Shown: positions 1 through 64,000 of the stretch, piece by piece
Layout: every line of letters begins with the position of its first letter
Position numbering within the stretch: the first letter of the stretch is position 1
IMG/VR virus record: IMGVR_UViG_3300032285_004073
Location: 64,001 to 128,000 of that record
Source of the DNA: a virus
DNA: 64,000 nt
Reading direction: 5' to 3' (one strand)
Position numbers and translations under genes: made by a program
Notes under the pieces: model-generated
The model's input: only the letters and a program-made list of their open reading frames with translations
Databases searched by the model: none
What the model was told of the DNA's origin: nothing

Positions 1-335
1 GATTGTCTATTTTTTTCAGATTGTATTCTCAATTCAAAAGGTTCAAAATCTGTAACAGGACTATATCTTTGACTAAATTCTTGAAAAGAAAAACTTCTGT
101 GACGAAGAATTTGAGCTGCTATAGCTCTGGATGTTTTAATTTCAACTGTAACACTAACCATTTCATATGGAGACCAGTGTTTATGTTCAATTAAATATTT
201 TAATAATTTAGGTGCTGTCTGTGTATTTAATTGATTAGAAGGGTTGGATACCCTTGCACAATAAACCACAAAATCTTCTGGTGATAAAACACCTTCTATT
301 ATAGGTTCTGTAATACCAACTATTCTTACTTGCAT
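1..335 (-). CDS. thyX: Flavin-dependent thymidylate synthase ThyX (runs off the left edge; not in the ORF track)
   Basis: Manual translation from ATG at 335: MQVRIVGITEP...YCARVSNP...HKHWSPYEMV...SRAIAAQILRHRSFSFQEFSQRY, containing the ThyX signature RHRx7S. Confidence 0.95.
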   Translation of the reverse strand, partial: MQVRIVGITEPIIEGVLSPEDFVVYCARVSNPSNQLNTQTAPKLLKYLIEHKHWSPYEMVSVTVEIKTSRAIAAQILRHRSFSFQEFSQRYSPVTDFEPFELRIQSEKNRQ

Positions 336-1195
336 AAAAGGATCTCTTTAAAAAGATTAATATTCTCTTCTACATATTCTAATTGAGAATCTGATATTTC
401 ATTTTCAAAAATATCTACCATCTTCTCTGTAATTTTATGTTCTAAATTAACATTATTTTCATAACTCTTAAGATTATATCCCATTAATACTGGATGTGAG
501 GTATCAATTGTTTCTATAAAAGAATAAAGTTCTCCTTTATAATTTATAAATTCAGTCGGCAAACCACATCCAAGTAAATGATGTGGTTTGGTATAATCTA
601 TAATACCATCTTCAATAAATTGTTGTAAAAGAATAGGTCTAAAAACTGAATAAGCAGTTGGTTTCCACACTTCTTTTATTCTTTTTTCATTATTAAGAGG
701 ACTAGAAGTAATAGCTGTGAAAACATCTCTGTCCATTTTTTCTAAAGCTTGCTGCCAAAAATAATCATAACCAAAGCTAATAGCTATTTTATCTGCATGT
801 TCTCTCATGAATAAATAGGAATCCTTTAATTCCTGGTAATTTTTTCCTTGGATAACTCCTATAGCCTTTCCGCGGAAAGTTCCTCTATCAAATTTTACTA
901 GGAACTCTTCAAAACTCTTAATATTTGCTTCATAATTCTGAAAAACATCTGGTATTATATACTCATCCGGCTCTAATTCATAGAGCCAATTAATAAATTT
1001 ATCATGGTTATAAGCTTCACCAAGTTCATAAAGACTATTATCTAAAATAATTTTGCGTCCTAACTTTTTTGATTTAAAGAAAAAATCTCTATATTCTTTA
1101 TTTTCTTCCAATAAATGAACTAATGCATAGTCATAATCGGTTAATCCTCTGACTCTTTCCATTATTTTTAATGGTGCTTCGTGTGCTACTAACAT
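326..1195 (-). CDS. TGT/DpdA-like TIM-barrel protein, candidate 7-deazaguanine DNA-insertion enzyme
   Basis: Motifs IILDNSLYELG, GVIQG, HHLLGCG and IDTSHP parallel the TGT-fold DSG, QG, HxLG and D(S/T)S motifs. The TGT CxCxxC Zn site is absent. ATG at 1195 is preferred over TTG at 1204, which abuts the -10 box. Confidence 0.55.
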   Translation of the reverse strand: MLVAHEAPLKIMERVRGLTDYDYALVHLLEENKEYRDFFFKSKKLGRKIILDNSLYELGEAYNHDKFINWLYELEPDEYIIPDVFQNYEANIKSFEEFLVKFDRGTFRGKAIGVIQGKNYQELKDSYLFMREHADKIAISFGYDYFWQQALEKMDRDVFTAITSSPLNNEKRIKEVWKPTAYSVFRPILLQQFIEDGIIDYTKPHHLLGCGLPTEFINYKGELYSFIETIDTSHPVLMGYNLKSYENNVNLEHKITEKMVDIFENEISDSQLEYVEENINLFKEILLCK

Positions 1196-1206
1196 ATATT
1201 TCAATT

Positions 1207-1234
1207 ATTATACTCTATTAAGAAAATAAATCAA
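1207..1234 (-). promoter_or_regulatory. Sigma70-like promoter TTGATT-N16-TATAAT
   Basis: Read directly on the minus strand, 11 nt upstream of ATG 1195. Confidence 0.7.
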
Positions 1235-3791
1235 ACAAATCTGTTTGAACTTCTGTGCCTAAAGCTGGTATATCCCATCCGATACACTCATAAACTCTTT
1301 GAATAGGAGGTGCAACCATCTTATCGAACATCATTTGGTGATTAATTTTGATGTGCTCGTTGAGTTCATCTGGGTATAAATCTATAAATGCCATTACTTT
1401 ATAATTAAATGGATTTTTAGATGCATAAAAATATTTCATTTTCATACCGCTTGTAATAGATTCATGCAAATGGTCAATCTTATAATGCTTTAATAAGTGA
1501 TTATAATGAATAGCTGCCTTGGCATGAATAGGAGTTCCTTTACCAATCTTGCCAAAATCATCCATTTTAGCTTCTTGTTTTTCTAAATCTGAAATTTTAC
1601 TTCTAATAGAAAGCTCTTCAGCTTTCATTTCTTTAAATTTGTTATAAGATTCTCTAAAAATTTCATTAGACTTCTTTTTATCCTCTGAAAGCATTGCTAA
1701 TTCAATAACATTTTTAATTAATTTTTTAACAGTATCTGATATAGATGAACGAGCTACTTCAACACCTACATATTTAAAAGGGTCTTTCGGTATATAACCT
1801 TCTTTATCTAAAATATGGAGTATATACCTTTTCTTTTCCATGAAGAGACCCACGTCACAAATGGTTTCTTGTTTAAATACAAATCTAGGATCTGAAGATT
1901 TTAATTGTTCTCTAGCCCAAACTAGAATTTCTGTATTGAGATAGGTATCAATTTCTTTTGTTATTTCCCTTGCTTCATCTGTCAATTTACCATCTTCAAC
2001 AAGTTTTATATTTAAATGTGTAAGAATAGGTTGTATGGAGAAATATGCTGAATCAGTGTCACCATAAAGATATATTTTTTCTTTATCAACTTTGCAACCT
2101 TTCTTTAAGGCATATTCATAAACGATCTCAGCTGCTTGTTTAACTACAGACTGACCCGTTAACGTAATACTAGCTGAATGATCTATATCAAATAATGGTG
2201 AATATTTTTGAGCAAATACTCCATAGATGGAATTCAATACAAGTTTATAAACATTTTGTTGTGTATCTAAATTAAGAATTTCTTGTTCTATTTTATTTTT
2301 TTCATCTTTATCTTTAATAGAACGTATCAATTTCTCTCTTTTAATCATTTCATTCTTAGCCTCGACACGCTCTTTATATAAGCGATCAATCAGATTAGGA
2401 ATGACTCCTTTAAACTTTTGTGTATATAATACGTTATATTTTGATATAGAAAGATTTTCTTTTTGTACAAGTCTATTAAATTTCTCTTCTGAAAGAGTTA
2501 CGGTTTTTTCATTGGCTAATTTAATAGTATATTGTTTATCTTCTATAGTGGTTATTTTGCCTATTTTTGTCTCTGGAGATATATTAAGAGTAATGATAGT
2601 GTTGGGATATAGACTATTTGCATCATAACTTACAACAGATTTACTCAAACCGCGTTCCGGTTCATGCACATATCCTCCAACATATTCATCTCGTTCTCCT
2701 TCATTTTTAAAAGTTGGTATTTTATATCCCTGTATAAAGGCTTGATGTGCTACAGCTCCGGTAATCATGGATACTTTGCCCATGGCCTGTTCAAAAGGAA
2801 TAAAACCTTTATAAGAAAGAGTACGAATCAATTTAATAAATTTTAATTTTTCATCAAGCTTAACTAAAATTCTTACGTCCTGAATATTATAATCAACAAA
2901 CAACTCCCAATTATCAATTGATAATTGGGCAAGATTGGATCCACCTGTATCAATCTTTCCTTCTTTTAATTCATATTCACCTACATAATTAAGAGAATAA
3001 GATTCTCTATCACCTCTTGAAAAGGTTTTATAAACTTCCATGTAATCAATGTTACTCACACCTCGGATGTACCAACGATTGATCATTTTACCAAATTTAT
3101 TCATGGCCACATTCTCTCTATAATAGAGAGAATTTACCGGTGAAAGTCTAGCTGCATCTTCTTCTCCAAATAGATTATGTAATCTATTCATGATATAAGG
3201 AATATCAAATCCTTCTCCATTCCAAGTACAAAGCATATCTGGAGGATCTTTCTCCCAAAATTCTAAAAATGCTTGAAGCATTTCTGTTTCTCTTGAATGG
3301 CAAAAATAGGTTATATTTTTTTCTTTAGGTTTATAAGGTTTCTGCCCCCAAGAATAATAATGATTGTTTATAGAATCATAAAGAGTAATAAGATTAATAG
3401 GATCCTTAGCTAATTCTGGAACCGGAAATTCATTAGGAGAATAGGTTTCTATATCCAAAAAGTAAACCTTTAACGGATGCTGACCAAAGTCTAATTTGTG
3501 AATTTCATCTTTATAAGTTGAAAGAAGAAAATCCTGTTCGCAACTAAGATTATTAAATAATCTTTTAATAGGTGTCTCATTGACAAATTTACTCCTATCA
3601 AACTGATTTTTAAATGTAACTTTCTTTAACGGTGTGTTAAAGATCGAAGTAGCATCATGAGCTGATGAAGACTCAATATAAAGATGAGGTTCGTAATCAG
3701 CCACAAGCTTAATGCGATTACCTTTTTCATCCCAAGTCCAAAGATGAATAACTCCTTGTCTTCCATCATAAAAAATATTTCTCCATGCCAT
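1218..3791 (-). CDS. gp43: Family B DNA polymerase (T4 gp43-like)
   Basis: Exonuclease motifs FLDIETY, WNGEGFDIPY, YNIQDV; polymerase motifs YDANSLYP, KLVLNSIYG, YGDTDS. Confidence 0.97.
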   Translation of the reverse strand: MAWRNIFYDGRQGVIHLWTWDEKGNRIKLVADYEPHLYIESSSAHDATSIFNTPLKKVTFKNQFDRSKFVNETPIKRLFNNLSCEQDFLLSTYKDEIHKLDFGQHPLKVYFLDIETYSPNEFPVPELAKDPINLITLYDSINNHYYSWGQKPYKPKEKNITYFCHSRETEMLQAFLEFWEKDPPDMLCTWNGEGFDIPYIMNRLHNLFGEEDAARLSPVNSLYYRENVAMNKFGKMINRWYIRGVSNIDYMEVYKTFSRGDRESYSLNYVGEYELKEGKIDTGGSNLAQLSIDNWELFVDYNIQDVRILVKLDEKLKFIKLIRTLSYKGFIPFEQAMGKVSMITGAVAHQAFIQGYKIPTFKNEGERDEYVGGYVHEPERGLSKSVVSYDANSLYPNTIITLNISPETKIGKITTIEDKQYTIKLANEKTVTLSEEKFNRLVQKENLSISKYNVLYTQKFKGVIPNLIDRLYKERVEAKNEMIKREKLIRSIKDKDEKNKIEQEILNLDTQQNVYKLVLNSIYGVFAQKYSPLFDIDHSASITLTGQSVVKQAAEIVYEYALKKGCKVDKEKIYLYGDTDSAYFSIQPILTHLNIKLVEDGKLTDEAREITKEIDTYLNTEILVWAREQLKSSDPRFVFKQETICDVGLFMEKKRYILHILDKEGYIPKDPFKYVGVEVARSSISDTVKKLIKNVIELAMLSEDKKKSNEIFRESYNKFKEMKAEELSIRSKISDLEKQEAKMDDFGKIGKGTPIHAKAAIHYNHLLKHYKIDHLHESITSGMKMKYFYASKNPFNYKVMAFIDLYPDELNEHIKINHQMMFDKMVAPPIQRVYECIGWDIPALGTEVQTDLFDLFS

Positions 3792-3797
3792 ATTAAG

Positions 3798-3826
3798 ATA
3801 TTATACTACCTTAATACCATTTTCAA
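3798..3826 (-). promoter_or_regulatory. Sigma70-like promoter TTGAAA-N17-TAATAT
   Basis: 6 nt upstream of the polymerase ATG at 3791. Confidence 0.55.
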
Positions 3827-4337
3827 TGAATTCTTTTACTTCATCATCAATAATAGGATTACCTTCGTGGAGGATATCTGAAACCTTTTTATACAAATCA
3901 AAGGCTTTACGCTCGAAGAAATTTGTAGCTTTCACAAAACCTAAGGTATCAATCCAACAATTCATCTGTGGATATTGTGGTGCTGCATGAAAAATACAAC
4001 CATTGTGAAAATTACCAATCCAACAAAGAAGAAAAATAGCACCTTTAAGCTCTTTGTCTTTAACCATATATTCAAAAAATACAGCTCTTTCTTCTGGAGC
4101 TTTGCCTACATATCTATTTAATTTGGTAATATATTCTCCGTCTAGAAAGATAATAGAACGTCCTTTAGTAGTCACATGCTCTTTAAGAACTTTGACATTA
4201 TTATCATTCATATAAACCTTTCTCAAAGTAGGCCATTTTACATTTACACCTCTTGTAGAGAAAAAGGGAGACTCCTGCAAAGGCTGTCTATTCATGGACA
4301 CTTTTTTATTTTGACGAAGGTCTAATGTATTACTCAT
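3801..4337 (-). CDS. Hypothetical protein
   Basis: 178-aa ORF fitting between the glycosyltransferase and polymerase genes; no motif recognised. Confidence 0.7.
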   Translation of the reverse strand: MSNTLDLRQNKKVSMNRQPLQESPFFSTRGVNVKWPTLRKVYMNDNNVKVLKEHVTTKGRSIIFLDGEYITKLNRYVGKAPEERAVFFEYMVKDKELKGAIFLLCWIGNFHNGCIFHAAPQYPQMNCWIDTLGFVKATNFFERKAFDLYKKVSDILHEGNPIIDDEVKEFIENGIKVV

Positions 4338-4381
4338 ACATTAATAGTATGATAAAACATTAGGAAAACCAACAAAATAAT

Positions 4382-5701
4382 TTACACCTTTTGATCCAAG
4401 TTATTTGCTATAAGAGTTGGGCTCTTTTCATTTCTTTCTTTAGATCCAAAATCTGTAAAATACAAAGCCTCATATTCATCTAAATGATCTTCTAACCAAA
4501 GACCTTCTGTAAATTTACGAGACTTATCTGAGAATTTCATATATCGATCAAAATCTGATGTGAGATATTCTAATTGCTGAATAAGATCTGATCCGTTTTT
4601 GAATGAAAAATCTGCACCCTCATATGTGCAAATATCTTGATAAGCGCCTGGCATACCAAAAGCTCCGGCTTCAATCATTTTAATATTGCTCTTAGATTTA
4701 TTAAAAACATTATCTTGGAGAGGTGCAAATGAAACATTACAGTCTGTGTCATACAATGCTTGAGGTAAATCCGGAAGAGGAGACCATTCTAGGTATTCCA
4801 TTTCACCATTATCAATATAAGGTTTAACAGCAAGAGGGAAACATCCCTTCCAAACAAATTTAAATTTCTTGCGAGCTTTAATAATATCTTGTACTACATG
4901 CTCAAAATCATCCTTCATTCCAGTTTTATTGACTACATCTATATGTGTGCCAGAACCTGCATAAAGAACGCGAGGACGCTTTTTATTTTTTTCAAAAAGC
5001 TCTATAATTCGATTTCTATTGTAGTAGCGATCAAGCCAAGATTTAGGCGCATAATTTGGAATAACTGTGATATTTTTATTGCCTGTCTTATCTATATAAT
5101 AATCTTTCATATATTGACAAGTGACGGATATTTCATCCATCATACTCATAATATCTAGAATACTAGAGATAATATCTTGACTTACAAAAGCTTCTTTACA
5201 ACGATTATAATCTGGAATATCATCTTTAAAAACTATATCGTCTACTTCATAAATCATGCGAAAACCCATATCCTTTTTAACTCTCGTAAGTTCTCTAATA
5301 AACTCTCTCTGAACTGGAGTTGCTTGTCTTTGCATTCTAATAGCCTTAATGCCTTGATAAAATCTAAGATCCAATACCATGCATGTAAGACCTGAAATAC
5401 AGGCTTTCTGATATTGATTTAAATTAAGCTCCGGCCAAATCATTCTCCAAAACCCGCATCCACCATAATCAGCATAATAATTTAGGGCTCTAGGTAAATT
5501 ACTTTCTGGCATCTCAACTGGTGGCGGAGATGGCATACTAATGGGATTGGCTGCTACATAAGAAAAATTGGGTGTTCCGTGAGGTAATGCAGGAGCATTG
5601 GGTATACCTGCACTAAATGCTTTGTATTCATAAACTATACGATTACTAGTATCAATACTATTTGAAGCAGGAGAAGCATTATTCTTAATTTTTAAAGCCA
5701 T
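4382..5701 (-). CDS. GT-B-type (GT4-like) glycosyltransferase with Pro-rich N-terminus
   Basis: ADYGGCGFWRM, IYEVDD, VTCQYM, VIPN, YAGSGTH, APLQDNVFNKSKSNIKMIEAG: the pattern typical of phage GT-B glycosyltransferases. Confidence 0.75.
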   Translation of the reverse strand: MALKIKNNASPASNSIDTSNRIVYEYKAFSAGIPNAPALPHGTPNFSYVAANPISMPSPPPVEMPESNLPRALNYYADYGGCGFWRMIWPELNLNQYQKACISGLTCMVLDLRFYQGIKAIRMQRQATPVQREFIRELTRVKKDMGFRMIYEVDDIVFKDDIPDYNRCKEAFVSQDIISSILDIMSMMDEISVTCQYMKDYYIDKTGNKNITVIPNYAPKSWLDRYYNRNRIIELFEKNKKRPRVLYAGSGTHIDVVNKTGMKDDFEHVVQDIIKARKKFKFVWKGCFPLAVKPYIDNGEMEYLEWSPLPDLPQALYDTDCNVSFAPLQDNVFNKSKSNIKMIEAGAFGMPGAYQDICTYEGADFSFKNGSDLIQQLEYLTSDFDRYMKFSDKSRKFTEGLWLEDHLDEYEALYFTDFGSKERNEKSPTLIANNLDQKV

Positions 5702-5708
5702 ATAGTTA

Positions 5709-5736
5709 AATTTATCTATCTACTATCTAAAATCAA
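5709..5736 (-). promoter_or_regulatory. Sigma70-like promoter TTGATT-N16-TAAATT
   Basis: 7 nt upstream of ATG 5701. Confidence 0.6.
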
Positions 5737-6495
5737 CTAGACTTTAAGGGCTTTATCCCAAACAAGAAGGTGTAATCTAGGACTAAAATTTACATGCATT
5801 GCTTTAGCATACTCTGCAACAACTGGAGCCTTTTCTATATGCTCTTCTCTAGAACCACAGCAAGGCATAAACCAAATACGGTCTCTAATTGCATTAATAT
5901 GATGCTTATCGTCAACATACTTTTCCCAAATTTCATTAATATCTTCTGATTTGTTAATAACAAATTTAAACCCTGATCCATTTCTTGCATGCCATTTAAG
6001 AACCTCTGGCTTGTAGGTTTTATCTTCTGGATCCCCGTTTGATCGGAGTTTAGGTGACGTTGTAAAAGTGGCATTAAAAGCATCTTTCCAAACTGGATCT
6101 GGCATTAAAGTAGCATTGGTTTCAAAATCAATACGCGGAACAATTTTATATTTCTCTATAAATGCTTGAATGAATTTAATTAATTGCTTCTGTTGAATAA
6201 GCGGTTCACCGCCTGTAAGCTTAAGAATAGCATTATGTGCTAAATGATTGATATAACCATTATCTTCCATAAGTTGAAAGATTTCAGCAAATGTCATTTT
6301 ATTCTTAACTGTCCAAGAAATAAATGAATCACATCCATTAGGAGAATCTTCTGAAGCAAATCCAATACACGTCAAATTACACATTGACATGCGCATAAAC
6401 ACTGAAGGTTGTCCTACAAATTCACCTTCACCTTCAATAGTATAAAAAACTTTATCATCCGACAAAAATAATGTCTCTGTATTAATATCAATCAT
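5737..6495 (-). CDS. queE: 7-carboxy-7-deazaguanine synthase QueE (radical SAM)
   Basis: FYTIEGEGEFVGQPSVFMRMSMCNLTC...CDS, LTGGEPL, FETNAT, SPKL, FSPRLHLLVW. Confidence 0.88.
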   Translation of the reverse strand: MIDINTETLFLSDDKVFYTIEGEGEFVGQPSVFMRMSMCNLTCIGFASEDSPNGCDSFISWTVKNKMTFAEIFQLMEDNGYINHLAHNAILKLTGGEPLIQQKQLIKFIQAFIEKYKIVPRIDFETNATLMPDPVWKDAFNATFTTSPKLRSNGDPEDKTYKPEVLKWHARNGSGFKFVINKSEDINEIWEKYVDDKHHINAIRDRIWFMPCCGSREEHIEKAPVVAEYAKAMHVNFSPRLHLLVWDKALKV

Positions 6496-6501
6496 ATGAT
6501 C

Positions 6502-6529
6502 ATATTATATTAAAAAGAATTTTAATCAA
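6502..6529 (-). promoter_or_regulatory. Sigma70-like promoter TTGATT-N16-TAATAT
   Basis: 6 nt upstream of the queE ATG at 6495. Confidence 0.6.
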
Positions 6530-8352
6530 CTCTCCTTTATTTGAGTTTTACCGTTATGCTTCTCTAGGGTAATAATATTGCTTACACCGGCTCCAGATAT
6601 GTGGGTCTTATTATGTGAGATAATATAGACCGATTCGTTATAATCTGCAACCCTTGTGTTTAAAATCTCCATTATCTTATTGGCCCCTCTTTCATCAATA
6701 GCTGAATCAAATAATTCATCGTACATACTAAGAGAAAAAGAAGAACCTGTTTGAGTTCTTAATAAATCTTGAAACATAAACAGCACAGCTAAATCTATTC
6801 TCTTTCTTTCTCCTCCACTAAAGTTAAAATATGAACATTCTTTACCTTGATCATTATGAATAATTTCTTCAAACATTTCATTGAATTCACATTTACAGGG
6901 CGCTTCCAAGGCATTCAAATAGTAATTAAGTCTAGCATTTAAGACGCCTAACATTTTTTTGATAATATAAGTCTTAACACCTTCTTCGGAAACAATATAT
7001 TTTGCATTTTCAAGAATGTTTAATTTCTTTTGCAATTCTTGAATTGTCTTTTCTGTCTCAATAATTTCTATTTCAATATTATCTATAAGCTCTAATACCC
7101 CATCTTTTTCATTTCTTAATTCATTAATTTCTTCTTCGATTTCTCTATTTCGTTCTTGTAATTGATTCAATTCTTGAGAAGCCAATTCTAAGGATGATTT
7201 TTCTGTATTAAGATTTTTAATAGACAGTCTGGTGGAAGTAATAGCATTGTTTATTAACTTTTCTTTAGAAATTAATTTTTGTAAATTGGATTTTACAGGT
7301 TGTTTACTATCTTCAAGAGGAGATATTTGATCATCTATTTCTTTAATACATTTATCTAAATCCAGGCTTTCATCATATTTCCTTTTGCATGTAGGGCATG
7401 CTGCACCTTTTTTTAAATCTCCTTTTTGTTTTTCTAATTGCTTGATTTCATAATCAATTTGTAATAAAACCCCATTTTCACCGGAAATTTTATCTTTAAT
7501 TTTAGTATGCCCCTCTTCTAAATCATTTAAATCTTTTTCTTTAGACTCAATGCTTAGTTTTAAGCTGTCTATTTTAGACGTTACAGAGCTATTATTAGAT
7601 ACTCTATCAATTTTTTCTTGATTGTTCTTAATTTTATCTTTTAAATTAAGAATTTTATTGTTGCGATTTTCTGTATTTTTATTAACTTGGTTTTTATACA
7701 ATGTTAAATTTTTTTGTTGATCAATAAATTTACTAGCTACAATATCATTTTCTTTTTTAGTATCGTTATAATCAGCTCTAACTTTAAGTAATATTTCACC
7801 AAAAATGCCTAAATTTAAAATACCTTCTACAAATTTTCTTTTATCTATTTTTTTCTGACCCATAAAGGGTGTGGTGTTATTAGCTGTCATGATAACAGCG
7901 TTTTGAAAAACTTCTTCGTTGGCACCTATTAATTCTTTAATATAATCATCTGTCTTAGGCATAGAAGACAAAGAAATATCTTCTACTCGATCTTCTACTC
8001 GATCTTCTAAATGAACTTCTAATTTAACAGAAGAAGGTTCTAGTGTTCTGGTAATAGTATATTGTGTATTTTGTATTCCATCATTAATATCAAAATTTAA
8101 TATTACTTCACATCCTTTTTTAACTTGATTGTGAATAATCCTATCTTTTTTAATATCCCTCATGGTGCTACCAAATAAACACCAGAATAAAGATTCTACT
8201 AACGTACTCTTTCCTACACCATTGCGTCCACCCTTATCCCTGTTTTCTCCTGTGATAAGATTAATACCAGATTTAAAATTTAAAGAAACTTTATTTTCTC
8301 CAATAGAAAGAAAATTTTTAATTTGTATTTTCTTAAAAATAATTCTTTTCAT
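6526..8352 (-). CDS. gp46: Recombination endonuclease ATPase subunit (T4 gp46, SbcC/Rad50-like)
   Basis: Walker A NGVGKST, coiled coil with Zn-hook CPTC, signature FSGGERKR, Walker B YDELFD, SH. Confidence 0.95.
   Translation of the reverse strand: MKRIIFKKIQIKNFLSIGENKVSLNFKSGINLITGENRDKGGRNGVGKSTLVESLFWCLFGSTMRDIKKDRIIHNQVKKGCEVILNFDINDGIQNTQYTITRTLEPSSVKLEVHLEDRVEDRVEDISLSSMPKTDDYIKELIGANEEVFQNAVIMTANNTTPFMGQKKIDKRKFVEGILNLGIFGEILLKVRADYNDTKKENDIVASKFIDQQKNLTLYKNQVNKNTENRNNKILNLKDKIKNNQEKIDRVSNNSSVTSKIDSLKLSIESKEKDLNDLEEGHTKIKDKISGENGVLLQIDYEIKQLEKQKGDLKKGAACPTCKRKYDESLDLDKCIKEIDDQISPLEDSKQPVKSNLQKLISKEKLINNAITSTRLSIKNLNTEKSSLELASQELNQLQERNREIEEEINELRNEKDGVLELIDNIEIEIIETEKTIQELQKKLNILENAKYIVSEEGVKTYIIKKMLGVLNARLNYYLNALEAPCKCEFNEMFEEIIHNDQGKECSYFNFSGGERKRIDLAVLFMFQDLLRTQTGSSFSLSMYDELFDSAIDERGANKIMEILNTRVADYNESVYIISHNKTHISGAGVSNIITLEKHNGKTQIKES
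7979..8009. repeat. In-frame 12-bp tandem duplication in gp46 (EDRV-EDRV-ED)
   Basis: TCTTCTACTCGA x2 plus TCTTCTA. Confidence 0.8.
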
Positions 8353-8361
8353 TGTTTATAG

Positions 8362-8389
8362 ATTATAAAGTATTTTTATAATTTATCAA
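8362..8389 (-). promoter_or_regulatory. Sigma70-like promoter TTGATA-N16-TATAAT
   Basis: 9 nt upstream of the gp46 ATG at 8352. Confidence 0.7.
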
Positions 8390-8398
8390 CTATGGAAA

Positions 8399-8926
8399 TT
8401 AATTATTAATGATTAAAAAACTTGTGCAAATATCTTCTGTTGTAGTATTTAAAGTTAAATTATTGTTTGATACAAATTCATCTACTGCTCTCATAACAGC
8501 AGTAAACATATTACAATAATCATGACCTGCTATTATACCGTTTTTTTTAACCTTTGTTTTTGCTAAATTTAAATCTATTTTACAGCCTTCGTAAGAATGA
8601 TCACCGTCTATATAAATAAAATCTAGATAATTATCTGGTAAAGAATTTAAAAAAATTTCGCTTTTTCCTTTAAAAAAAGATATTCGGTTTTCTTCTTTGT
8701 ATTTTTCTGTTAAAATTTTATAAGCATCTTCAAGAATGATATGCTTCATATTGCCCCCGTTTTTGTCTCCCGAACACATTGGACCTTCAAATAAATCAAC
8801 AAGATATAATTTTTTTGGATCTGTTGTGGAATATATAATTTCACTAAATGCTCCTTCAAATACTCCTATTTCTGCTCCAATGCCATTTTTTGGTATTAAT
8901 GTTAATAATTCTTCTCTAGTTTTCAT
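8399..8926 (-). CDS. Class I SAM methyltransferase (Methyltransf_24-like)
   Basis: GAEIGVFEG, LVD, DFIYIDGDHSY, GIIAGHDY. Confidence 0.85.
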   Translation of the reverse strand: MKTREELLTLIPKNGIGAEIGVFEGAFSEIIYSTTDPKKLYLVDLFEGPMCSGDKNGGNMKHIILEDAYKILTEKYKEENRISFFKGKSEIFLNSLPDNYLDFIYIDGDHSYEGCKIDLNLAKTKVKKNGIIAGHDYCNMFTAVMRAVDEFVSNNNLTLNTTTEDICTSFLIINN

Positions 8927-9642
8927 AATTCAGATATAATGCTATTTATATAATTTAAATCTTTTCCAGTATAACAAGCACCTAAAAAATGTATTATACT
9001 AGAATCTTTAATTGAAATTTTATTTATACTATCCCACGCACCTCCTATATTTTTTAAATAAACAAAATCTGAAAGTGTTGGTTGTATTAAATTTAAAGAC
9101 GAGAAAAATTCATTAAAAATTGGTTGATCACATACAGCTTTATTTTTTACTGAATTTATGTATTCTAATAAAATATTAAAACTATTTAAATTAATTTTAT
9201 TAAATCCAAAAGTACCTGCATTAAAACCTTTAATAGAAAGATCGTAATTTGTATCACTAAATTTAAAATAGCCAATATTAGTATTAAGGCAGTCTACTTC
9301 TTTAACTCCGTGTATAATATTTTTTTGATTTTCTATACACTCAAAAACAGATTCGAGGGATTTAACTGGTATAGCATCTACATCTAAATAAAGAAAATTT
9401 TCATAATTAGATGCTAAATTTAATTTATTTATAATAAATTTAGCTGTATATTTAAAATCAAAATTATCAACTTCTATAATATGTGTTGGTTTTAAATCAT
9501 TTTCTAAAAACTGAAACCCTTTAGGTACAATACAACATGTATCAATATCTTTGTTATTATTTTTATTAAAACATTTTAAATTTATTTGAAGAATATCTTT
9601 ATATGCATTATCACATATATAGTAAATTAAATTTTTTTTCAT
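8923..9642 (-). CDS. GT-A glycosyltransferase (GT8-like)
   Basis: FLYLDVD (DXD), FNAGTF, DQPIFN, IIHF. Confidence 0.75.
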   Translation of the reverse strand: MKKNLIYYICDNAYKDILQINLKCFNKNNNKDIDTCCIVPKGFQFLENDLKPTHIIEVDNFDFKYTAKFIINKLNLASNYENFLYLDVDAIPVKSLESVFECIENQKNIIHGVKEVDCLNTNIGYFKFSDTNYDLSIKGFNAGTFGFNKINLNSFNILLEYINSVKNKAVCDQPIFNEFFSSLNLIQPTLSDFVYLKNIGGAWDSINKISIKDSSIIHFLGACYTGKDLNYINSIISEL

Positions 9643-10505
9643 AAAGCATTAAATCTAGCATTAATTTTTTTTTCTAAAACATAAAATTTAGACCCTTCTT
9701 CTATTTCATCATCCCATCGATTGTGCCAATGCCATGCGAATGCACCATCAAATAATTCTACAGATTCTTGTTTTTTAAATGGATTTAAATTTGTTCTTTC
9801 AAATCCCCATTCAGAATCAAACCAAATTCCGGGCAATACAGTTAAGTCGTTTTCAGAAACTTTACTATATAGATGATTTCCCCATATGTTTGTATTTTTA
9901 TTTTTAGGAGAAGTAAGAAGGTTTTGTAATAATTCAATAGATAATGAAGATTCTTTATCTAATTTCATTATAGCACCATTCATTGTTATTGAAGGCTCGT
10001 CTGAATTGAATCCAGAAGTACCCCATTGATATAAAAATTCTAAATCAGATAAAGGAGATAGATTTCTCAAAACTAATACATCCATATCTATATAAAATCC
10101 ACCATATTTATATAATACTAAAAGTCTGAACAAATCTCCTTCAAGATAACAAAGATCATCTTGTATTTCTTGAATGTTTATTTTACCTTCTAGTAAAGTA
10201 TTTTTGGTTTCTTCTAACAAATCCCATATTTTAAAATTTACATATGAAGAAACTTCTTTAAAATATTCGTTTTCTCTTAAATCTACATTAGACCAAAGAT
10301 TTATTTCTACATCTCTATGATTTACTATTATAGATTTTAAAACAGCAAGCTGTTTTCTTCCAAAATCTTTTGGTACTCTCCAAAAACAGTGAAAAACCAT
10401 CGGAATTTCTTTTTCCTTTAAAGTTTTAGCATGTGCTAAAGATTTTAAATAGGAATTTCTGTCTGGTCTATAAAGATCTAAATTATTATTTAATATTTTA
10501 ATCAT
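9639..10505 (-). CDS. DXD sugar-binding glycosyltransferase (GT32/Gly_transf_sug-like)
   Basis: DLFRLLVLYKYGGFYIDMDV, AWHWHN. Confidence 0.85.
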   Translation of the reverse strand: MIKILNNNLDLYRPDRNSYLKSLAHAKTLKEKEIPMVFHCFWRVPKDFGRKQLAVLKSIIVNHRDVEINLWSNVDLRENEYFKEVSSYVNFKIWDLLEETKNTLLEGKINIQEIQDDLCYLEGDLFRLLVLYKYGGFYIDMDVLVLRNLSPLSDLEFLYQWGTSGFNSDEPSITMNGAIMKLDKESSLSIELLQNLLTSPKNKNTNIWGNHLYSKVSENDLTVLPGIWFDSEWGFERTNLNPFKKQESVELFDGAFAWHWHNRWDDEIEEGSKFYVLEKKINARFNAL

Positions 10506-11151
10506 TTAATGCTTCGTTTTTAAAAACCATTAAAGTGTTTTTAACATGCGAACCGTTTGGTAAAAACGGATCTAAAACATTTTCAAACTTACCAACCTCT
10601 CCATGTTCATTCTCAAATCTATTATTTCTATAAGCAAAAATAGGTAATAAACTTCTTAAATTTAAAGATAAACTCTCTTCATAGGAAAAATTACTTTTCT
10701 TAAACTTATCGATCCAAAAATCAGCTACTTGGCAATTTACATGATGAAATCCGGGTTGCCCGGGTAATGCATGTGTCATTGCTACTAATTTACAACCTTC
10801 AAAGGTTTTCATAAAATTAGCACTATATTGTTCTTCTACATGTTCAACAAATTCACAACACCAAGCTAGATCATATGTTTTTTCTAAAATATAAGGAGCT
10901 TCCGTATAATCATGAATTTTAATGTGAGATTTTACAGGAGAACTTTCTATAGCATCAATAAAACCTTCTATACCTATACCTTCAATATTTTTATCTATAA
11001 AATATTTTAAAGAATGTCCCGCACCACAACCAACATCTACCATGCTTTTGATTTTAAACTTTTCTATTAAAGCATCCCAAACTTGTGGAGCCCATGTTCC
11101 GATATCATTTGATATTATACATCCTCCTAAATGTGATTTTTCTGTACTCAT
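10498..11151 (-). CDS. Class I SAM methyltransferase
   Basis: HLGG, MVDVGCGAG, YDLAWCCEFVEHV, THALPGQPGFHHVNCQ. Confidence 0.8.
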   Translation of the reverse strand: MSTEKSHLGGCIISNDIGTWAPQVWDALIEKFKIKSMVDVGCGAGHSLKYFIDKNIEGIGIEGFIDAIESSPVKSHIKIHDYTEAPYILEKTYDLAWCCEFVEHVEEQYSANFMKTFEGCKLVAMTHALPGQPGFHHVNCQVADFWIDKFKKSNFSYEESLSLNLRSLLPIFAYRNNRFENEHGEVGKFENVLDPFLPNGSHVKNTLMVFKNEALND

Positions 11152-11927
11152 TGGTTATTTGTTTTTTCTAATATAAAATTTCTATATGTTATTGGCTTTC
11201 CGTCGAGTTGATGTCCACTATTACCTTGCCTTTCATTAACAAATGGTTTAAATTTATTATTAATAAATTCTATTTGTTTATCTGTATCTAAAGAATAGAT
11301 AGGCTCAAAATCTGCATTATAAAAGAATATACTAGGTCTTTCGGGTCTATTAAGATAACCATCATTATAAACATCAATTAGATTTTCCGTTTGCTGCCCC
11401 GGAATTAAAATAACATTATTAAAATCTAATACTTTTATTTTATAATTATATTTTTTAAGTATATCTTCTAGCATTCCTAGTGAATATCCGAAATAATGAC
11501 TACCATCCCAGAAATAATCTTCATCATATTTTACTGAAAATTTAATATTGGCTGGAATCTTTTCGTTTATTTCACTTACTATTACTGAAGGTTTATATTC
11601 ACTTAATATTTTATCTAAAACAAAAAAATCATATCCATCTATATCTAAAGTTAGATAAAACCCGTCTGGAACATTATTTTCTCTTAAAATTTTTAAAATA
11701 TTTTCGGGATTTACTTTTGTATTTAAAACTTTAACTTTAGTATTTTTTAACTTTTCTTCTTGTATAGGAAATTTTGCAGGGTCGCATTCAAACATTAAAC
11801 CTTCCCACCCATTACGAAATAGTAATTCAGATTCTGAAGCTTCTGTATAACATGAAGCGCCTATATCAACAAAGTACTTTACAGGAAGAGTTAAAACACT
11901 ATCTTTAATTTTATCAATGGTTGTCAT
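11148..11927 (-). CDS. FkbM-like methyltransferase
   Basis: FVDIGA, GWEGLMFE, LTLDIDGYD, PSVIVSE. Confidence 0.7.
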   Translation of the reverse strand: MTTIDKIKDSVLTLPVKYFVDIGASCYTEASESELLFRNGWEGLMFECDPAKFPIQEEKLKNTKVKVLNTKVNPENILKILRENNVPDGFYLTLDIDGYDFFVLDKILSEYKPSVIVSEINEKIPANIKFSVKYDEDYFWDGSHYFGYSLGMLEDILKKYNYKIKVLDFNNVILIPGQQTENLIDVYNDGYLNRPERPSIFFYNADFEPIYSLDTDKQIEFINNKFKPFVNERQGNSGHQLDGKPITYRNFILEKTNNQ

Positions 11928-12729
11928 AATTTTTATTTTTAATAAAGTCCGTCCAATAACTTATTTTAAGTTTTTCAAAATTCCACTCTTTTTGAATAAT
12001 TTCTGTATATTTTTCTTCCAAAAAATTTTTTTCTATTTGATTCCAATTTGTTATGAATAAAATTGGTAAATCGGTAAAAAGATGATGAGCATTTTCATAC
12101 CTTACGATAGGAATACTACCCATATAAAGTGTTTCCCATAGTCGGTGTGTATCAATACCATTTCCCTTTGGACAAAACACAAATTTTGATTTTTTTATAT
12201 CCTTTAAATATTTTTTTCTACCTTCTAAAGAACAGTCCACCGTTCCTTTATTTACCCACGATTCGTTTGAGAATTTTTCAAAAATTAAATTTCTTTCGGA
12301 ATGATTTGTTGATGTATTAATGTTTAAATAAGATAACTCAATTTTCTGTAAACTACTATCATTAAAAACATCAAACATAATATTTGTATTTCCATAAATC
12401 GGATGAAGATTGGATTCGTTAGAATTATTGGTTATACCAAGTGGTATTCCAAAACAATTATCTTCTTTATTATCTTTATTTATACAAAAAATTTTTTTAA
12501 ATTTTTTTGCTATATTAGTAGTTATGGGATAATCTGAATGCCCAACTACACAAATATTATCTACTCTAGTAGGATGAATACTACCTCTCCAATCAAAAAC
12601 TCCAGTATAAAAATAATCAGTTTTTATATAACATATATTATTTTCTAAACAAAATTTTAAATATTTATCTGTTGTAATAATATCAGATTCATCATATGTA
12701 AAATTTTCTATTTTCATACTAATATCCAA
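11914..12729 (-). CDS. Exostosin-like (GT47) glycosyltransferase
   Basis: SKFVFCPKGNGIDTHRLWETLYMGSIPIV. Confidence 0.85.
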   Translation of the reverse strand: MDISMKIENFTYDESDIITTDKYLKFCLENNICYIKTDYFYTGVFDWRGSIHPTRVDNICVVGHSDYPITTNIAKKFKKIFCINKDNKEDNCFGIPLGITNNSNESNLHPIYGNTNIMFDVFNDSSLQKIELSYLNINTSTNHSERNLIFEKFSNESWVNKGTVDCSLEGRKKYLKDIKKSKFVFCPKGNGIDTHRLWETLYMGSIPIVRYENAHHLFTDLPILFITNWNQIEKNFLEEKYTEIIQKEWNFEKLKISYWTDFIKNKNYDNH

Positions 12730-13388
12730 TTTAATTTAATTTTATGATTAGAATCAGGTCTTGCGGGTATATTATGATAATATACTTTTATATCTATATC
12801 TAGGCTATCTACAAAATCTTTGAAAGAAGAAGAAATACAATGAATTTCTTTTGCATTTTCTATTAATTTTCTATAATCAAACATTATATTTGTATGTTTT
12901 TCTACAAAAATTTTTTTTATTTTATCATCTATTAATTTGTATTTGATTCTATCGATACCGTCACTCCCTTTATTATGTATTAATACATAATCTTCTTTAT
13001 TAGGATTTAATTTATTAAAAAGATCTTCTTCAGATTCTTTGTTTCTTTTTATATAGAAAGATTCCCATCTTTTATTAAAATCTATACCAGCTTCTATATA
13101 AAAAAGTTGATCCCATGTTATATTTTCTGGAGGAGACTTAAATCCAACTTTAATACATGGGATATTATTGTTTATAATAATTTGATCAGCTTGCGAATCA
13201 TCATTAACAATAAAAAAAGATAAATTTTTAACATCTTCATACATAAACTTTACTGATGGTAAATTATGTTTTTTAACAATTAATTTGTAGAATTCAAATT
13301 GATTTTTTTTTATAATTTCACGAACTAGTCCATTACATATTATATGATCTCCTAATCCCAAATGGTGATATATAATAAGTTCTTTCAT
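12714..13388 (-). CDS. Putative GT-B-type glycosyltransferase
   Basis: N-terminal HHLGLGDHII motif (GLGD as in GT9-like enzymes), YVLIH, IENAKEIHCISSSF; position in the glycan operon. Confidence 0.5.
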   Translation of the reverse strand: MKELIIYHHLGLGDHIICNGLVREIIKKNQFEFYKLIVKKHNLPSVKFMYEDVKNLSFFIVNDDSQADQIIINNNIPCIKVGFKSPPENITWDQLFYIEAGIDFNKRWESFYIKRNKESEEDLFNKLNPNKEDYVLIHNKGSDGIDRIKYKLIDDKIKKIFVEKHTNIMFDYRKLIENAKEIHCISSSFKDFVDSLDIDIKVYYHNIPARPDSNHKIKLNWILV

Positions 13389-14269
13389 TTTATTAAAAAA
13401 TTTTTTAATGTTCTAGTTGCTTTCCATCCAAATATACAACACGTTTTTGATATATCTGCACAACTATGCTTTAGCTCTCCGATTTTTCCTTCTGTATATT
13501 CAATTTTATCAGAAATCCAAGAAGCTAATTGATTGATTGATATATCATTACCAGTGCCTACATTATAACAATCTCCATAAGAACTTAATTCTGTAGAAGA
13601 TGCTTTTATATTGATGTCCACGACATCATTTACATCAACAAAATCTCGTGTTTGAGTACCATCTCCATAAATCAATAAAGGTTTATCTTGGTTTTTATTA
13701 TTTAAAAAATTAACAAGCACTGAAGAGTATGGACTAATAGAATTATTTTTTCCATATACATTAAAATATCTCAGTGAGATTGTTTCTATCCCGTAAAGAT
13801 TATAATAAATCTTGCAAAGATTTTCTCCATATAATTTAGACACAGAATATAAATTTAAAGGATCAACTTCATCAAATTCTCTGTATACATATTTGTTATT
13901 TGATTGTTTATATACTGCTGAAGTAGAAGAAAATATAAATTTTTTTACATCCATTCTTCTACAAGCTTCCAAAACATTTAATGTAATATTTGTATTATTT
14001 AAACCACTTTCTCTTGGAAATTTATTACAATAATCTATTGATATGTCAGCTGCTAGATGGAAACACCTATCTACTGCATAAAAGCAGCTGAGTATCTCAT
14101 CGAAATTATTTAAATCATAATTATAATATATAGCACCATCTACAATATGATTATTTTTATTATTAGAGCTGTTATTATCGATAACGATTACGGTATCTCC
14201 AAGATCAACTAATCTTTTTACCAAATTACTACCAATAAATCCTTTACCGCCAGTAACTATACTTTTCAT
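13385..14269 (-). CDS. NAD-dependent nucleotide-sugar epimerase/dehydratase (extended SDR)
   Basis: VTGGKGFIG, HLAA, SSTSAVY, YSVSK (YxxxK), LRYFNVYG. Confidence 0.92.
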   Translation of the reverse strand: MKSIVTGGKGFIGSNLVKRLVDLGDTVIVIDNNSSNNKNNHIVDGAIYYNYDLNNFDEILSCFYAVDRCFHLAADISIDYCNKFPRESGLNNTNITLNVLEACRRMDVKKFIFSSTSAVYKQSNNKYVYREFDEVDPLNLYSVSKLYGENLCKIYYNLYGIETISLRYFNVYGKNNSISPYSSVLVNFLNNKNQDKPLLIYGDGTQTRDFVDVNDVVDINIKASSTELSSYGDCYNVGTGNDISINQLASWISDKIEYTEGKIGELKHSCADISKTCCIFGWKATRTLKNFLIK

Positions 14270-14926
14270 TTATTGTTTTAAAAAAACCATATCCCACTCT
14301 ATAGTTTTTATGGGTTTATATCCTTTATTACCTAGGAATTTTACTATTTCGTTTGAATTATAATTTTTTTCTATTAAAAAACAATATATATTTGTTTTTT
14401 CAAAATTTATAGAATTTAAAACTTGAAGTTCTGCACCTTCTACATCAATTGATACTAAATCAATATTTAATAAATTGTATTTTTCTAATAAAGTTTGTAA
14501 TTTAAATGTTTTTATTTTTATTTTTTTGTGTGTAGAATATAAATCGTGTCCTACTGGATAATCTTTATATTGATTTAATTCTCTATTAATTCTTTCTTTA
14601 TGTTCTTGTGGATAAAATTCAATTATTCCACTTAATACATTACAAGGACCTCCAATACTTAAAAATTCCACTTCTCTTTCTTCGTTAGAGATAGCACAAT
14701 TTTCTTTAAATGATAAAGGACGAGGATGTAGATCCATTTTATTAAATTCAATAGGATTTGGTTCTATTAATAAACCAGACCAATCCCTTTCTTTTTCAAA
14801 AAACCACGTATTAGATGCTCCAAATCCGTCCAATGCACCTACTTCTACAAAAGTTCCTTTTGTTTTTTTATTAAAAATTTGTTCATCTAAAATTATATCT
14901 TGATTTATTTGTGATTTACTATTCAT
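14270..14926 (-). CDS. FkbM-family methyltransferase
   Basis: FVEVGALDG, WSGLLIEPNP, IDLVSIDVEGAE. Confidence 0.88.
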   Translation of the reverse strand: MNSKSQINQDIILDEQIFNKKTKGTFVEVGALDGFGASNTWFFEKERDWSGLLIEPNPIEFNKMDLHPRPLSFKENCAISNEEREVEFLSIGGPCNVLSGIIEFYPQEHKERINRELNQYKDYPVGHDLYSTHKKIKIKTFKLQTLLEKYNLLNIDLVSIDVEGAELQVLNSINFEKTNIYCFLIEKNYNSNEIVKFLGNKGYKPIKTIEWDMVFLKQ

Positions 14927-14938
14927 GTTTATTATTGT

Positions 14939-15619
14939 TTAATAAATGTTTAAAGATTGTATATATTCATCTGCTGGCCCAAAGAATTTATCATTTTCAT
15001 CTATAGGTTGACCAACAAACCAAATTTTATCTCTTTCTACATTTCTTGGAGTCGGAAAATCACAATCATGGGTAATATTATCATATTGTGCATATTTTTC
15101 GTATATATATTGCAAGAAATATTGATCCATACCATGCATATCACTGTTATGTTGGATATAATGTTTTATATGGTCTTCTATATCCGGAACTATACCACCT
15201 TTAGAACCAAACATACCACCTAAAATAGGATAATCTGGTGTTCTGTGATATTTTGGATGGTCTTTCATTATATGAAAAGACTTCCCAGATTCTAACCATT
15301 GATCCACTGCTTCTTTTTCTCTTATGCTTAATCTACAGTCTGTATCTCTAGACATAAAATAACTGATATCCTTTTCTCCAAATGGTAAAAACCTATACAT
15401 CATAGAGTAGTGACTACCTTTTCTTTTACATAAAATAACTTCTGTATTGGGAAATTTTTCTAATTCTGGAATTAAATCAAAACATTCTTTAAAAATATAA
15501 AATCTGCATGTCCAATCTGGAAATAATTTTAACGCTAATTCTGCATTTTTTAATGCTCCTATGCTATACATAGGATGTGTTCCATAAACACAAAAGGTTA
15601 TTATTTTTTTAGTTTCCAT
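14939..15619 (-). CDS. Putative GT-A glycosyltransferase
   Basis: YSIGALKNA, MYRFLP, SRDTD (DXD), FHIMKDHP, ILGGMFG, DQYFL. Confidence 0.55.
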   Translation of the reverse strand: METKKIITFCVYGTHPMYSIGALKNAELALKLFPDWTCRFYIFKECFDLIPELEKFPNTEVILCKRKGSHYSMMYRFLPFGEKDISYFMSRDTDCRLSIREKEAVDQWLESGKSFHIMKDHPKYHRTPDYPILGGMFGSKGGIVPDIEDHIKHYIQHNSDMHGMDQYFLQYIYEKYAQYDNITHDCDFPTPRNVERDKIWFVGQPIDENDKFFGPADEYIQSLNIY

Positions 15620-16923
15620 TTTGCATCAAATTCTGCCCATTCTTCTGGGACACTTTCAAATTTATTATCTTCTAAATTTCCCCATCCAGTTGCTACTTTA
15701 ACATAATTTTCTTTTAAAAATTCATCAAAGTTTTTTTCTTTATTTTGGGTTTCTGTGTTTTCATTTACATAAATGCTAGGTTTTTCATTTTTTTCTACCT
15801 CGCATTGAATTTCTTCTATCATTTTATTATCAATTAAAGGTTTTAATGTTTTGAGAATAGCAAGGTCGTAGCCTTGTGTATCGCTTATATATGTTTTGAT
15901 ATAATTAATTTTATTTTCTTCTAAGAAATTTTTTAAATTTACTGTCGGAACTTTTATGGTTTGATTACTTTCAATTAAATCATATAAAATAGATTCTTTA
16001 TTAGCCTTTAATATAGAACTAGAATCTCCATTATTTTTAGAAATATTAAAATCAATAAAATCATTATGTTTTTCACATATTGCTGCGTTTATTATTGTTA
16101 CATTTTTATTATCTTTAAAGCGATTTTTTAAATGTTCACAAAAATTTGGATTCGCCTCAAATGCATATATTTCATCATATGAATTTACATAATTCTGTAA
16201 ACTATTTCCAACATGAGCTCCTACATAAATTAAAACGTTTTTTCTAGAAATAATTTCAGGAAATTCTAATTCTTTTCTTTTTGTATAAGTCTGTTGATCT
16301 ATCCCAAAATAAGATTCATTGCGAATATATAACTCATCAAAATTTGCTTTTTGCCAAGCTGGATGTTGGTGTTCAATTATTATTTTATTTGATCTATATA
16401 CTTTATTGAGTTTTAATGAAACATCTGTAAATTCATTATCACACCAAAGACTAATATAATCTGGGTGATATATATAATTAAATCTATCATAATATTTTTT
16501 CCCTAAAATAGAAAGAGTGTTAATGTTGTTTTGCCCTCCATCATTATACCAAAGAACACCATCACTATCTTTAAAATGATCATTCATATCCTTTCTGATG
16601 ATTTCATCATATCCCTGTTCGATAGGAATCATATCATCTGATGCTAACATAATAATATCCCAACCACTAATCTTATCTATGTCAGCATTACAAGCTTGAA
16701 TCTTTGTTTTGCTGTTTCCATAAAAATAGGCAATTTTTATATATTTTTTATAATCTTCAAATTTTTGCCTTACTATATTATTATTCATTTCAATATCATC
16801 AAGATCCATTGAAATTAAAAATGCTAGTCGAGATAAATCTGATGCTTTGGAAATATATTGATCTAAAACATTAAAAAATTTAATTGATCTTCCTCTGGTG
16901 GGAAATTTTATTAGTATTTTCAT
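15601..16923 (-). CDS. Fusion: GT2-like glycosyltransferase plus FkbM methyltransferase
   Basis: N-terminus KFPTRGR...ASDDMIP...WCDNEF...HQHP; C-terminus YVGAHVG, FEANP, SDTQGYD, IQCE. Confidence 0.75.
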   Translation of the reverse strand: MKILIKFPTRGRSIKFFNVLDQYISKASDLSRLAFLISMDLDDIEMNNNIVRQKFEDYKKYIKIAYFYGNSKTKIQACNADIDKISGWDIIMLASDDMIPIEQGYDEIIRKDMNDHFKDSDGVLWYNDGGQNNINTLSILGKKYYDRFNYIYHPDYISLWCDNEFTDVSLKLNKVYRSNKIIIEHQHPAWQKANFDELYIRNESYFGIDQQTYTKRKELEFPEIISRKNVLIYVGAHVGNSLQNYVNSYDEIYAFEANPNFCEHLKNRFKDNKNVTIINAAICEKHNDFIDFNISKNNGDSSSILKANKESILYDLIESNQTIKVPTVNLKNFLEENKINYIKTYISDTQGYDLAILKTLKPLIDNKMIEEIQCEVEKNEKPSIYVNENTETQNKEKNFDEFLKENYVKVATGWGNLEDNKFESVPEEWAEFDAKWKLKK

Positions 16924-16941
16924 ATTATAAAAATAATTTTA

Positions 16942-17484
16942 TTAATTTGTTGACGGATAATAATAATATATCGGACCTTTTATAAAAACTTCTGTTTTAA
17001 GTTTGCCTTTTAATCTTTGAGAAAAATCTTTATCTTCTTGCCAATATTTGTCTGGAAACTTTGCATCTAAAGCTATCTCTCTTTTAATAGGATTTAAATG
17101 ATTAGGACATCTATAATAAATTTCATTTTCTTCATACCAATCTGTATACTGCAAAGAGTGAATAAATTTCTTTGGTCCTATATCTTTTAAAGTTATTATG
17201 CCTTCTATTCCTACACAATCCGGACTTTGTTGAATAGCATTCAGTATCCCAAAAACATAAAAAGGGGAAATCATATCATCATCATCAATAAAGACTACAT
17301 AATCACCCTTTGCTGCTTCTAAAAGTTCATTTCTTTTAGCTCCTACACTCTTTTCACCGTTATCACAATTAGCTAACATTTCTATGTGTGAATTGGATTG
17401 AGCTTTTAAGACTCTTGCTAGATTCTCAAATACAGGTTTTCTTGATTCTAATGTTGCAGTTAATATAGAAAGTTTTTTACTCAT
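16942..17484 (-). CDS. GT2 glycosyltransferase
   Basis: LSILTAT, GAKRNELLEAAKGDYVVFIDDDD. Confidence 0.85.
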   Translation of the reverse strand: MSKKLSILTATLESRKPVFENLARVLKAQSNSHIEMLANCDNGEKSVGAKRNELLEAAKGDYVVFIDDDDMISPFYVFGILNAIQQSPDCVGIEGIITLKDIGPKKFIHSLQYTDWYEENEIYYRCPNHLNPIKREIALDAKFPDKYWQEDKDFSQRLKGKLKTEVFIKGPIYYYYPSTN

Positions 17485-17485
17485 T

Positions 17486-18961
17486 TTAATTTACAATGTA
17501 ATGACTTATATTATTATTACTATTTTTCAATGTTATATTGTTTATTTTTTCAAGACAATTAGAAACACCATCTTTTTTATGGTAATTTTCTCCTAATTTA
17601 CCTGATTCATAATTTCTAAATCTTTCACCGTTTTTTAAATGAAGTTCATTTTCTATAGGATTATTTAAACGGTGCTCGTGTGGAATACTATAATATTTTC
17701 CATAAGGATGTTTGTAAGGTGTTAATTTTTCTTTGATACATCTTTCATAAAGATCATCATCTTCTTTACCCCATCCCACAAATTCATTACTATAACCATT
17801 TACTTGTCCATAATGTTCTTTAGAGAAAGTTATAACTCCACCCATGATTTTATCTGGAATATTAATATAATTGAATTGACTACAATGACTGCTAAGATGA
17901 GCCGGCTTTTCTGGATAACTATAATCTGAAATTTCCGGTATTAAATCTACATCATGAAAACAAATATAATCACCAGTAGCTTTAGTAAAACCTATATTAT
18001 TTAATAATCCTTTATTAAAGGCTTTTTTATCACCTTGTTCCACTATTATTATTTCAAAGTCTTCTACTTGTTTAGAAAGATACTTTTGCAATAAAGGAAC
18101 CATGTTTTCAAGTGCTAATTCTCTATCTCTATAAGGAATTATAACTGATAATTTTTTGCCTTTATTAACTATTTTTTTTCTACTATAGTGAGTTTGTAAT
18201 TCTATTAAACTTACTAAGACTTCTTTAAGGCTTGGTTCTTGTATACTGCTCGTAAAATGTCCCCATTTTTTAACAAAGTAAATGGCTGATTTTTCTAAAT
18301 TTTCATTATATCCAGGTTTATTAGTAATAGAAGAATTTTCATTACTACCTTCTATATCCGTAAGATATTCTTCACTATTTAATAAATCCGGAAAATACCA
18401 AAAAGGCGGAGCTACATTTTTCTTTATTAAGTTATAAGCAAAGTCTATATGCTCGAAAGCATTAGTATATCCTTCATCAAAATAACCTAATTTAGTTATA
18501 AGATTAGCATGAACATACATAAATGCACCTTGAGGATTTTTATAAAATCCGATTTTTACACCATCTGGTTGCTCTAGAGTATATTTTAAAGTATCACCAT
18601 TATTGTTTATTTTTTCAAAACATAGATGATGTATGCCAGTAGAATTTGCAGCTTTAATATAATGCTGAAATACTTTAGGATCTTTAATTAAGATATCATC
18701 TTCTATAAGAAAAAGATGCTTATATCCCTTTTCTATTAAAATTTTAAGAGCTTTGTTTTTAGTTTTGGCAATACCAAGTTGCTCATTATTTAATATAACC
18801 TCATCTGCATCTCCTTTTTGAACATAAGGATTAGTTCCATCATTTACTACAACTAAACAGCCAATTTCATTCCTAGGAATGGTTTTTAATACCTGGGAAT
18901 AGTAGTCTGGTCTGTTATAGGTGAGTATTGCTACTCCTATTTCTGATGGTATTGTTTCCAT
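17486..18961 (-). CDS. Fusion: GT2 plus GT7 (beta-1,4-galactosyltransferase-like)
   Basis: N-terminus ILTYNRP...LIEDD...GYFDE; C-terminus IIPYRDR, FNKGLLNNIG, CFHDVD, GGV, GWGKEDDD. Confidence 0.85.
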   Translation of the reverse strand: METIPSEIGVAILTYNRPDYYSQVLKTIPRNEIGCLVVVNDGTNPYVQKGDADEVILNNEQLGIAKTKNKALKILIEKGYKHLFLIEDDILIKDPKVFQHYIKAANSTGIHHLCFEKINNNGDTLKYTLEQPDGVKIGFYKNPQGAFMYVHANLITKLGYFDEGYTNAFEHIDFAYNLIKKNVAPPFWYFPDLLNSEEYLTDIEGSNENSSITNKPGYNENLEKSAIYFVKKWGHFTSSIQEPSLKEVLVSLIELQTHYSRKKIVNKGKKLSVIIPYRDRELALENMVPLLQKYLSKQVEDFEIIIVEQGDKKAFNKGLLNNIGFTKATGDYICFHDVDLIPEISDYSYPEKPAHLSSHCSQFNYINIPDKIMGGVITFSKEHYGQVNGYSNEFVGWGKEDDDLYERCIKEKLTPYKHPYGKYYSIPHEHRLNNPIENELHLKNGERFRNYESGKLGENYHKKDGVSNCLEKINNITLKNSNNNISHYIVN

Positions 18962-19767
18962 ATTTCTTTTAAATTATCCAATACTTCTGATTCTGTAGCT
19001 ATTTTTTCAGCTGGTCCATAGCCTTGTGATACTGAAAAATTATTTTTTTCTATAAAATAATCAAGAGCTATCTTAAAAGTCTTCATAAAATCCTCTTGTG
19101 ACCTTATTTTGCTATCTTGGTGATTAGCTTTAATATCTGAAATACAATCTGAGGAACCATTTATATCCGCAAACCATCTAAAAGGAGGGTGATAACCTGC
19201 TTTGATAATTTGATAAGTATGATCAACATGCTCTAAAGCATTGTAATACTTTTCATCCATATAACCACAATCGGTAATTGTGTCTTTGTGGTAGTAACTA
19301 AGGGCTCCTAATACATTTTCATAGAGGTCAATTTTTAAATCTGATGGGTAATTTATAGTCTTTTTAATATTAGGAAGTCCGTATCCGTTTAGATTATGGT
19401 GTCCGTGTAATGCAAAATTAAAATGTTTAATACCAGTAGCTTCAGATGCTTCTATGTATTTCTGAAATATTTTACCATTGGTTATGGTAATATCGTCTTC
19501 CATTAAAAAGATATGCTTACAATTATTTTCTAATAGGTATTTTAAAGCTGCATTTTTGGCTTTACCAACACCTTGATAACCTATTGTGTCTATAATCTTT
19601 AATGAATCATCTTTTATTTTTATAGATCCGTCATTAATAATGATTATTTCATAGTCAGGATAATCCTTTAAAGCTTTAACCAAACTATCTTTGGCTTGAT
19701 TAAAGAACTCTATTCTATCACAGGTTATAAGACCTACACCAATTTTAGACGATGTTTTTTTTGGCAT
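18937..19767 (-). CDS. GT2 glycosyltransferase
   Basis: LITCDR, KNAAL, FLMEDD, GYMDEKY, EHVDH. Confidence 0.85.
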   Translation of the reverse strand: MPKKTSSKIGVGLITCDRIEFFNQAKDSLVKALKDYPDYEIIIINDGSIKIKDDSLKIIDTIGYQGVGKAKNAALKYLLENNCKHIFLMEDDITITNGKIFQKYIEASEATGIKHFNFALHGHHNLNGYGLPNIKKTINYPSDLKIDLYENVLGALSYYHKDTITDCGYMDEKYYNALEHVDHTYQIIKAGYHPPFRWFADINGSSDCISDIKANHQDSKIRSQEDFMKTFKIALDYFIEKNNFSVSQGYGPAEKIATESEVLDNLKEIWKQYHQK

Positions 19768-20512
19768 AATTCTTTTGAATGTCTTCCATATGTTTTAACA
19801 ATTCTTCTTGTGTAACACCTGCTGGGTCATTCTGACCTGGAATATATTGATGGTTATGCATAAAAAATGCATAAGAAATTTGTACACTTTTATCTAAATC
19901 GGGGATATCTTTAAACCCTATTTTTTGAATAGGAGTATTTGATTTTTGTAAACCCTTTTCTATAGATGGGTGATAATGATTAGGAGGATATATACCCTTC
20001 TTTCTCATTTTTAATATATAATCTAAAGTATCTAAATTTTTTGAATTACAATATCTTTCATCAAAATAACCATTATTTTTGATAACTCCGGTATATAAGA
20101 ATATAAATTCATCATTTAATTCCGGAGTAAGATATAAAGTAACACCAGCTTCGTCGTCTTCTACTGGCAAAGATTTAGTTCCTGGTCCCAACATAAACCA
20201 AGTGCCAAAGGTTTCTGCTGTTTTAATAGTATTAGTAAATAGTTCAGGATCTGTTACTACTTGATTAGAATGAATAAGAAACAAAAATTTATAATCTTTG
20301 ATTCTTAATTGAGATATTAACCAATTTTTAAGTGTAGCAAAAGAAACATCCTTATCATAATTTCTACTGTTTTCATTTTTCAAAAATTTATTTTTAGTAT
20401 TTGATACTACAAAAACATTATTTTGCAAATCTTTGGGTATAGAAGAGTAGCAATTTTGCAGATCTTCCGGTGAATATATATCTAGAATACCTATGCCTAT
20501 TTTATCATTCAT
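19745..20512 (-). CDS. Degenerate GT2-like protein (DXD motif lost)
   Basis: Colinear with the two neighbouring GT2 domains (IGIGIL, KNWL, GYFDERY) but has LFLIHSN where they have LFLIEDD/IFLMEDD. Confidence 0.55.
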   Translation of the reverse strand: MNDKIGIGILDIYSPEDLQNCYSSIPKDLQNNVFVVSNTKNKFLKNENSRNYDKDVSFATLKNWLISQLRIKDYKFLFLIHSNQVVTDPELFTNTIKTAETFGTWFMLGPGTKSLPVEDDEAGVTLYLTPELNDEFIFLYTGVIKNNGYFDERYCNSKNLDTLDYILKMRKKGIYPPNHYHPSIEKGLQKSNTPIQKIGFKDIPDLDKSVQISYAFFMHNHQYIPGQNDPAGVTQEELLKHMEDIQKNYAKKNIV

Positions 20513-21561
20513 GTTAATTTATTATAAATTTCGTTAAGATAATTTATTATCTCTGGTTTATGTTGCACTTCAAGAGAAGATACAAAATCTTCTATACTTT
20601 GCAAAATATCTATAGCAGTATATTCTTTAGAGGATTGTGATAAATTATCTAAATCATCTTTAATTTTGTAATCTATACGAAAAAATTTAGGATTTAAATT
20701 TTGTATTTTGCTGGATAATAAAGGCACTTTATCTGAAGATATATTTTCATCTATAATAAAGCTTACCATATTATTAGGAACATTATTTTTTAAATAATAA
20801 GCATCTTGAGTACCATTCTGTAATTGACTTAAATTAATTTTAATATGTTTGGGTGATATATTATTTTCAAAAAAATTGATTTCTTCGGTTTCTAAATTAA
20901 GAATATACACACCTCTCTCATCACCTACATCACCAAAATTTTGCTGATAGGGGCTACCTACGTAATAAATTTTACCTTTATCATATTTTCTTAATTCTCT
21001 TTTATGAAAATGACCTGATAAAACAAATGGTGCTTTGTCTAATAAAGAACATGATTCAACGCCATGATCACAAACCTTAAAAGAATTCATATAAAATGAA
21101 TTAATTTCAAAATGACCAAAACAGATATCACTAACAGGAATATCTGTTATATCTGTTCCCCATGGAATTAAAGAAATAGTCTTGTTACAGCCTTTAATTA
21201 ATAAAGGTTCTTTGTCAACAATGATTATGTTATTCCAACCACTAAGCATGTTAATAGAATTAACATCTGAGCGATCTTTATAATAACAATCATGGTTACC
21301 TGTAGAAATAAAAATACGAAAATCTTTTAAAATAGTAAAGAATTCTTTAGCAATGGTTAAGGTATTGACTGATATTTCATTGCGATTATGAAATATATCA
21401 CCAGGTATGATAATATCATTAATGCCTTTAGAAATATAAAGGTCTCTTACCCAGGTAGCAAATTCCAAAACACACTTATGCCAAATAGAACTATCTTGAC
21501 CTAAGCCAATATGAACATCAGAAAATATTCCTATTTCCTTACTCTTTATATTATACTTCAT
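20509..21561 (-). CDS. gp47: Recombination endonuclease nuclease subunit (T4 gp47, SbcD/Mre11-like)
   Basis: SDVHIG, GDIFHNR, GNHD, GHFE, SGHFH, GSPYQ. Confidence 0.93.
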   Translation of the reverse strand: MKYNIKSKEIGIFSDVHIGLGQDSSIWHKCVLEFATWVRDLYISKGINDIIIPGDIFHNRNEISVNTLTIAKEFFTILKDFRIFISTGNHDCYYKDRSDVNSINMLSGWNNIIIVDKEPLLIKGCNKTISLIPWGTDITDIPVSDICFGHFEINSFYMNSFKVCDHGVESCSLLDKAPFVLSGHFHKRELRKYDKGKIYYVGSPYQQNFGDVGDERGVYILNLETEEINFFENNISPKHIKINLSQLQNGTQDAYYLKNNVPNNMVSFIIDENISSDKVPLLSSKIQNLNPKFFRIDYKIKDDLDNLSQSSKEYTAIDILQSIEDFVSSLEVQHKPEIINYLNEIYNKLT

Positions 21562-22257
21562 TTACTCCCTATTTTTTTCTTTCATTATTTTGATCTGATT
21601 GTTTTTCATTAAATTGTTATAATTTTCAGACATCATCATAACTTCTGCTTGATACTTTTCATGAGTATCTCTCATATGTTTTTCTTTTTTAATACGGTTT
21701 CTAAAAGCATTAAAAGCTATACGAGTAAAATAAGAAAATGGATTTGTTCCCTTGTCTCTATCATATTTTTTTGACATTAAAGCTTTAAACATTCTTATAA
21801 TACCATCTCCCACCATCTCTTCTCTGTAGGTGTAATTAATAAAATTAGGTGCATAACTAAGTTTATGAGAAATTTTACTGACCATTTCCGCTAAATCATT
21901 AGACATAATTCCGGAGTCATAATATCTAACAATTTCATCATCAAAATGCTTAGGATCTACATAGAATTTTTCTTTGTCTGCAGGTTTCTTCCCTCTTTTC
22001 TTTTTAACAGGTTCTTCTGGAACCACAATAGCTTTGATAATTTCTTCTGCTGGAATTTCATCTATGTTTTCCAGCTCTTCAATTTCCTCTTCGTCTATAT
22101 CCGTGTCATCTTCTAAATATCCTATATTTTCACCATCTTCATCGATAATATCATCTTCCATAGATAAACCGAGATGCTCGGCTTCTTCTTCTGAATAATT
22201 GATATTGTCATCATTGTCTAATAATTTTTTACGATAATTCTTTTTCCGTGTATTCAT
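21562..22257 (-). CDS. gp55: Late-transcription sigma factor (T4 gp55-like) with acidic N-terminal extension
   Basis: YVDPKHF, LSYAPNFINYTYREEM, NPFSYFTRIAFNAFRNRIKKEK. Confidence 0.9.
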   Translation of the reverse strand: MNTRKKNYRKKLLDNDDNINYSEEEAEHLGLSMEDDIIDEDGENIGYLEDDTDIDEEEIEELENIDEIPAEEIIKAIVVPEEPVKKKRGKKPADKEKFYVDPKHFDDEIVRYYDSGIMSNDLAEMVSKISHKLSYAPNFINYTYREEMVGDGIIRMFKALMSKKYDRDKGTNPFSYFTRIAFNAFRNRIKKEKHMRDTHEKYQAEVMMMSENYNNLMKNNQIKIMKEKNRE

Positions 22258-23653
22258 ATTTTTCTAAAGTATAAAGTTTTTTTCTTTCCGATAAGTGTAT
22301 TTTACCATATTTTGTATTATCTGCAATATCAAATATAGTGGCTATTTTTTTTGTAGGGTGTAAACGTAAAGCTCTGCCTATAGATTGCATAATTTTAATT
22401 TTAGCCTTTCCTGCTGATGCAAAAATAATATTATGAAGGTTAGGAATATTGATTCCTGTACTAAATATCTTTGAGACGGCAATGACAATAACGTCGTTTC
22501 TATTATCCATCAATGATCTTATTCTTTCCCTTTCCTGTATATCCGTTAACCCTTGTATAAAATAGATAGGTCTAGAAGTATCACAAACTCTTCTAAGTTC
22601 TCTTTCTATGGATTCTCCGTGAAGAATTCTATCAACCATAATAAGGGTGTTTTGATTTAACTTGTTAGCCAGGTTGGATATAATATTATTGCGCCTTGCA
22701 TGCCCCATTAAGAATTCCAATTCTTGTTGATAAGCTAGAGCTGGAGTTTCACTAGAAACTCTTAAAGAAGGTAAGGACTCATGTTTAATATTGAGTATTA
22801 TTATTTTAAAATTAGAGACATAAGTTTGTTTCTTTAAATCATCCGTCTTCTGTTCATAGGTAATGGGTCCTAATTTGCCGACAATGTTCCATTGATCTAT
22901 CTCAGATGATGGCATAGTTCCTGTAAAACCAAATTTATAAGGTGTATCTATAAAGTTTAAAATTTTATTAAGTTTATTACCCCTCTTTAAAGAATGAGCT
23001 TCATCCATTAACAAAATTTTAACATCAGCTAATTTAGATAAATCTGAACTTTCACTTAATAAAATCTGTGTACCTGCTACTATTACGGTAGCTGTTGGAT
23101 CTGGTTTATTATTTCCAGACCATTTAGTAACATTTTTTAATCCATAAGAAGTAAAATCATTTGCCGTCTGTTCTACCAATTGAAGTGAAGGTACGGTAAC
23201 TAACACTAAAGCATTAGGATCATTTAAATTTTCTCTCAGACTTTCAATAAGAGTCGCACAAATTAATGTTTTACCACCAGCAGTAGGAATTAAGGTCACA
23301 CCTCTTCCTTGTTTTATTGCTGATATAACAGATTTTTCCTGATAATCTCTTAATTGTAAATTTAAAGATTTTATTTTTGGGTTACCAAAACCAGGATTAA
23401 ATTCTTTTTTAATATTATTATCTAATTCATATTCATAATGATTTAATTCTACAAATTCTAAAACATCTCTAAAAAGTCCTATATCAAATTTTCCAGATGG
23501 GGTTATGCAATAAAGTCTTGGTTGCATAAAGGGCACGTTTTTTCTATACGCTGGATTGGCTATAGAAAACTTCTCCCTTATCAAAGAGATACTTTTTAGA
23601 TCTCCTTGAATCTGAACTTGTTTATTTTTACTTGTTAAACTAAAAGATAACAA
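22229..23653 (-). CDS. uvsW: SF2 DNA helicase UvsW
   Basis: LRDYQ, PTAGGKT, DEAH, GFTGT, FSTGINIPNLH, QSIGRALR. Confidence 0.93.
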   Translation of the reverse strand: MLSFSLTSKNKQVQIQGDLKSISLIREKFSIANPAYRKNVPFMQPRLYCITPSGKFDIGLFRDVLEFVELNHYEYELDNNIKKEFNPGFGNPKIKSLNLQLRDYQEKSVISAIKQGRGVTLIPTAGGKTLICATLIESLRENLNDPNALVLVTVPSLQLVEQTANDFTSYGLKNVTKWSGNNKPDPTATVIVAGTQILLSESSDLSKLADVKILLMDEAHSLKRGNKLNKILNFIDTPYKFGFTGTMPSSEIDQWNIVGKLGPITYEQKTDDLKKQTYVSNFKIIILNIKHESLPSLRVSSETPALAYQQELEFLMGHARRNNIISNLANKLNQNTLIMVDRILHGESIERELRRVCDTSRPIYFIQGLTDIQERERIRSLMDNRNDVIVIAVSKIFSTGINIPNLHNIIFASAGKAKIKIMQSIGRALRLHPTKKIATIFDIADNTKYGKIHLSERKKLYTLEKYEYTEKELS

Positions 23654-24052
23654 TTAGGTAGTCTCCAATTTATTAATTTCTATGATATTTTTTAAATCAT
23701 AAGTCATACTTCTAAAGATAGACTCCACTTTTTCCAAGTAGACTATAGCAATTTCTGTATCTTGTATTTCTTCTTCTATGTCTAAAAGAGATTTAGTATT
23801 TTCAATTTTTTTATCTAAAGAAGATTTAGGTATTCCGGGAGGTATACCGTCTTTTTCTAAAGTAGCTATTACTGCTGCTCTAATAGTTTTCTTTTTTCTA
23901 TTAAGGTTATTAAGATGTCTCTTAGAATCTATAAGACGAGCCACCCATTTATGTTTAATAGCTGGTAATTGTAATTGTTTTTGTAATAGATTTAATTCAT
24001 CTACTTGAGTATCTATTTCTAATTCTTCTTTGAATTTATCAATTATAACCAT
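23654..24052 (-). CDS. uvsY: Recombination mediator UvsY-like
   Basis: Adjacent to uvsW; DELNL...LP..KHKW, YLEKV..IF.SMTYDLKNIIE. ATG at 24052 is preferred over TTG at 24064. Confidence 0.75.
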   Translation of the reverse strand: MVIIDKFKEELEIDTQVDELNLLQKQLQLPAIKHKWVARLIDSKRHLNNLNRKKKTIRAAVIATLEKDGIPPGIPKSSLDKKIENTKSLLDIEEEIQDTEIAIVYLEKVESIFRSMTYDLKNIIEINKLETT

Positions 24053-24064
24053 AAATATAAGCAA

Positions 24065-24092
24065 ATTATAATATATGTCAAGTAAATTTCAA
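24065..24092 (-). promoter_or_regulatory. Sigma70-like promoter TTGAAA-N16-TATAAT heading the uvsY-uvsW-55-47-glycan operon
   Basis: Read directly; 12 nt upstream of ATG 24052. Confidence 0.7.
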
Positions 24093-24320
24093 CAAATAGT
24101 AGAAAAAATATTAGAAAATATGAACAGTGCTGCACCTGGTGGGTCTTTAGGCACTCCACAACAAGCTATATATAATCCTCCTTCTAATATAGATTCAGGT
24201 GATACTTATGCACCTAACAATGCTATAAATGTTTTTGGATATTCCGGTGTAACTAAAAGGAAAAAACCAGAATTATTAGCTTTAGGGAAGTCTAAAAAGA
24301 GACCTAAAAAGAAAAAATAA
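24075..24320 (+). CDS. Small hypothetical protein, possible internal head protein
   Basis: Begins MSSKFQQIVEKILE; basic C-terminus; TAAATA at 24052-24057 upstream. Confidence 0.6.
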   Translation: MSSKFQQIVEKILENMNSAAPGGSLGTPQQAIYNPPSNIDSGDTYAPNNAINVFGYSGVTKRKKPELLALGKSKKRPKKKK

Positions 24321-24754
24321 TGGATACTGGACATTGGATTTTAGAAGAAGGTATACAAATAAAAGAAGATACCTTCGGATTTATATATGAGATAACTAAT
24401 ACAGTTACTAATAAAAAATATATAGGTAAAAAACAATGCATTTCTCGCTTTAAACGCAAACCCTTAAAGGGTAAAAAGAATAAACGTATAGATTACAAAG
24501 AATCTGATTGGAGAAAATATACAAGTTCTTCTAATGAGTTAAATGCTGATATAGAAAAATATGGCAAAGATAAATTTATTTTTAAAATATTGAGAGCTTG
24601 TGGTTCTAAATGGGAAAATGCTTATTTTGAAATAAGGGAACAATTAGAACGTAATGTATTATTAAGAGATGATTATTATAATGGAATTATCAATGTAAGA
24701 ATAGGCACTCCTCCAAAAGAAATTAAGACAAAGTTCTTATCTGAGGTTAAGTAG
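24320..24754 (+). CDS. GIY-YIG nuclease-domain protein
   Basis: GFIYEITNTVTNKKYIGKK, YTSSS, YYN. Confidence 0.85.
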   Translation: MDTGHWILEEGIQIKEDTFGFIYEITNTVTNKKYIGKKQCISRFKRKPLKGKKNKRIDYKESDWRKYTSSSNELNADIEKYGKDKFIFKILRACGSKWENAYFEIREQLERNVLLRDDYYNGIINVRIGTPPKEIKTKFLSEVK

Positions 24755-24758
24755 TAAA

Positions 24759-25316
24759 ATGGCTAGAACTGAATGTATATATTGTGGATCTTCAACCTAC
24801 GGAAGACCTTGTATTTTTTCCCCTACTAATACTCATGTTCATATGGATGAACCTGGTAAATGTATTTATTGTGGATCTCAATATCAAGGTGGCGGATGTA
24901 TATGGAACCCTTACGGCAAAAATCATGTAAAGGGGCCAGAATATCTTAATAGAGCTGTGGTAAAAACCGAAAAAGCTATTGTTTTAAATTATGTTTTAAA
25001 TAAAATAAAAACACCTTTAGTTGAAGAATCTTATATATCCCCTTTAGATAGATTTTATAAAAGAATAATAGGCATAATGGCTAATGTAGCTGAACCTTTA
25101 TTAGAAGCTCTTTCTTTAAATAATACATCTGCTTATTCAAAGATATCTAAGACAGAGATGATTAAAGCTGTAGAATTTAAACAAAAATTGAAAACCCAGC
25201 TTTTAGAGATGACCAAGACCTTACACGAAGCAGAATTGCAATTACCACCAGAAATAGTAGAAGAATATCTAATTGAGGCTATAATAGATAGCCAAGATGA
25301 CAAATATAAGGATTAA
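24759..25316 (+). CDS. Hypothetical protein with two CX2CX8CX7-8H motifs
   Basis: CIYCGSSTYGRPCIFSPTNTH and CIYCGSQYQGGGCIWNPYGKNH. Confidence 0.75.
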   Translation: MARTECIYCGSSTYGRPCIFSPTNTHVHMDEPGKCIYCGSQYQGGGCIWNPYGKNHVKGPEYLNRAVVKTEKAIVLNYVLNKIKTPLVEESYISPLDRFYKRIIGIMANVAEPLLEALSLNNTSAYSKISKTEMIKAVEFKQKLKTQLLEMTKTLHEAELQLPPEIVEEYLIEAIIDSQDDKYKD

Positions 25317-25773
25317 AGATTATTTGGTGTATTATATGCATCAAAGGGTTATTATTTTCCCTATTCAAGAATACCAAGATATTTTAATTAGTAAAATTAT
25401 AAAAAATTTTATTGAGTGGGGTTTATTAGAAAATAAACAAATTACCTGTAAAGAAAAATATTTTAAATATTTTTTAGAAAAAGAATTAGATTCTATTTTA
25501 GATACTTTTAGAATGATGTTTTCTGATTTAAATATTAAAATATTAACAATTTATAAAGACAAAGAAATGTCTTTAGACTATCAATCTTTTTTTGTAACAC
25601 CAACAGATTTTAATAAAGCCTTGACAAAATCTTTGAAGAAAAAGACAAAATATTTTAAGCATGTAAAAAAAGATAACTTGTTGTTTATCAACACTCAAGG
25701 TGCATTTAAAGGGATAAAAATAGGCAATCCGAACGGAGAAGAAATAGAATTTTTACAAAAAGCCCTTGCATAA
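25297..25773 (+). CDS. Hypothetical protein
   Basis: 158-aa ORF overlapping the previous gene. Confidence 0.65.
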   Translation: MTNIRIKDYLVYYMHQRVIIFPIQEYQDILISKIIKNFIEWGLLENKQITCKEKYFKYFLEKELDSILDTFRMMFSDLNIKILTIYKDKEMSLDYQSFFVTPTDFNKALTKSLKKKTKYFKHVKKDNLLFINTQGAFKGIKIGNPNGEEIEFLQKALA

Positions 25774-25861
25774 TTGAATTCAAGAAGTAATTAGAGAGAA
25801 GACTCGGTACCTCTTCTATAAAAAAACTTACTCTTTATACCCAGAATCATAAGTATAAAAA

Positions 25862-26341
25862 ATGTATTATCCTAATAACTCGCTTAGTGATGAATTAACA
25901 AATAATAAAGATTCTTTTACTATAAAAGCTAAGCCTTTTTTAAAAAATGCTACACCATTAACGATTAATTCTTCGTATAATAATGTATCATCTTGCAATT
26001 TGACGGTGTATGGGAAAAATTTCTTTTCATTAAATAATGTATATATTAGTGCATCTAATAGTAATATGTTAGATAATGTTACATTATTTAACCCTTTTTC
26101 ATCTTTTAATAATTTATACCCAAATAATCCCCCTTTTCATGCTCAGGTAATTCCATCTTTTACACAGATAGATAATATAATACAATTTTATCTACCTAAT
26201 ATACATCATACTGGCTTTTTAGATATCATTATACAAAATGACGCTGGATATGCATTGTTAACAAGAGATTGTAAAAATTTAAGCTTAAGTTCTAATAACC
26301 CCTTTTTATTACTTTGTTTATCTGGTATACGAATCATTTAA
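25862..26341 (+). CDS. Asn-rich putative virion protein, IPT/TIG Ig-like
   Basis: LTVYGKNF and DIIIQNDAG patterns typical of IPT/TIG domains; TAAGTA 6 nt upstream. Confidence 0.5.
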   Translation: MYYPNNSLSDELTNNKDSFTIKAKPFLKNATPLTINSSYNNVSSCNLTVYGKNFFSLNNVYISASNSNMLDNVTLFNPFSSFNNLYPNNPPFHAQVIPSFTQIDNIIQFYLPNIHHTGFLDIIIQNDAGYALLTRDCKNLSLSSNNPFLLLCLSGIRII

Positions 26342-26343
26342 AG

Positions 26344-26371
26344 GTGATTTATTTTTAAATTGTATTAAGTT
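26344..26371 (+). promoter_or_regulatory. Sigma70-like promoter GTGATT-N16-TAAGTT heading the second glycan arm
   Basis: 6 nt upstream of ATG 26378. Confidence 0.45.
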
Positions 26372-26377
26372 AGATTA

Positions 26378-27331
26378 ATGTCTGACAAATACGTAATTTT
26401 TCATATTGATGGTGGTTGTGGTAAAAATATTGTTGCTACATCTATAATAAAATCGATTAAACAAGCTTATCCGGACCATAAACTTATAGTAGTTACTGCT
26501 TGGCCTGAAGTTTTTGTTCATAATCCTAATATTTTTAGGGTTTATAAATTTGGAATGATTCCTTATTTTTATGATGATTATATAAAAGATAAAGAATCAG
26601 TTATACTGAGAACCGAACCATATCATACAGGTGCTGTATTATATGGAACTAAATCCTTGGCAGAAGCTTGGTGTGATGTTTTTAGTATAGATGGTGTAAA
26701 AATTCCTTTTATAAATAACAAACCAGAAATTTATCTTTCAGAAAGAGAATTATTATTTGCTCAAAACAATTTACAAAAGGACGGACCTGTTTTATTGGTG
26801 CAATCAAGTGGTGGAGCTGAACAGCAAAGCCATCCTTATTCCTGGTCAAGGGATTTGCCGCCTCAATTTGCAGCTGAAATAGTAAATGATATTAAAGATA
26901 ATTTTTCTAAAATACTTCATATCAGAAGAGATAATCAACCCGAGATACCAGGTACTATTAAAATAACGGATAATTTTAGAAATCTTTTTTGTTATATAGC
27001 TTTATCTGATAAATTTCTCTGCATAGATTCTTTTACTCAACATGCAGCAGCAGCTTTTAATAAAAAAGCCACAGTAGGATGGATATCTAATTCACCCACG
27101 GTATTTGGATATGATATTCATGATAATATTTTAGCTACAGGAACAGAATCTTTCCGCCACCGTATTGATTCGTATTTAGAACAAGATGATTGGACCGGAG
27201 GAAGATTTCATGAATGTCCTTATGATAATATTAATAATCTCTTTGATAAAGAAAAGTTTATTGAATCTATCTTAGGATCTAAGAATGAATTATTGTTTGA
27301 TGCAAATCCAAATTCAACATTTAATTTTTAA
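26378..27331 (+). CDS. GT9 (heptosyltransferase)-like glycosyltransferase
   Basis: IDGGCGKNIV, SIKQAYPDHKLIV, VFVHNP, IDSFTQHAAAAFNKKA. Confidence 0.7.
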   Translation: MSDKYVIFHIDGGCGKNIVATSIIKSIKQAYPDHKLIVVTAWPEVFVHNPNIFRVYKFGMIPYFYDDYIKDKESVILRTEPYHTGAVLYGTKSLAEAWCDVFSIDGVKIPFINNKPEIYLSERELLFAQNNLQKDGPVLLVQSSGGAEQQSHPYSWSRDLPPQFAAEIVNDIKDNFSKILHIRRDNQPEIPGTIKITDNFRNLFCYIALSDKFLCIDSFTQHAAAAFNKKATVGWISNSPTVFGYDIHDNILATGTESFRHRIDSYLEQDDWTGGRFHECPYDNINNLFDKEKFIESILGSKNELLFDANPNSTFNF

Positions 27332-27337
27332 TCTTAT

Positions 27338-28015
27338 ATGATATCATATTTAGGAAATGATAAAGATCCTAATCATCTTTATCAGGAAGATTTGGGTAAA
27401 CAATTATATAATGAAATAATAACTTTAGATTCATATTATTTAAGAGAATTTTTTAAAAATGATAATAGAGAAATTAATACTATTATAGATATAGGAGCAA
27501 ATATAGGTTACTATACATTATTAGCATCTATTTTATATCCCTATGCTAATAAAATCTTACTAGAACCGAATCCGGAAAATGTAAAAGTATTAAATGCTAA
27601 TTTCAAAGATTTCCAAAATATAAACATTATACCGAAAGCTTTAGGTGACAAGTCCAAGGTCAGTATGAAATTTGATCAAAGATGGAGTGGTTCTGATAGC
27701 GTTGTCAACGACATAAACGGTAATATAGATACTATAGAATTTAAAGATATTATACCACGTAATATTGGAAATTTTATATTAAAAGTAGATTGTGAAGGTG
27801 GTGAAAAATTTTTATTAAAGTCGGATCCTAGTTTTTTTAAAAACTGCGTTTATTTTACTTGTGAATTTCATGAAAATGAATATAATAATATTACAGAATG
27901 GGAGCACTGGTTAAAAAATACCTTTGCGTTCAATTACAATGTAATCAAAAAACCGCTTGGTAGGGATATGAATAATAATTTATATCTTTATTACGCTTAC
28001 AAAAAAACAAAATGA
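27338..28015 (+). CDS. FkbM-family methyltransferase
   Basis: IIDIGANIGY, LEPNPEN, LKVDCEGGE, CEFH. Confidence 0.88.
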   Translation: MISYLGNDKDPNHLYQEDLGKQLYNEIITLDSYYLREFFKNDNREINTIIDIGANIGYYTLLASILYPYANKILLEPNPENVKVLNANFKDFQNINIIPKALGDKSKVSMKFDQRWSGSDSVVNDINGNIDTIEFKDIIPRNIGNFILKVDCEGGEKFLLKSDPSFFKNCVYFTCEFHENEYNNITEWEHWLKNTFAFNYNVIKKPLGRDMNNNLYLYYAYKKTK

Positions 28016-28836
28016 AAAACATATTTTTTAATTCCTCAATGCCTCGTAGTATGAGTACATTATTTCAATGTATTCTCAATCAACATCCAGAAATTCAAGC
28101 AACACAAACCGATCCAGTTTTAGAATATCTGTATGGGGCTAGAATAAATTATACAGATACCCCAGAAGCTAAGGCCATGGATAGAGACCTTGCTTTAAGG
28201 ACATGGAGAGGGTTTTGTCTCGGTGGACTAAATGGATATGCGGAAGCCTATACAGATAAGCCCAATCTTTGTATTAAAACTCGAGGAGGCACTATTCACT
28301 ATAAATGGTTTGAAGCCTTTTTGCCTTATAAACCAAAAATGATTTGTTTAGTAAGGAATTTAAAAAGTATTTTTGCATCTATGGAAAAGATCTATAGAAG
28401 AAATCAAGAATTCCATCAATCAATTCAAAATCATTCTGAAATGAGAGGTACCAACACAGCAAAAAGAATTGATACCTGGATTGCAGGACCACCTCTTGGA
28501 CTTGCCTTGGAAAGACTTCAACAGACCTTTTTAGAAGGTATTAATAAAGATGTTCATTATATAAGAGCTGAAGATTTAACAAGCTATCCACAAAAAGAAA
28601 TGGATAAGGTTTATCAATATTTGGGTATTGAGTCATTTAAACATGACTTTGATAATGTTGAGCAGACCGTTAAAGAGGATGATTCAGTTTATGGTTTAAC
28701 ACCAGATTTACATACTATTAGACAAAAGGTTCAACCTCTAACACCAGATTATAATACTATCTTAGGTAAGCAAGTATGTGATTGGATTGATAATAACTTT
28801 GCCTGGTATCAGCAAGGATTTGGCTATACAAAATAA
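28012..28836 (+). CDS. Sulfotransferase
   Basis: 5'-PSB-like SSMPRSMSTL, 3'-PB-like LVRNLKSIFAS, IRAEDL...P..EMDKVYQYLG. Confidence 0.8.
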   Translation: MKNIFFNSSMPRSMSTLFQCILNQHPEIQATQTDPVLEYLYGARINYTDTPEAKAMDRDLALRTWRGFCLGGLNGYAEAYTDKPNLCIKTRGGTIHYKWFEAFLPYKPKMICLVRNLKSIFASMEKIYRRNQEFHQSIQNHSEMRGTNTAKRIDTWIAGPPLGLALERLQQTFLEGINKDVHYIRAEDLTSYPQKEMDKVYQYLGIESFKHDFDNVEQTVKEDDSVYGLTPDLHTIRQKVQPLTPDYNTILGKQVCDWIDNNFAWYQQGFGYTK

Positions 28837-28842
28837 TGAGAT

Positions 28843-29511
28843 ATGGTAAAGGTGTTTCATTTTGGTTCTTGTAGAACAGTTTTAGCACCTAAATTTAATA
28901 CTGATGAATATTATTTTGATAAGAATTACGACTTAACACACTCTACTAGAGAGATATTTACCTATTTGGATTTATATGATGGAATCCAAACAATGGATGA
29001 TATTCTCTTTCCGGAATGCTTAATGTATAATCCAGAAAAGTTTTCTATTCCTGGATATGCAAAAAGGTTAAAAGAGTCTGATGTTGTAATGATAGAAATC
29101 GCTACAGTTAAGCTTGTAGAGTATAAAGGTGTACACTATCAACAAAATAGAGTTAATCAGAATCCAAATGATTTTGTTAAGAACTATAGACAAACACGAG
29201 AAGAACTTATTGATGATTTAGAATTATTAAAATATAGAATTAGAAAACCTATTATATTCTTTGGTCATACAGATTTAAATTTTTATGATGTTCCTAACAT
29301 CTACGGTCATGTAGCCGAGAGACAAAGAATGGATGAAATTATAAGGAACAATACTGAACACCATATTATTATAGGGGACTTATTTGCAGGAAAGGACTAC
29401 AAAGAAGTCTGTGAAACTAATTTAGAAAAAACAGATACACATCATATAACAGATAAATCAAAAGAAGTTATATATAATGCTGTAGTTCAAAAAATTAAAA
29501 GTATATTATGA
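28843..29511 (+). CDS. Hypothetical protein in glycan arm (possible SGNH-like fold)
   Basis: N-terminal FGSCRT and C-terminal DTHH. Confidence 0.4.
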   Translation: MVKVFHFGSCRTVLAPKFNTDEYYFDKNYDLTHSTREIFTYLDLYDGIQTMDDILFPECLMYNPEKFSIPGYAKRLKESDVVMIEIATVKLVEYKGVHYQQNRVNQNPNDFVKNYRQTREELIDDLELLKYRIRKPIIFFGHTDLNFYDVPNIYGHVAERQRMDEIIRNNTEHHIIIGDLFAGKDYKEVCETNLEKTDTHHITDKSKEVIYNAVVQKIKSIL

Positions 29512-30275
29512 AAAATTTATCTATATGTACAGTTATAAAAAATGAAGCTCTTTATTTAGAGGAATGGATAGCTTATCATCGTCATATAGGGTTCGATCAT
29601 TTTTATATATACAATAATAATAGTAATGATAATCCATATCCTATATTTCAAAAATATAGAGACATTGTAACATTTAAAGAATGGGATTTAAATGATTGGC
29701 AACAAAAATTAGCTTATAAAGATTATTGTGAAAATTATAGCAACGATTCTAAATGGACTGCATTTATAGATGTAGATGAGTTTATTGTTTACAAAGGTAA
29801 TAAAGGATTACTTCAACATTTAATTGAGGAGGAAGTAGATGTAGCTTATGCTCACTGGAAAATATTTGGAACTAATGGCCATGTTAAAAGACCAAATGGT
29901 TTAGTTATTCAAAATTATACAGCTACTCACTCTGTGTGTCCCAACCCACTATGGAAAACGATATGTCGTTCTAGTCTTATAGATTCTGATCTTATAGATT
30001 CTCCGCACAGATTTAAATATAAAACTGATAAAATTAAATATCATTTCGATAAAGACATTTTAAATTTGTATCATTATATGCTAAAAAGTGAAGAAGATTT
30101 AAAATATAGATATACAAAGGGTGATGTATGGAACGCTAAAAATGCTAAAATAAGATCTTCGTATGTTGATCAAAATGTTAAATCATCTTTGAACAAATAT
30201 AACAATACAGATATAATAGATGATTATATGTTAAAGTATGTACCTTTGATAAAGAATAGAATAGCTGCTAAATAA
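29508..30275 (+). CDS. GT92/GT2-like glycosyltransferase
   Basis: IKNEALYLEEWIAYH, FDHFYIYNN, WTAFIDVDEF, HY..KSEED. Confidence 0.82.
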   Translation: MKNLSICTVIKNEALYLEEWIAYHRHIGFDHFYIYNNNSNDNPYPIFQKYRDIVTFKEWDLNDWQQKLAYKDYCENYSNDSKWTAFIDVDEFIVYKGNKGLLQHLIEEEVDVAYAHWKIFGTNGHVKRPNGLVIQNYTATHSVCPNPLWKTICRSSLIDSDLIDSPHRFKYKTDKIKYHFDKDILNLYHYMLKSEEDLKYRYTKGDVWNAKNAKIRSSYVDQNVKSSLNKYNNTDIIDDYMLKYVPLIKNRIAAK

Positions 30276-30279
30276 TGTA

Positions 30280-31152
30280 TTGAAAACAAAACCTATATAT
30301 TTTTTAATAGACCCTAGATTTGGTTCTTCATACTTACGAGGGGAGCAAATATGTAATGCTTTAAAAGCTAAAGGTTATAATTGTAAATTAGCAACCAGAA
30401 TTGATCCCAATACTAAAAGATCTATTATATTCATTATTAAAAATATGATGGGTACAAGATCTTGGCTTACACCTAAATTCCATAAAAGCAATTTTGTTAT
30501 ATGGGATGTGGTTGATTATGTTTATGATGGAGACACACATGGTTTATTTTTAGAGAAGTACGATTATGCAGATTTGCTTATATTTCATAATAAAACATTT
30601 CCTTTATTTCTTGAAGAAGAATATAATGTTAAAAAAGATTATGCTGTAATACCTCACCATTGGGATAAAAGATTAAAGATATTTGATGTACCAAAAGATA
30701 AATTTAGATTTGGCTATATTGGAGATTTTAATTCGAGTATATTTTTAGAATTAGTAGACAGAAAGTACAACACAGGCTCACCAAATATCAATTGTAGGAC
30801 TAGTAATTTCTTAGCTCATTTTGAATTATATAATTGTCATTTTGATATAAAAGACCCAGACTGTTTAAAGTTTAAAAGTTGTTCTTCTATGAAGTTATCA
30901 ACAGCAGCAGCTTTAGATTGTGGAATTATATTGAATAAAACTTGGTCCAATATTGAATTATTACCAGAAGACTCTATTTTCTATTGTGATGAAATATCTG
31001 AGAAAGGTATTAAGAATAAAATAAAAGAGATAAAAAGTATATATGGTACAACAGAATGGGATCTAGCAATGAAACCTATTCAAAAAATTAAAAAGAGAAC
31101 TCATATAGACAATATTATAAAACTTTACGAAAATATAATCAATGAATATTAA
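30280..31152 (+). CDS. Putative GT-B glycosyltransferase (TTG start)
   Basis: SSYLRGEQI, IWDVVD, VIPHH, GYIG, KLSTAAAL. Confidence 0.55.
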   Translation: MKTKPIYFLIDPRFGSSYLRGEQICNALKAKGYNCKLATRIDPNTKRSIIFIIKNMMGTRSWLTPKFHKSNFVIWDVVDYVYDGDTHGLFLEKYDYADLLIFHNKTFPLFLEEEYNVKKDYAVIPHHWDKRLKIFDVPKDKFRFGYIGDFNSSIFLELVDRKYNTGSPNINCRTSNFLAHFELYNCHFDIKDPDCLKFKSCSSMKLSTAAALDCGIILNKTWSNIELLPEDSIFYCDEISEKGIKNKIKEIKSIYGTTEWDLAMKPIQKIKKRTHIDNIIKLYENIINEY

Positions 31153-31798
31153 AGTAGTTACATCCATTGTAGGTAATGGAAGGGATAGATTAACAGATAA
31201 AATTATTAAGGAAGATAATGTTGAATATGTTGCTTACACTGAACAACATTCAGATTTGTGGACAGTTAAACCTCCCTGTAACATCTTTAACGAAAATAAA
31301 AAGAATGCTAAGATACATAAGATATTAATTCATCAGTACGAACCTTGTGATGTATCTATTTGGATGGATGGAAATGTAGATATTTTAAAACCCCCTACTC
31401 AAGTAGTAAATGAATTACTAGGCGATGCGGATATAGCAATTTGTAGACACCCTAAACGAACTAATGAATTAGAAGAAGGCGCTCATATCATAAAAGAAAA
31501 AGTAGAACGAGAGGGTATAGTTTTAAAACAACTTAAGAAGTATAAAGAAGATAAACAATATATGCTTTATACTCCAGACTTACTTTGTTTTGCTACAGTT
31601 CTAATAAGAAGACATACCAAAGAAGTTGAAGCTTTTAACAATCATTGGTGGTCTGAAATAACAACAGGGTCATTCAGAGATCAAATATCACTTCCTTATG
31701 TTATTAGCAAACATAAGTTAAAGTATAATATTTTTAGCAATAATGAACTTAATGAAAACTTTTTAAGAGTTCATCACGAACCTATTAGATATTCTTAA
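31142..31798 (+). CDS. DUF616/TOD1-MUCI70-like glycosyltransferase
   Basis: KILIH, SIWMDGN, HPKR, WWSEI, RDQISLPY. Confidence 0.8.
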   Translation: MNIKVVTSIVGNGRDRLTDKIIKEDNVEYVAYTEQHSDLWTVKPPCNIFNENKKNAKIHKILIHQYEPCDVSIWMDGNVDILKPPTQVVNELLGDADIAICRHPKRTNELEEGAHIIKEKVEREGIVLKQLKKYKEDKQYMLYTPDLLCFATVLIRRHTKEVEAFNNHWWSEITTGSFRDQISLPYVISKHKLKYNIFSNNELNENFLRVHHEPIRYS

Positions 31799-32054
31799 CC
31801 CAAGGAATAGAAGAAAGAGAAAGAACTTCTACCAATTTAGCAGAAGCTGTTTCATTAGTCCAATTACCTGCTGAGGTATATTCATCATCACCTTTCCAGA
31901 GATAAACACTTAAAGGTAATTCAGGTATTTTAGCTATAATCTCTTTATCAGAAAAAGAATCTATAATTTTTACATCAGTAATTGAACTAATATCTAAATT
32001 AATTTTTTGTTCTGGTTTGACAACAATATATTGTGTTGGTATTGTAATTTCCAT
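31785..32054 (-). CDS. Small late protein downstream of the fibre genes
   Basis: 89-aa ORF with a perfect TATAAATA upstream. Confidence 0.65.
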   Translation of the reverse strand: MEITIPTQYIVVKPEQKINLDISSITDVKIIDSFSDKEIIAKIPELPLSVYLWKGDDEYTSAGNWTNETASAKLVEVLSLSSIPWVKNI

Positions 32055-32063
32055 ATTTTTTAA

Positions 32064-32071
32064 TATTTATA
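32064..32071 (-). promoter_or_regulatory. T4-type late promoter TATAAATA
   Basis: Exact T4 late consensus just upstream of ATG 32054; gp55 is encoded in the window. Confidence 0.7.
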
Positions 32072-33733
32072 CTAGCTAGGATAATATGGCACCATTCCAA
32101 GATAATAACCGTTAGCATCGTAAATAGGAAATTTGCCTATTGGTCCGCCATTTGGATAACTAGAATAATATGTACATACACCAATATTTCCCATAACTCT
32201 TAAATTGTTTACATAGGTAACATTACATTCACTACCAACCGACATATTACTACCTATAACAAATATATTTTCACCAGAACTAATTGTATTATTACTTCCT
32301 AATATACCGGTATTAGTTGAGAAATGTATATAATTATTTTCTCCTCCTAATATGGTAGACTTATCCCCTCCTGTATGATTATTTTTTCCACCAAGAATAC
32401 TTGAATAAGTGGCTATTATTCTATTTTTTCTTCCACCACCTACAAAAGAATAGTGCCCATAAGCTTCATTATAACATCCGCCTACAACAGCTGAATGTCC
32501 CAACCAGGTTTTATTATATTTTCCCCCTCCGATAAAAGAATAATCTCCTGTAGCAATATTACATCTACCTCCAAATACAGATGAAGCCCAGGTGCAAGCA
32601 ACATTTCCAGCTCCACCTCCTATAGTTGAAAATCTACCATAAGCGGTATTATAGGCTCCACCACTTATAGTTGTTTCATATCCACAAGCATTATTACAAT
32701 AGCCCCCTTGAATAACAGAATATTTTCCGTCATAACAATCACACCCACCTATTATACAATTATATTTACCTCCACCTATTATGCTGCAATTTCTCCAAAT
32801 AGCATTATTTCCTCCACCAATAATAGCAGACCCAGCACCCTCACCAATAGTATTGCACATACCTCCTAATATTATAGATAAAGGATCTGTACATATATTG
32901 TTACAACATCCACCTCCAATATATGAACAATCCGCGTGTGTACAGTTAAAAGCTCCTCCTCCTATAAAAGAGTACCAACCAGAAGCGCTATTAGCTGTTC
33001 CTCCGACAACACTAGAATAATCTCCAGAAACTGTATTACCCCCTCCACCTCCTGCATGTGATGCATATCCCAGAGCACTATTGGTATTGCCACCTGCTAC
33101 AGTAGCAAAACTTATACAAGCCCTGTTATGTGCCCCTCCCCCAACACTAGCAAAATCACCAAAAGTAACATTATTATATCCGCCCGCAATATTAGAATAA
33201 CATCCATCAGCAGTATTAGAGTCCCCTCCTCCTATACTAGCATAATTACAACAGGCTTTATTATAAGATCCTCCTGCTATATTAGATACACGCCCATAAG
33301 TAGTGTTGCGACAACCACCAGATATATTAGAATATTCTACAGAAGCATTATTAGAAGCTCCACCAGCAACATTAGAATAATCGCAAGTAGTATTACCGAA
33401 ACCCCCGGCAATATTAGAATAAATTCCAGAAGCGGTATTAACAACCCCACCTGCAATATTAGAATAACACCCACTAGTTGTGTTGCTTCCATATATTGGT
33501 AATATTCTTGTGTTATCAGCACCATATTTATAAACTATACTACTTAGTCTAGCAAATATAGATCCTGTGATTTTAGTATCTGCTAAAGATGTAATCCAAG
33601 AAGGATTAGAATAAGAATTGTTGGTATAAACATTATTAGATCCTAATAATACACCATTAGCATATACAGCAGTTGCTGCAGAAATAGTACCAAATACAGT
33701 TAATGCTTGAGGTATTTTAAAAGTAAGTGCCAT
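32072..33733 (-). CDS. Tail-fibre/adhesin-like protein with GGxxN beta-solenoid repeats
   Basis: About 26 repeats of 14-16 aa, consensus S-x-I/V-x-G-G-x-x-N-x-A-x3-Y; about 24 Cys. Confidence 0.75.
   Translation of the reverse strand: MALTFKIPQALTVFGTISAATAVYANGVLLGSNNVYTNNSYSNPSWITSLADTKITGSIFARLSSIVYKYGADNTRILPIYGSNTTSGCYSNIAGGVVNTASGIYSNIAGGFGNTTCDYSNVAGGASNNASVEYSNISGGCRNTTYGRVSNIAGGSYNKACCNYASIGGGDSNTADGCYSNIAGGYNNVTFGDFASVGGGAHNRACISFATVAGGNTNSALGYASHAGGGGGNTVSGDYSSVVGGTANSASGWYSFIGGGAFNCTHADCSYIGGGCCNNICTDPLSIILGGMCNTIGEGAGSAIIGGGNNAIWRNCSIIGGGKYNCIIGGCDCYDGKYSVIQGGYCNNACGYETTISGGAYNTAYGRFSTIGGGAGNVACTWASSVFGGRCNIATGDYSFIGGGKYNKTWLGHSAVVGGCYNEAYGHYSFVGGGRKNRIIATYSSILGGKNNHTGGDKSTILGGENNYIHFSTNTGILGSNNTISSGENIFVIGSNMSVGSECNVTYVNNLRVMGNIGVCTYYSSYPNGGPIGKFPIYDANGYYLGMVPYYPS
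32270..33463 (-). repeat. Imperfect ~45-bp coding repeat array (GGxxN units)
   Basis: Periodic cctcc/ccacc...att units on the plus strand. Confidence 0.85.
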
Positions 33734-33750
33734 AATAATATTTAAGTATA

Positions 33751-33791
33751 TTTACAACCCATTTAGAAGTTAACACTAAACAGGTTGCAAA
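33751..33791 (-). other. 16-bp RNA hairpin between fibre genes
   Basis: Minus strand TTTGCAACCTGTTTAG-9 nt-CTAAATGGGTTGTAAA pairs fully, with three G-U wobbles. Confidence 0.65.
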
Positions 33792-33793
33792 TA

Positions 33794-35482
33794 TTATACT
33801 AAAGTTGAGACTAAAACACTGCCGTAATATAAATTAGAACCCCCAACAAAAGGTACATATATTGATAAAACATTCGTTGTATGGTTTGTAACTATATCAA
33901 TAAAATTTGTATTTAAAATATTAGAAGGGTCTATTACACCATATACCGTACCAACCCAATTGGTAGTTGCTGGATCATAATTAACCAACAATTCAAATAA
34001 AGCCGATGCGGTTCCACCACTAGCTCCCTGAGAAACTCTCACAACGTATTTTGCAGCTTTATAAATTGATGTAGAAAAATTAAAAGTATCTATATATAAT
34101 GATGTACCAGAAGCAGTAGTACCACTATAGACCGCAGAATCAGATTTAGCTGTACCACTATTAATAGTATTTGGAGTCAATGTACCTACAGTAACATCAC
34201 CAAACTGAGCACTGCTATTTGTATTTAAATTTAATTGAGTAGCAATTGCACTAAATGTTACTGCAGCATAATTTACACCGGTACTAGCTGAATTATTACC
34301 AAGTACAGAATAGGCAGTAGTGGCATTGACTAATTTTGGTAATGTTACTGCATTATTAGCAATTGTTAATGGAAGAGTGACTGCAGCGGATCCATTAAAT
34401 GCTTGTGCAGAATCAGTTGTTACGTCGCCAGTAGCTGTAAAGTTACGAGAGGTTTGTAAAGTTGTTGCTGTTGTAGCATTACCAGTATGAGAACCAGATG
34501 TATTAGCAACAAGGGTGTCAATTGTTTTTGTATTTGACGCTACTGAATTTGCACTAGGCTCTGTAACCATACTACTGAAGAGATACCAATTTTTTGTACT
34601 ATTACTTCTTAGTAAACCAGTATGAGCATAAGAACCAGAAACATAATGTCCAGCAAAACCGATGTCTAAAGAATCCGAAGGATTGGATTCTCCCATATAA
34701 ACTATTGGAGCGTTAATTACAAGTTCTCCTTGTACTAATTGTATTGCTGAGCCTCCAAAATATAAACTTCCGGCAACACTAAGATCTTGCCCAACACTAA
34801 CACTTCCAGTAAAATTAGCAGATGCTGCTTGGAATGATGCGGCGGTTGTAACAATACCTGTTCCATTGGGACTTAAAGTAATATTACCATTTGATGCAGT
34901 TGAAATTGTAATACCAGAAGAACCTGTGATATTACCAACGCCTGTTAAATTTCCTATAATATCTTGAGTTCCATTAAATGTTTGTCCCCATAATGTATGA
35001 GAAGTTGTAAGAGATGCAGCACTGCCTGTTGTATTTTGGTTTAATGTTGGAACATCTGATGCTTGAATTGCAGACATTGTTACATTTGTACCATTACCTC
35101 TTAAATAATAAGTATTTGTTGTTGCACCTGCTAAAGCATTAATAGCACCTTGAGCTGTAGTAGCACCCGTGCCACCATATCCTAAACCGATTGTATTACC
35201 ATTCCATGTACCAGAAGCAATTGTACCAACTGTTGTTAAACTGGAACTACCAGCAAGCGGAGACGCTCCAATTGTATTATAAGATACAGTTTTCGCAGAA
35301 GACCCATCAAATGTTAAACCCGATGCTCCACCACTACCTCCATTGTTAAAGGTAATTGCATTTGGAGTCGCAGCACCAGCACCAGCAGCTGCAAATATAC
35401 TTGTAAGATTAGTGCCAGCAGATAGTATATTTCCTAAAGTGTTAAAATTATTTTTAACTAAGAAAGTTTGATTTAAAGCCAT
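33794..35482 (-). CDS. Tail fibre protein (Gly/Ser/Thr/Ala-rich)
   Basis: GTGATTAQGAINAL, ATTATTLQTSR, DIGFAGHY..GLLR segments typical of myovirus fibres. Confidence 0.75.
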   Translation of the reverse strand: MALNQTFLVKNNFNTLGNILSAGTNLTSIFAAAGAGAATPNAITFNNGGSGGASGLTFDGSSAKTVSYNTIGASPLAGSSSLTTVGTIASGTWNGNTIGLGYGGTGATTAQGAINALAGATTNTYYLRGNGTNVTMSAIQASDVPTLNQNTTGSAASLTTSHTLWGQTFNGTQDIIGNLTGVGNITGSSGITISTASNGNITLSPNGTGIVTTAASFQAASANFTGSVSVGQDLSVAGSLYFGGSAIQLVQGELVINAPIVYMGESNPSDSLDIGFAGHYVSGSYAHTGLLRSNSTKNWYLFSSMVTEPSANSVASNTKTIDTLVANTSGSHTGNATTATTLQTSRNFTATGDVTTDSAQAFNGSAAVTLPLTIANNAVTLPKLVNATTAYSVLGNNSASTGVNYAAVTFSAIATQLNLNTNSSAQFGDVTVGTLTPNTINSGTAKSDSAVYSGTTASGTSLYIDTFNFSTSIYKAAKYVVRVSQGASGGTASALFELLVNYDPATTNWVGTVYGVIDPSNILNTNFIDIVTNHTTNVLSIYVPFVGGSNLYYGSVLVSTLV

Positions 35483-35515
35483 ATATGTATATATTTATGT
35501 ATTAAAAGGTCTTAA

Positions 35516-36508
35516 TTATGATTTATAATGATTAGTTCTTAAACCCTTTATAATAAGGTAATCTGTATTGTTATTGTTATGTTCTGCTATATAATTTATA
35601 TATAAATATAATATACCAGCACTTACCTGTACACTATAACCTAATACGTTATTAAGATCATTGATTTGCCCGTATTCACTTACAACCCCATTTTGGTTAA
35701 TCGTAGACCCTACCACATTTAATTCAGAATAATATATACTTTGATCAAAATTTGTTCCCACCTGCAATGTATATTTTGATGTAGCAAAATCAGATAAGAA
35801 AAAATGATCAACAATCATAGAATTACCAGAAGATAAAGGCACAGTAACGTATATAGGAGAAAACGGATTTGCATTTATTTCTAAATAATGATCTGGATTA
35901 GATGTATCAGTTCCAGCAAATGTATAAACTTTCCCATTATATAAGGTAACATTAAAACCTTTAGCTAAACCACTTGGATGTGAAGCGGCAAATTCTTTAA
36001 TAGTAGTATAAACATTCGAAGCGGATATATTGGAATAAGATAAGCTTGAAAGTGAAACTGTATTAGAATTAGATATACTTAAATTATTAGTTACATTATC
36101 AAAATTTAATGTTTGTGTAGCAACAGTTTGCCAATTAGCGCTCAGAGTGTTTACACTATTATAAACAGAATTCCAATTACCACTTAAATTATTAACTATA
36201 AATGAAACACTATCCCAATTTCCGTATTTTGTTAATATAAAATTATTTAAAACATTAAACGCAGAAAGATCTGCCTTTAATAATAGGGCTGTTAAAGTAG
36301 CATGAGAAATGGGTTTATTATAATCACTGGTGTTATTAACTAAACCCAAACCCAAATCATTAGGTGTTAAAACAACAATACCGATTTTTCCATTAACACT
36401 TAAAACAGCTGTTCCCTGGTTAACAAAAATTTGATCATTTGTAGTGTTTTGATTTATATTTAAAAATTGACCATTTACAATTTCATTTATGGTTATCTGA
36501 TCACTCAT
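35516..36508 (-). CDS. Putative structural/fibre-associated protein
   Basis: SVNGKIGIVVL, SxNW pseudo-repeats; the C-terminal domain (SKYTLQV...SELNV) resembles that of the adjacent fibre. Confidence 0.6.
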   Translation of the reverse strand: MSDQITINEIVNGQFLNINQNTTNDQIFVNQGTAVLSVNGKIGIVVLTPNDLGLGLVNNTSDYNKPISHATLTALLLKADLSAFNVLNNFILTKYGNWDSVSFIVNNLSGNWNSVYNSVNTLSANWQTVATQTLNFDNVTNNLSISNSNTVSLSSLSYSNISASNVYTTIKEFAASHPSGLAKGFNVTLYNGKVYTFAGTDTSNPDHYLEINANPFSPIYVTVPLSSGNSMIVDHFFLSDFATSKYTLQVGTNFDQSIYYSELNVVGSTINQNGVVSEYGQINDLNNVLGYSVQVSAGILYLYINYIAEHNNNNTDYLIIKGLRTNHYKS

Positions 36509-36512
36509 TTTA

Positions 36513-36851
36513 TCATGTGTATTTAACTACTGGCCAAATTCCAGTTACAAAAGTATCTTTTTGTCCGGAAGATAATGTTACTTTTATTGTATAAACGTAA
36601 TTTGCTGGAGGTATATCTACTATTTGTGGTGGTACCACAATTATTCCTGCTGATGCAGGTTGAGAAATAACCATAGTACCATTTGAAGTACTAAAAAAAG
36701 CAACTGTAGGAGCATCTAATTGAAATTTTACTTTCATTTCAGCATAAGCACCTGTAAGATCCAATGCTGAATTATCTCTAGTTATCGTAACTCCGCTTAT
36801 ACCATTCCAAGTATCTCCCGCTATATATTGAGATAAATTATACGTTTCCAT
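36513..36851 (-). CDS. BppU-N-like baseplate/receptor-attachment domain protein
   Basis: GDTW...LDLTG...YVYTIKV.LSSG..DT.VTG pattern. Confidence 0.55.
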   Translation of the reverse strand: METYNLSQYIAGDTWNGISGVTITRDNSALDLTGAYAEMKVKFQLDAPTVAFFSTSNGTMVISQPASAGIIVVPPQIVDIPPANYVYTIKVTLSSGQKDTFVTGIWPVVKYT

Positions 36852-36889
36852 TACGTAATATTTATCCTTATAGAAACTTTATTTTACTT

Positions 36890-38755
36890 TTAAGTTTCTG
36901 GTGGTGTTTCTGGAGTATTAGGGGCTGGAGTTGCTTCTGGTGTACCTTCACCTGTCTCTGGAGTTTCTGGTGTCTCTGGAGTTTCTGGTGTTTCAGGTGT
37001 TGTTTGGCCAAATTCCGGAATTTCTGAAGATGTTGAGCCACCTCCTCCTTCACCGCCTTCACCACCACTATTTTCCACATTAGCAGCGGTAGCTTCTGCA
37101 GCTTCTAAATGTTCTCTCCAATTAGGACCATTAGATTCAATTTGACTTAATTCCCAATTAAGAGCCGCATCTTTGCGCAACCATTCCATGTTTTCTGAAA
37201 TTTTAGCATCAGAATAATCGAGATAATGACGCTGTGCAAACGTATTAGAAATGCTTTCATTATTACTCAAATCACTAAAATTCTTTTGTTTTAATTCAAA
37301 AAGTTGTTGTTGACGTATAGCAAAGAAATTAGAAGGAGGATTGAAATCTAAATTAATATAAGACTCATGCAACCTTAATTCTTTCCACCAACCTCTTAAT
37401 TTTAAATGTGATACGAAAGCATTCTTTAATCCTTGTGCAAATTGATATTGCAAAGAAATAATAAATTTAGCAAAACGTAATTCTTCTCTAAGAATTTCCG
37501 ATCCGTCCTTAAACGGTTCATTGGGATTAAGTCTTGTAAGAGGTACTTTAAGACTCTTGTATAATTTATTAACAAAATACATTAAATCATCCAATTGACC
37601 TAAATTTTGACCTCCTTGCATTACCTCAACATCAGAACCCACTTCTCCGTTTCTTCTTGCAAACCAATAACCATCCAACATAGATTGTGGATTATATATA
37701 TTACCTGTTTTACTCGATGAAGAAGTGTCTTCATAAGTTTGTTTAGACCAAAATTGTTGCATAAGCTGTTTGAGATAAGCTTCTGCTTTTGCTGGAGGCA
37801 TATTACCCACATCAATTTTAAATTTAAGACGCTCCGGAGCTCTAACTAATCTATAGATAATAATAGAATCTTCCAATAATGATAATTGTTTGTATGCTCT
37901 ACGACAATTCTCTAAAAAGGGAATACGAATAGACATATCTTCATTCCACATACCAGAATTAATATAGGTAACCTGATTCCCTTGCAGAGTTAATATTTGC
38001 ATATGCAACGAATTAGTTTGACTAACGTTGCTTTGTTGTTGTGAAAGAGCTCCAGCAGGATTATTCAAGAGACTTGTAGGCTTCTGAAAAATAAAATTTT
38101 CTATAACATTATTTTGTACATTATCATAAACTGGATTAATAAGTTCTCCTGGAATGTTAAGAACACCTATAATACCATAATCCTTCTTTTCATTATGAGT
38201 TATATTTTCAAAAAATACTTCACCTTCTGTTAATAATTGTCTGCAATACCCTCTACCCTTATGTTCTAGATCGTAAATATTGATAAATTTAGCAAATTCT
38301 TTTCTTAATTCATTTTTTTCTTCTTGTGATAAATTTGCAAAAGTAGAAAATCTTAAATGAACAATTTCATGATTTTCATCCTTAACAATGAATTCATCAC
38401 AAATTTCATCCAAACAATCTGCCACTTCAGCAAAGGCACCCATTCGACGATATTCAGCCAGGCGTCGTGTTTTGTCAGTATCTACATTAGCATAGATATA
38501 ACGATGATAAGCTTGGTCTGAACCAAATTTACCCGGTTGATAATAATCTGCATTTAAAGCTGGGCCCGTAATAACCGACTGCTGCATTAATCTAAGATCA
38601 GTTCTTTTTGCTAAACGATCAAAAAGTTCATATTTAGGATTGCCCTGATCTGCACTAACAGCTCCTGCCACGTAAGGTAATCTTTGTAAAATTGAAGCTA
38701 CGAAATTTCTACTAGCATCTGGAACTCTATTTGCTGTTGGAAGAAGGTCTGCCAT
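36890..38755 (-). CDS. gp20: Portal protein (T4 gp20-like)
   Basis: EVADCLDEICDE, LEDSIIIYRLVRAPERLKFKIDVGNMP, DVEVMQGGQNLGQLDD, LYKSLKVP, LREELRFAKFI. Confidence 0.95.
   Translation of the reverse strand: MADLLPTANRVPDASRNFVASILQRLPYVAGAVSADQGNPKYELFDRLAKRTDLRLMQQSVITGPALNADYYQPGKFGSDQAYHRYIYANVDTDKTRRLAEYRRMGAFAEVADCLDEICDEFIVKDENHEIVHLRFSTFANLSQEEKNELRKEFAKFINIYDLEHKGRGYCRQLLTEGEVFFENITHNEKKDYGIIGVLNIPGELINPVYDNVQNNVIENFIFQKPTSLLNNPAGALSQQQSNVSQTNSLHMQILTLQGNQVTYINSGMWNEDMSIRIPFLENCRRAYKQLSLLEDSIIIYRLVRAPERLKFKIDVGNMPPAKAEAYLKQLMQQFWSKQTYEDTSSSSKTGNIYNPQSMLDGYWFARRNGEVGSDVEVMQGGQNLGQLDDLMYFVNKLYKSLKVPLTRLNPNEPFKDGSEILREELRFAKFIISLQYQFAQGLKNAFVSHLKLRGWWKELRLHESYINLDFNPPSNFFAIRQQQLFELKQKNFSDLSNNESISNTFAQRHYLDYSDAKISENMEWLRKDAALNWELSQIESNGPNWREHLEAAEATAANVENSGGEGGEGGGGSTSSEIPEFGQTTPETPETPETPETPETGEGTPEATPAPNTPETPPET
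36893..37003 (-). repeat. Pro-Glu-Thr repeats at the portal C-terminus
   Basis: TPETPETPETPETGEGTPEATPAPNTPETPPET; imperfect 9-bp repeat. Confidence 0.85.
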
Positions 38756-38856
38756 GATATTATAATTTATTTATTATAGTTTACTTACTATCAACCATCA
38801 ACTTATTATATAAAATAGTTTAAAAATACAAATTTTAACCCTAAATAAATTATATT

Positions 38857-39189
38857 ATGAGTAAATTTTTAGATTTAGTTTATGCAACCCATCCTTTATT
38901 AAAGGAAGAAGACGAAACAAATATTGATAAGGTTGATGAACCCCTCCCTACATCAAGCAAAGAAGATTCAGCACTTCCTTCACCTAAAGATAAATCCACA
39001 GAAGTTCAATTAGTAGGATTAGCTAAGACTGCTTTATTCATTGATAAATCTCATTTAGAAGAGAGTAATCCATCAGCTCGTACTATTATTAACAGAATAT
39101 CTCAAATAGATCCTATAGATATTACTAATGTAGATCAAGTACAAAAGTTATTAGAAGAATTAATAGCTCTGGTAGAAATGCCATCGTAA
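38857..39189 (+). CDS. Hypothetical protein, possible internal head protein
   Basis: Begins MSKFLDLV...LLKEE; TAAATA at 38842-38847. Confidence 0.6.
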   Translation: MSKFLDLVYATHPLLKEEDETNIDKVDEPLPTSSKEDSALPSPKDKSTEVQLVGLAKTALFIDKSHLEESNPSARTIINRISQIDPIDITNVDQVQKLLEELIALVEMPS

Positions 39190-39194
39190 TATAG

Positions 39195-39222
39195 TTGATA
39201 TTAATACCTACTACCATAAAGT
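39195..39222 (+). promoter_or_regulatory. Sigma70-like promoter TTGATA-N16-TAAAGT
   Basis: 5 nt upstream of ATG 39228. Confidence 0.6.
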
Positions 39223-39227
39223 AGGGT

Positions 39228-39503
39228 ATGACCGAAAAGGTTTATAATCTTAATAATTTAACTCAAAACCAAATTAAATTAATTCTTGAAGCTTTGCTTT
39301 ATGCTGGTTCTGTCGACATTAACAGTGCCTGGTATAAAGAAGAAATAGAAAATATGGTTGATTTGGCTATTGATATTAGAAAAATTTCTTCTAATATTCC
39401 TTTAGAAAGTATATACGCCTTTGAAGAAGAATATTTTGATTCAACTACTAAAAAAATTGTTGAATTCTTTCCAGAGATTTTATATAATAAACCAAATTTA
39501 TGA
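39228..39503 (+). CDS. Hypothetical protein
   Basis: 91-aa ORF, ATGA-coupled to the next gene. Confidence 0.65.
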   Translation: MTEKVYNLNNLTQNQIKLILEALLYAGSVDINSAWYKEEIENMVDLAIDIRKISSNIPLESIYAFEEEYFDSTTKKIVEFFPEILYNKPNL

Positions 39504-40132
39504 AAATAGCTGTTTCAGGTGCTCAAAATACTGGTAAGTCAACTTATATTAAAGACTTTTTAAAAAAATGGACCATGTATGAAACTCCTAAAGAATCCTA
39601 CAGAGATCTTCTTAAGGAAAAAAATTTACCTCATAGTACAGAAGGCAATGAAGAATCTCAAAGAATTATATTAGATTTTCTTATTGATCAGTGTCAAAAA
39701 TATTCTAAAGAAGATAATGTAATTTTTGATAGATGTGTATTAGATAATTTAGCATATTCATCTTGGTTAAATCTTAATGGAAAGGTTTCTGATAAATTTC
39801 TAGATGAATCTAGAATTATTGTAAGAGAAACATTAAGCATGTTTGATATTGTTTTCTTTGTACCTTTAACTAAAGTAGCCCCTATTGATATAGAAGAAGA
39901 TGGATTAAGAAACACAGACCCTGTGTTTAGAGAAGAAATTGATAATATCTTTAAAGTATTTGAACAATCTTACCATCAAGGTGATGGGAGAGTGTTTCCT
40001 AAAAATGACAGTCCTCCTATTATAGAAATTTATGGTAATCCAGAACAAAGAATAATGCTTACAAGTCTTTATATCAATGAAGACGGTAAACAATACGGTG
40101 AAGAAGAAACTTTAATTAAGCCCGCCTTCTAG
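39500..40132 (+). CDS. P-loop nucleotide kinase-like protein (AAA_28/dNMP kinase-like)
   Basis: VSGAQNTGKST, IFDRCVLDNLAY, DGLRNTD. Confidence 0.78.
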   Translation: MKIAVSGAQNTGKSTYIKDFLKKWTMYETPKESYRDLLKEKNLPHSTEGNEESQRIILDFLIDQCQKYSKEDNVIFDRCVLDNLAYSSWLNLNGKVSDKFLDESRIIVRETLSMFDIVFFVPLTKVAPIDIEEDGLRNTDPVFREEIDNIFKVFEQSYHQGDGRVFPKNDSPPIIEIYGNPEQRIMLTSLYINEDGKQYGEEETLIKPAF

Positions 40133-40145
40133 GTAAGTAAAAGAA

Positions 40146-40970
40146 ATGTCTAAATTTAATCTTCTTGTAGAAAATATCTTAACCGATCTTAATGAGGGTC
40201 GTATCCCTAAATCTGCTCAATATTCTAATATTGAAATAGATGCATCTTCATTTGCTTCTAAATTAGAAGCAGGAGACATGAATGAATTTATTGAAGCATG
40301 GTCTTCCAAAAAATGGCTTGGCGGATTGTCTCAAGAAAGAATTAAAGACATTCTTAAAAATATAGCAGACGATTTAACAGAATATCCCCCACGTTCATTT
40401 ACAGAACTTTGGTCTCAAATTGAAACTAAAGTCAGAGATGCTATTCCTACACGCAAAGATCTTGTAGAAAAAATTACAAGACAGATTTCCAATCTATTAA
40501 CTAATCCAGCATTTGGATTGACAAAAACAGTAGAAGCTCCAGCTGCAACAGAACATGAAGGTGAAAAGGAAGAAACTTCAAAGACAGTAACAGATGAAAG
40601 TGAACTTTCAGAAGTTGCAGAAAAAACTTTGGAATATATTCGCCAAGCAGAGGAACCTTCGGAGGAAAGTGATGTTGTAAAATATATTACAAGTTCTTTC
40701 GGAAAAGAAGAAAATGAAGCAAATGATGTTATTAAAGAATTAATTGCTAAGAAATTAGTAGAAAAACAAGGTAATACATTGGTTGCCAAAGAAGAAGAAG
40801 GCGGAGCTATCTTGGATACAGACGAGGAACCAGAAGAAACAGGTGACCCAGTACATGATGCCGAATTACGCAGATCCAGAGCATTAGAATATGATCCAGA
40901 TGTAGAAGCTGCTTATAGAGAGTATCTCTCTACGGATTATTCTTCCGATAATTATAACTACAACGATTGA
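40146..40970 (+). CDS. Acidic hypothetical protein with a winged-helix-like segment, possible internal head protein
   Basis: Begins MSKFNLLVENIL; EANDVIKELIAKKLVEKQGNTLV; TAAGTA 6 nt upstream. Confidence 0.55.
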   Translation: MSKFNLLVENILTDLNEGRIPKSAQYSNIEIDASSFASKLEAGDMNEFIEAWSSKKWLGGLSQERIKDILKNIADDLTEYPPRSFTELWSQIETKVRDAIPTRKDLVEKITRQISNLLTNPAFGLTKTVEAPAATEHEGEKEETSKTVTDESELSEVAEKTLEYIRQAEEPSEESDVVKYITSSFGKEENEANDVIKELIAKKLVEKQGNTLVAKEEEGGAILDTDEEPEETGDPVHDAELRRSRALEYDPDVEAAYREYLSTDYSSDNYNYND

Positions 40971-40995
40971 TATTCCGTTTAATTTATAATATAAT
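40967..40995 (+). promoter_or_regulatory. Sigma70-like promoter TTGATA-N17-TATAAT
   Basis: 6 nt upstream of the primase GTG at 41002. Confidence 0.65.
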
Positions 40996-41001
40996 ATACA
41001 G

Positions 41002-41964
41002 GTGAGACAATTACCTGGTAGTTATATTTTAAATAAATTTTACACCTATTCAGGTGCGCCTGTGCATAACAAATATACAGGCATATATAATGCTTCGTGT
41101 CCAGTTTGTAGAGAAGGCAAAAGTTTTTTAAAAAAGAAAAGACTATACTATTATCCTACTACTAATACATTTTATTGTTTTCATTGTAGCAAATCTTGGA
41201 ATGCATTTAATTGGATAGAAGCTGTAAGTGGTATGTCTCGAGAGGAGATAGAAGCAGAAGTCTTATCAGGCAATACTTCTTTAGATATAACAGATGATAT
41301 TAAAAATATTAAGACAAAGAAAAGAGAATTACCTTCTTTGCCTTTAGATTCTATTAATCTTTGTGACCCCTTACAAAAACAATATTACGGAACTAATGTT
41401 TATTTTCAAAAAGCACTAGAATATATTACAGAAAGAAAATTAAACACAGCAATTAATCGTAGTTCTTCTTATTTTATAAGTCTTACAGATTATTTTCATA
41501 AAAATAGACTTTGTATACCTTATTATAATAGAGATAAAAAAATTGTATTTTATCAAACAAGATCTTTAGATGGTTCAGAACCTAGATACCTTAACAAAGT
41601 AGGATATGATAAAACTATTTTTGGAATAGACAGGGTAGATACTTCTTTAGATTATTTATTTTTATTCGAAGGTCCTATGGATGCCATGTTTGTAACTAAC
41701 GGAGTATCTGTAGCCGGTCTTGTATTAACCAATGAGCAAGAAAAACAATTAATAGAGTTTCCCTTTCATGAAAAAATCTGGGTTTTGGATAATCCTAGAT
41801 TTGATGAAGCTGCCAAAGATAATATTTATAAATTAGTATCTAACAAACAAAAAGTCTTTAAATGGCCTGCTAATAAACCATATAAAGACTTTAATGAATG
41901 GTGTGTTAAAGAAAATGTAAATTCAATAGATTACAATTTTATTTTAAAAAATTTGTATTCTTAA
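41002..41964 (+). CDS. gp61: DNA primase (T4 gp61-like)
   Basis: Zn ribbon CPVC...CFHC, RLCIPY, FEGPMDAMF TOPRIM, YKDFNE. Confidence 0.92.
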   Translation: MRQLPGSYILNKFYTYSGAPVHNKYTGIYNASCPVCREGKSFLKKKRLYYYPTTNTFYCFHCSKSWNAFNWIEAVSGMSREEIEAEVLSGNTSLDITDDIKNIKTKKRELPSLPLDSINLCDPLQKQYYGTNVYFQKALEYITERKLNTAINRSSSYFISLTDYFHKNRLCIPYYNRDKKIVFYQTRSLDGSEPRYLNKVGYDKTIFGIDRVDTSLDYLFLFEGPMDAMFVTNGVSVAGLVLTNEQEKQLIEFPFHEKIWVLDNPRFDEAAKDNIYKLVSNKQKVFKWPANKPYKDFNEWCVKENVNSIDYNFILKNLYS

Positions 41965-42605
41965 GAAGTGACAGATTGTTCTTGATCTCTTAACTTTTTA
42001 GGAGCTGTAATAATAAATGAATTTAATACTTCTTTTAATTTATCCAATTCACCTGTGGTACGAGTAATATTGTCAGAAGATTTACGCATGATACCACGAA
42101 GTAAACTTCCAGCCTTATCATTATCTGATAAAAATTTGTGTAAAGAATCTATTTTAGGATCATTTAATCTAGCAGTAAATTCATCTAATATATTTGACCA
42201 CTTTTCAATTTCTTCAATATTTTTGCTTATAACTTCTGCCGGAATACCTTCAATTTCATATGCATCTTTTGGTGTTTCTGGTTCTAATGATTTTTCAAAA
42301 GCTTCTTTGTCAGATTCTGGAGTAAACTCTTCTGGAGTTTTTTCATCCGGTTCAGATTCTGGTGTAATTTCTTTTTCTTCTGCTTCGCCGATTAAATAAG
42401 ATAAAAATCTGCCAGCAAATGGAATTTCATAATTTTCCTCATGACAACAATTGCAATCTCCTATACATTTGCACATGGGTTTGTAATTTGAATCTAGTAT
42501 TCTTTTTACATCCTTTTCCACCTTTGAATTCTTAGCTGGTATAACATTTTTTACAGAATATTTTTTCTGTGCTTTAGGTTTAAATTTGACTTTCTTGTTG
42601 TTCAT
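41961..42605 (-). CDS. Hypothetical late protein with Cys cluster and TPE repeats
   Basis: CKCIGDCNCCH; TPESEPDEKTPEEFTPES; TAAATA upstream on the minus strand. Confidence 0.6.
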   Translation of the reverse strand: MNNKKVKFKPKAQKKYSVKNVIPAKNSKVEKDVKRILDSNYKPMCKCIGDCNCCHEENYEIPFAGRFLSYLIGEAEEKEITPESEPDEKTPEEFTPESDKEAFEKSLEPETPKDAYEIEGIPAEVISKNIEEIEKWSNILDEFTARLNDPKIDSLHKFLSDNDKAGSLLRGIMRKSSDNITRTTGELDKLKEVLNSFIITAPKKLRDQEQSVTS

Positions 42606-42626
42606 CGTTAGAATATATACTATATT
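42598..42626 (+). promoter_or_regulatory. Sigma70-like promoter TTGTTC-N17-TATATT
   Basis: 6 nt upstream of the queC ATG at 42633. Confidence 0.45.
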
Positions 42627-42632
42627 TACCTT

Positions 42633-43349
42633 ATGAGTGTCAAAAAACCAAAAGCAATTGTAATTTATAGTGGTGGTTTAGATTCTACGTGTCTTTTATA
42701 TAAAATTCACAAAGATAGAGAAGTTATAGCATTAATCTTTAATTATGGACAAAGGCATTCCATTGAAATAGACAATGCAATTAATAACTGTAAGAAATTA
42801 GAAATACCATATAAGGTATTAGACATTTCTTTCTTTAAAGATATAGCATCTTCCTCTGCTTTATTGGATTATAATAAAGAAATTCCCAATATCAGGGATA
42901 TAGCAGGTCATGCCCAACCTCCGACCTATGTCCCTAATAGGAACATGATGTTTTTATCAATTGCCACAGCAGCTGCAGAGTCAGCAGGGGCAGATAAAGT
43001 TTATTATGGAGCAGCTGAGGTAGACACCCATAGTGGTCATTGGGATTGTTCTTTAGATTTTTTAAAATATATTAATGAAACTATTTCTCTTAATAGAGAA
43101 CATCAAATCAAAATAGAAGCACCTTATATAACATATTCTAAGGCAGATATTATTAAAGATGGTATTAGTAATAATGTAGATTTTAATAACACCCATACCT
43201 GTTATAAGGGTGAAGAAATTGCATGTGGCACTTGTACAGCATGTTCTTCTCGTATTCAAGGTTTTCTTGAGGCTGGATATATTGATCCTAAACAATATGT
43301 AATATCAGATAAAATACCATGGAAAGATCACAACTGCCAAATCGTATAA
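42633..43349 (+). CDS. queC: 7-cyano-7-deazaguanine synthase QueC
   Basis: YSGGLDST PP-loop, YGQRH, YVPNRNMMF, Zn site HTCY...CGTCTAC..R. Confidence 0.95.
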   Translation: MSVKKPKAIVIYSGGLDSTCLLYKIHKDREVIALIFNYGQRHSIEIDNAINNCKKLEIPYKVLDISFFKDIASSSALLDYNKEIPNIRDIAGHAQPPTYVPNRNMMFLSIATAAAESAGADKVYYGAAEVDTHSGHWDCSLDFLKYINETISLNREHQIKIEAPYITYSKADIIKDGISNNVDFNNTHTCYKGEEIACGTCTACSSRIQGFLEAGYIDPKQYVISDKIPWKDHNCQIV

Positions 43350-44008
43350 AAACACAGCATATTGTTTGTGCTACACCTCTTTCTCTAGAAGATTTTTATG
43401 AGAAAAGCCAATTGGGTTTATTTATAGACAAATATAATTTCCAAAAACAAAGCACAATAGTAGCTAACAACAAAGAAGGATTGCCTAAAGTTTACAATTC
43501 TTTTATAACTGAAGAAAACAGAGACAAAAATATTATATTTGTTCATGATGATGTTCTTATAGAAGATCTTTTCTTTGCCGAGAAATTAGAAATTGCTTTT
43601 GAGAAATATGATATTATAGGATTAGCTGGTTCTAAGGTTTGTGATTTAGATAGCATTAACCCGGCTTGGCATCAAATGTGTGAAAAGAAAGACATGGTCG
43701 GAGAAGTAGCACATGCTCATAATAAAAAAGTATGGACTTCTGTATTTGGACCTACAGATTCTAGAGCCCTTATTCTTGATGGATTGTTTATAGGTGTCAA
43801 TGTTGCTCGCTTATTAAAAACACAAACATTTTTTGATGAGGATTTTGATTTTCACCATTATGATATTTCTTTTTGTTTAAAAGCCAATGCTAATAAATTA
43901 AAAATGGGTGTAGCTCCGATCAGGGTTATTCATTTTGGATTAGGTGATAGTATGAATACAAAAGAATGGAGAGAGAGTGCAGCTCGTTTTAAATTAAAGT
44001 ATAATTGA
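43319..44008 (+). CDS. GT2-like glycosyltransferase (Glyco_tranf_2_5-like)
   Basis: IFVHDDV, IIGLAG, LDGLFIGVN, FDEDFDFHHYDISFC. Confidence 0.8.
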   Translation: MERSQLPNRIKTQHIVCATPLSLEDFYEKSQLGLFIDKYNFQKQSTIVANNKEGLPKVYNSFITEENRDKNIIFVHDDVLIEDLFFAEKLEIAFEKYDIIGLAGSKVCDLDSINPAWHQMCEKKDMVGEVAHAHNKKVWTSVFGPTDSRALILDGLFIGVNVARLLKTQTFFDEDFDFHHYDISFCLKANANKLKMGVAPIRVIHFGLGDSMNTKEWRESAARFKLKYN

Positions 44009-44011
44009 TTT

Positions 44012-44665
44012 ATGTGCGGAATATACGGAAATATAAATCATGCTGAATTTTATAGACTTTACAAATTAAATAAATCTCGTGGCAGTTATAGTACTGGGTT
44101 TCTTTTTATTGATAATAAAGAATATGAAGTGAAGAAAACCAATGAAGATGTTTCTTATTATCCTATAGCTTTAAAAAAATATTATTTAGGACATAACAGA
44201 GCCCCTACTACAGATGAAAATGGCAAAGGATTGACTGGTTGTCACCCTTTTATCTATGGTAAAGCTATAGCAGCTCATAATGGTATTATTTCCAATACAG
44301 ATATTTTAGAAAATGAATATAAAATTAAATTTGATGTAGATAGTCAATGGATACCTTTTCTTTATGATTATTTTAAAAGGAATAATAATCAATCAGAAAA
44401 TGCATTCCGTCTCGCTTTATTGGAATTAGAAGGAACATATGGAATTTGGCTTTATGATATAGATGAAGAAATTGTATTTGTATCAAGAAGTGATAATACA
44501 GTTTACTGGGATGATGAAAAAATATCCTTTACATCCATTAGAGATGATATGCATAAAAATTTAATGCCGCAGGGCGCTATTTACAAAAAAGAAAATAATG
44601 AACCGTTTAAAGATATAAACGAAAACAATAGGTTGAATATTAAACAGAAGTATTTTATTATATAA
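44012..44665 (+). CDS. Stand-alone class II (Ntn) glutamine amidotransferase
   Basis: N-terminal MCGI, GHNRAPT, HPF, HNGII, DSQ; no SIS or synthetase domain. Confidence 0.88.
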   Translation: MCGIYGNINHAEFYRLYKLNKSRGSYSTGFLFIDNKEYEVKKTNEDVSYYPIALKKYYLGHNRAPTTDENGKGLTGCHPFIYGKAIAAHNGIISNTDILENEYKIKFDVDSQWIPFLYDYFKRNNNQSENAFRLALLELEGTYGIWLYDIDEEIVFVSRSDNTVYWDDEKISFTSIRDDMHKNLMPQGAIYKKENNEPFKDINENNRLNIKQKYFII

Positions 44666-44668
44666 GTT

Positions 44669-45238
44669 ATGAGTTATTTTAAACAAGATTACAATGGTGA
44701 TTTAATCCACAAGAGATTTGGATACGAGCATTTTAAAAAAGATTATAATCCCTTAGGAGTTATTATTGCCTTTAGAGGCAATATGGATGTTACAACCAAT
44801 CTCATTGATTTAGAAGATAAAATTAATAATGATTTTATTTATTCAGATGATGCTTTAAACTTTTGCTGGGAAATCCCTAATATTTGTCCTATCGGTGCAG
44901 TTTTCTTTCAGAGACTTTTTGCTCGTTATATCGGAGATGAATTAGCTAGCGGTCGTTATGGAAAATTAAATGTTAAGGTAGATGGAGATGATATAATGAT
45001 CATTAGACCAGGCGACGCAAAGTACGGCAAAGCTAGTGTTAGTATTACTATGGTTACTAATAATGCAGCAGTAGGACATCTTGGTTTAAATATTAAAGCA
45101 GGACCTAAGGCTCCTACCTTTGCATTTTCACTCTTATTAGATGATGCAGATACTGCTTGGCTAACCAATAGAGTTAAAGAAATATTTTATGAGACTATTA
45201 AAGATTGTTTCACCGCCACTACAAAGGTTTGTGTTTAA
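44669..45238 (+). CDS. DUF366-like protein (BPL/LplA/class II aaRS-like fold)
   Basis: Y.G..I, IIAFRG.MDV, IDLED, FQRL, GDDI, K.SVSI, HLGLNI match the recalled DUF366 pattern. Confidence 0.7.
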   Translation: MSYFKQDYNGDLIHKRFGYEHFKKDYNPLGVIIAFRGNMDVTTNLIDLEDKINNDFIYSDDALNFCWEIPNICPIGAVFFQRLFARYIGDELASGRYGKLNVKVDGDDIMIIRPGDAKYGKASVSITMVTNNAAVGHLGLNIKAGPKAPTFAFSLLLDDADTAWLTNRVKEIFYETIKDCFTATTKVCV

Positions 45239-45630
45239 TGGTTAAGAAAAATATCATAGACGGATTATTTCCATTATTGGATTGGATTCTTAAAAAGAAA
45301 GGTAAATTACCTACAGACGTTAATTTACCAGGAACATTTATTATTAATAGATGGTTATCTATGGCAGATTCTTCATCTGCTCAAATTATTAATGCAACCA
45401 CTAATAGATGGATTAATAAAACAGAATTAACTAAAGAAAATATTTTATTATATAAATTTTATTATTCAGTTTTACCCAAATCGTTTAAAAAAATTTTTTA
45501 TATTAAAAAGCCTACCAAAGAGCAACAAGCAGAAGATTTAACAGGAATAGCATCAGCCATGGAATGCTCCACCAGAGAAATAGAATGTTATAACAAAACC
45601 CTTGCAGAATTAAAGAAGAATCTTAAATAG
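45238..45630 (+). CDS. gp62: Clamp-loader small subunit (T4 gp62-like)
   Basis: FIINRWLSM, YKFYYSVLPK...YIKK; start taken as the ATG overlapping the upstream TAA (TAATG). Confidence 0.7.
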   Translation: MVKKNIIDGLFPLLDWILKKKGKLPTDVNLPGTFIINRWLSMADSSSAQIINATTNRWINKTELTKENILLYKFYYSVLPKSFKKIFYIKKPTKEQQAEDLTGIASAMECSTREIECYNKTLAELKKNLK

Positions 45631-45637
45631 ACAATAT

Positions 45638-46033
45638 ATGATAGAAAGACCACAACAAGAAGATAGAATTCATGGACTAGTACAAATAGATAATTACAAA
45701 GGTAATTCCTTAGAATTGGATGACTGGACTTTGACCAAAGTCATGGATGATATCATTATGGTGCAATATATTGATATTAGTGAGGACGGCACTGAGGTCA
45801 ATCGCAATGGTATTTGGTTGCCTATTAATGCAGTCAATCATGTTTGGAGAATAGGCAGAGTTATATTAGCAGGACCTAATTGTAAAACAGTAAAAGAAGG
45901 AGATAATATTGTATTCCCAAATGATAAAGGCATACAAGTTTCGAGTTTAAATGATTTGAAGCATATTGTTTTCTTGAATGAAGCTCGCATATTTGGAGTA
46001 TGCGAACCTAAAAAGCGTAAGAAAACTAAGTGA
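45638..46033 (+). CDS. GroES/cpn10-like co-chaperonin (T4 gp31 analogue)
   Basis: DDIIMV, NGIWLP, GRVILAGPNCKTVKEGDNIVF, FLNEARIFGV. Confidence 0.8.
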   Translation: MIERPQQEDRIHGLVQIDNYKGNSLELDDWTLTKVMDDIIMVQYIDISEDGTEVNRNGIWLPINAVNHVWRIGRVILAGPNCKTVKEGDNIVFPNDKGIQVSSLNDLKHIVFLNEARIFGVCEPKKRKKTK

Positions 46034-46413
46034 AACTTTCTTTAGGTGGTTTAAAAACTTTATGTGAAACTAATGTGGTTGAAATTAAATTTCAACGCCG
46101 CTTAATAGTTTCAGGAAAACCGCCTACAAGAAGAATATTAGCAACTTTAGATCGAAAGATTTTAGATTCTAAATTAGGTAGAGATATTTTACATTTCAAA
46201 CAACCAACTCAATCACCAGCCTACAACACAGCTGCAAAAGGGTTATTAACTGTTTGGGATATTTTATATCAAAATTGGAGAAACATACCTGTAGCTAATT
46301 GTGACGTTGTTTCAGTTATACCTTCCACGCCACCAGAAAAATTTTGGGAATATTTTAATAAAACAATAGCTAATATGTCTGCGGCACAGAAAGCTGCGTT
46401 TATGGATAAATAA
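46030..46413 (+). CDS. DUF2693/WYL_2-like SH3-fold protein
   Basis: VEIKF, RRILATL, VWD...WRNI pattern. Confidence 0.5.
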   Translation: MKLSLGGLKTLCETNVVEIKFQRRLIVSGKPPTRRILATLDRKILDSKLGRDILHFKQPTQSPAYNTAAKGLLTVWDILYQNWRNIPVANCDVVSVIPSTPPEKFWEYFNKTIANMSAAQKAAFMDK

Positions 46414-46414
46414 A

Positions 46415-46771
46415 ATGAATATCAACGGAACAATTATAGAAGATGCTTGTAAATTTTTATTACAAAAAAAGATAACATTAGAATTTGGAAACAAAATTTA
46501 TAAACAAGGTAAATTTATTCTTTTTTATCAAAAGAATTTTTATATTATGTTTATAATAGATACACAACGCAAAGAAAAAGAAAAAATTGAAATCCCCATT
46601 CCCTATGACGTTGAAATTCACAAGGAGGACGGATTAATATATTTTGATTACCGAATTAAAACATTAGCAAAACATGCACCAGAAATTGAAAATTATCTTA
46701 GAGTATATCCAAACAAAACTTCTGGTAATAGGTTTTGGGATTCGATTTTAACCATTAATACCAATGAATAA
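46415..46771 (+). CDS. Hypothetical protein
   Basis: 118-aa ORF in an operon. Confidence 0.65.
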   Translation: MNINGTIIEDACKFLLQKKITLEFGNKIYKQGKFILFYQKNFYIMFIIDTQRKEKEKIEIPIPYDVEIHKEDGLIYFDYRIKTLAKHAPEIENYLRVYPNKTSGNRFWDSILTINTNE

Positions 46772-47009
46772 AATATTAATATATAGTGCCTTTTCTGGAA
46801 CCTATTATGAGATTCTAGAATCAGACATTTCTTTATTAGATATCGGTCAAATACCACTTCTTAATAAACCTAAATCAAATTGTAATAAATGTCAAGGCCG
46901 CGGTCATACAGGCAGAGACACTCAAAATTACACTTATGCAGTATGTTCCTGCGTGAGAAAAGTCATAAACTTTAATATAATTAAGAGTGCAGAAAATATT
47001 AAACTCTAA
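46764..47009 (+). CDS. Small protein with DnaJ-type Zn motif
   Basis: CNKCQGRG...CSC. Confidence 0.55.
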   Translation: MNKILIYSAFSGTYYEILESDISLLDIGQIPLLNKPKSNCNKCQGRGHTGRDTQNYTYAVCSCVRKVINFNIIKSAENIKL

Positions 47010-48657
47010 ATTTCTTCAAACCTTTTCAGGTACACCTCGTCCCCAGCAGATAGAGGCTTTAGGAAAAATAGAGAAAGCTTTTGAAGCCGGTAAAAAATAT
47101 GTAATAGCTTGTTTGCCTACAGGATCTGGTAAATCTCATATAGGAGTTGCAGTAGCGGCTTCTGCAAAAAAAATAGATAAAGAGCGTAAAGATATTTTAG
47201 AAAATTATGGTATCTATAAAAGAGATCGTAATGGTGGATATCTTTATGAATCAGATTTCTTAGACAAGCCATCTTATGGAAGTTTTATTTTTACAGTTAC
47301 CAAATCCCTACAAGATCAATACCAAGAACTTTTTAAAGACATTGTTTTAGGTAAAGGTAAAAATAATTACATTTGTGATGTAGATCAAAACCTTACAGTA
47401 GACTTTGCTCCGTGCATGTTCTCTGCCAATTTAAGAGAAGATTGTTTTAGCAAAAATAGATGTCCTTATTACAAGAGCCGCAATGAGTCTCTAATGTCAC
47501 AATACTCGGTTTTAAATTACAAGTACCTGATAAATCTTCCCCCTTATTTAAGAAAAAGAGAGATTTATATTTGTGATGAAGCTAGTGAAATAGAAGATGA
47601 ATTGGTAGGACAATATTCAGTAACTATTTCTTATGCATTTCTTGCAGCAGAAAATATAATGTTTAAGAAAATTATTTCAGATGACTCAGATGAAGCTGGT
47701 AGGTGGTTACAGGATATTTATATTCAGCTTAAAAATGAATTAGCAGATTTGAAACATAAAGTGTCTTTAATGTCACAAAAGAAAAATTCTTTTTCTGGTC
47801 TACAATTTAAGCAAATGCAAAGGCTTAGTAAAATGACTGGTATGGTTAATACTATAGGAGATGCAGTTGAGTCTTGGCATGAATGTGAATACATGATTGA
47901 AAAGAAAGATTCAGAATCAGTTACTTTTACACCTTATGATATTAAACCTCTAGCAAAAAGAATATTTGATGGTGCAGACAAAGTTTTAATGATGTCCGCC
48001 ACTATTAGTAATCCAAAAGAATTTGCAAAAAGCTTGGGTATTAAAGAAAATGATTTTGAATATATTGAAGTAGCTTCAACCTTTGATCCTAAAAAATCCC
48101 CCATTTACTGTTCTACAAAATATAGTCTTTCTTACAATAATATGGTCAAGGACCTCCCGAAGGTTTTAGATATGGCTTTAACTGTTTGCGACAACCACAA
48201 AGGGGAAAAAGGCATTATTCATACTCATACAAATCAAATTACAGAATCTTTAAAAAAGAAAAGTAAAAATAAAAATAGACAATTTCTTTTTAGGGAAGTC
48301 GGGTCATCCAATGAAGATATAGTTAAAGCTCATAAAGATGATATTAATAACGACACAATTTTAGTAAGTCCCTCCTTAGATACGGGTCTAAGTCTTGATG
48401 GAGATCTGGGAAGATTTCAAATTATAATCAAAGCACCTTATTTGCCGTTGGGCTCAAAAAGAATTAAAAAGCTCTTTGAAAAGAATAAAGAGCATTATTC
48501 CATGAAGATGTTAGATTCTTTGATTCAAATGTCAGGTAGATGCACCAGATCCATAGACGATCATTCAACTACCTATATCTTAGATGGGGTTGCAGTCAAG
48601 GCTATTATGGCCAATAAAAGAAATTTACCTAAACATTTTCTAGATCGTTTCGTCTAA
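46987..48657 (+). CDS. DinG/XPD-family Fe-S helicase
   Basis: RPQQ, PTGSGKS, four-Cys cluster (C..APC..C..CPY), DEAS, MSAT, SLDTGL, IKAPY, QMSGRCTR. Confidence 0.88.
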   Translation: MQKILNSKFLQTFSGTPRPQQIEALGKIEKAFEAGKKYVIACLPTGSGKSHIGVAVAASAKKIDKERKDILENYGIYKRDRNGGYLYESDFLDKPSYGSFIFTVTKSLQDQYQELFKDIVLGKGKNNYICDVDQNLTVDFAPCMFSANLREDCFSKNRCPYYKSRNESLMSQYSVLNYKYLINLPPYLRKREIYICDEASEIEDELVGQYSVTISYAFLAAENIMFKKIISDDSDEAGRWLQDIYIQLKNELADLKHKVSLMSQKKNSFSGLQFKQMQRLSKMTGMVNTIGDAVESWHECEYMIEKKDSESVTFTPYDIKPLAKRIFDGADKVLMMSATISNPKEFAKSLGIKENDFEYIEVASTFDPKKSPIYCSTKYSLSYNNMVKDLPKVLDMALTVCDNHKGEKGIIHTHTNQITESLKKKSKNKNRQFLFREVGSSNEDIVKAHKDDINNDTILVSPSLDTGLSLDGDLGRFQIIIKAPYLPLGSKRIKKLFEKNKEHYSMKMLDSLIQMSGRCTRSIDDHSTTYILDGVAVKAIMANKRNLPKHFLDRFV

Positions 48658-48668
48658 GTATTAGACGG

Positions 48669-49367
48669 ATGCAAAATTATACCTTTGGATTTGAAATACA
48701 AACCATATTAGAACAATTTGTAGGAGCTTTTAATGATATTATTATTAAAAGATATGATAATACAAAAACCTTAACTACACCTACATCTGGAATTGGTGTA
48801 AAATTTGTATATGCCCCTAAACAAAGAGTCTATGAAGCAATTAACACTCCAGCTCCTGGTGGTATAACACTTCCAGTAGTATCTGTTAATATAACTAATT
48901 TATCCAGAGATAACTCTAGAGTTTTTAACAAATTAGAAGGATTTGCTATAGAAACTGGATCTCATTATAATAGATCTGGTGTATTACAGCATATACCGCA
49001 ACCAGTACCGGTTAATATCGGAGTTAATATGACTATTGTCACAAAATTTCAATCAGACATGGATCAAATTATTAGCAATTTTGTTCCATACTGTGATCCT
49101 TATATTATTATCTCTTGGAAATTGCCATCCCCTTCTAAATCGACAGTTCCTTATGAATTAAGAACTGAAGTATTATGGAATGGAACCATCAATACGACTT
49201 ATCCAACAGAATTAAATAATACACAAGCTCAAAGATTGGTAGCAGAAACTTCATTTACTATTAAAGGCTGGTTATTTAAGAATGTTAACGAAACAATAAA
49301 TCGTATATATACTATAAATTCAGATTTTACTACAGATAATAATACTTCTATTTTTGATACTCTTTAA
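48669..49367 (+). CDS. gp15: Tail completion/sheath stabiliser (T4 gp15-like)
   Basis: FVGAFNDIIIKR, YAPKQR, PVPVNIGVNM, QIISNFVPY, FTIKGWLF. Confidence 0.8.
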   Translation: MQNYTFGFEIQTILEQFVGAFNDIIIKRYDNTKTLTTPTSGIGVKFVYAPKQRVYEAINTPAPGGITLPVVSVNITNLSRDNSRVFNKLEGFAIETGSHYNRSGVLQHIPQPVPVNIGVNMTIVTKFQSDMDQIISNFVPYCDPYIIISWKLPSPSKSTVPYELRTEVLWNGTINTTYPTELNNTQAQRLVAETSFTIKGWLFKNVNETINRIYTINSDFTTDNNTSIFDTL

Positions 49368-49390
49368 TTTTAAGGATAAGTAATATTATA

Positions 49391-50269
49391 ATGGATCCAG
49401 TATTACCTAATAGTTTTCACGGTTCTTCTACATTTGCACCTAAAATCACCACATATGATGCTTTAGCTCAAAGAGTAAGAAGATCTTTAGGAGAACCTTT
49501 AATTCAAATAGAAGTTAGTAGTGAGCAAATGTATGAAAACATAGATTATGCTTGCGAGTATTTTACTAAATTTGCAGGTACTACGGAAGAATTTTTAATT
49601 TTTAGATCAGATCTTTATGTCCCTGGAGTAGGACTTCCGGTAGGAAGATTAATGAATATTACTCCTCAATTATATAATTCAGCTAATCCAGATTCTGCCA
49701 CCGCAAGTGTAAGTGCTGGATGGGATATGGATAGAAATGCTTATAGACCAGTTGTTGATGTCTATTCATTCGCAGAGGGTAATAATACAGGTGTTAATAC
49801 TTTGTTTACTATAGAGCATACAATTGCTCAACAAGCATATTTTGGTCATCTTCTCGGTAATGTTGGTTATGATCTTATTACTTGGCAAGCTCTCAAAGGA
49901 TGGTTGGATACAAGAGACAAAGTTTTAGCCTTAACACCTTATATGCGTTTTGATCCTTATAATCAAGTATTAAAACTCATACCAGAACCACAAACACTTC
50001 CTCCTTATTACGGATTAATTGGTTGTCATATGCAATTACCTATTAAAGACATTGTCAGCCAATTATGGGTTTATAGATATGTGTTAGCTTTGACTAAAAT
50101 AAGTGTAGCTCATGTAAGAAGCAAATATGCCGGAACTAATATTTTTGGCGGACAAACAGTTAATGCTACAGATCTTTTCAGACAAGGAGAAAAGGAAAAA
50201 GACGAATTAGAAGCAGAACTTAAGAAGGAAATGGTTGATACCTTGCCTCCTAAATTCTTTATTGGATAA
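49391..50269 (+). CDS. gp13: Neck protein (T4 gp13-like)
   Basis: RSLGEPLIQIEV, WVYRYVLALTK, SKYAG..GGQTVN. Confidence 0.85.
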   Translation: MDPVLPNSFHGSSTFAPKITTYDALAQRVRRSLGEPLIQIEVSSEQMYENIDYACEYFTKFAGTTEEFLIFRSDLYVPGVGLPVGRLMNITPQLYNSANPDSATASVSAGWDMDRNAYRPVVDVYSFAEGNNTGVNTLFTIEHTIAQQAYFGHLLGNVGYDLITWQALKGWLDTRDKVLALTPYMRFDPYNQVLKLIPEPQTLPPYYGLIGCHMQLPIKDIVSQLWVYRYVLALTKISVAHVRSKYAGTNIFGGQTVNATDLFRQGEKEKDELEAELKKEMVDTLPPKFFIG

Positions 50270-50271
50270 TT

Positions 50272-50736
50272 TTGAAAATTCCAATTAAAAAGAAAAATAG
50301 AAAGTTTCTGCAAGGAACTTTTAATGCTCGTAATATAAACAAATACAAAGGTTCTTTACCTATTATATATAGAAGTTCTTTGGAACTAGCAGCTTTTCGT
50401 TGGATGGATAATAACCCTAATGTAATTTCTTGGGGTTCAGAATCTGTGATTATACCTTATCAATCACCTTTAGATGGAAGAGTTCACAGGTATTTTGTTG
50501 ATTTAGTTGCCTTGTTAAAAGATAAAGATGGAATTGATAAAAAACTTTTGATAGAAATTAAACCTTCTAAACAAACAGTCAAACCAATTGTTTCTGATCG
50601 CAAGAGTAATAAAACAATGATATATGAACAAACTCAATTTGTTCTTAATCAAGCCAAGTGGTCTGCAGCAGAGCAATGGGCTAAAAATAAAGGTTATATC
50701 TTTTTAATTTTAACAGAAAAAGATTTAATTCAGTGA
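50272..50736 (+). CDS. gp4: Head completion protein (T4 gp4-like, TnsA-N fold; TTG start)
   Basis: KYKG, YRSSLE, WGSE, HRYFVD, IEIKP, NQAKW.AA. Confidence 0.9.
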   Translation: MKIPIKKKNRKFLQGTFNARNINKYKGSLPIIYRSSLELAAFRWMDNNPNVISWGSESVIIPYQSPLDGRVHRYFVDLVALLKDKDGIDKKLLIEIKPSKQTVKPIVSDRKSNKTMIYEQTQFVLNQAKWSAAEQWAKNKGYIFLILTEKDLIQ

Positions 50737-50752
50737 TTGTGACGACTCGGAG

Positions 50753-50760
50753 TATAAATA
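50753..50760 (+). promoter_or_regulatory. T4-type late promoter TATAAATA
   Basis: Exact consensus upstream of gp21. Confidence 0.75.
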
Positions 50761-50776
50761 TTTCCAGTAAATTATT

Positions 50777-51451
50777 ATGAGTCAAAATGTTTATCGTCTT
50801 TTAGTAGAGGAACCCACCTATGAGGTCAAGTATCTTATAGAAGAAAAAAACAGAAACACTCCTTCCATCCTCCATATTGAAGGAGATTTCTTAATGGCCA
50901 ATGAGCCTAATAGAAATAAAAGAGTTTATCCGTTAGAAGAAATGGCTAAAGAAGTTTCTCGTTATGAAAAAGATATGATTTTAAATAACAGGGCTACCGG
51001 TGAATTAAATCACCCTAATGAACCAGAAATTAATTTAGAGAGAGTTTGTCATATGGTGACCTCTCTTAGACAAGAGGGAAATATTTTTAAAGGTAAGTCT
51101 CGTGTGCTTTCCACACCTATGGGTCAAATAGTCCGTTCATTAATTATGGATGGTGTTAAACTCGGTGTTTCCAGTAGAGCTCTTGGGCGATTAGAGCCAG
51201 ATGGCAACGGCACCAATAGAGTTGCTGATTTTAAATTAGTTGCAGTCGATGTTGTAGCCGATCCTTCTGTACCATCTGCTTTTGTAAATGGTATTTTAGA
51301 ATCCAAACAATGGATTTTAGCCGATGATGGTAAATTTGCTCCTGTATATGATAAATTTGAAAAGAGCATATCATCTTTGCCTAAGAAACTCACAGATCAA
51401 TACCTCAGAGAGCAAGTCATTAATTTTATTAATGCATTAAAAACTCTTTAA
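50777..51451 (+). CDS. gp21: Prohead protease (T4 gp21-like)
   Basis: NRNKRVY, GELNHP, TPMGQIV, LGVSSRALG, DVVADPS. Confidence 0.95.
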   Translation: MSQNVYRLLVEEPTYEVKYLIEEKNRNTPSILHIEGDFLMANEPNRNKRVYPLEEMAKEVSRYEKDMILNNRATGELNHPNEPEINLERVCHMVTSLRQEGNIFKGKSRVLSTPMGQIVRSLIMDGVKLGVSSRALGRLEPDGNGTNRVADFKLVAVDVVADPSVPSAFVNGILESKQWILADDGKFAPVYDKFEKSISSLPKKLTDQYLREQVINFINALKTL

Positions 51452-51485
51452 TTTACATTGTCTAAGGGTAAATAAATAATATAAC

Positions 51486-51749
51486 ATGAGTATTCGTTCC
51501 ATTATATCAAAATTTGTAGCACAGATTTGTGAAAAAAATTACAAAGCTGCTAATTCTACTTTAGATCAAATAGTTTCCGAAAAAGTTACGGCTCGTATCA
51601 AAAAAACAGCCGAAACACAAAAAGCCAAAAAACAGAAAAAAATTGGCAAAGTAATCGAAAAAGAAGTTAAGAAAGGTCATCCTGTAAAGCAAGCTGCTGC
51701 CATTGCTTACAAAAAAACAGAAAAAAAGGCCCCTAAGAAGAGTAAGTAA
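51486..51749 (+). CDS. Small basic prohead-core-like protein
   Basis: Lies between gp21 and gp22; Lys-rich tail; TAAATA upstream. Confidence 0.55.
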   Translation: MSIRSIISKFVAQICEKNYKAANSTLDQIVSEKVTARIKKTAETQKAKKQKKIGKVIEKEVKKGHPVKQAAAIAYKKTEKKAPKKSK

Positions 51750-51766
51750 TTGCACAATTAAATTAT

Positions 51767-52645
51767 ATGGATCTCTCATCTATTCTCAAAAATATCGACA
51801 GTAATGTTTTAAATGAAGAAACAGCCACAGCTATTGCCGAGGCGTTTAAAAGTGCAGTTGATGAAAAAGTCAATAATAGAGTAACTCTTGAACTTGAAAG
51901 TGCTCTTAGCAAACAAGATGAAGAGCATGCCACAAAATTAGAAAATCTTTTAGAAGCCATTGACACTGATCATTCAGCTAAATTAGAAACAGTTGTTAAT
52001 GCTATTAATGAAAATCATACAGCCAAGTTAGAAAAGCTTGTTGAATATTACCGCAAGGCTCTTAATGAGAAAGCAGAAAACTTCAGCAACAAGGTTGTAG
52101 AAGAGCTTAGTAACTTTATCGATCTTTATATAGATAAAGCCATTCCTCAAACCCAATTAGAAGAAGCTGTTGCTAATACAACAGCTCGTCAACAGCTCGA
52201 GCAAATCAAAAACATTTTAGCCTTTGATCCATCTCACTTAAATGAAGATGTTAAAAAGATTATCACCCAAGGTAAAAACAAAGTTGATGAATTACAAAAT
52301 CAATTAAATGAATCTTATAGGGAAAATTTAACCCTTAAAGAACATCTTATCCATACACAATCAGCCCTTCTCTTAGAGGAGAAAACTAAGGGCATGCGTA
52401 CAGCTAAAAAGAATTTTATTACAAAAATATTGAGCGACAAGTCACCTGAGTATATTTCAGAGAACTTAAATTATGTCGTTGAGATGTTCGAGAGAGAAGA
52501 GAAGGAAACTTCAGCTTCCCTTGTAGAAGAAGCAAAAGAAGCTTCCTTATCCAAGGGTGTTAAAGTACCTGCCGCTGTAATTTCTGAGAAAAAAGAAATT
52601 GACAGTCCAGTCTCCGGATATCTTACAGCTTTAAAGTCGGTCTAA
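51767..52645 (+). CDS. gp22: Prohead scaffold (T4 gp22-like)
   Basis: Acidic coiled-coil protein (LNEE, FKSAVDEKV, Y.NYVVE-like) between protease and capsid genes. Confidence 0.85.
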   Translation: MDLSSILKNIDSNVLNEETATAIAEAFKSAVDEKVNNRVTLELESALSKQDEEHATKLENLLEAIDTDHSAKLETVVNAINENHTAKLEKLVEYYRKALNEKAENFSNKVVEELSNFIDLYIDKAIPQTQLEEAVANTTARQQLEQIKNILAFDPSHLNEDVKKIITQGKNKVDELQNQLNESYRENLTLKEHLIHTQSALLLEEKTKGMRTAKKNFITKILSDKSPEYISENLNYVVEMFEREEKETSASLVEEAKEASLSKGVKVPAAVISEKKEIDSPVSGYLTALKSV

Positions 52646-52706
52646 GGCCGCTTTTATACGTTGGAGAAGAGCAATTAAGCACTTCCCGAATTCTATTCAA
52701 ATAGGA
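52638..52706 (+). promoter_or_regulatory. Structured 5' leader of the major capsid gene with an SD (AGGAG)
   Basis: Hairpins CGGTC-TAA-GGCCG, GGAGAAGAGC-AATTAA-GCACTTCCC and TTCTAT-TCAA-ATAGGA. Confidence 0.55.
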
Positions 52707-52715
52707 GAACTATAT

Positions 52716-54194
52716 ATGAACAATGTCAAACCAGCCCCTGGTTTCATCGATCGCTCTCGCGCCACTCAACTCTTAGAGAAGTGGGCCCCTGTTCTTGATT
52801 ATTCAAGTGACAAGGTTTCCCCAATCCAAGATGAGCATGCCCGTCTTTCAACAGCAATGTTGATGGAAAACCAAGAGCGTTGGTGCTTAGAGGAAGGTAG
52901 TGCTAATTCTTATGGTGGCAGTGCCTTTGGCTCTGTCCCAGCAGGAGCTAACATCTACAATCCAGCTAATACCCAATATGCTTCTAGTGATAATTATGCG
53001 CAGAATGATGCTCGCTTACCAAAGGTATTAATCCCAATGGTTCGCCGTACATTCCCAGAACTTATCACTAATGAGATCGTCGGTGTACAACCAATGAGTG
53101 GCCCAGTCGGACTTGCGTTCGCATTACGTTATCGCTATGAGGCAGATAGTTTAGGCTCAACGGGAGTTGATGGCTGGACCAGTGGTGTTTCACAAACCAG
53201 CAACACAGGCATCAGTCGTACAGGTGCAAACCCAACGACAGATGGCTCAGAACTTGGCTATAACTATCTTGATACTCGCTTTACTGGTACTTCAGCTGCC
53301 GCCCTTACAGGTAACACGGATTTTTACTTCCCTGATTCCGATAAAGGTGTCGCTGCATTACTCAGTCAATTCGAGTTATCTGGAAACATTCCACAGGTCA
53401 CTGTAGAGTTCAGTAAGACAGCAGTTGAAGCCGGCACACGCCGTCTCGCAGCTCGCTGGTCTGTTGAGCTCGAGCAGGATCTTAAGAACATGAACGGTCT
53501 CGATATCGACTCTGAATTAACAAATGCCATGAGCTATGAAATTCAAGCCGAAATCGATCGTGAAATGGTCATCAGAATGATCCAGACCTGTCTCAATGCC
53601 GGTTCTACAAATGGATATAGCTTCTGGTACGCTGCTTCAGCCGACGCTCGTTGGCTCGGAGAGCGTAATCGTGACTTCTACAGCAAGGTAATCGTACAAG
53701 CCAATCGTATTGCTATCCGCAATCGTCGTGGTAGCGCTAATTTCATTATCGCTACACCTAAGGTTTGTGCTATCCTTGAGATGTTACCCGAGTTCCAGTG
53801 GATGCCTGTAAATGGCAACATCAACACCCAACCAACTGGCATTGCCAAGGTTGGCACACTTGGTGGCCGTTTCAACGTCTACCGTGATACTCGTACAGAT
53901 GCTCAATTCCTCGCAGGACAACGCAGTGCAGCTCAAGCTATTGACTATGCCCTCTTAGGCTACAAAGGCACAGAGTACTACGATACAGGTATCGTATACT
54001 GCCCATATATCCCTGTCATGATTCAACGTACAATCGGGCCTAATGACTTCTCACCTCGCGTGGGACTCATGACCCGTTACGGTGTCGTAGATTATATCTT
54101 CGGTGCTAGCTTGTACTATCACGTAATCATCGTTAGCGGATTGGGTACCTCTTTTGCCGGCGGAGCCAATGGCCAGAGTACAATTTACATCTAA
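52716..54194 (+). CDS. gp23: Major capsid protein (T4 gp23-like)
   Basis: LLEKWAPVL, LIPMVRRTFP, GVQPMSGPVGLAFALR, AGTRRLAARWSVELEQDL, YCPYIP, TRYG. Confidence 0.98.
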   Translation: MNNVKPAPGFIDRSRATQLLEKWAPVLDYSSDKVSPIQDEHARLSTAMLMENQERWCLEEGSANSYGGSAFGSVPAGANIYNPANTQYASSDNYAQNDARLPKVLIPMVRRTFPELITNEIVGVQPMSGPVGLAFALRYRYEADSLGSTGVDGWTSGVSQTSNTGISRTGANPTTDGSELGYNYLDTRFTGTSAAALTGNTDFYFPDSDKGVAALLSQFELSGNIPQVTVEFSKTAVEAGTRRLAARWSVELEQDLKNMNGLDIDSELTNAMSYEIQAEIDREMVIRMIQTCLNAGSTNGYSFWYAASADARWLGERNRDFYSKVIVQANRIAIRNRRGSANFIIATPKVCAILEMLPEFQWMPVNGNINTQPTGIAKVGTLGGRFNVYRDTRTDAQFLAGQRSAAQAIDYALLGYKGTEYYDTGIVYCPYIPVMIQRTIGPNDFSPRVGLMTRYGVVDYIFGASLYYHVIIVSGLGTSFAGGANGQSTIYI

Positions 54195-54220
54195 TCTTTA
54201 GTTGTAAATTGTTAAAAGAT

Positions 54221-54257
54221 TTGCCTACCTTGATTGCTCGGGGTAGGCAATTTTTTT
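54221..54257 (+). terminator. Rho-independent terminator after gp23
   Basis: TTGCCTACCTTGA-TTGC-TCGGGGTAGGCAA followed by T7. Confidence 0.92.
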
Positions 54258-54259
54258 GC

Positions 54260-54288
54260 TTGTATTTTCCTTTACTATATATTAATAT
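54260..54288 (+). promoter_or_regulatory. Sigma70-like promoter TTGTAT-N17-TAATAT
   Basis: 6 nt upstream of ATG 54295. Confidence 0.55.
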
Positions 54289-54294
54289 ATTTGT

Positions 54295-54840
54295 ATGAAA
54301 TATGCTTTAACAGGATCTCATGGAGTAGGTAAGACTACTATTATTAATGAGCTATATGATTATCTAGAAGAATCTAAGATTAAACCTATTATTAATAGCA
54401 GTAATGCTCGTAAGATTGCTTTGTCTGGAAGAACAATTAATGATACAGGAGATGATATTGTTCAAATGATTGTTGAATGTAGTCATGTTAGTAAATTCTG
54501 TGAGGATAATTGGTTTGCAGATCGAAGTGTTTTAGATGGTTATGCATATACGAAATATCTTCATGCTACTGGAAAGGTATCAGATGAAGTAATGAATGTA
54601 GTAGGTAAGCTTATGTCTACATTTGTTAAGCTTTATGATAATATCTTTTATATTCCAGTGGAGTTTGATATGATTAAAGATGGTGTTAGAAAAGAAGATT
54701 CTAAATTTCAAAAGAATATTGATAATATTATTTTTAATACGATGTATGATAATAATGTTCATTTTAATACTATTAGAGGTTCTGTGACAGAAAGAGTGGA
54801 AAAGATTAAGAGTATTATTCACCCTCACTTTGACTTCTAA
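54295..54840 (+). CDS. Second P-loop nucleotide kinase-like protein (AAA_28-like)
   Basis: LTGSHGVGKTT, ADRSVLDGYAY, DGVRKED. Confidence 0.78.
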   Translation: MKYALTGSHGVGKTTIINELYDYLEESKIKPIINSSNARKIALSGRTINDTGDDIVQMIVECSHVSKFCEDNWFADRSVLDGYAYTKYLHATGKVSDEVMNVVGKLMSTFVKLYDNIFYIPVEFDMIKDGVRKEDSKFQKNIDNIIFNTMYDNNVHFNTIRGSVTERVEKIKSIIHPHFDF

Positions 54841-54852
54841 GCCTTAAAAATT

Positions 54853-55308
54853 ATTCAAACTTTCGTCCCATACCCTGATTTTGTAGAGTCTGTTAAGTGC
54901 CTAGACATGAGACGTCTAGGGAAACAAAGAGCTGAAGTATACGGATTGCTTCGGTCTTTTGAAATGGATCCAGAACAAGACAAGAAGCTTGGATTTAGAG
55001 ATCCTAATAAATGGATGTGGTGGGGTCATTTCAATCAATTGATTGATTATGGTATTGCCGCTTGTGATGAATGGATCTCTCGAGGATATAAAGATACCTG
55101 TAGAGAGAAGATAGCAGCTTACAGAGATGTTTTTTCAAAGAATAATGAACTTCCTTTTTGGTTTGGTAATGCCAAAGTGCATTATTCACATCAATGTGTT
55201 TTGTTGAAAAAGGATCCGGAACATTATAGTAAACATTTTCCCTTTGCAGACCCTAATCAAGGTTATATTTGGCCAGACTGCAGACATAACTTCTATTGGT
55301 ATAAGTAA
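54853..55308 (+). CDS. Pyrimidine-dimer DNA glycosylase/DenV-related protein (MSMEG_6728-like), probable ATT start
   Basis: The open frame upstream of ATG 54907 reads IQTFVPYPDFVESVKCLDMRRLGKQRAE, matching the family N-terminus MQTFLPYPDF..S...LD.RRLGKQRVE; later PFWFG..VH.SHQ..LLKKDP..Y. Confidence 0.75.
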   Translation: MQTFVPYPDFVESVKCLDMRRLGKQRAEVYGLLRSFEMDPEQDKKLGFRDPNKWMWWGHFNQLIDYGIAACDEWISRGYKDTCREKIAAYRDVFSKNNELPFWFGNAKVHYSHQCVLLKKDPEHYSKHFPFADPNQGYIWPDCRHNFYWYK

Positions 55309-55314
55309 TAGACA

Positions 55315-55764
55315 ATGGATTTTAAGAGTTATTATAATTTGAATGAAAATGTAAACAAATTTGATATTAATTGGCAAATAGTTCGCACTGATGCCAGAGA
55401 TATTAAAGACGTATCAGAAAAAATTTCTTTTGTTATGAAATTTTTAAATGGTCATCCTACAAAAGAAAACTACGGAAGAGTTCATAATTGGCTCCGAATG
55501 ACTAAACTTGGTTATAAATCAGAACCAGAAAAAGCTCAAGAATTTGAACACGCTCTGGATCACATAGAAAACAATAAAGAAAAATATTCCTCACAAGAGG
55601 AACAAGGTGATATATCTTCTATTGATACTTCAAAACTTTTAAAAGTTTATAAAGATTTAAAGAAAAGAAAATATGGATTTCAGATTAAAACAGTACCCAA
55701 AGCACATACAGATTTTCTTCTAAAATTAGAAGATGAACTTAAAAAAAGAAAAATTAATCTTTAA
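55315..55764 (+). CDS. Hypothetical late protein
   Basis: Begins MDFKSYYNLNE; TATAAGTA upstream. Confidence 0.65.
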   Translation: MDFKSYYNLNENVNKFDINWQIVRTDARDIKDVSEKISFVMKFLNGHPTKENYGRVHNWLRMTKLGYKSEPEKAQEFEHALDHIENNKEKYSSQEEQGDISSIDTSKLLKVYKDLKKRKYGFQIKTVPKAHTDFLLKLEDELKKRKINL

Positions 55765-55775
55765 TATTATTTCTG

Positions 55776-56255
55776 TCATAATTGAGGATCTGTACCCTCA
55801 ATTAGTTCTATCTTTTCTCTTTTAGACGTTTTGTCATATAATTTAGACATTACTTCGTCTCGAGTTGCTATTAATACGTTGGTAGTAGCCGGTTTAAGAC
55901 TTTTAACAGCAGTAACTTCCATCTGTTTAAGTTCTTTATCACTTTTAATTTGTTTATTCTGAAGATTAATTTTATTTAAGCTATCTAAAGCCTTGGTAGT
56001 AGCATTAATTAAAGATGCTAGCGCAGCAATTTCTTGAGGATTTTGTCCTGTAATGACGATGTCTTTCAAAGAATTGACCGCATCTAACCCAGCTTCTATA
56101 TTTTCTGTAGTCTTTTTAAGAATATATTCATTAACATTATCATCAGTAACCTGTTCTTGTGGAACTATTTCTCTGCTTTGTATGTGTGGAGTGCTTGGTA
56201 TAGAATCTGCTCTTAACTGCTCTACAATAGCATCTATTTCATTATTAGAATCCAT
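55776..56255 (-). CDS. gp16: Terminase small subunit (T4 gp16-like)
   Basis: Helical pattern ENIEAGLDAVNSL...PQEIAALASLINATTKALDSL and TTNVLIATRDEV resemble gp16. Confidence 0.65.
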   Translation of the reverse strand: MDSNNEIDAIVEQLRADSIPSTPHIQSREIVPQEQVTDDNVNEYILKKTTENIEAGLDAVNSLKDIVITGQNPQEIAALASLINATTKALDSLNKINLQNKQIKSDKELKQMEVTAVKSLKPATTNVLIATRDEVMSKLYDKTSKREKIELIEGTDPQL

Positions 56256-56256
56256 G

Positions 56257-56284
56257 TTGATTTATTATACACTTATATTAAAAT
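56257..56284 (+). promoter_or_regulatory. Sigma70-like promoter TTGATT-N16-TAAAAT
   Basis: 6 nt upstream of ATG 56291. Confidence 0.65.
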
Positions 56285-56290
56285 ATAGCA

Positions 56291-56467
56291 ATGACAACGA
56301 AAATACTTATTGAAAACGGTGGAGAATTTCATATTCCCCATGAAAAAGTTGCAGAATTGATTAATTGGTTAAATCACGCTCAGGCAATTCGCACGACACC
56401 AAAAACAGAGCAAGTCAAAGAAATTATTAACAATCAATTTACTGGAAAAGAATTGATTAATGGTTAA
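56291..56467 (+). CDS. 58-aa hypothetical protein (below the ORF-track cutoff)
   Basis: MTTKILIENGGEFHIPHEKVAELINWLN...KELING*; fills the gap and has its own promoter. Confidence 0.7.
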   Translation: MTTKILIENGGEFHIPHEKVAELINWLNHAQAIRTTPKTEQVKEIINNQFTGKELING

Positions 56468-56476
56468 AATACCTTT

Positions 56477-56926
56477 ATGGACGAATTTAAAATAGAACCG
56501 ATAAAGATACACTTTATCAAAACACATCCCGATGCAGTTCTTCCTTCCAAGAAGAATGTTAACGATACGGGATATGATCTTACAGCAGTTGAAAATGTTA
56601 CCATTCCAGCTAAGGGTGCAGCTGTAGTTCCTACAGGATTACAAGTAGCAAAGACGGAAAGAGGTTTATGGTATTTAATTTTACCAAGATCTGGTATGGG
56701 ATTCAAACATAGCATTCAACCGCATTTAGGTGTTATTGATAATGGATATAGAGGAGATTTAGCAGTAAAGCTTTATAACTTTTCAGACATTGATTATAAT
56801 GTTAATAAAGGAGATCGCATAGCGCAGATAGCTTATTTTCCTTTATTGTGTATTGAATCATTTTGGGCTACAGAAACAGAAACAACAGATCGCGGAGATA
56901 ACGGATTCGGCAGCTCAGGAAATTGA
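56477..56926 (+). CDS. dut: Trimeric dUTPase
   Basis: GYDL, LPRSG, GVIDNGYRGDL, GDRIAQ, RGDNGFGSSG. Confidence 0.95.
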   Translation: MDEFKIEPIKIHFIKTHPDAVLPSKKNVNDTGYDLTAVENVTIPAKGAAVVPTGLQVAKTERGLWYLILPRSGMGFKHSIQPHLGVIDNGYRGDLAVKLYNFSDIDYNVNKGDRIAQIAYFPLLCIESFWATETETTDRGDNGFGSSGN

Positions 56927-57864
56927 TGACAAATCATTACGAAAAACTTTGGGTTGAGAAATATCGTCCTAAAACATTAAAGGATATTATTCTCTCAGAA
57001 GAGAATAGAAAGCATTTTGAAACCCTCGGAGAAGATACTCCTAATATTCTTTTCCACGGTTCGCCAGGAACTGGCAAAAGTACTTTAGCAAAAATTATTG
57101 TTAATGACATTCTTAAATGCCAATATCTTTATATTAATGCTTCGGATGAAAGTGGAATTGATACTATTAGAAACAAAGTCATTAGTTTTGCCCAGACACG
57201 TTCAGTAGATGGTAAGAAAAAAGTAGTAATATTAGAAGAAGCAGATGGTCTTACAGGAGATGCATTACGCATTCTTCGCAATGTTATGGAAGAATATGTC
57301 GACACTACTCGTTTTATTCTTACAGCTAATTATCTTAATAAGATAATAGAACCTATTAGATCCCGTTGTTTGCTTTTCAAATTACAACCCGATGTTTTAG
57401 ACTGCGTATCAAGAGTAGTTGATATTATCAAAGCAGAAAATATAACACTAGACGCTAGTGTTAAGTCTAAATTAGTAGAATGGACAAGTAATAGATATCC
57501 AGATCTTAGAAGAATTATTAATGATCTTCAAAAATGTTCCGTCACAGGAACCTTAACATTCTCAGAAGAAAATTTAGTGTCAGATCTCGCTGGGTTTATT
57601 ATAAAGGGATTGACAACTGCTAAGATATCAGCTTTAGATCTCAGGAAGAAAGTTATTGAATCTGAAAAAACGTTTAATAATGATTACCAAACACTTTTAA
57701 AACAAATATTTGATTATATCTATGATTCTGATTTACCAGAGAAGGAAAAGAAAATACTCCTCGTAGACACTGGAGAATATCTTTATAGAGATAACTTTGT
57801 TCTAGACCATGAAATTAATTTCTTTTGTTGTCTTCTTGCTATGGAAGCTTCTTTAAGAAATTAA
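56923..57864 (+). CDS. gp44: Clamp-loader large subunit (T4 gp44/RFC-like)
   Basis: LWVEKYRP, GSPGTGKST, INASDE, LEEAD, IIEPIRSRC. Confidence 0.93.
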   Translation: MMTNHYEKLWVEKYRPKTLKDIILSEENRKHFETLGEDTPNILFHGSPGTGKSTLAKIIVNDILKCQYLYINASDESGIDTIRNKVISFAQTRSVDGKKKVVILEEADGLTGDALRILRNVMEEYVDTTRFILTANYLNKIIEPIRSRCLLFKLQPDVLDCVSRVVDIIKAENITLDASVKSKLVEWTSNRYPDLRRIINDLQKCSVTGTLTFSEENLVSDLAGFIIKGLTTAKISALDLRKKVIESEKTFNNDYQTLLKQIFDYIYDSDLPEKEKKILLVDTGEYLYRDNFVLDHEINFFCCLLAMEASLRN

Positions 57865-58424
57865 GCGTAACGTTTTTCAAATGCTCCAGAAGCTGGAATA
57901 GAAGTATTTTTAGTAGGTAAAGATTGATCTTTCGGTCTATTGCCTAAAGCCCCAAAATCATTTTTTAATTCCTCCGGTTTAGACCCAATGGGTTGTTCAT
58001 ATTTATTAGGAACACCTTGGACCGGTGGTAAATTATTACCAAAACGCAATACTTCAATATATTTTAAATCTCCAGGAACCTCAAATTCATTAAATTCTGT
58101 AGGATATTGAACAGTTCGAGGATCACATTTTAAAACTAATACAACATTATTAGAACCGGCAATACTATTTGCATCTTTAGCATTAGCATTATTGGAATTG
58201 CCATTTACTTCACTAATAAAGAAAAAGGTATCAGGGTTTTGTTGTAAAATGTTTTGAATCCAAGAATGGAACAATTCATCTGTTTCATATCTTTGTTTAT
58301 AGAAATCAGACTTAAAAAACTCTGGTCTGAGTTTTACTGGTGTTCCGGTGCGAAAACCTCCGTTTGTATAGTGGGCAAAGGCTCTTTCACATAAGGTTTC
58401 GAATTTATTGAATTTTTGACTCAT
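57861..58424 (-). CDS. Hypothetical late protein
   Basis: Begins MSQKFNKFETLCE; TAAATA upstream. Confidence 0.65.
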   Translation of the reverse strand: MSQKFNKFETLCERAFAHYTNGGFRTGTPVKLRPEFFKSDFYKQRYETDELFHSWIQNILQQNPDTFFFISEVNGNSNNANAKDANSIAGSNNVVLVLKCDPRTVQYPTEFNEFEVPGDLKYIEVLRFGNNLPPVQGVPNKYEQPIGSKPEELKNDFGALGNRPKDQSLPTKNTSIPASGAFEKRYA

Positions 58425-58443
58425 AGATATTGTATGTTAGACC

Positions 58444-58453
58444 TAAATATTTA
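58444..58453. promoter_or_regulatory. Palindromic bidirectional late promoter TAAATATTTA
   Basis: TAAATA on both strands between divergent late genes. Confidence 0.55.
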
Positions 58454-58461
58454 CCTCCGAC

Positions 58462-58968
58462 ATGGCAACTATTCACATAGATAATTTAATTAACCCTCGT
58501 CAAGTTAATTCAAAGGCTACAGTTTTGACTCAACCTAATAAACCAACTGTAGCTGTTTATACAGATTTACACTTAGATTTATCCGAAATTTATAATATTG
58601 GAATAGGAACAAATCCACAAAAATCTAATGATATTAAAGTAGATAATGATGCAGCTGCTATAAAAAATTCTTTATATAATATTTTTACAACTATTCCCGG
58701 ACAAAAAATATTAAATCCTTCTTTTGGTTGTAATCTTAATCAATTTGTATTTGAAGAAGTATCTGAAATTAAAGGTAAAATAATAGGTGATACTATTTTA
58801 AATGCTATTAATGTCTATGAACCCAGAGTTCAAGTCCTAAATATACAAGTATATCCTTTACCAGATCAACTGATGTATTACATTATTATGTCATATCAAA
58901 TGGTTGGGATAGCTAGCACATTTTCAACGCAAATACAAATATTTCCAAATAATATCTTAATAGTATGA
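58462..58968 (+). CDS. gp25: Baseplate wedge protein (T4 gp25-like)
   Basis: AIKNSLYNIFTTIPGQKILNPSFGCNL..FVFE, YEPRV. Confidence 0.9.
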   Translation: MATIHIDNLINPRQVNSKATVLTQPNKPTVAVYTDLHLDLSEIYNIGIGTNPQKSNDIKVDNDAAAIKNSLYNIFTTIPGQKILNPSFGCNLNQFVFEEVSEIKGKIIGDTILNAINVYEPRVQVLNIQVYPLPDQLMYYIIMSYQMVGIASTFSTQIQIFPNNILIV

Positions 58969-60764
58969 GTAACATCCCTTCCACACCAAATGATTATGTA
59001 GCCTTTGATGCTACTAATATTAGCGATTTAATAATCAATCGTTTAAATCAAGGTCAGGTATTCACTGATCAAAATTATCAGGGATCTAATATGTCTGCTA
59101 TTATAGACATTATTAGTTATTCTTTTAGTACCTTATTATTTTATCTTAATAAAACAGCTTCAGAAAGTCTTTTTTCAGAAGCTCAGGTGTATGAAAACAT
59201 GAATAGAATTGTTAAACTTTTAAATTATAATCCTCTTGGTAGAATTACACAAAACGTACCTTATACTTTAAACTCTTCATCTTCCTTACCAGCTGGGAAC
59301 TATATAATCCCTCGTTACAGTTATATAAAAGTAGGAGCTGATACGTATTCATTTAATACAGACATAGCTTTTACAAATTCAGCAAACGGAGTAATTGAAT
59401 TACAAAATGTAAATTCTGATTTTTTCCTTTACCAAGGCCAATTTCAAGAATATCCTATATATTCGGCTCAAGGAATTAATAATGAAATACTTTATATTAG
59501 CTTGGGATCTGACACTTATGTAGACCATTTTAATTTATTTGTTTATGTTAAAGATGTAAACACCGGATTATGGACTCAATGGAAACAAACTCCTAATTTA
59601 TTTTTAAATAAATCCACAGATAAAAATTATGAAATAAGATTTAATGCAAATAAAAATTATGAAATTAAATTTGGTGATAATATTAACGGATCAGCATTAA
59701 ATGATGGCGACAAAGTCTTGGTATATTATTTAAATATAAATCCAAACGCTACAGCATTAGCAGCCAATACATTAAACAAATTACCAATTGCTCTCTATAA
59801 TAGTGTAAATTACAATCAAATTTTAAATAACACTATTTCTAACCCAACATATATAATACCTCAAAATTATTTAAAATATGTAACTATTAATAATGATTAT
59901 CCTTCTAATCCTTATTCTGAAGAGGAAAGCGTTGATAGCATAAGAAATAACGCACCTAAAAATTTTAGTTTCCAACAAAGATTGGTCACAGCTAATGATT
60001 TTCAATCGTATATAAATTCAAATTATGCTCATTTATTTGCCAATAGTTCCGTAGTTAATAATGACGATTATTTAAGTGGCCATATAAAATATCTATATAA
60101 CATAGGTATAGATTCTCCGCAATCTGATAATAATATTTTATACAGCCAAATTAAATTTGCGAATAGTTGCAATTTTAATAATGTATACGTTTATCTTGTT
60201 CCTAAAAATTCCACACAACAATACGTAGCAGCTTCGCAAAAGGAATTTATAATATCTGAACTACAAGAAAAAAAGGTTTTAACATCAGAAGTTGTGATTA
60301 TAGATCCGGTTTATATGGCTTTAGATTTCTATGCCAAATCACCTTATTCTAAACCTTCAACTAATGACATTAATAATAGTAAACTTTTAATTTACAAACA
60401 ATCTCATAGTAGAAGATCTCCAGCTGGGATTCAAGCTGATGTAATAGCTTTAATTAAAAAGACATTTAATAATCAGACATCGACATTAGGTCAAATGATT
60501 GATTTGCATAAATTGACAAATGATATTTTAAATATTGATGGAGTAGATCATATTCAAACATATAGAAGTGATACAGATTCTTATGCAGAAGGTATTTCCC
60601 TTTTAGTTTGGAATAATTCTTATCCTCAATTAGACGTTTATACAACATCTCAAAATATACAATTACAATACTTTCAATTTCCAGTATTTAATAACATAAA
60701 CAATTTAATTAATAGAATTCAAATTGTTGATAACAGTGGTGTAATTCAAGTTTCGGATTACTAA
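58965..60764 (+). CDS. gp6: Baseplate wedge protein (T4 gp6-like)
   Basis: FTDQNYQGSN, SEAQ, YEIKFGD, ESVDSIRNNAP, QRLVTANDF. Confidence 0.9.
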   Translation: MSNIPSTPNDYVAFDATNISDLIINRLNQGQVFTDQNYQGSNMSAIIDIISYSFSTLLFYLNKTASESLFSEAQVYENMNRIVKLLNYNPLGRITQNVPYTLNSSSSLPAGNYIIPRYSYIKVGADTYSFNTDIAFTNSANGVIELQNVNSDFFLYQGQFQEYPIYSAQGINNEILYISLGSDTYVDHFNLFVYVKDVNTGLWTQWKQTPNLFLNKSTDKNYEIRFNANKNYEIKFGDNINGSALNDGDKVLVYYLNINPNATALAANTLNKLPIALYNSVNYNQILNNTISNPTYIIPQNYLKYVTINNDYPSNPYSEEESVDSIRNNAPKNFSFQQRLVTANDFQSYINSNYAHLFANSSVVNNDDYLSGHIKYLYNIGIDSPQSDNNILYSQIKFANSCNFNNVYVYLVPKNSTQQYVAASQKEFIISELQEKKVLTSEVVIIDPVYMALDFYAKSPYSKPSTNDINNSKLLIYKQSHSRRSPAGIQADVIALIKKTFNNQTSTLGQMIDLHKLTNDILNIDGVDHIQTYRSDTDSYAEGISLLVWNNSYPQLDVYTTSQNIQLQYFQFPVFNNINNLINRIQIVDNSGVIQVSDY

Positions 60765-60769
60765 AATAG

Positions 60770-63700
60770 ATGCAAGCTACTCAGGATCCATTAATATTAA
60801 ACGAATCAATTTATTTTGATTATTCCCCTCCTCCTACTTTTTCTGGGCATTATAATAGGCATCCTTTTAGAATTCACATAACATCTTCTCATAGCGATCA
60901 ACATATTATTTCTTTAGATGCAAAATATTCAAGATCTTACAACCCTCAACCTAATCCTAATAAATGGTCTTTTTTAAGACCTGAATATAGATTTTTAGAT
61001 TTAAGTGGCAATAAAATTAATTACATAACCACTCAAGATACACCATTTTATATTGGTTCAGACGGTAATTTAAATAATGTTAGCGGAACCTTTATTGGTG
61101 TTAGTGGGTTTGCGGAATTTTATTTTATAGATGATATTTATAATTTTGACTTAGCCATAAACAATCAACCTTATACTACTATTATAGCTACTCTACAAAC
61201 AAGTGGTATAAATTATTTTTTCAATAACAATGAATATATTTCTACCTCATATGCCAATAGTTTAGCAACAGCATATCAACCTCATATTTTTTATTATCGA
61301 AATCCAGATTATATAAAAATATCAGAAAATGGCGGTAGAGATTTTATTAACCCAAGATGGTCTGCCACAACACAACCAATTGTGTTTACTCTTAATTGGA
61401 ATGGAAATTATATCTACAATGATGTAAACATACCAACCTATAATGAACCTTATAATTTTTGTCATTATTTCCCCAATTCTCAAAATCAACAAATACAAAT
61501 TAAAGCTAATACAGTTGGCGTAAGTTCCAATTTTAATGATAATCTAGTAATATCCTATAGTAATAAAGATGGTTATCGTTCTCAGAGTTATTGTAAGACA
61601 TATTTTAATATACCCAATAGTCAAACATCTCTCGGAGCTTATATTACAGCATCTGTTAATTTTGATTCTGGTCTAGATTTTACTGGAAATGCGTTTAGTC
61701 CCAAGATTTGGATATCAAATCCTAATGCTGGTACAGTGACTATTGCTGAGTATAATGACCCTAGCATTTTTAATACTACAGATCCTAACTTTACATCGAC
61801 TCAATTTAAAAATTTTAATGTACCTATTGTTATAAATCCAGATTATACCAAAGATAATTTTTCCACAATAGGATTTCATGGCATTAATAGTATAGCAGTT
61901 TTACCTCCTCCGGATTTTAAAGCATGGGCTTGTGACGGTGAATTAAATTACCTTTACAAATTTTCCACAGAGGGAAGTATAATTTCTGCAATTGATATTA
62001 ACCAAATAGTAAAAACACAAAAATTAGGTTTCTTTGTAGAAAATCAAGTTTCTCCAGCTTCTATTACATTAGATAGCAATCTTAATATTTGGATGACTTT
62101 ATATGATACAGCATCTGTTTTAAAATTAGATCCTAATGGAAATTTCTTATTTGCTTTAAACCCATTATCATCCATCAATTATACACTTCCTCCTAATATA
62201 AATTATAATTGGTATCTCTACAATGAAATGCAGCCATTATCTGGTGAGGTGCAAAACTTTATTGAACCTACCTATGTTGAAACAGATTTAAACAATAATA
62301 TCTGGGTAACATATTCCAATTACGCTAGTGGATTTTTAATAAAATATGATACCAATGGCAATTTACTTAAAACTATTAGTTATCCAGTTCTTTCAAGTCC
62401 ACAAGATTTAGTAGTAGATAATGCAAATAATGTATGGGTTGCATTATCTAATAACTCTGGTGACACTTTAGGCACTTTGGAAAAAAGAAATTCCTTTGGA
62501 GTATTACTAAGCTCCTTTGGAAATATTACTGGATTGAATAATTTGACTTTAGATTTAAATCAAAATATTTGGTTCACATATTCATATTCTAGAATAGCAA
62601 CTATAGATAATAACACCGCAAATATAACAACAATTAATGTATCAGATTATGATAATACACCTTTAGTAATTCCGAGAGACAACAATTCTCAAATATTTTA
62701 TTCCTCATCACCTCAGACCAAAATAGTATCCAATAGTATTAGTAACATCAACAGAATTATTTATAGCCTTTCAGATGTACCTGCAACAACACCAAGTGGA
62801 ACTATTGCCAATTCCTCTTATACAACAGCTAGCCAACAAATTTTAGCAGCAAAGGCTCAGATTCAGCAAGCAGTTATTAACTATGCGGTGACTAATTACC
62901 CAAATGCCATGAGTAATAATCCAACTCTTACAGCGTATTGCTACAGAGATACTGGATTTATAGTAGATGCATTAGCTGCGGACATAGCCAATAATACAAA
63001 TCATCGATCAATTGAAGTGGGTAATTTTTACTACAAAGGTGTAACAAAAAATGTTAATGTACCTTATGGACAATTAATTCTGCCTTCTTACGAATTATCA
63101 GCAACAATAAATTCTATTAATTACATTGCATCTTATATTAATTCCAATGTAGTTACAGATACTTCTAGAAAAACTGATGTGACATCACGTATGGCTGATG
63201 TAGTATACCCTCTTCAAACCGGAGGAGCTTTAAAGGCATATTCTCCTGCTGGATCACCTACTACAGACGATATTAATATAGCCAATCTTATAGCTGCTAA
63301 TAGATCTGCCCTTCAAGATAAAGTTTCTTATTATGTAATACAAAAGGGATATTTGTTTGATAGTGCTCTTTTACAAATTTGTAAAAGAGATGTTGGGTTG
63401 ATTGTAGATGCTATATACAATGATCTAGTATCCGGAGTCAATGCTAGGTCTATAGAATACGGCTTGGCATATTGGAATGGAAGCACTACAAGATTGCCAG
63501 ACAGTCTTGTACCTAATCATAAAGAAAAAACAACAGATACATTTAATTATCTTAACACTTGTATTAAAGATCTTTTAGTTGCTAATGGGTATTTACAAGA
63601 CACAACACCTTCTCCTTACAATATATATGCAGATAAAGGATTAACTGTACCAGATGAATATACATCAGAAACAGCTTTGGAAGGTATAGCTGCCGATTAT

Positions 63701-64000
63701 AAGGGCAATATATATGTTATAAATTCTGTTGAAAATCAAGTATATATGTTTAATTCAACAACTAAGAATTTTACAAATAAATTTTATATTAATCCTCAAG
63801 GATTTAATTTCTTCTACCAGAACAATATTAATAGCATAGATTATAATGTTTGGACTAAATCAGCTCAAGCTTATGGTGACTGGACTGGGTTTAGATGGAT
63901 TAATAAATATTATAAATATCAAAACTCAAGAATAATATCTTTAACTGGAAGATCTACTAATTTAGATTTTTACGGAAATCATGCGTTTGATGTTTTTAAA
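60770..64000 (+). CDS. Large baseplate-associated structural protein (gp7 position), runs off the right edge; beta-propeller plus helical repeats
   Basis: Open from ATG 60770 to the end (over 1070 aa, not in the ORF track). NHL/Vgb-like blades (SPASITLDSNLNIW, PTYVETDLNNNIW, SPQDLVVDNANNVW) and two CxRD.G.IVDA repeats. Confidence 0.8.
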   Translation, partial: MQATQDPLILNESIYFDYSPPPTFSGHYNRHPFRIHITSSHSDQHIISLDAKYSRSYNPQPNPNKWSFLRPEYRFLDLSGNKINYITTQDTPFYIGSDGNLNNVSGTFIGVSGFAEFYFIDDIYNFDLAINNQPYTTIIATLQTSGINYFFNNNEYISTSYANSLATAYQPHIFYYRNPDYIKISENGGRDFINPRWSATTQPIVFTLNWNGNYIYNDVNIPTYNEPYNFCHYFPNSQNQQIQIKANTVGVSSNFNDNLVISYSNKDGYRSQSYCKTYFNIPNSQTSLGAYITASVNFDSGLDFTGNAFSPKIWISNPNAGTVTIAEYNDPSIFNTTDPNFTSTQFKNFNVPIVINPDYTKDNFSTIGFHGINSIAVLPPPDFKAWACDGELNYLYKFSTEGSIISAIDINQIVKTQKLGFFVENQVSPASITLDSNLNIWMTLYDTASVLKLDPNGNFLFALNPLSSINYTLPPNINYNWYLYNEMQPLSGEVQNFIEPTYVETDLNNNIWVTYSNYASGFLIKYDTNGNLLKTISYPVLSSPQDLVVDNANNVWVALSNNSGDTLGTLEKRNSFGVLLSSFGNITGLNNLTLDLNQNIWFTYSYSRIATIDNNTANITTINVSDYDNTPLVIPRDNNSQIFYSSSPQTKIVSNSISNINRIIYSLSDVPATTPSGTIANSSYTTASQQILAAKAQIQQAVINYAVTNYPNAMSNNPTLTAYCYRDTGFIVDALAADIANNTNHRSIEVGNFYYKGVTKNVNVPYGQLILPSYELSATINSINYIASYINSNVVTDTSRKTDVTSRMADVVYPLQTGGALKAYSPAGSPTTDDINIANLIAANRSALQDKVSYYVIQKGYLFDSALLQICKRDVGLIVDAIYNDLVSGVNARSIEYGLAYWNGSTTRLPDSLVPNHKEKTTDTFNYLNTCIKDLLVANGYLQDTTPSPYNIYADKGLTVPDEYTSETALEGIAADYKGNIYVINSVENQVYMFNSTTKNFTNKFYINPQGFNFFYQNNINSIDYNVWTKSAQAYGDWTGFRWINKYYKYQNSRIISLTGRSTNLDFYGNHAFDVFK

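What the first reader, a model, noticed from the sequence alone, without database searches (positions are those of the whole stretch)
44669..45238. DUF366-like ligase-fold protein as a possible missing deazapurine enzyme
Seen: motifs matching DUF366 (IIAFRG.MDV, IDLED, GDD, K.SVSI, HLGLNI) directly after the amidotransferase. Established: DUF366 is a mostly archaeal family of unknown function with a BPL/LplA/class II aaRS-like fold, and folds of this type adenylate carboxylates to form amides. Inference: it could activate CDG's carboxyl group for amidation using GAT-derived ammonia (giving ADG) or acylate an aminomethyl group. That would give a function to an orphan DUF.
Basis: inference. Interest (0 to 1): 0.7.

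Follow-up and report, generated by a model that had tools for sequence, protein, structure and literature searches.

The report
Phage DUF366: preQ0-pathway partner protein
This gene of an uncultured T4-like phage is a true member of the unstudied DUF366 family (biotin/lipoate-ligase-like fold); in bacteria of several phyla the same family sits between queC and queE, so it is probably an unrecognised helper in making the 7-deazaguanine precursor that the phage puts into its DNA.

Summary
ORF 44669-45238 (+) encodes a 189-aa protein that matches Pfam DUF366 over its full length (E 1.7e-21), carries all five quoted motifs, and folds like PH0223/2DDZ (Z 21.4), then like biotin/lipoate ligases (Z 10-12).

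The pathway assignment is well supported, mostly from outside the phage. In 78 bacterial species loci, DUF366 has queC directly upstream (66) and/or queE directly downstream (67), usually overlapping. DUF366-adjacent QueCs form a distinct subtype in which two catalytic-signature motifs are altered. The phage itself encodes FolE2, QueD, QueE, QueC and DpdA3, and no QueF.

The specific chemistry proposed is untested and only partly favoured:
- QueC already performs CDG amidation.
- Bacterial operons have no amidotransferase.
- In related phages the QueC-GAT-GT module lies about 37 kb from DUF366.
- Acylation of an aminomethyl group is unlikely without QueF.

My best reading is that DUF366 handles 7-carboxy-7-deazaguanine (CDG) at the QueE-to-QueC step, as a QueC partner.

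None of 8.4 million searched papers mentions the family. This scan had already reached the same pathway link on other genomes, in at least three follow-up reports. New here are the QueC subtype and the movable phage module.

The parts
44669..45238 (+). DUF366 protein (189 aa), BPL/LplA-like fold; the finding itself
   Evidence: PF04017 E 1.7e-21. AF2 pLDDT 90.6. 2DDZ Z 21.4, BPL Z about 12. It keeps the 12 polar residues invariant in bacterial operon DUF366: Y8 D47 D50 E68 Q81 R82 D108 K121 S125 H137 N141 K186.
42633..43349 (+). QueC (7-cyano-7-deazaguanine synthase), variant signature
   Evidence: PF06508 E 1e-58 and TIGR00364 above cut-off. Motifs are SGGLDS, YGQRHSIE, VPNRN, HWDC (canonical YPDC); the Zn cysteines are kept.
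43319..44008 (+). GT-A (GT2-like) glycosyltransferase-like ORF, overlaps the queC end
   Evidence: PF13712 E 1e-8. It travels with QueC and GAT in related phages.
44012..44665 (+). Stand-alone class-II (Ntn) glutamine amidotransferase-like domain
   Evidence: PF13522 E 1.9e-5, below cut-off. N-terminal match to GlmS/PurF models and to long phage families that look like Gat-QueC fusions. Its stop lies 3 nt before the DUF366 ATG.
45238..45630 (+). Unknown ORF (about 130 aa) translationally coupled to DUF366 (TAATG)
   Evidence: The stop/start overlap is seen in the sequence. It is conserved after DUF366 in 73 of 80 viral loci. No Pfam, PHROG or NCBIfam match.
45638..46033 (+). GroES/gp31-like co-chaperonin, first gene of the conserved backbone block after DUF366
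   Evidence: PF00166 E 5e-6. Present after DUF366 in 76 of 80 loci.
5737..6495 (-). QueE-like (CDG synthase) ORF, 38 kb from DUF366
   Evidence: tblastn with bacterial operon QueE: 31% identity, E 4e-11, at genome 70097-70453. The Pfam radical-SAM search missed it.
326..1204 (-). DpdA3-type DNA guanine transglycosylase
   Evidence: 37-38% identical to 'DNA guanine transglycosylase' of Flavobacterium phage vB_FspM_immuto and to the Campylobacter phage CP220 group. PF01702 does not detect it.

Best explanation
The gene encodes an accessory, so far undescribed component of 7-deazaguanine (preQ0) synthesis. It is a small BPL/LplA-fold protein that works at the point where QueE hands 7-carboxy-7-deazaguanine (CDG) to QueC. 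Most likely it binds CDG, a bicyclic base with a carboxylate, in the pocket that holds biotin or lipoate in its structural relatives. It then acts together with QueC, either presenting the substrate or helping to activate the carboxylate, so that CDG is turned efficiently into the amide/nitrile. In the phage the product feeds DpdA3, which exchanges it into DNA. Shown: family membership, fold, and gene linkage with queC/queE across phyla and phages. Also shown: a QueC subtype restricted to DUF366-adjacent genes, and conservation of the polar core between bacterial and phage proteins. Inferred: the ligand (CDG), the physical partnership with QueC, and any ATP use.
For: (1) Pfam DUF366 hit and fold.
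(2) Gene order in 78 bacterial loci from distinct species: Bacillota such as Desulfosporosinus, Desulfotomaculum, Pelotomaculum and Desulforudis; Bdellovibrionales; Actinomycetota; Desantisbacteria; WOR-3; Pseudomonadota MAGs. QueC lies immediately upstream in 66, QueE immediately downstream in 67 (63 overlapping or within 10 nt), and at least one of the two in 75.
(3) The link survives operon break-up in both directions. Bdellovibrionales keep only queC-DUF366. Six Desulfosporosinus species and the G088/G089/G093 genomes keep DUF366-queE-folE with queC elsewhere. This points to the shared metabolite, CDG.
(4) All 69 DUF366-adjacent QueCs have YxQxHxxE changed to YGQRAxxxE and YPDC changed to FPDN. 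All 8 non-adjacent QueCs from DUF366 genomes are canonical. PMC13082051 places both motifs at the opening of the substrate pocket.
(5) In 84 genomes of one class, DUF366 occurs only in QueC-positive genomes: 39 of 69, against 0 of 15 QueC-negative ones. Fisher p = 2.5e-5, not corrected for phylogeny.
(6) This phage has FolE2, QueD, QueE, QueC and DpdA3. Every DUF366 viral record that is at least 36% complete has QueC.
(7) Twelve polar residues are invariant in both bacterial-operon and phage proteins.
(8) hhalign places GDD(I)...K121...HxGxN on the BirA PND(L)...catalytic Lys...GxGIN. That is the register expected from the fold match.
Against: There is no biochemical datum for any family member. 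The four-enzyme pathway makes preQ0 in E. coli and B. subtilis without DUF366, so it cannot be essential to the chemistry. The hhalign match to BirA is not significant (probability 1%, E 0.047). There is no PF03099 hit, and no GRGRxGR-type nucleotide loop can be seen. No QueC-DUF366 or DUF366-QueE fusion was found. Within the phage clade, DUF366 is fixed in a conserved backbone block (DUF366, unknown ORF, GroES-like, and so on to the helicase). It is next to QueC in only about a quarter of loci, so phage synteny alone proves nothing. Cultured DpdA3 phages (CP220 group, Flavobacterium phage immuto) lack DUF366. Archaeal gene context could not be examined here.
Confidence: 0.55

Rival explanations
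1. One reading: DUF366 is itself an adenylate-forming amide ligase. It activates the CDG carboxylate with ATP and couples it to ammonia from the neighbouring amidotransferase, giving ADG (or another CDG amide) for the phage's DNA base.
For: BPL/LplA fold. Lys121 and the GDD motif fall on the BPL adenylation lysine and PND motif. The gene sits 3 nt after the GAT stop. QueC-family enzymes and CDG amides are an established theme (PMC13082051).
Against: QueC already makes ADG as an intermediate, and every genome examined keeps a QueC. Bacterial DUF366 operons have no GAT. In the complete related phage G001 the QueC-GAT-GT module is about 37 kb from DUF366. No nucleotide-binding glycine-rich loop was found, and the BPL alignment is not significant.
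Confidence: 0.15
2. DUF366 is a tailoring enzyme that acts after preQ0, on the free base or on the base already in DNA or tRNA. In this phage it would work with the GT-like and GAT proteins to build a hypermodified 7-deazaguanine.
For: Operon QueC-GT-GAT-DUF366 with 3-nt spacers or overlaps. A ligase-type fold could acylate an amine.
Against: In bacteria it lies inside the preQ0-forming genes (between queC and queE), not with tgt, queA or queF. GT and GAT move independently of DUF366 in related phages. This record has no QueF, so no aminomethyl group is available to acylate.
Confidence: 0.1
3. DUF366 replaces QueF: it is a non-homologous preQ0-to-preQ1 reductase, or a route from CDG to preQ1.
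For: In one bacterial class, 0 of 39 DUF366 genomes have QueF, against 8 of 30 other QueC-positive genomes (Fisher p = 7e-4). Yet 83 of 84 genomes have QueA, which needs preQ1-tRNA.
Against: About 21 QueC-positive, QueA-positive genomes of the same class lack both QueF and DUF366, so the gap is not specific to DUF366. Bdellovibrionales G008 and genome G009 have both QueF and DUF366. The family is present in archaeal controls, and archaea are not known to use preQ1 (my own knowledge). The family has no conserved Cys and no nucleotide-cofactor motif.
Confidence: 0.05
4. In the phage, the position next to QueC is only synteny. DUF366 would be a backbone gene with a job unrelated to deazaguanine, for example modifying or helping to fold a protein together with the adjacent GroES-like gene.
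For: DUF366 is followed by the same unknown ORF, GroES-like gene, orf127 and helicase in 73-76 of 80 viral loci. QueC is upstream in only 20-22 of them. In the others the upstream slot holds glycan genes. All 14 helicase-related loci with enough upstream DNA have DUF366.
Against: The bacterial operon evidence is independent of phage synteny and very strong. The polar core is conserved between phage and bacterial proteins. All sufficiently complete DUF366 phage records encode QueC, and where tested DpdA3.
Confidence: 0.08

Closest known systems
PH0223 of Pyrococcus horikoshii (PDB 2DDZ); Pfam DUF366 / PF04017 / COG2029
   Same: Same family: profile E 6.9e-47. Same fold over the whole length: Z 21.4, rmsd 2.4 A, 176 residues aligned, 25% identity. 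Same size (about 190 aa) and the same motifs.
   Different: PH0223 is archaeal and has no assigned function. It is deposited as a hypothetical protein with six chains, and it self-interacts in a two-hybrid screen (PMC1414084). The phage clade has its own conserved residues (for example W67, C66, P70) and a variable loop at 112-120.
Biotin protein ligase / lipoate-protein ligase / octanoyltransferase superfamily (BirA, LplA, LipB; Pfam PF03099)
   Same: Core fold (Z 10-12 over about 150-165 residues). The GDD(I)...K...HxGxN motifs line up with the BirA PND(L)...catalytic Lys...GxGIN motifs.
   Different: No PF03099 match, and the profile-profile alignment is not significant. The glycine-rich biotin/ATP loop and the C-terminal domain of BPL/LplA are missing. 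No acceptor protein is known. The genomic partners are preQ0 enzymes, not carboxylases or 2-oxoacid dehydrogenases.
Canonical four-enzyme preQ0 pathway (FolE/FolE2, QueD, QueE, QueC) and phage DpdA systems (Hutinet 2019; Cui 2023, PMC10516641)
   Same: The phage has FolE2, QueD, QueE, QueC and DpdA3, as do the CP220 group and the Flavobacterium phage immuto group.
   Different: Those described systems have no DUF366: only one unrelated record among 50,697 phage records matches. The accessory enzymes named so far (DpdL, DpdM, DpdN, Gat-QueC, ArcS2, QueF) are of other folds. Here QueC and GAT are separate genes, with a GT-like gene between them.
QueC-family diversification (QatC, Cap9; PMC13082051)
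   Same: Variation of the YxQxHxxE and YPDC signature motifs marks functional subtypes of QueC.
   Different: The FPDN / His-less subtype found next to DUF366 stays inside queD/queE/folE operons. It is therefore still a biosynthetic enzyme, not a defence protein. The main text of that paper does not mention DUF366, and its supplementary tables could not be read.

Membership tests
Pfam DUF366 (PF04017) | Profile HMM score above the curated gathering threshold over the full domain | tested here: met
   77 bits against a cut-off of 29.9, E 1.7e-21, profile positions 10-183 of 184. 76.5 bits in the six-frame genome search.
Pfam DUF366 (PF04017) | Fold of the only solved member (2DDZ) | tested here: met
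   Z 21.4, rmsd 2.4 A, 176 of 189 residues aligned. Foldseek E 1.1e-12, TM 0.78.
Pfam DUF366 (PF04017) | Family-wide conserved polar residues (Y-x-G; D-x-(E)D; E68; QR; G(D)D; K-x-S-x-S; H-x-G-x-N; C-terminal K) | tested here: met
   All are present in P0001 and in 14 of 14 phage representatives. They are identical to the columns that are at least 95% conserved in 78 bacterial proteins.
BPL/LplA/LipB superfamily (PF03099) | Sequence-profile membership | tested here: not met
   No PF03099 match at E <= 0.01. hhalign against BirA probability 1.1%; against LplA-like no relevant alignment. A PDB profile search finds only 2DDZ.
BPL/LplA/LipB superfamily (PF03099) | Shared catalytic-domain fold | tested here: met
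   BPL 2EJ9 Z 12.1, BirA 3RUX Z 11.8, LipB 2QHT Z 11.1, LplA 2ARS Z 10.0, well above the following unrelated rows.
BPL/LplA/LipB superfamily (PF03099) | Conserved active-site lysine on the central strand, after the (P/R)ND motif | tested here: inconclusive
   K121 and G106-D107-D108 align with BirA K185 and P176-N177-D178, but only in a non-significant hhalign alignment. No residue-level structural superposition was available.
BPL/LplA/LipB superfamily (PF03099) | Glycine-rich nucleotide/biotin loop (GRGRxGR in BPL; RRxxGGGxV in LplA, from my own knowledge) | tested here: not met
   No such motif occurs in the sequence or in the family consensus. The only candidate, F-R-G at 35-37, is not conserved across the family.
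Component of 7-deazaguanine (preQ0) biosynthesis | Conserved operon linkage with known pathway genes in phylogenetically distant genomes | tested here: met
   QueC is upstream in 66 and QueE downstream in 67 of 78 loci, across at least five bacterial phyla. QueC lies within 1.3 kb in this phage and in 20-22 of 80 viral loci.
Component of 7-deazaguanine (preQ0) biosynthesis | Genome-level co-occurrence with the pathway | tested here: met
   39 of 39 DUF366 genomes are QueC-positive, against 0 of 15 QueC-negative genomes. The phage record has FolE2, QueD, QueE, QueC and DpdA3. Not corrected for phylogeny.
Component of 7-deazaguanine (preQ0) biosynthesis | Demonstrated biochemical or genetic role | not testable with these tools
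   No paper in the searched library mentions DUF366, PF04017 or COG2029. An experiment is needed.

The most novel reading that the evidence does not exclude
QueC and DUF366 form a two-subunit CDG-to-preQ0 synthase. In the FPDN-type QueCs the histidine of YxQxHxxE and the tyrosine and cysteine of YPDC, at the mouth of the substrate pocket, have been given up. DUF366 docks there and supplies substrate binding and catalytic groups in trans, possibly performing the first, carboxylate-adenylating half-reaction. If so, the textbook four-enzyme preQ0 pathway is a five-component pathway in many anaerobic bacteria, some archaea and a large clade of uncultured T4-like phages.
Probability: 0.3. Interest if true: 0.8.

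Novelty: new variant of a known kind. Interest (0 to 1): 0.68.

Why it matters
The route from GTP to preQ0 is regarded as solved, with four enzymes. It underlies queuosine, archaeosine and the 7-deazaguanine DNA modifications that phages use against restriction. A fifth, conserved protein wedged between queC and queE in many bacteria, and carried by hundreds of uncultured T4-like phages, has no published function. It would give a role to an orphan family with a solved structure. It would also explain a divergent QueC subtype, and it offers a direct experiment: QueC with and without DUF366. For phage biology, it shows that this clade carries the precursor machinery as a fixed backbone gene plus a movable QueC-GAT-GT module.

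Tried and rejected
Context was obtained with the search for related loci and scripts instead.
A single bacterial protein (P0208) had to be used, so the 80 cellular loci are biased towards its relatives, and no archaeal locus was obtained. Archaeal gene context is therefore untested here. Only presence in the two methanogen control genomes was seen.
- **A sequence-level link to BPL/LplA** failed. Only the fold supports it.
- **Fusions with QueC or QueE** were not found. Only three Clp_N-DUF366 clusters and one probable mis-call turned up.
- **A co-loss test in phages was not possible.** The question was whether clade members without DUF366 also lack QueC and DpdA. Every helicase-related locus with enough upstream DNA has DUF366, and small viral fragments say nothing about distant genes.
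- **The QueF-replacement idea** was considered and largely rejected.
- **The only hit among cultured phage records**, Microcystis phage MaAM05, lies among bacterial-type genes and gives no pathway context.
No pocket analysis or docking was done.
- **No complex prediction** (QueC+DUF366) could be run with the single-chain tool.

Full report
**The observation**

The ORF at 44669-45238 (+) is open, starts with ATG and encodes 189 residues.

The protein matches Pfam DUF366 (PF04017) at E 1.7e-21. That is 77 bits against a gathering score of 29.9, over profile positions 10-183 of 184. It has no PHROG or NCBIfam family.

It lies in a tightly packed + strand unit:
- QueC, 42633-43349 (PF06508, E 1e-58).
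- A GT2-like ORF, 43319-44008, which overlaps the end of queC.
- A stand-alone class-II glutaminase-like ORF, 44012-44665.
- DUF366, which starts 3 nt after the glutaminase stop.
- An unknown ORF whose ATG overlaps the DUF366 stop (TAATG at 45236-45240).
- A GroES/gp31-like gene.

**Fold**

An AlphaFold2 model built on 30 homologues has mean pLDDT 90.6.
- Its best structural match is 2DDZ, the DUF366 protein PH0223 of Pyrococcus horikoshii: Z 21.4, rmsd 2.4 A, 176 residues aligned.
- Next come biotin protein ligases (Z 11-12), LipB (Z 11.1) and LplA (Z 9-10).
- Class II aminoacyl-tRNA synthetases follow much lower, at Z about 6.

So the fold statement is right. At sequence level, however, the protein is not a member of PF03099. 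A profile-profile comparison with BirA is not significant (probability 1%, E 0.047). Even so, the alignment it proposes is the expected one: GDD(I) on PND(L), K121 on the BirA active-site lysine, and HxGxN on GxGIN. The glycine-rich nucleotide/biotin loop of BPL/LplA has no counterpart. ATP-dependent adenylation is therefore an inference from the fold, not something the sequence shows.

**Distribution**

The family is small: 396 clusters at 50% identity in 1.84 billion representatives. The best 150 are all stand-alone proteins of about 180-236 aa. It is not 'mostly archaeal':
- More than 1100 close relatives of the phage protein exist, many on contigs of 100-230 kb.
- 503 IMG/VR contigs encode one.
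- The largest ESM-Atlas cluster is 75% viral.
- It is common in bacteria.
- Among 50,697 cultured or deposited phage records only one matches (MaAM05), in a bacterial-looking context.

**The phage context is less telling than it looks**

The window belongs to a 176.8-kb, roughly 82% complete record of an uncultured T4-like phage. It has no close cultured relative.

In 80 related viral loci, DUF366 is followed by the same block in 73-76 cases: unknown ORF, GroES-like gene, orf127 and helicase. QueC, GT and GAT lie upstream in only 20-22. In the other loci the upstream slot holds variable sugar genes: GDP-mannose dehydratase, DegT aminotransferase, GT2/GT10/GT11/GT47 and UDP-galactopyranose mutase.

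In the complete 209-kb relative G001, QueC, GAT and GT sit together about 37 kb from DUF366. The same is true of fragment G002. So QueC-GAT-GT is a movable module and DUF366 is a fixed backbone gene. Its place 'directly after the amidotransferase' is specific to this sub-lineage.

At genome level the association does hold:
- All DUF366 viral records that are at least 36% complete encode QueC, and the two complete ones also encode a DpdA3 homologue.
- This record has FolE2, QueD, a QueE-like gene (window 5737-6495), QueC and DpdA3. DpdA3 lies at window 326-1204 and is 37-38% identical to the transglycosylases of Flavobacterium phage immuto and the CP220 group.
- It has no QueF.

All of these phages are one clade, so this co-occurrence is a single evolutionary observation.

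**The decisive evidence comes from bacteria**

A bacterial homologue was used as a probe: P0208, from Desulfuribacillus alkaliarsenatis, 31% identical to the phage protein. It retrieved 80 loci from different species, belonging to:
- Bacillota: Desulfosporosinus, Desulfotomaculum, Pelotomaculum, Desulforudis and others.
- Bdellovibrionales.
- Actinomycetota.
- Desantisbacteria.
- WOR-3.
- Pseudomonadota MAGs.

Clustering of their ORFs and Pfam annotation show a same-strand operon: queD, queC, DUF366, queE, folE, often followed by surE. Of 78 loci with a called DUF366 ORF:
- QueC is the immediate upstream gene in 66.
- QueE is the immediate downstream gene in 67, and 63 of these junctions overlap or are within 10 nt.
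- At least one of the two is adjacent in 75.

The link survives operon break-up in both directions. Bdellovibrionales and Desantisbacteria keep only queC-DUF366. Six Desulfosporosinus species, and genomes G088, G089 and G093, keep DUF366-queE-folE with queC elsewhere. The common denominator of QueE and QueC is CDG, the product of one and the substrate of the other.

In 84 genomes of one class, DUF366 occurs in 39 of 69 QueC-positive genomes and in none of 15 QueC-negative ones. Fisher p = 2.5e-5, uncorrected for phylogeny.

**A QueC subtype goes with DUF366**

An alignment of 101 QueCs was read against the signature defined by Libby et al. (PMC13082051): SGGxDS, YxQxHxxE, VPxRN, YPDC and the zinc cysteines.
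- All 69 QueCs that sit next to DUF366 have YGQRAxxxE (histidine lost, one residue inserted), VPNRN and FPDN.
- All eight QueCs that are not adjacent to DUF366, in genomes that do have DUF366, are canonical with histidine and YPDC. So are the QueCs of DUF366-less genomes.
- The phage QueCs are intermediate: VPNRN, H/F/Y-W-D-C instead of YPDC, and histidine kept in this lineage but replaced by asparagine in another.

According to that paper the two altered motifs lie at the opening of the substrate pocket. That is where a partner protein would dock. This inference has not been tested.

Twelve polar residues are invariant both in the 78 bacterial proteins and in 14 diverse phage proteins: Y8, D47, D50, E68, Q81, R82, D108, K121, S125, H137, N141 and K186. 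This argues for one conserved biochemical function.

**What it most likely does**

I commit to this reading. DUF366 is an accessory component of preQ0 synthesis acting at the QueE-to-QueC step. It binds CDG in the BPL-like pocket and works with QueC, presenting the substrate or helping to activate the carboxylate.

| Claim | Probability |
|---|---|
| DUF366 belongs to the 7-deazaguanine pathway | about 0.85 |
| It acts at the CDG / QueC-QueE node as stated | about 0.55 |

Rivals:
Three things weaken it: QueC already makes ADG, bacterial operons lack a GAT, and the GAT module separates from DUF366 in related phages.
- **Acylation of an aminomethyl group or another post-preQ0 decoration** is unlikely (about 0.1). 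There is no QueF here, and the bacterial position is inside the precursor genes.
- **A QueF replacement** was considered. No DUF366 genome of the sampled class has QueF, although 83 of 84 have QueA. However, about 21 QueC-positive genomes lack both, and Bdellovibrionales have both, so I give it about 0.05.
- **Pure synteny in the phage** gets about 0.08.

**Novelty**

No paper among about 8.4 million searched mentions DUF366, PF04017 or COG2029. The two most relevant papers on phage deazaguanines and on QueC diversification do not mention it in their main text. PH0223 appears only as a self-interacting protein in a two-hybrid screen.

Within this scan the same pathway link had already been reached by follow-up reports on other genomes (e1-3796443, e1-5859823, e1-5932418). 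I reproduced it independently. This report adds:
- The QueC-subtype correlation.
- The two-way operon break-up argument for CDG.
- The finding that in phages QueC-GAT-GT is mobile relative to DUF366.
- The limits of the ligase analogy.

**Limits**

- The cellular sample is biased towards relatives of one bacterial protein.
- Archaeal contexts were not obtained.
- The statistics are not phylogenetically corrected.
- No ligand docking or complex prediction could be run.

Noticed in passing
L086-L165 (bacterial loci); window 42633-43349: QueCs encoded directly upstream of DUF366 form a distinct subtype: YGQRAxxxE instead of YxQxHxxE, and FPDN instead of YPDC, in 69 of 69 cases. Non-adjacent QueCs in the same or sister genomes are canonical. 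Phage QueCs have VPNRN and H/F/Y-W-D-C.
   Followed up: yes
Genomes G006-G093 (class of Desulfosporosinus paludis): QueA is present in 83 of 84 genomes and Tgt in 5 of 5 tested. QueF (PF14489) is present in only 16 of 84, and in only 8 of 69 QueC-positive genomes. The preQ0-to-preQ1 step appears to be unaccounted for in most of this class.
   Followed up: partly
L024, L033-L044, L060, L072 etc., 1-8 kb upstream of DUF366: In most related phages the slot upstream of DUF366 holds variable arrays of sugar-nucleotide and glycosyltransferase genes (GDP-mannose 4,6-dehydratase, DegT, GT2/10/11/47, UDP-galactopyranose mutase). This is a hypervariable cargo site bounded by an AAA28 or primase gene and DUF366.
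   Followed up: partly
window 45238-45630: An unknown ORF of about 130 aa whose ATG overlaps the DUF366 stop (TAATG). It is conserved after DUF366 in 73 of 80 viral loci and has no Pfam, PHROG or NCBIfam match. The ORF list gives a TTG start at 45205, which is probably too early.
   Followed up: partly
L180 8809-9309; L181 8440-8820: In G089 and G093 the operon reads DUF366-queE-folE, then a gamma-glutamyl cyclotransferase-like (GGACT/AIG2) gene, then surE. An enzyme that cleaves gamma-glutamyl amines inside a deazaguanine operon is unexplained.
   Followed up: no
L002 (MW495066.1, Microcystis phage MaAM05, 108558-124938): The only DUF366 hit among deposited phage records lies among glyS, mtgA, secF, fabI, engB and fliM-type genes. 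This part of the 274-kb record looks bacterial rather than phage-like.
   Followed up: no
P0138, P0140, P0146, P0147, P0149, P0153, P0156, P0159, P0177, P0181 and others: Several DUF366 subgroups have lost the D-x-E-D and G-D-D motifs, and often K121, while keeping the overall pattern. They may be inactive or repurposed paralogues. Their source (phage or cell) was not determined.
   Followed up: no
P0283-P0285: Three clusters of proteins of about 346 aa combine a Clp_N domain (PF02861) with DUF366. These are the only recurrent fusion found. All are on short metagenome contigs.
   Followed up: no
L083 5675-7540 (+): In the complete phage G001 a 621-aa ORF on the opposite strand lies between QueC and the GAT gene, interrupting the QueC-GAT-GT module. 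It was not annotated.
   Followed up: no
L185 5400-7659; L187 (genomes G014, G016): In DUF366-less relatives the canonical queC sits with a YhhQ/Vut_1-type transporter, an HD-domain protein and DUF188, not with queD or queE. This suggests precursor salvage.
   Followed up: no
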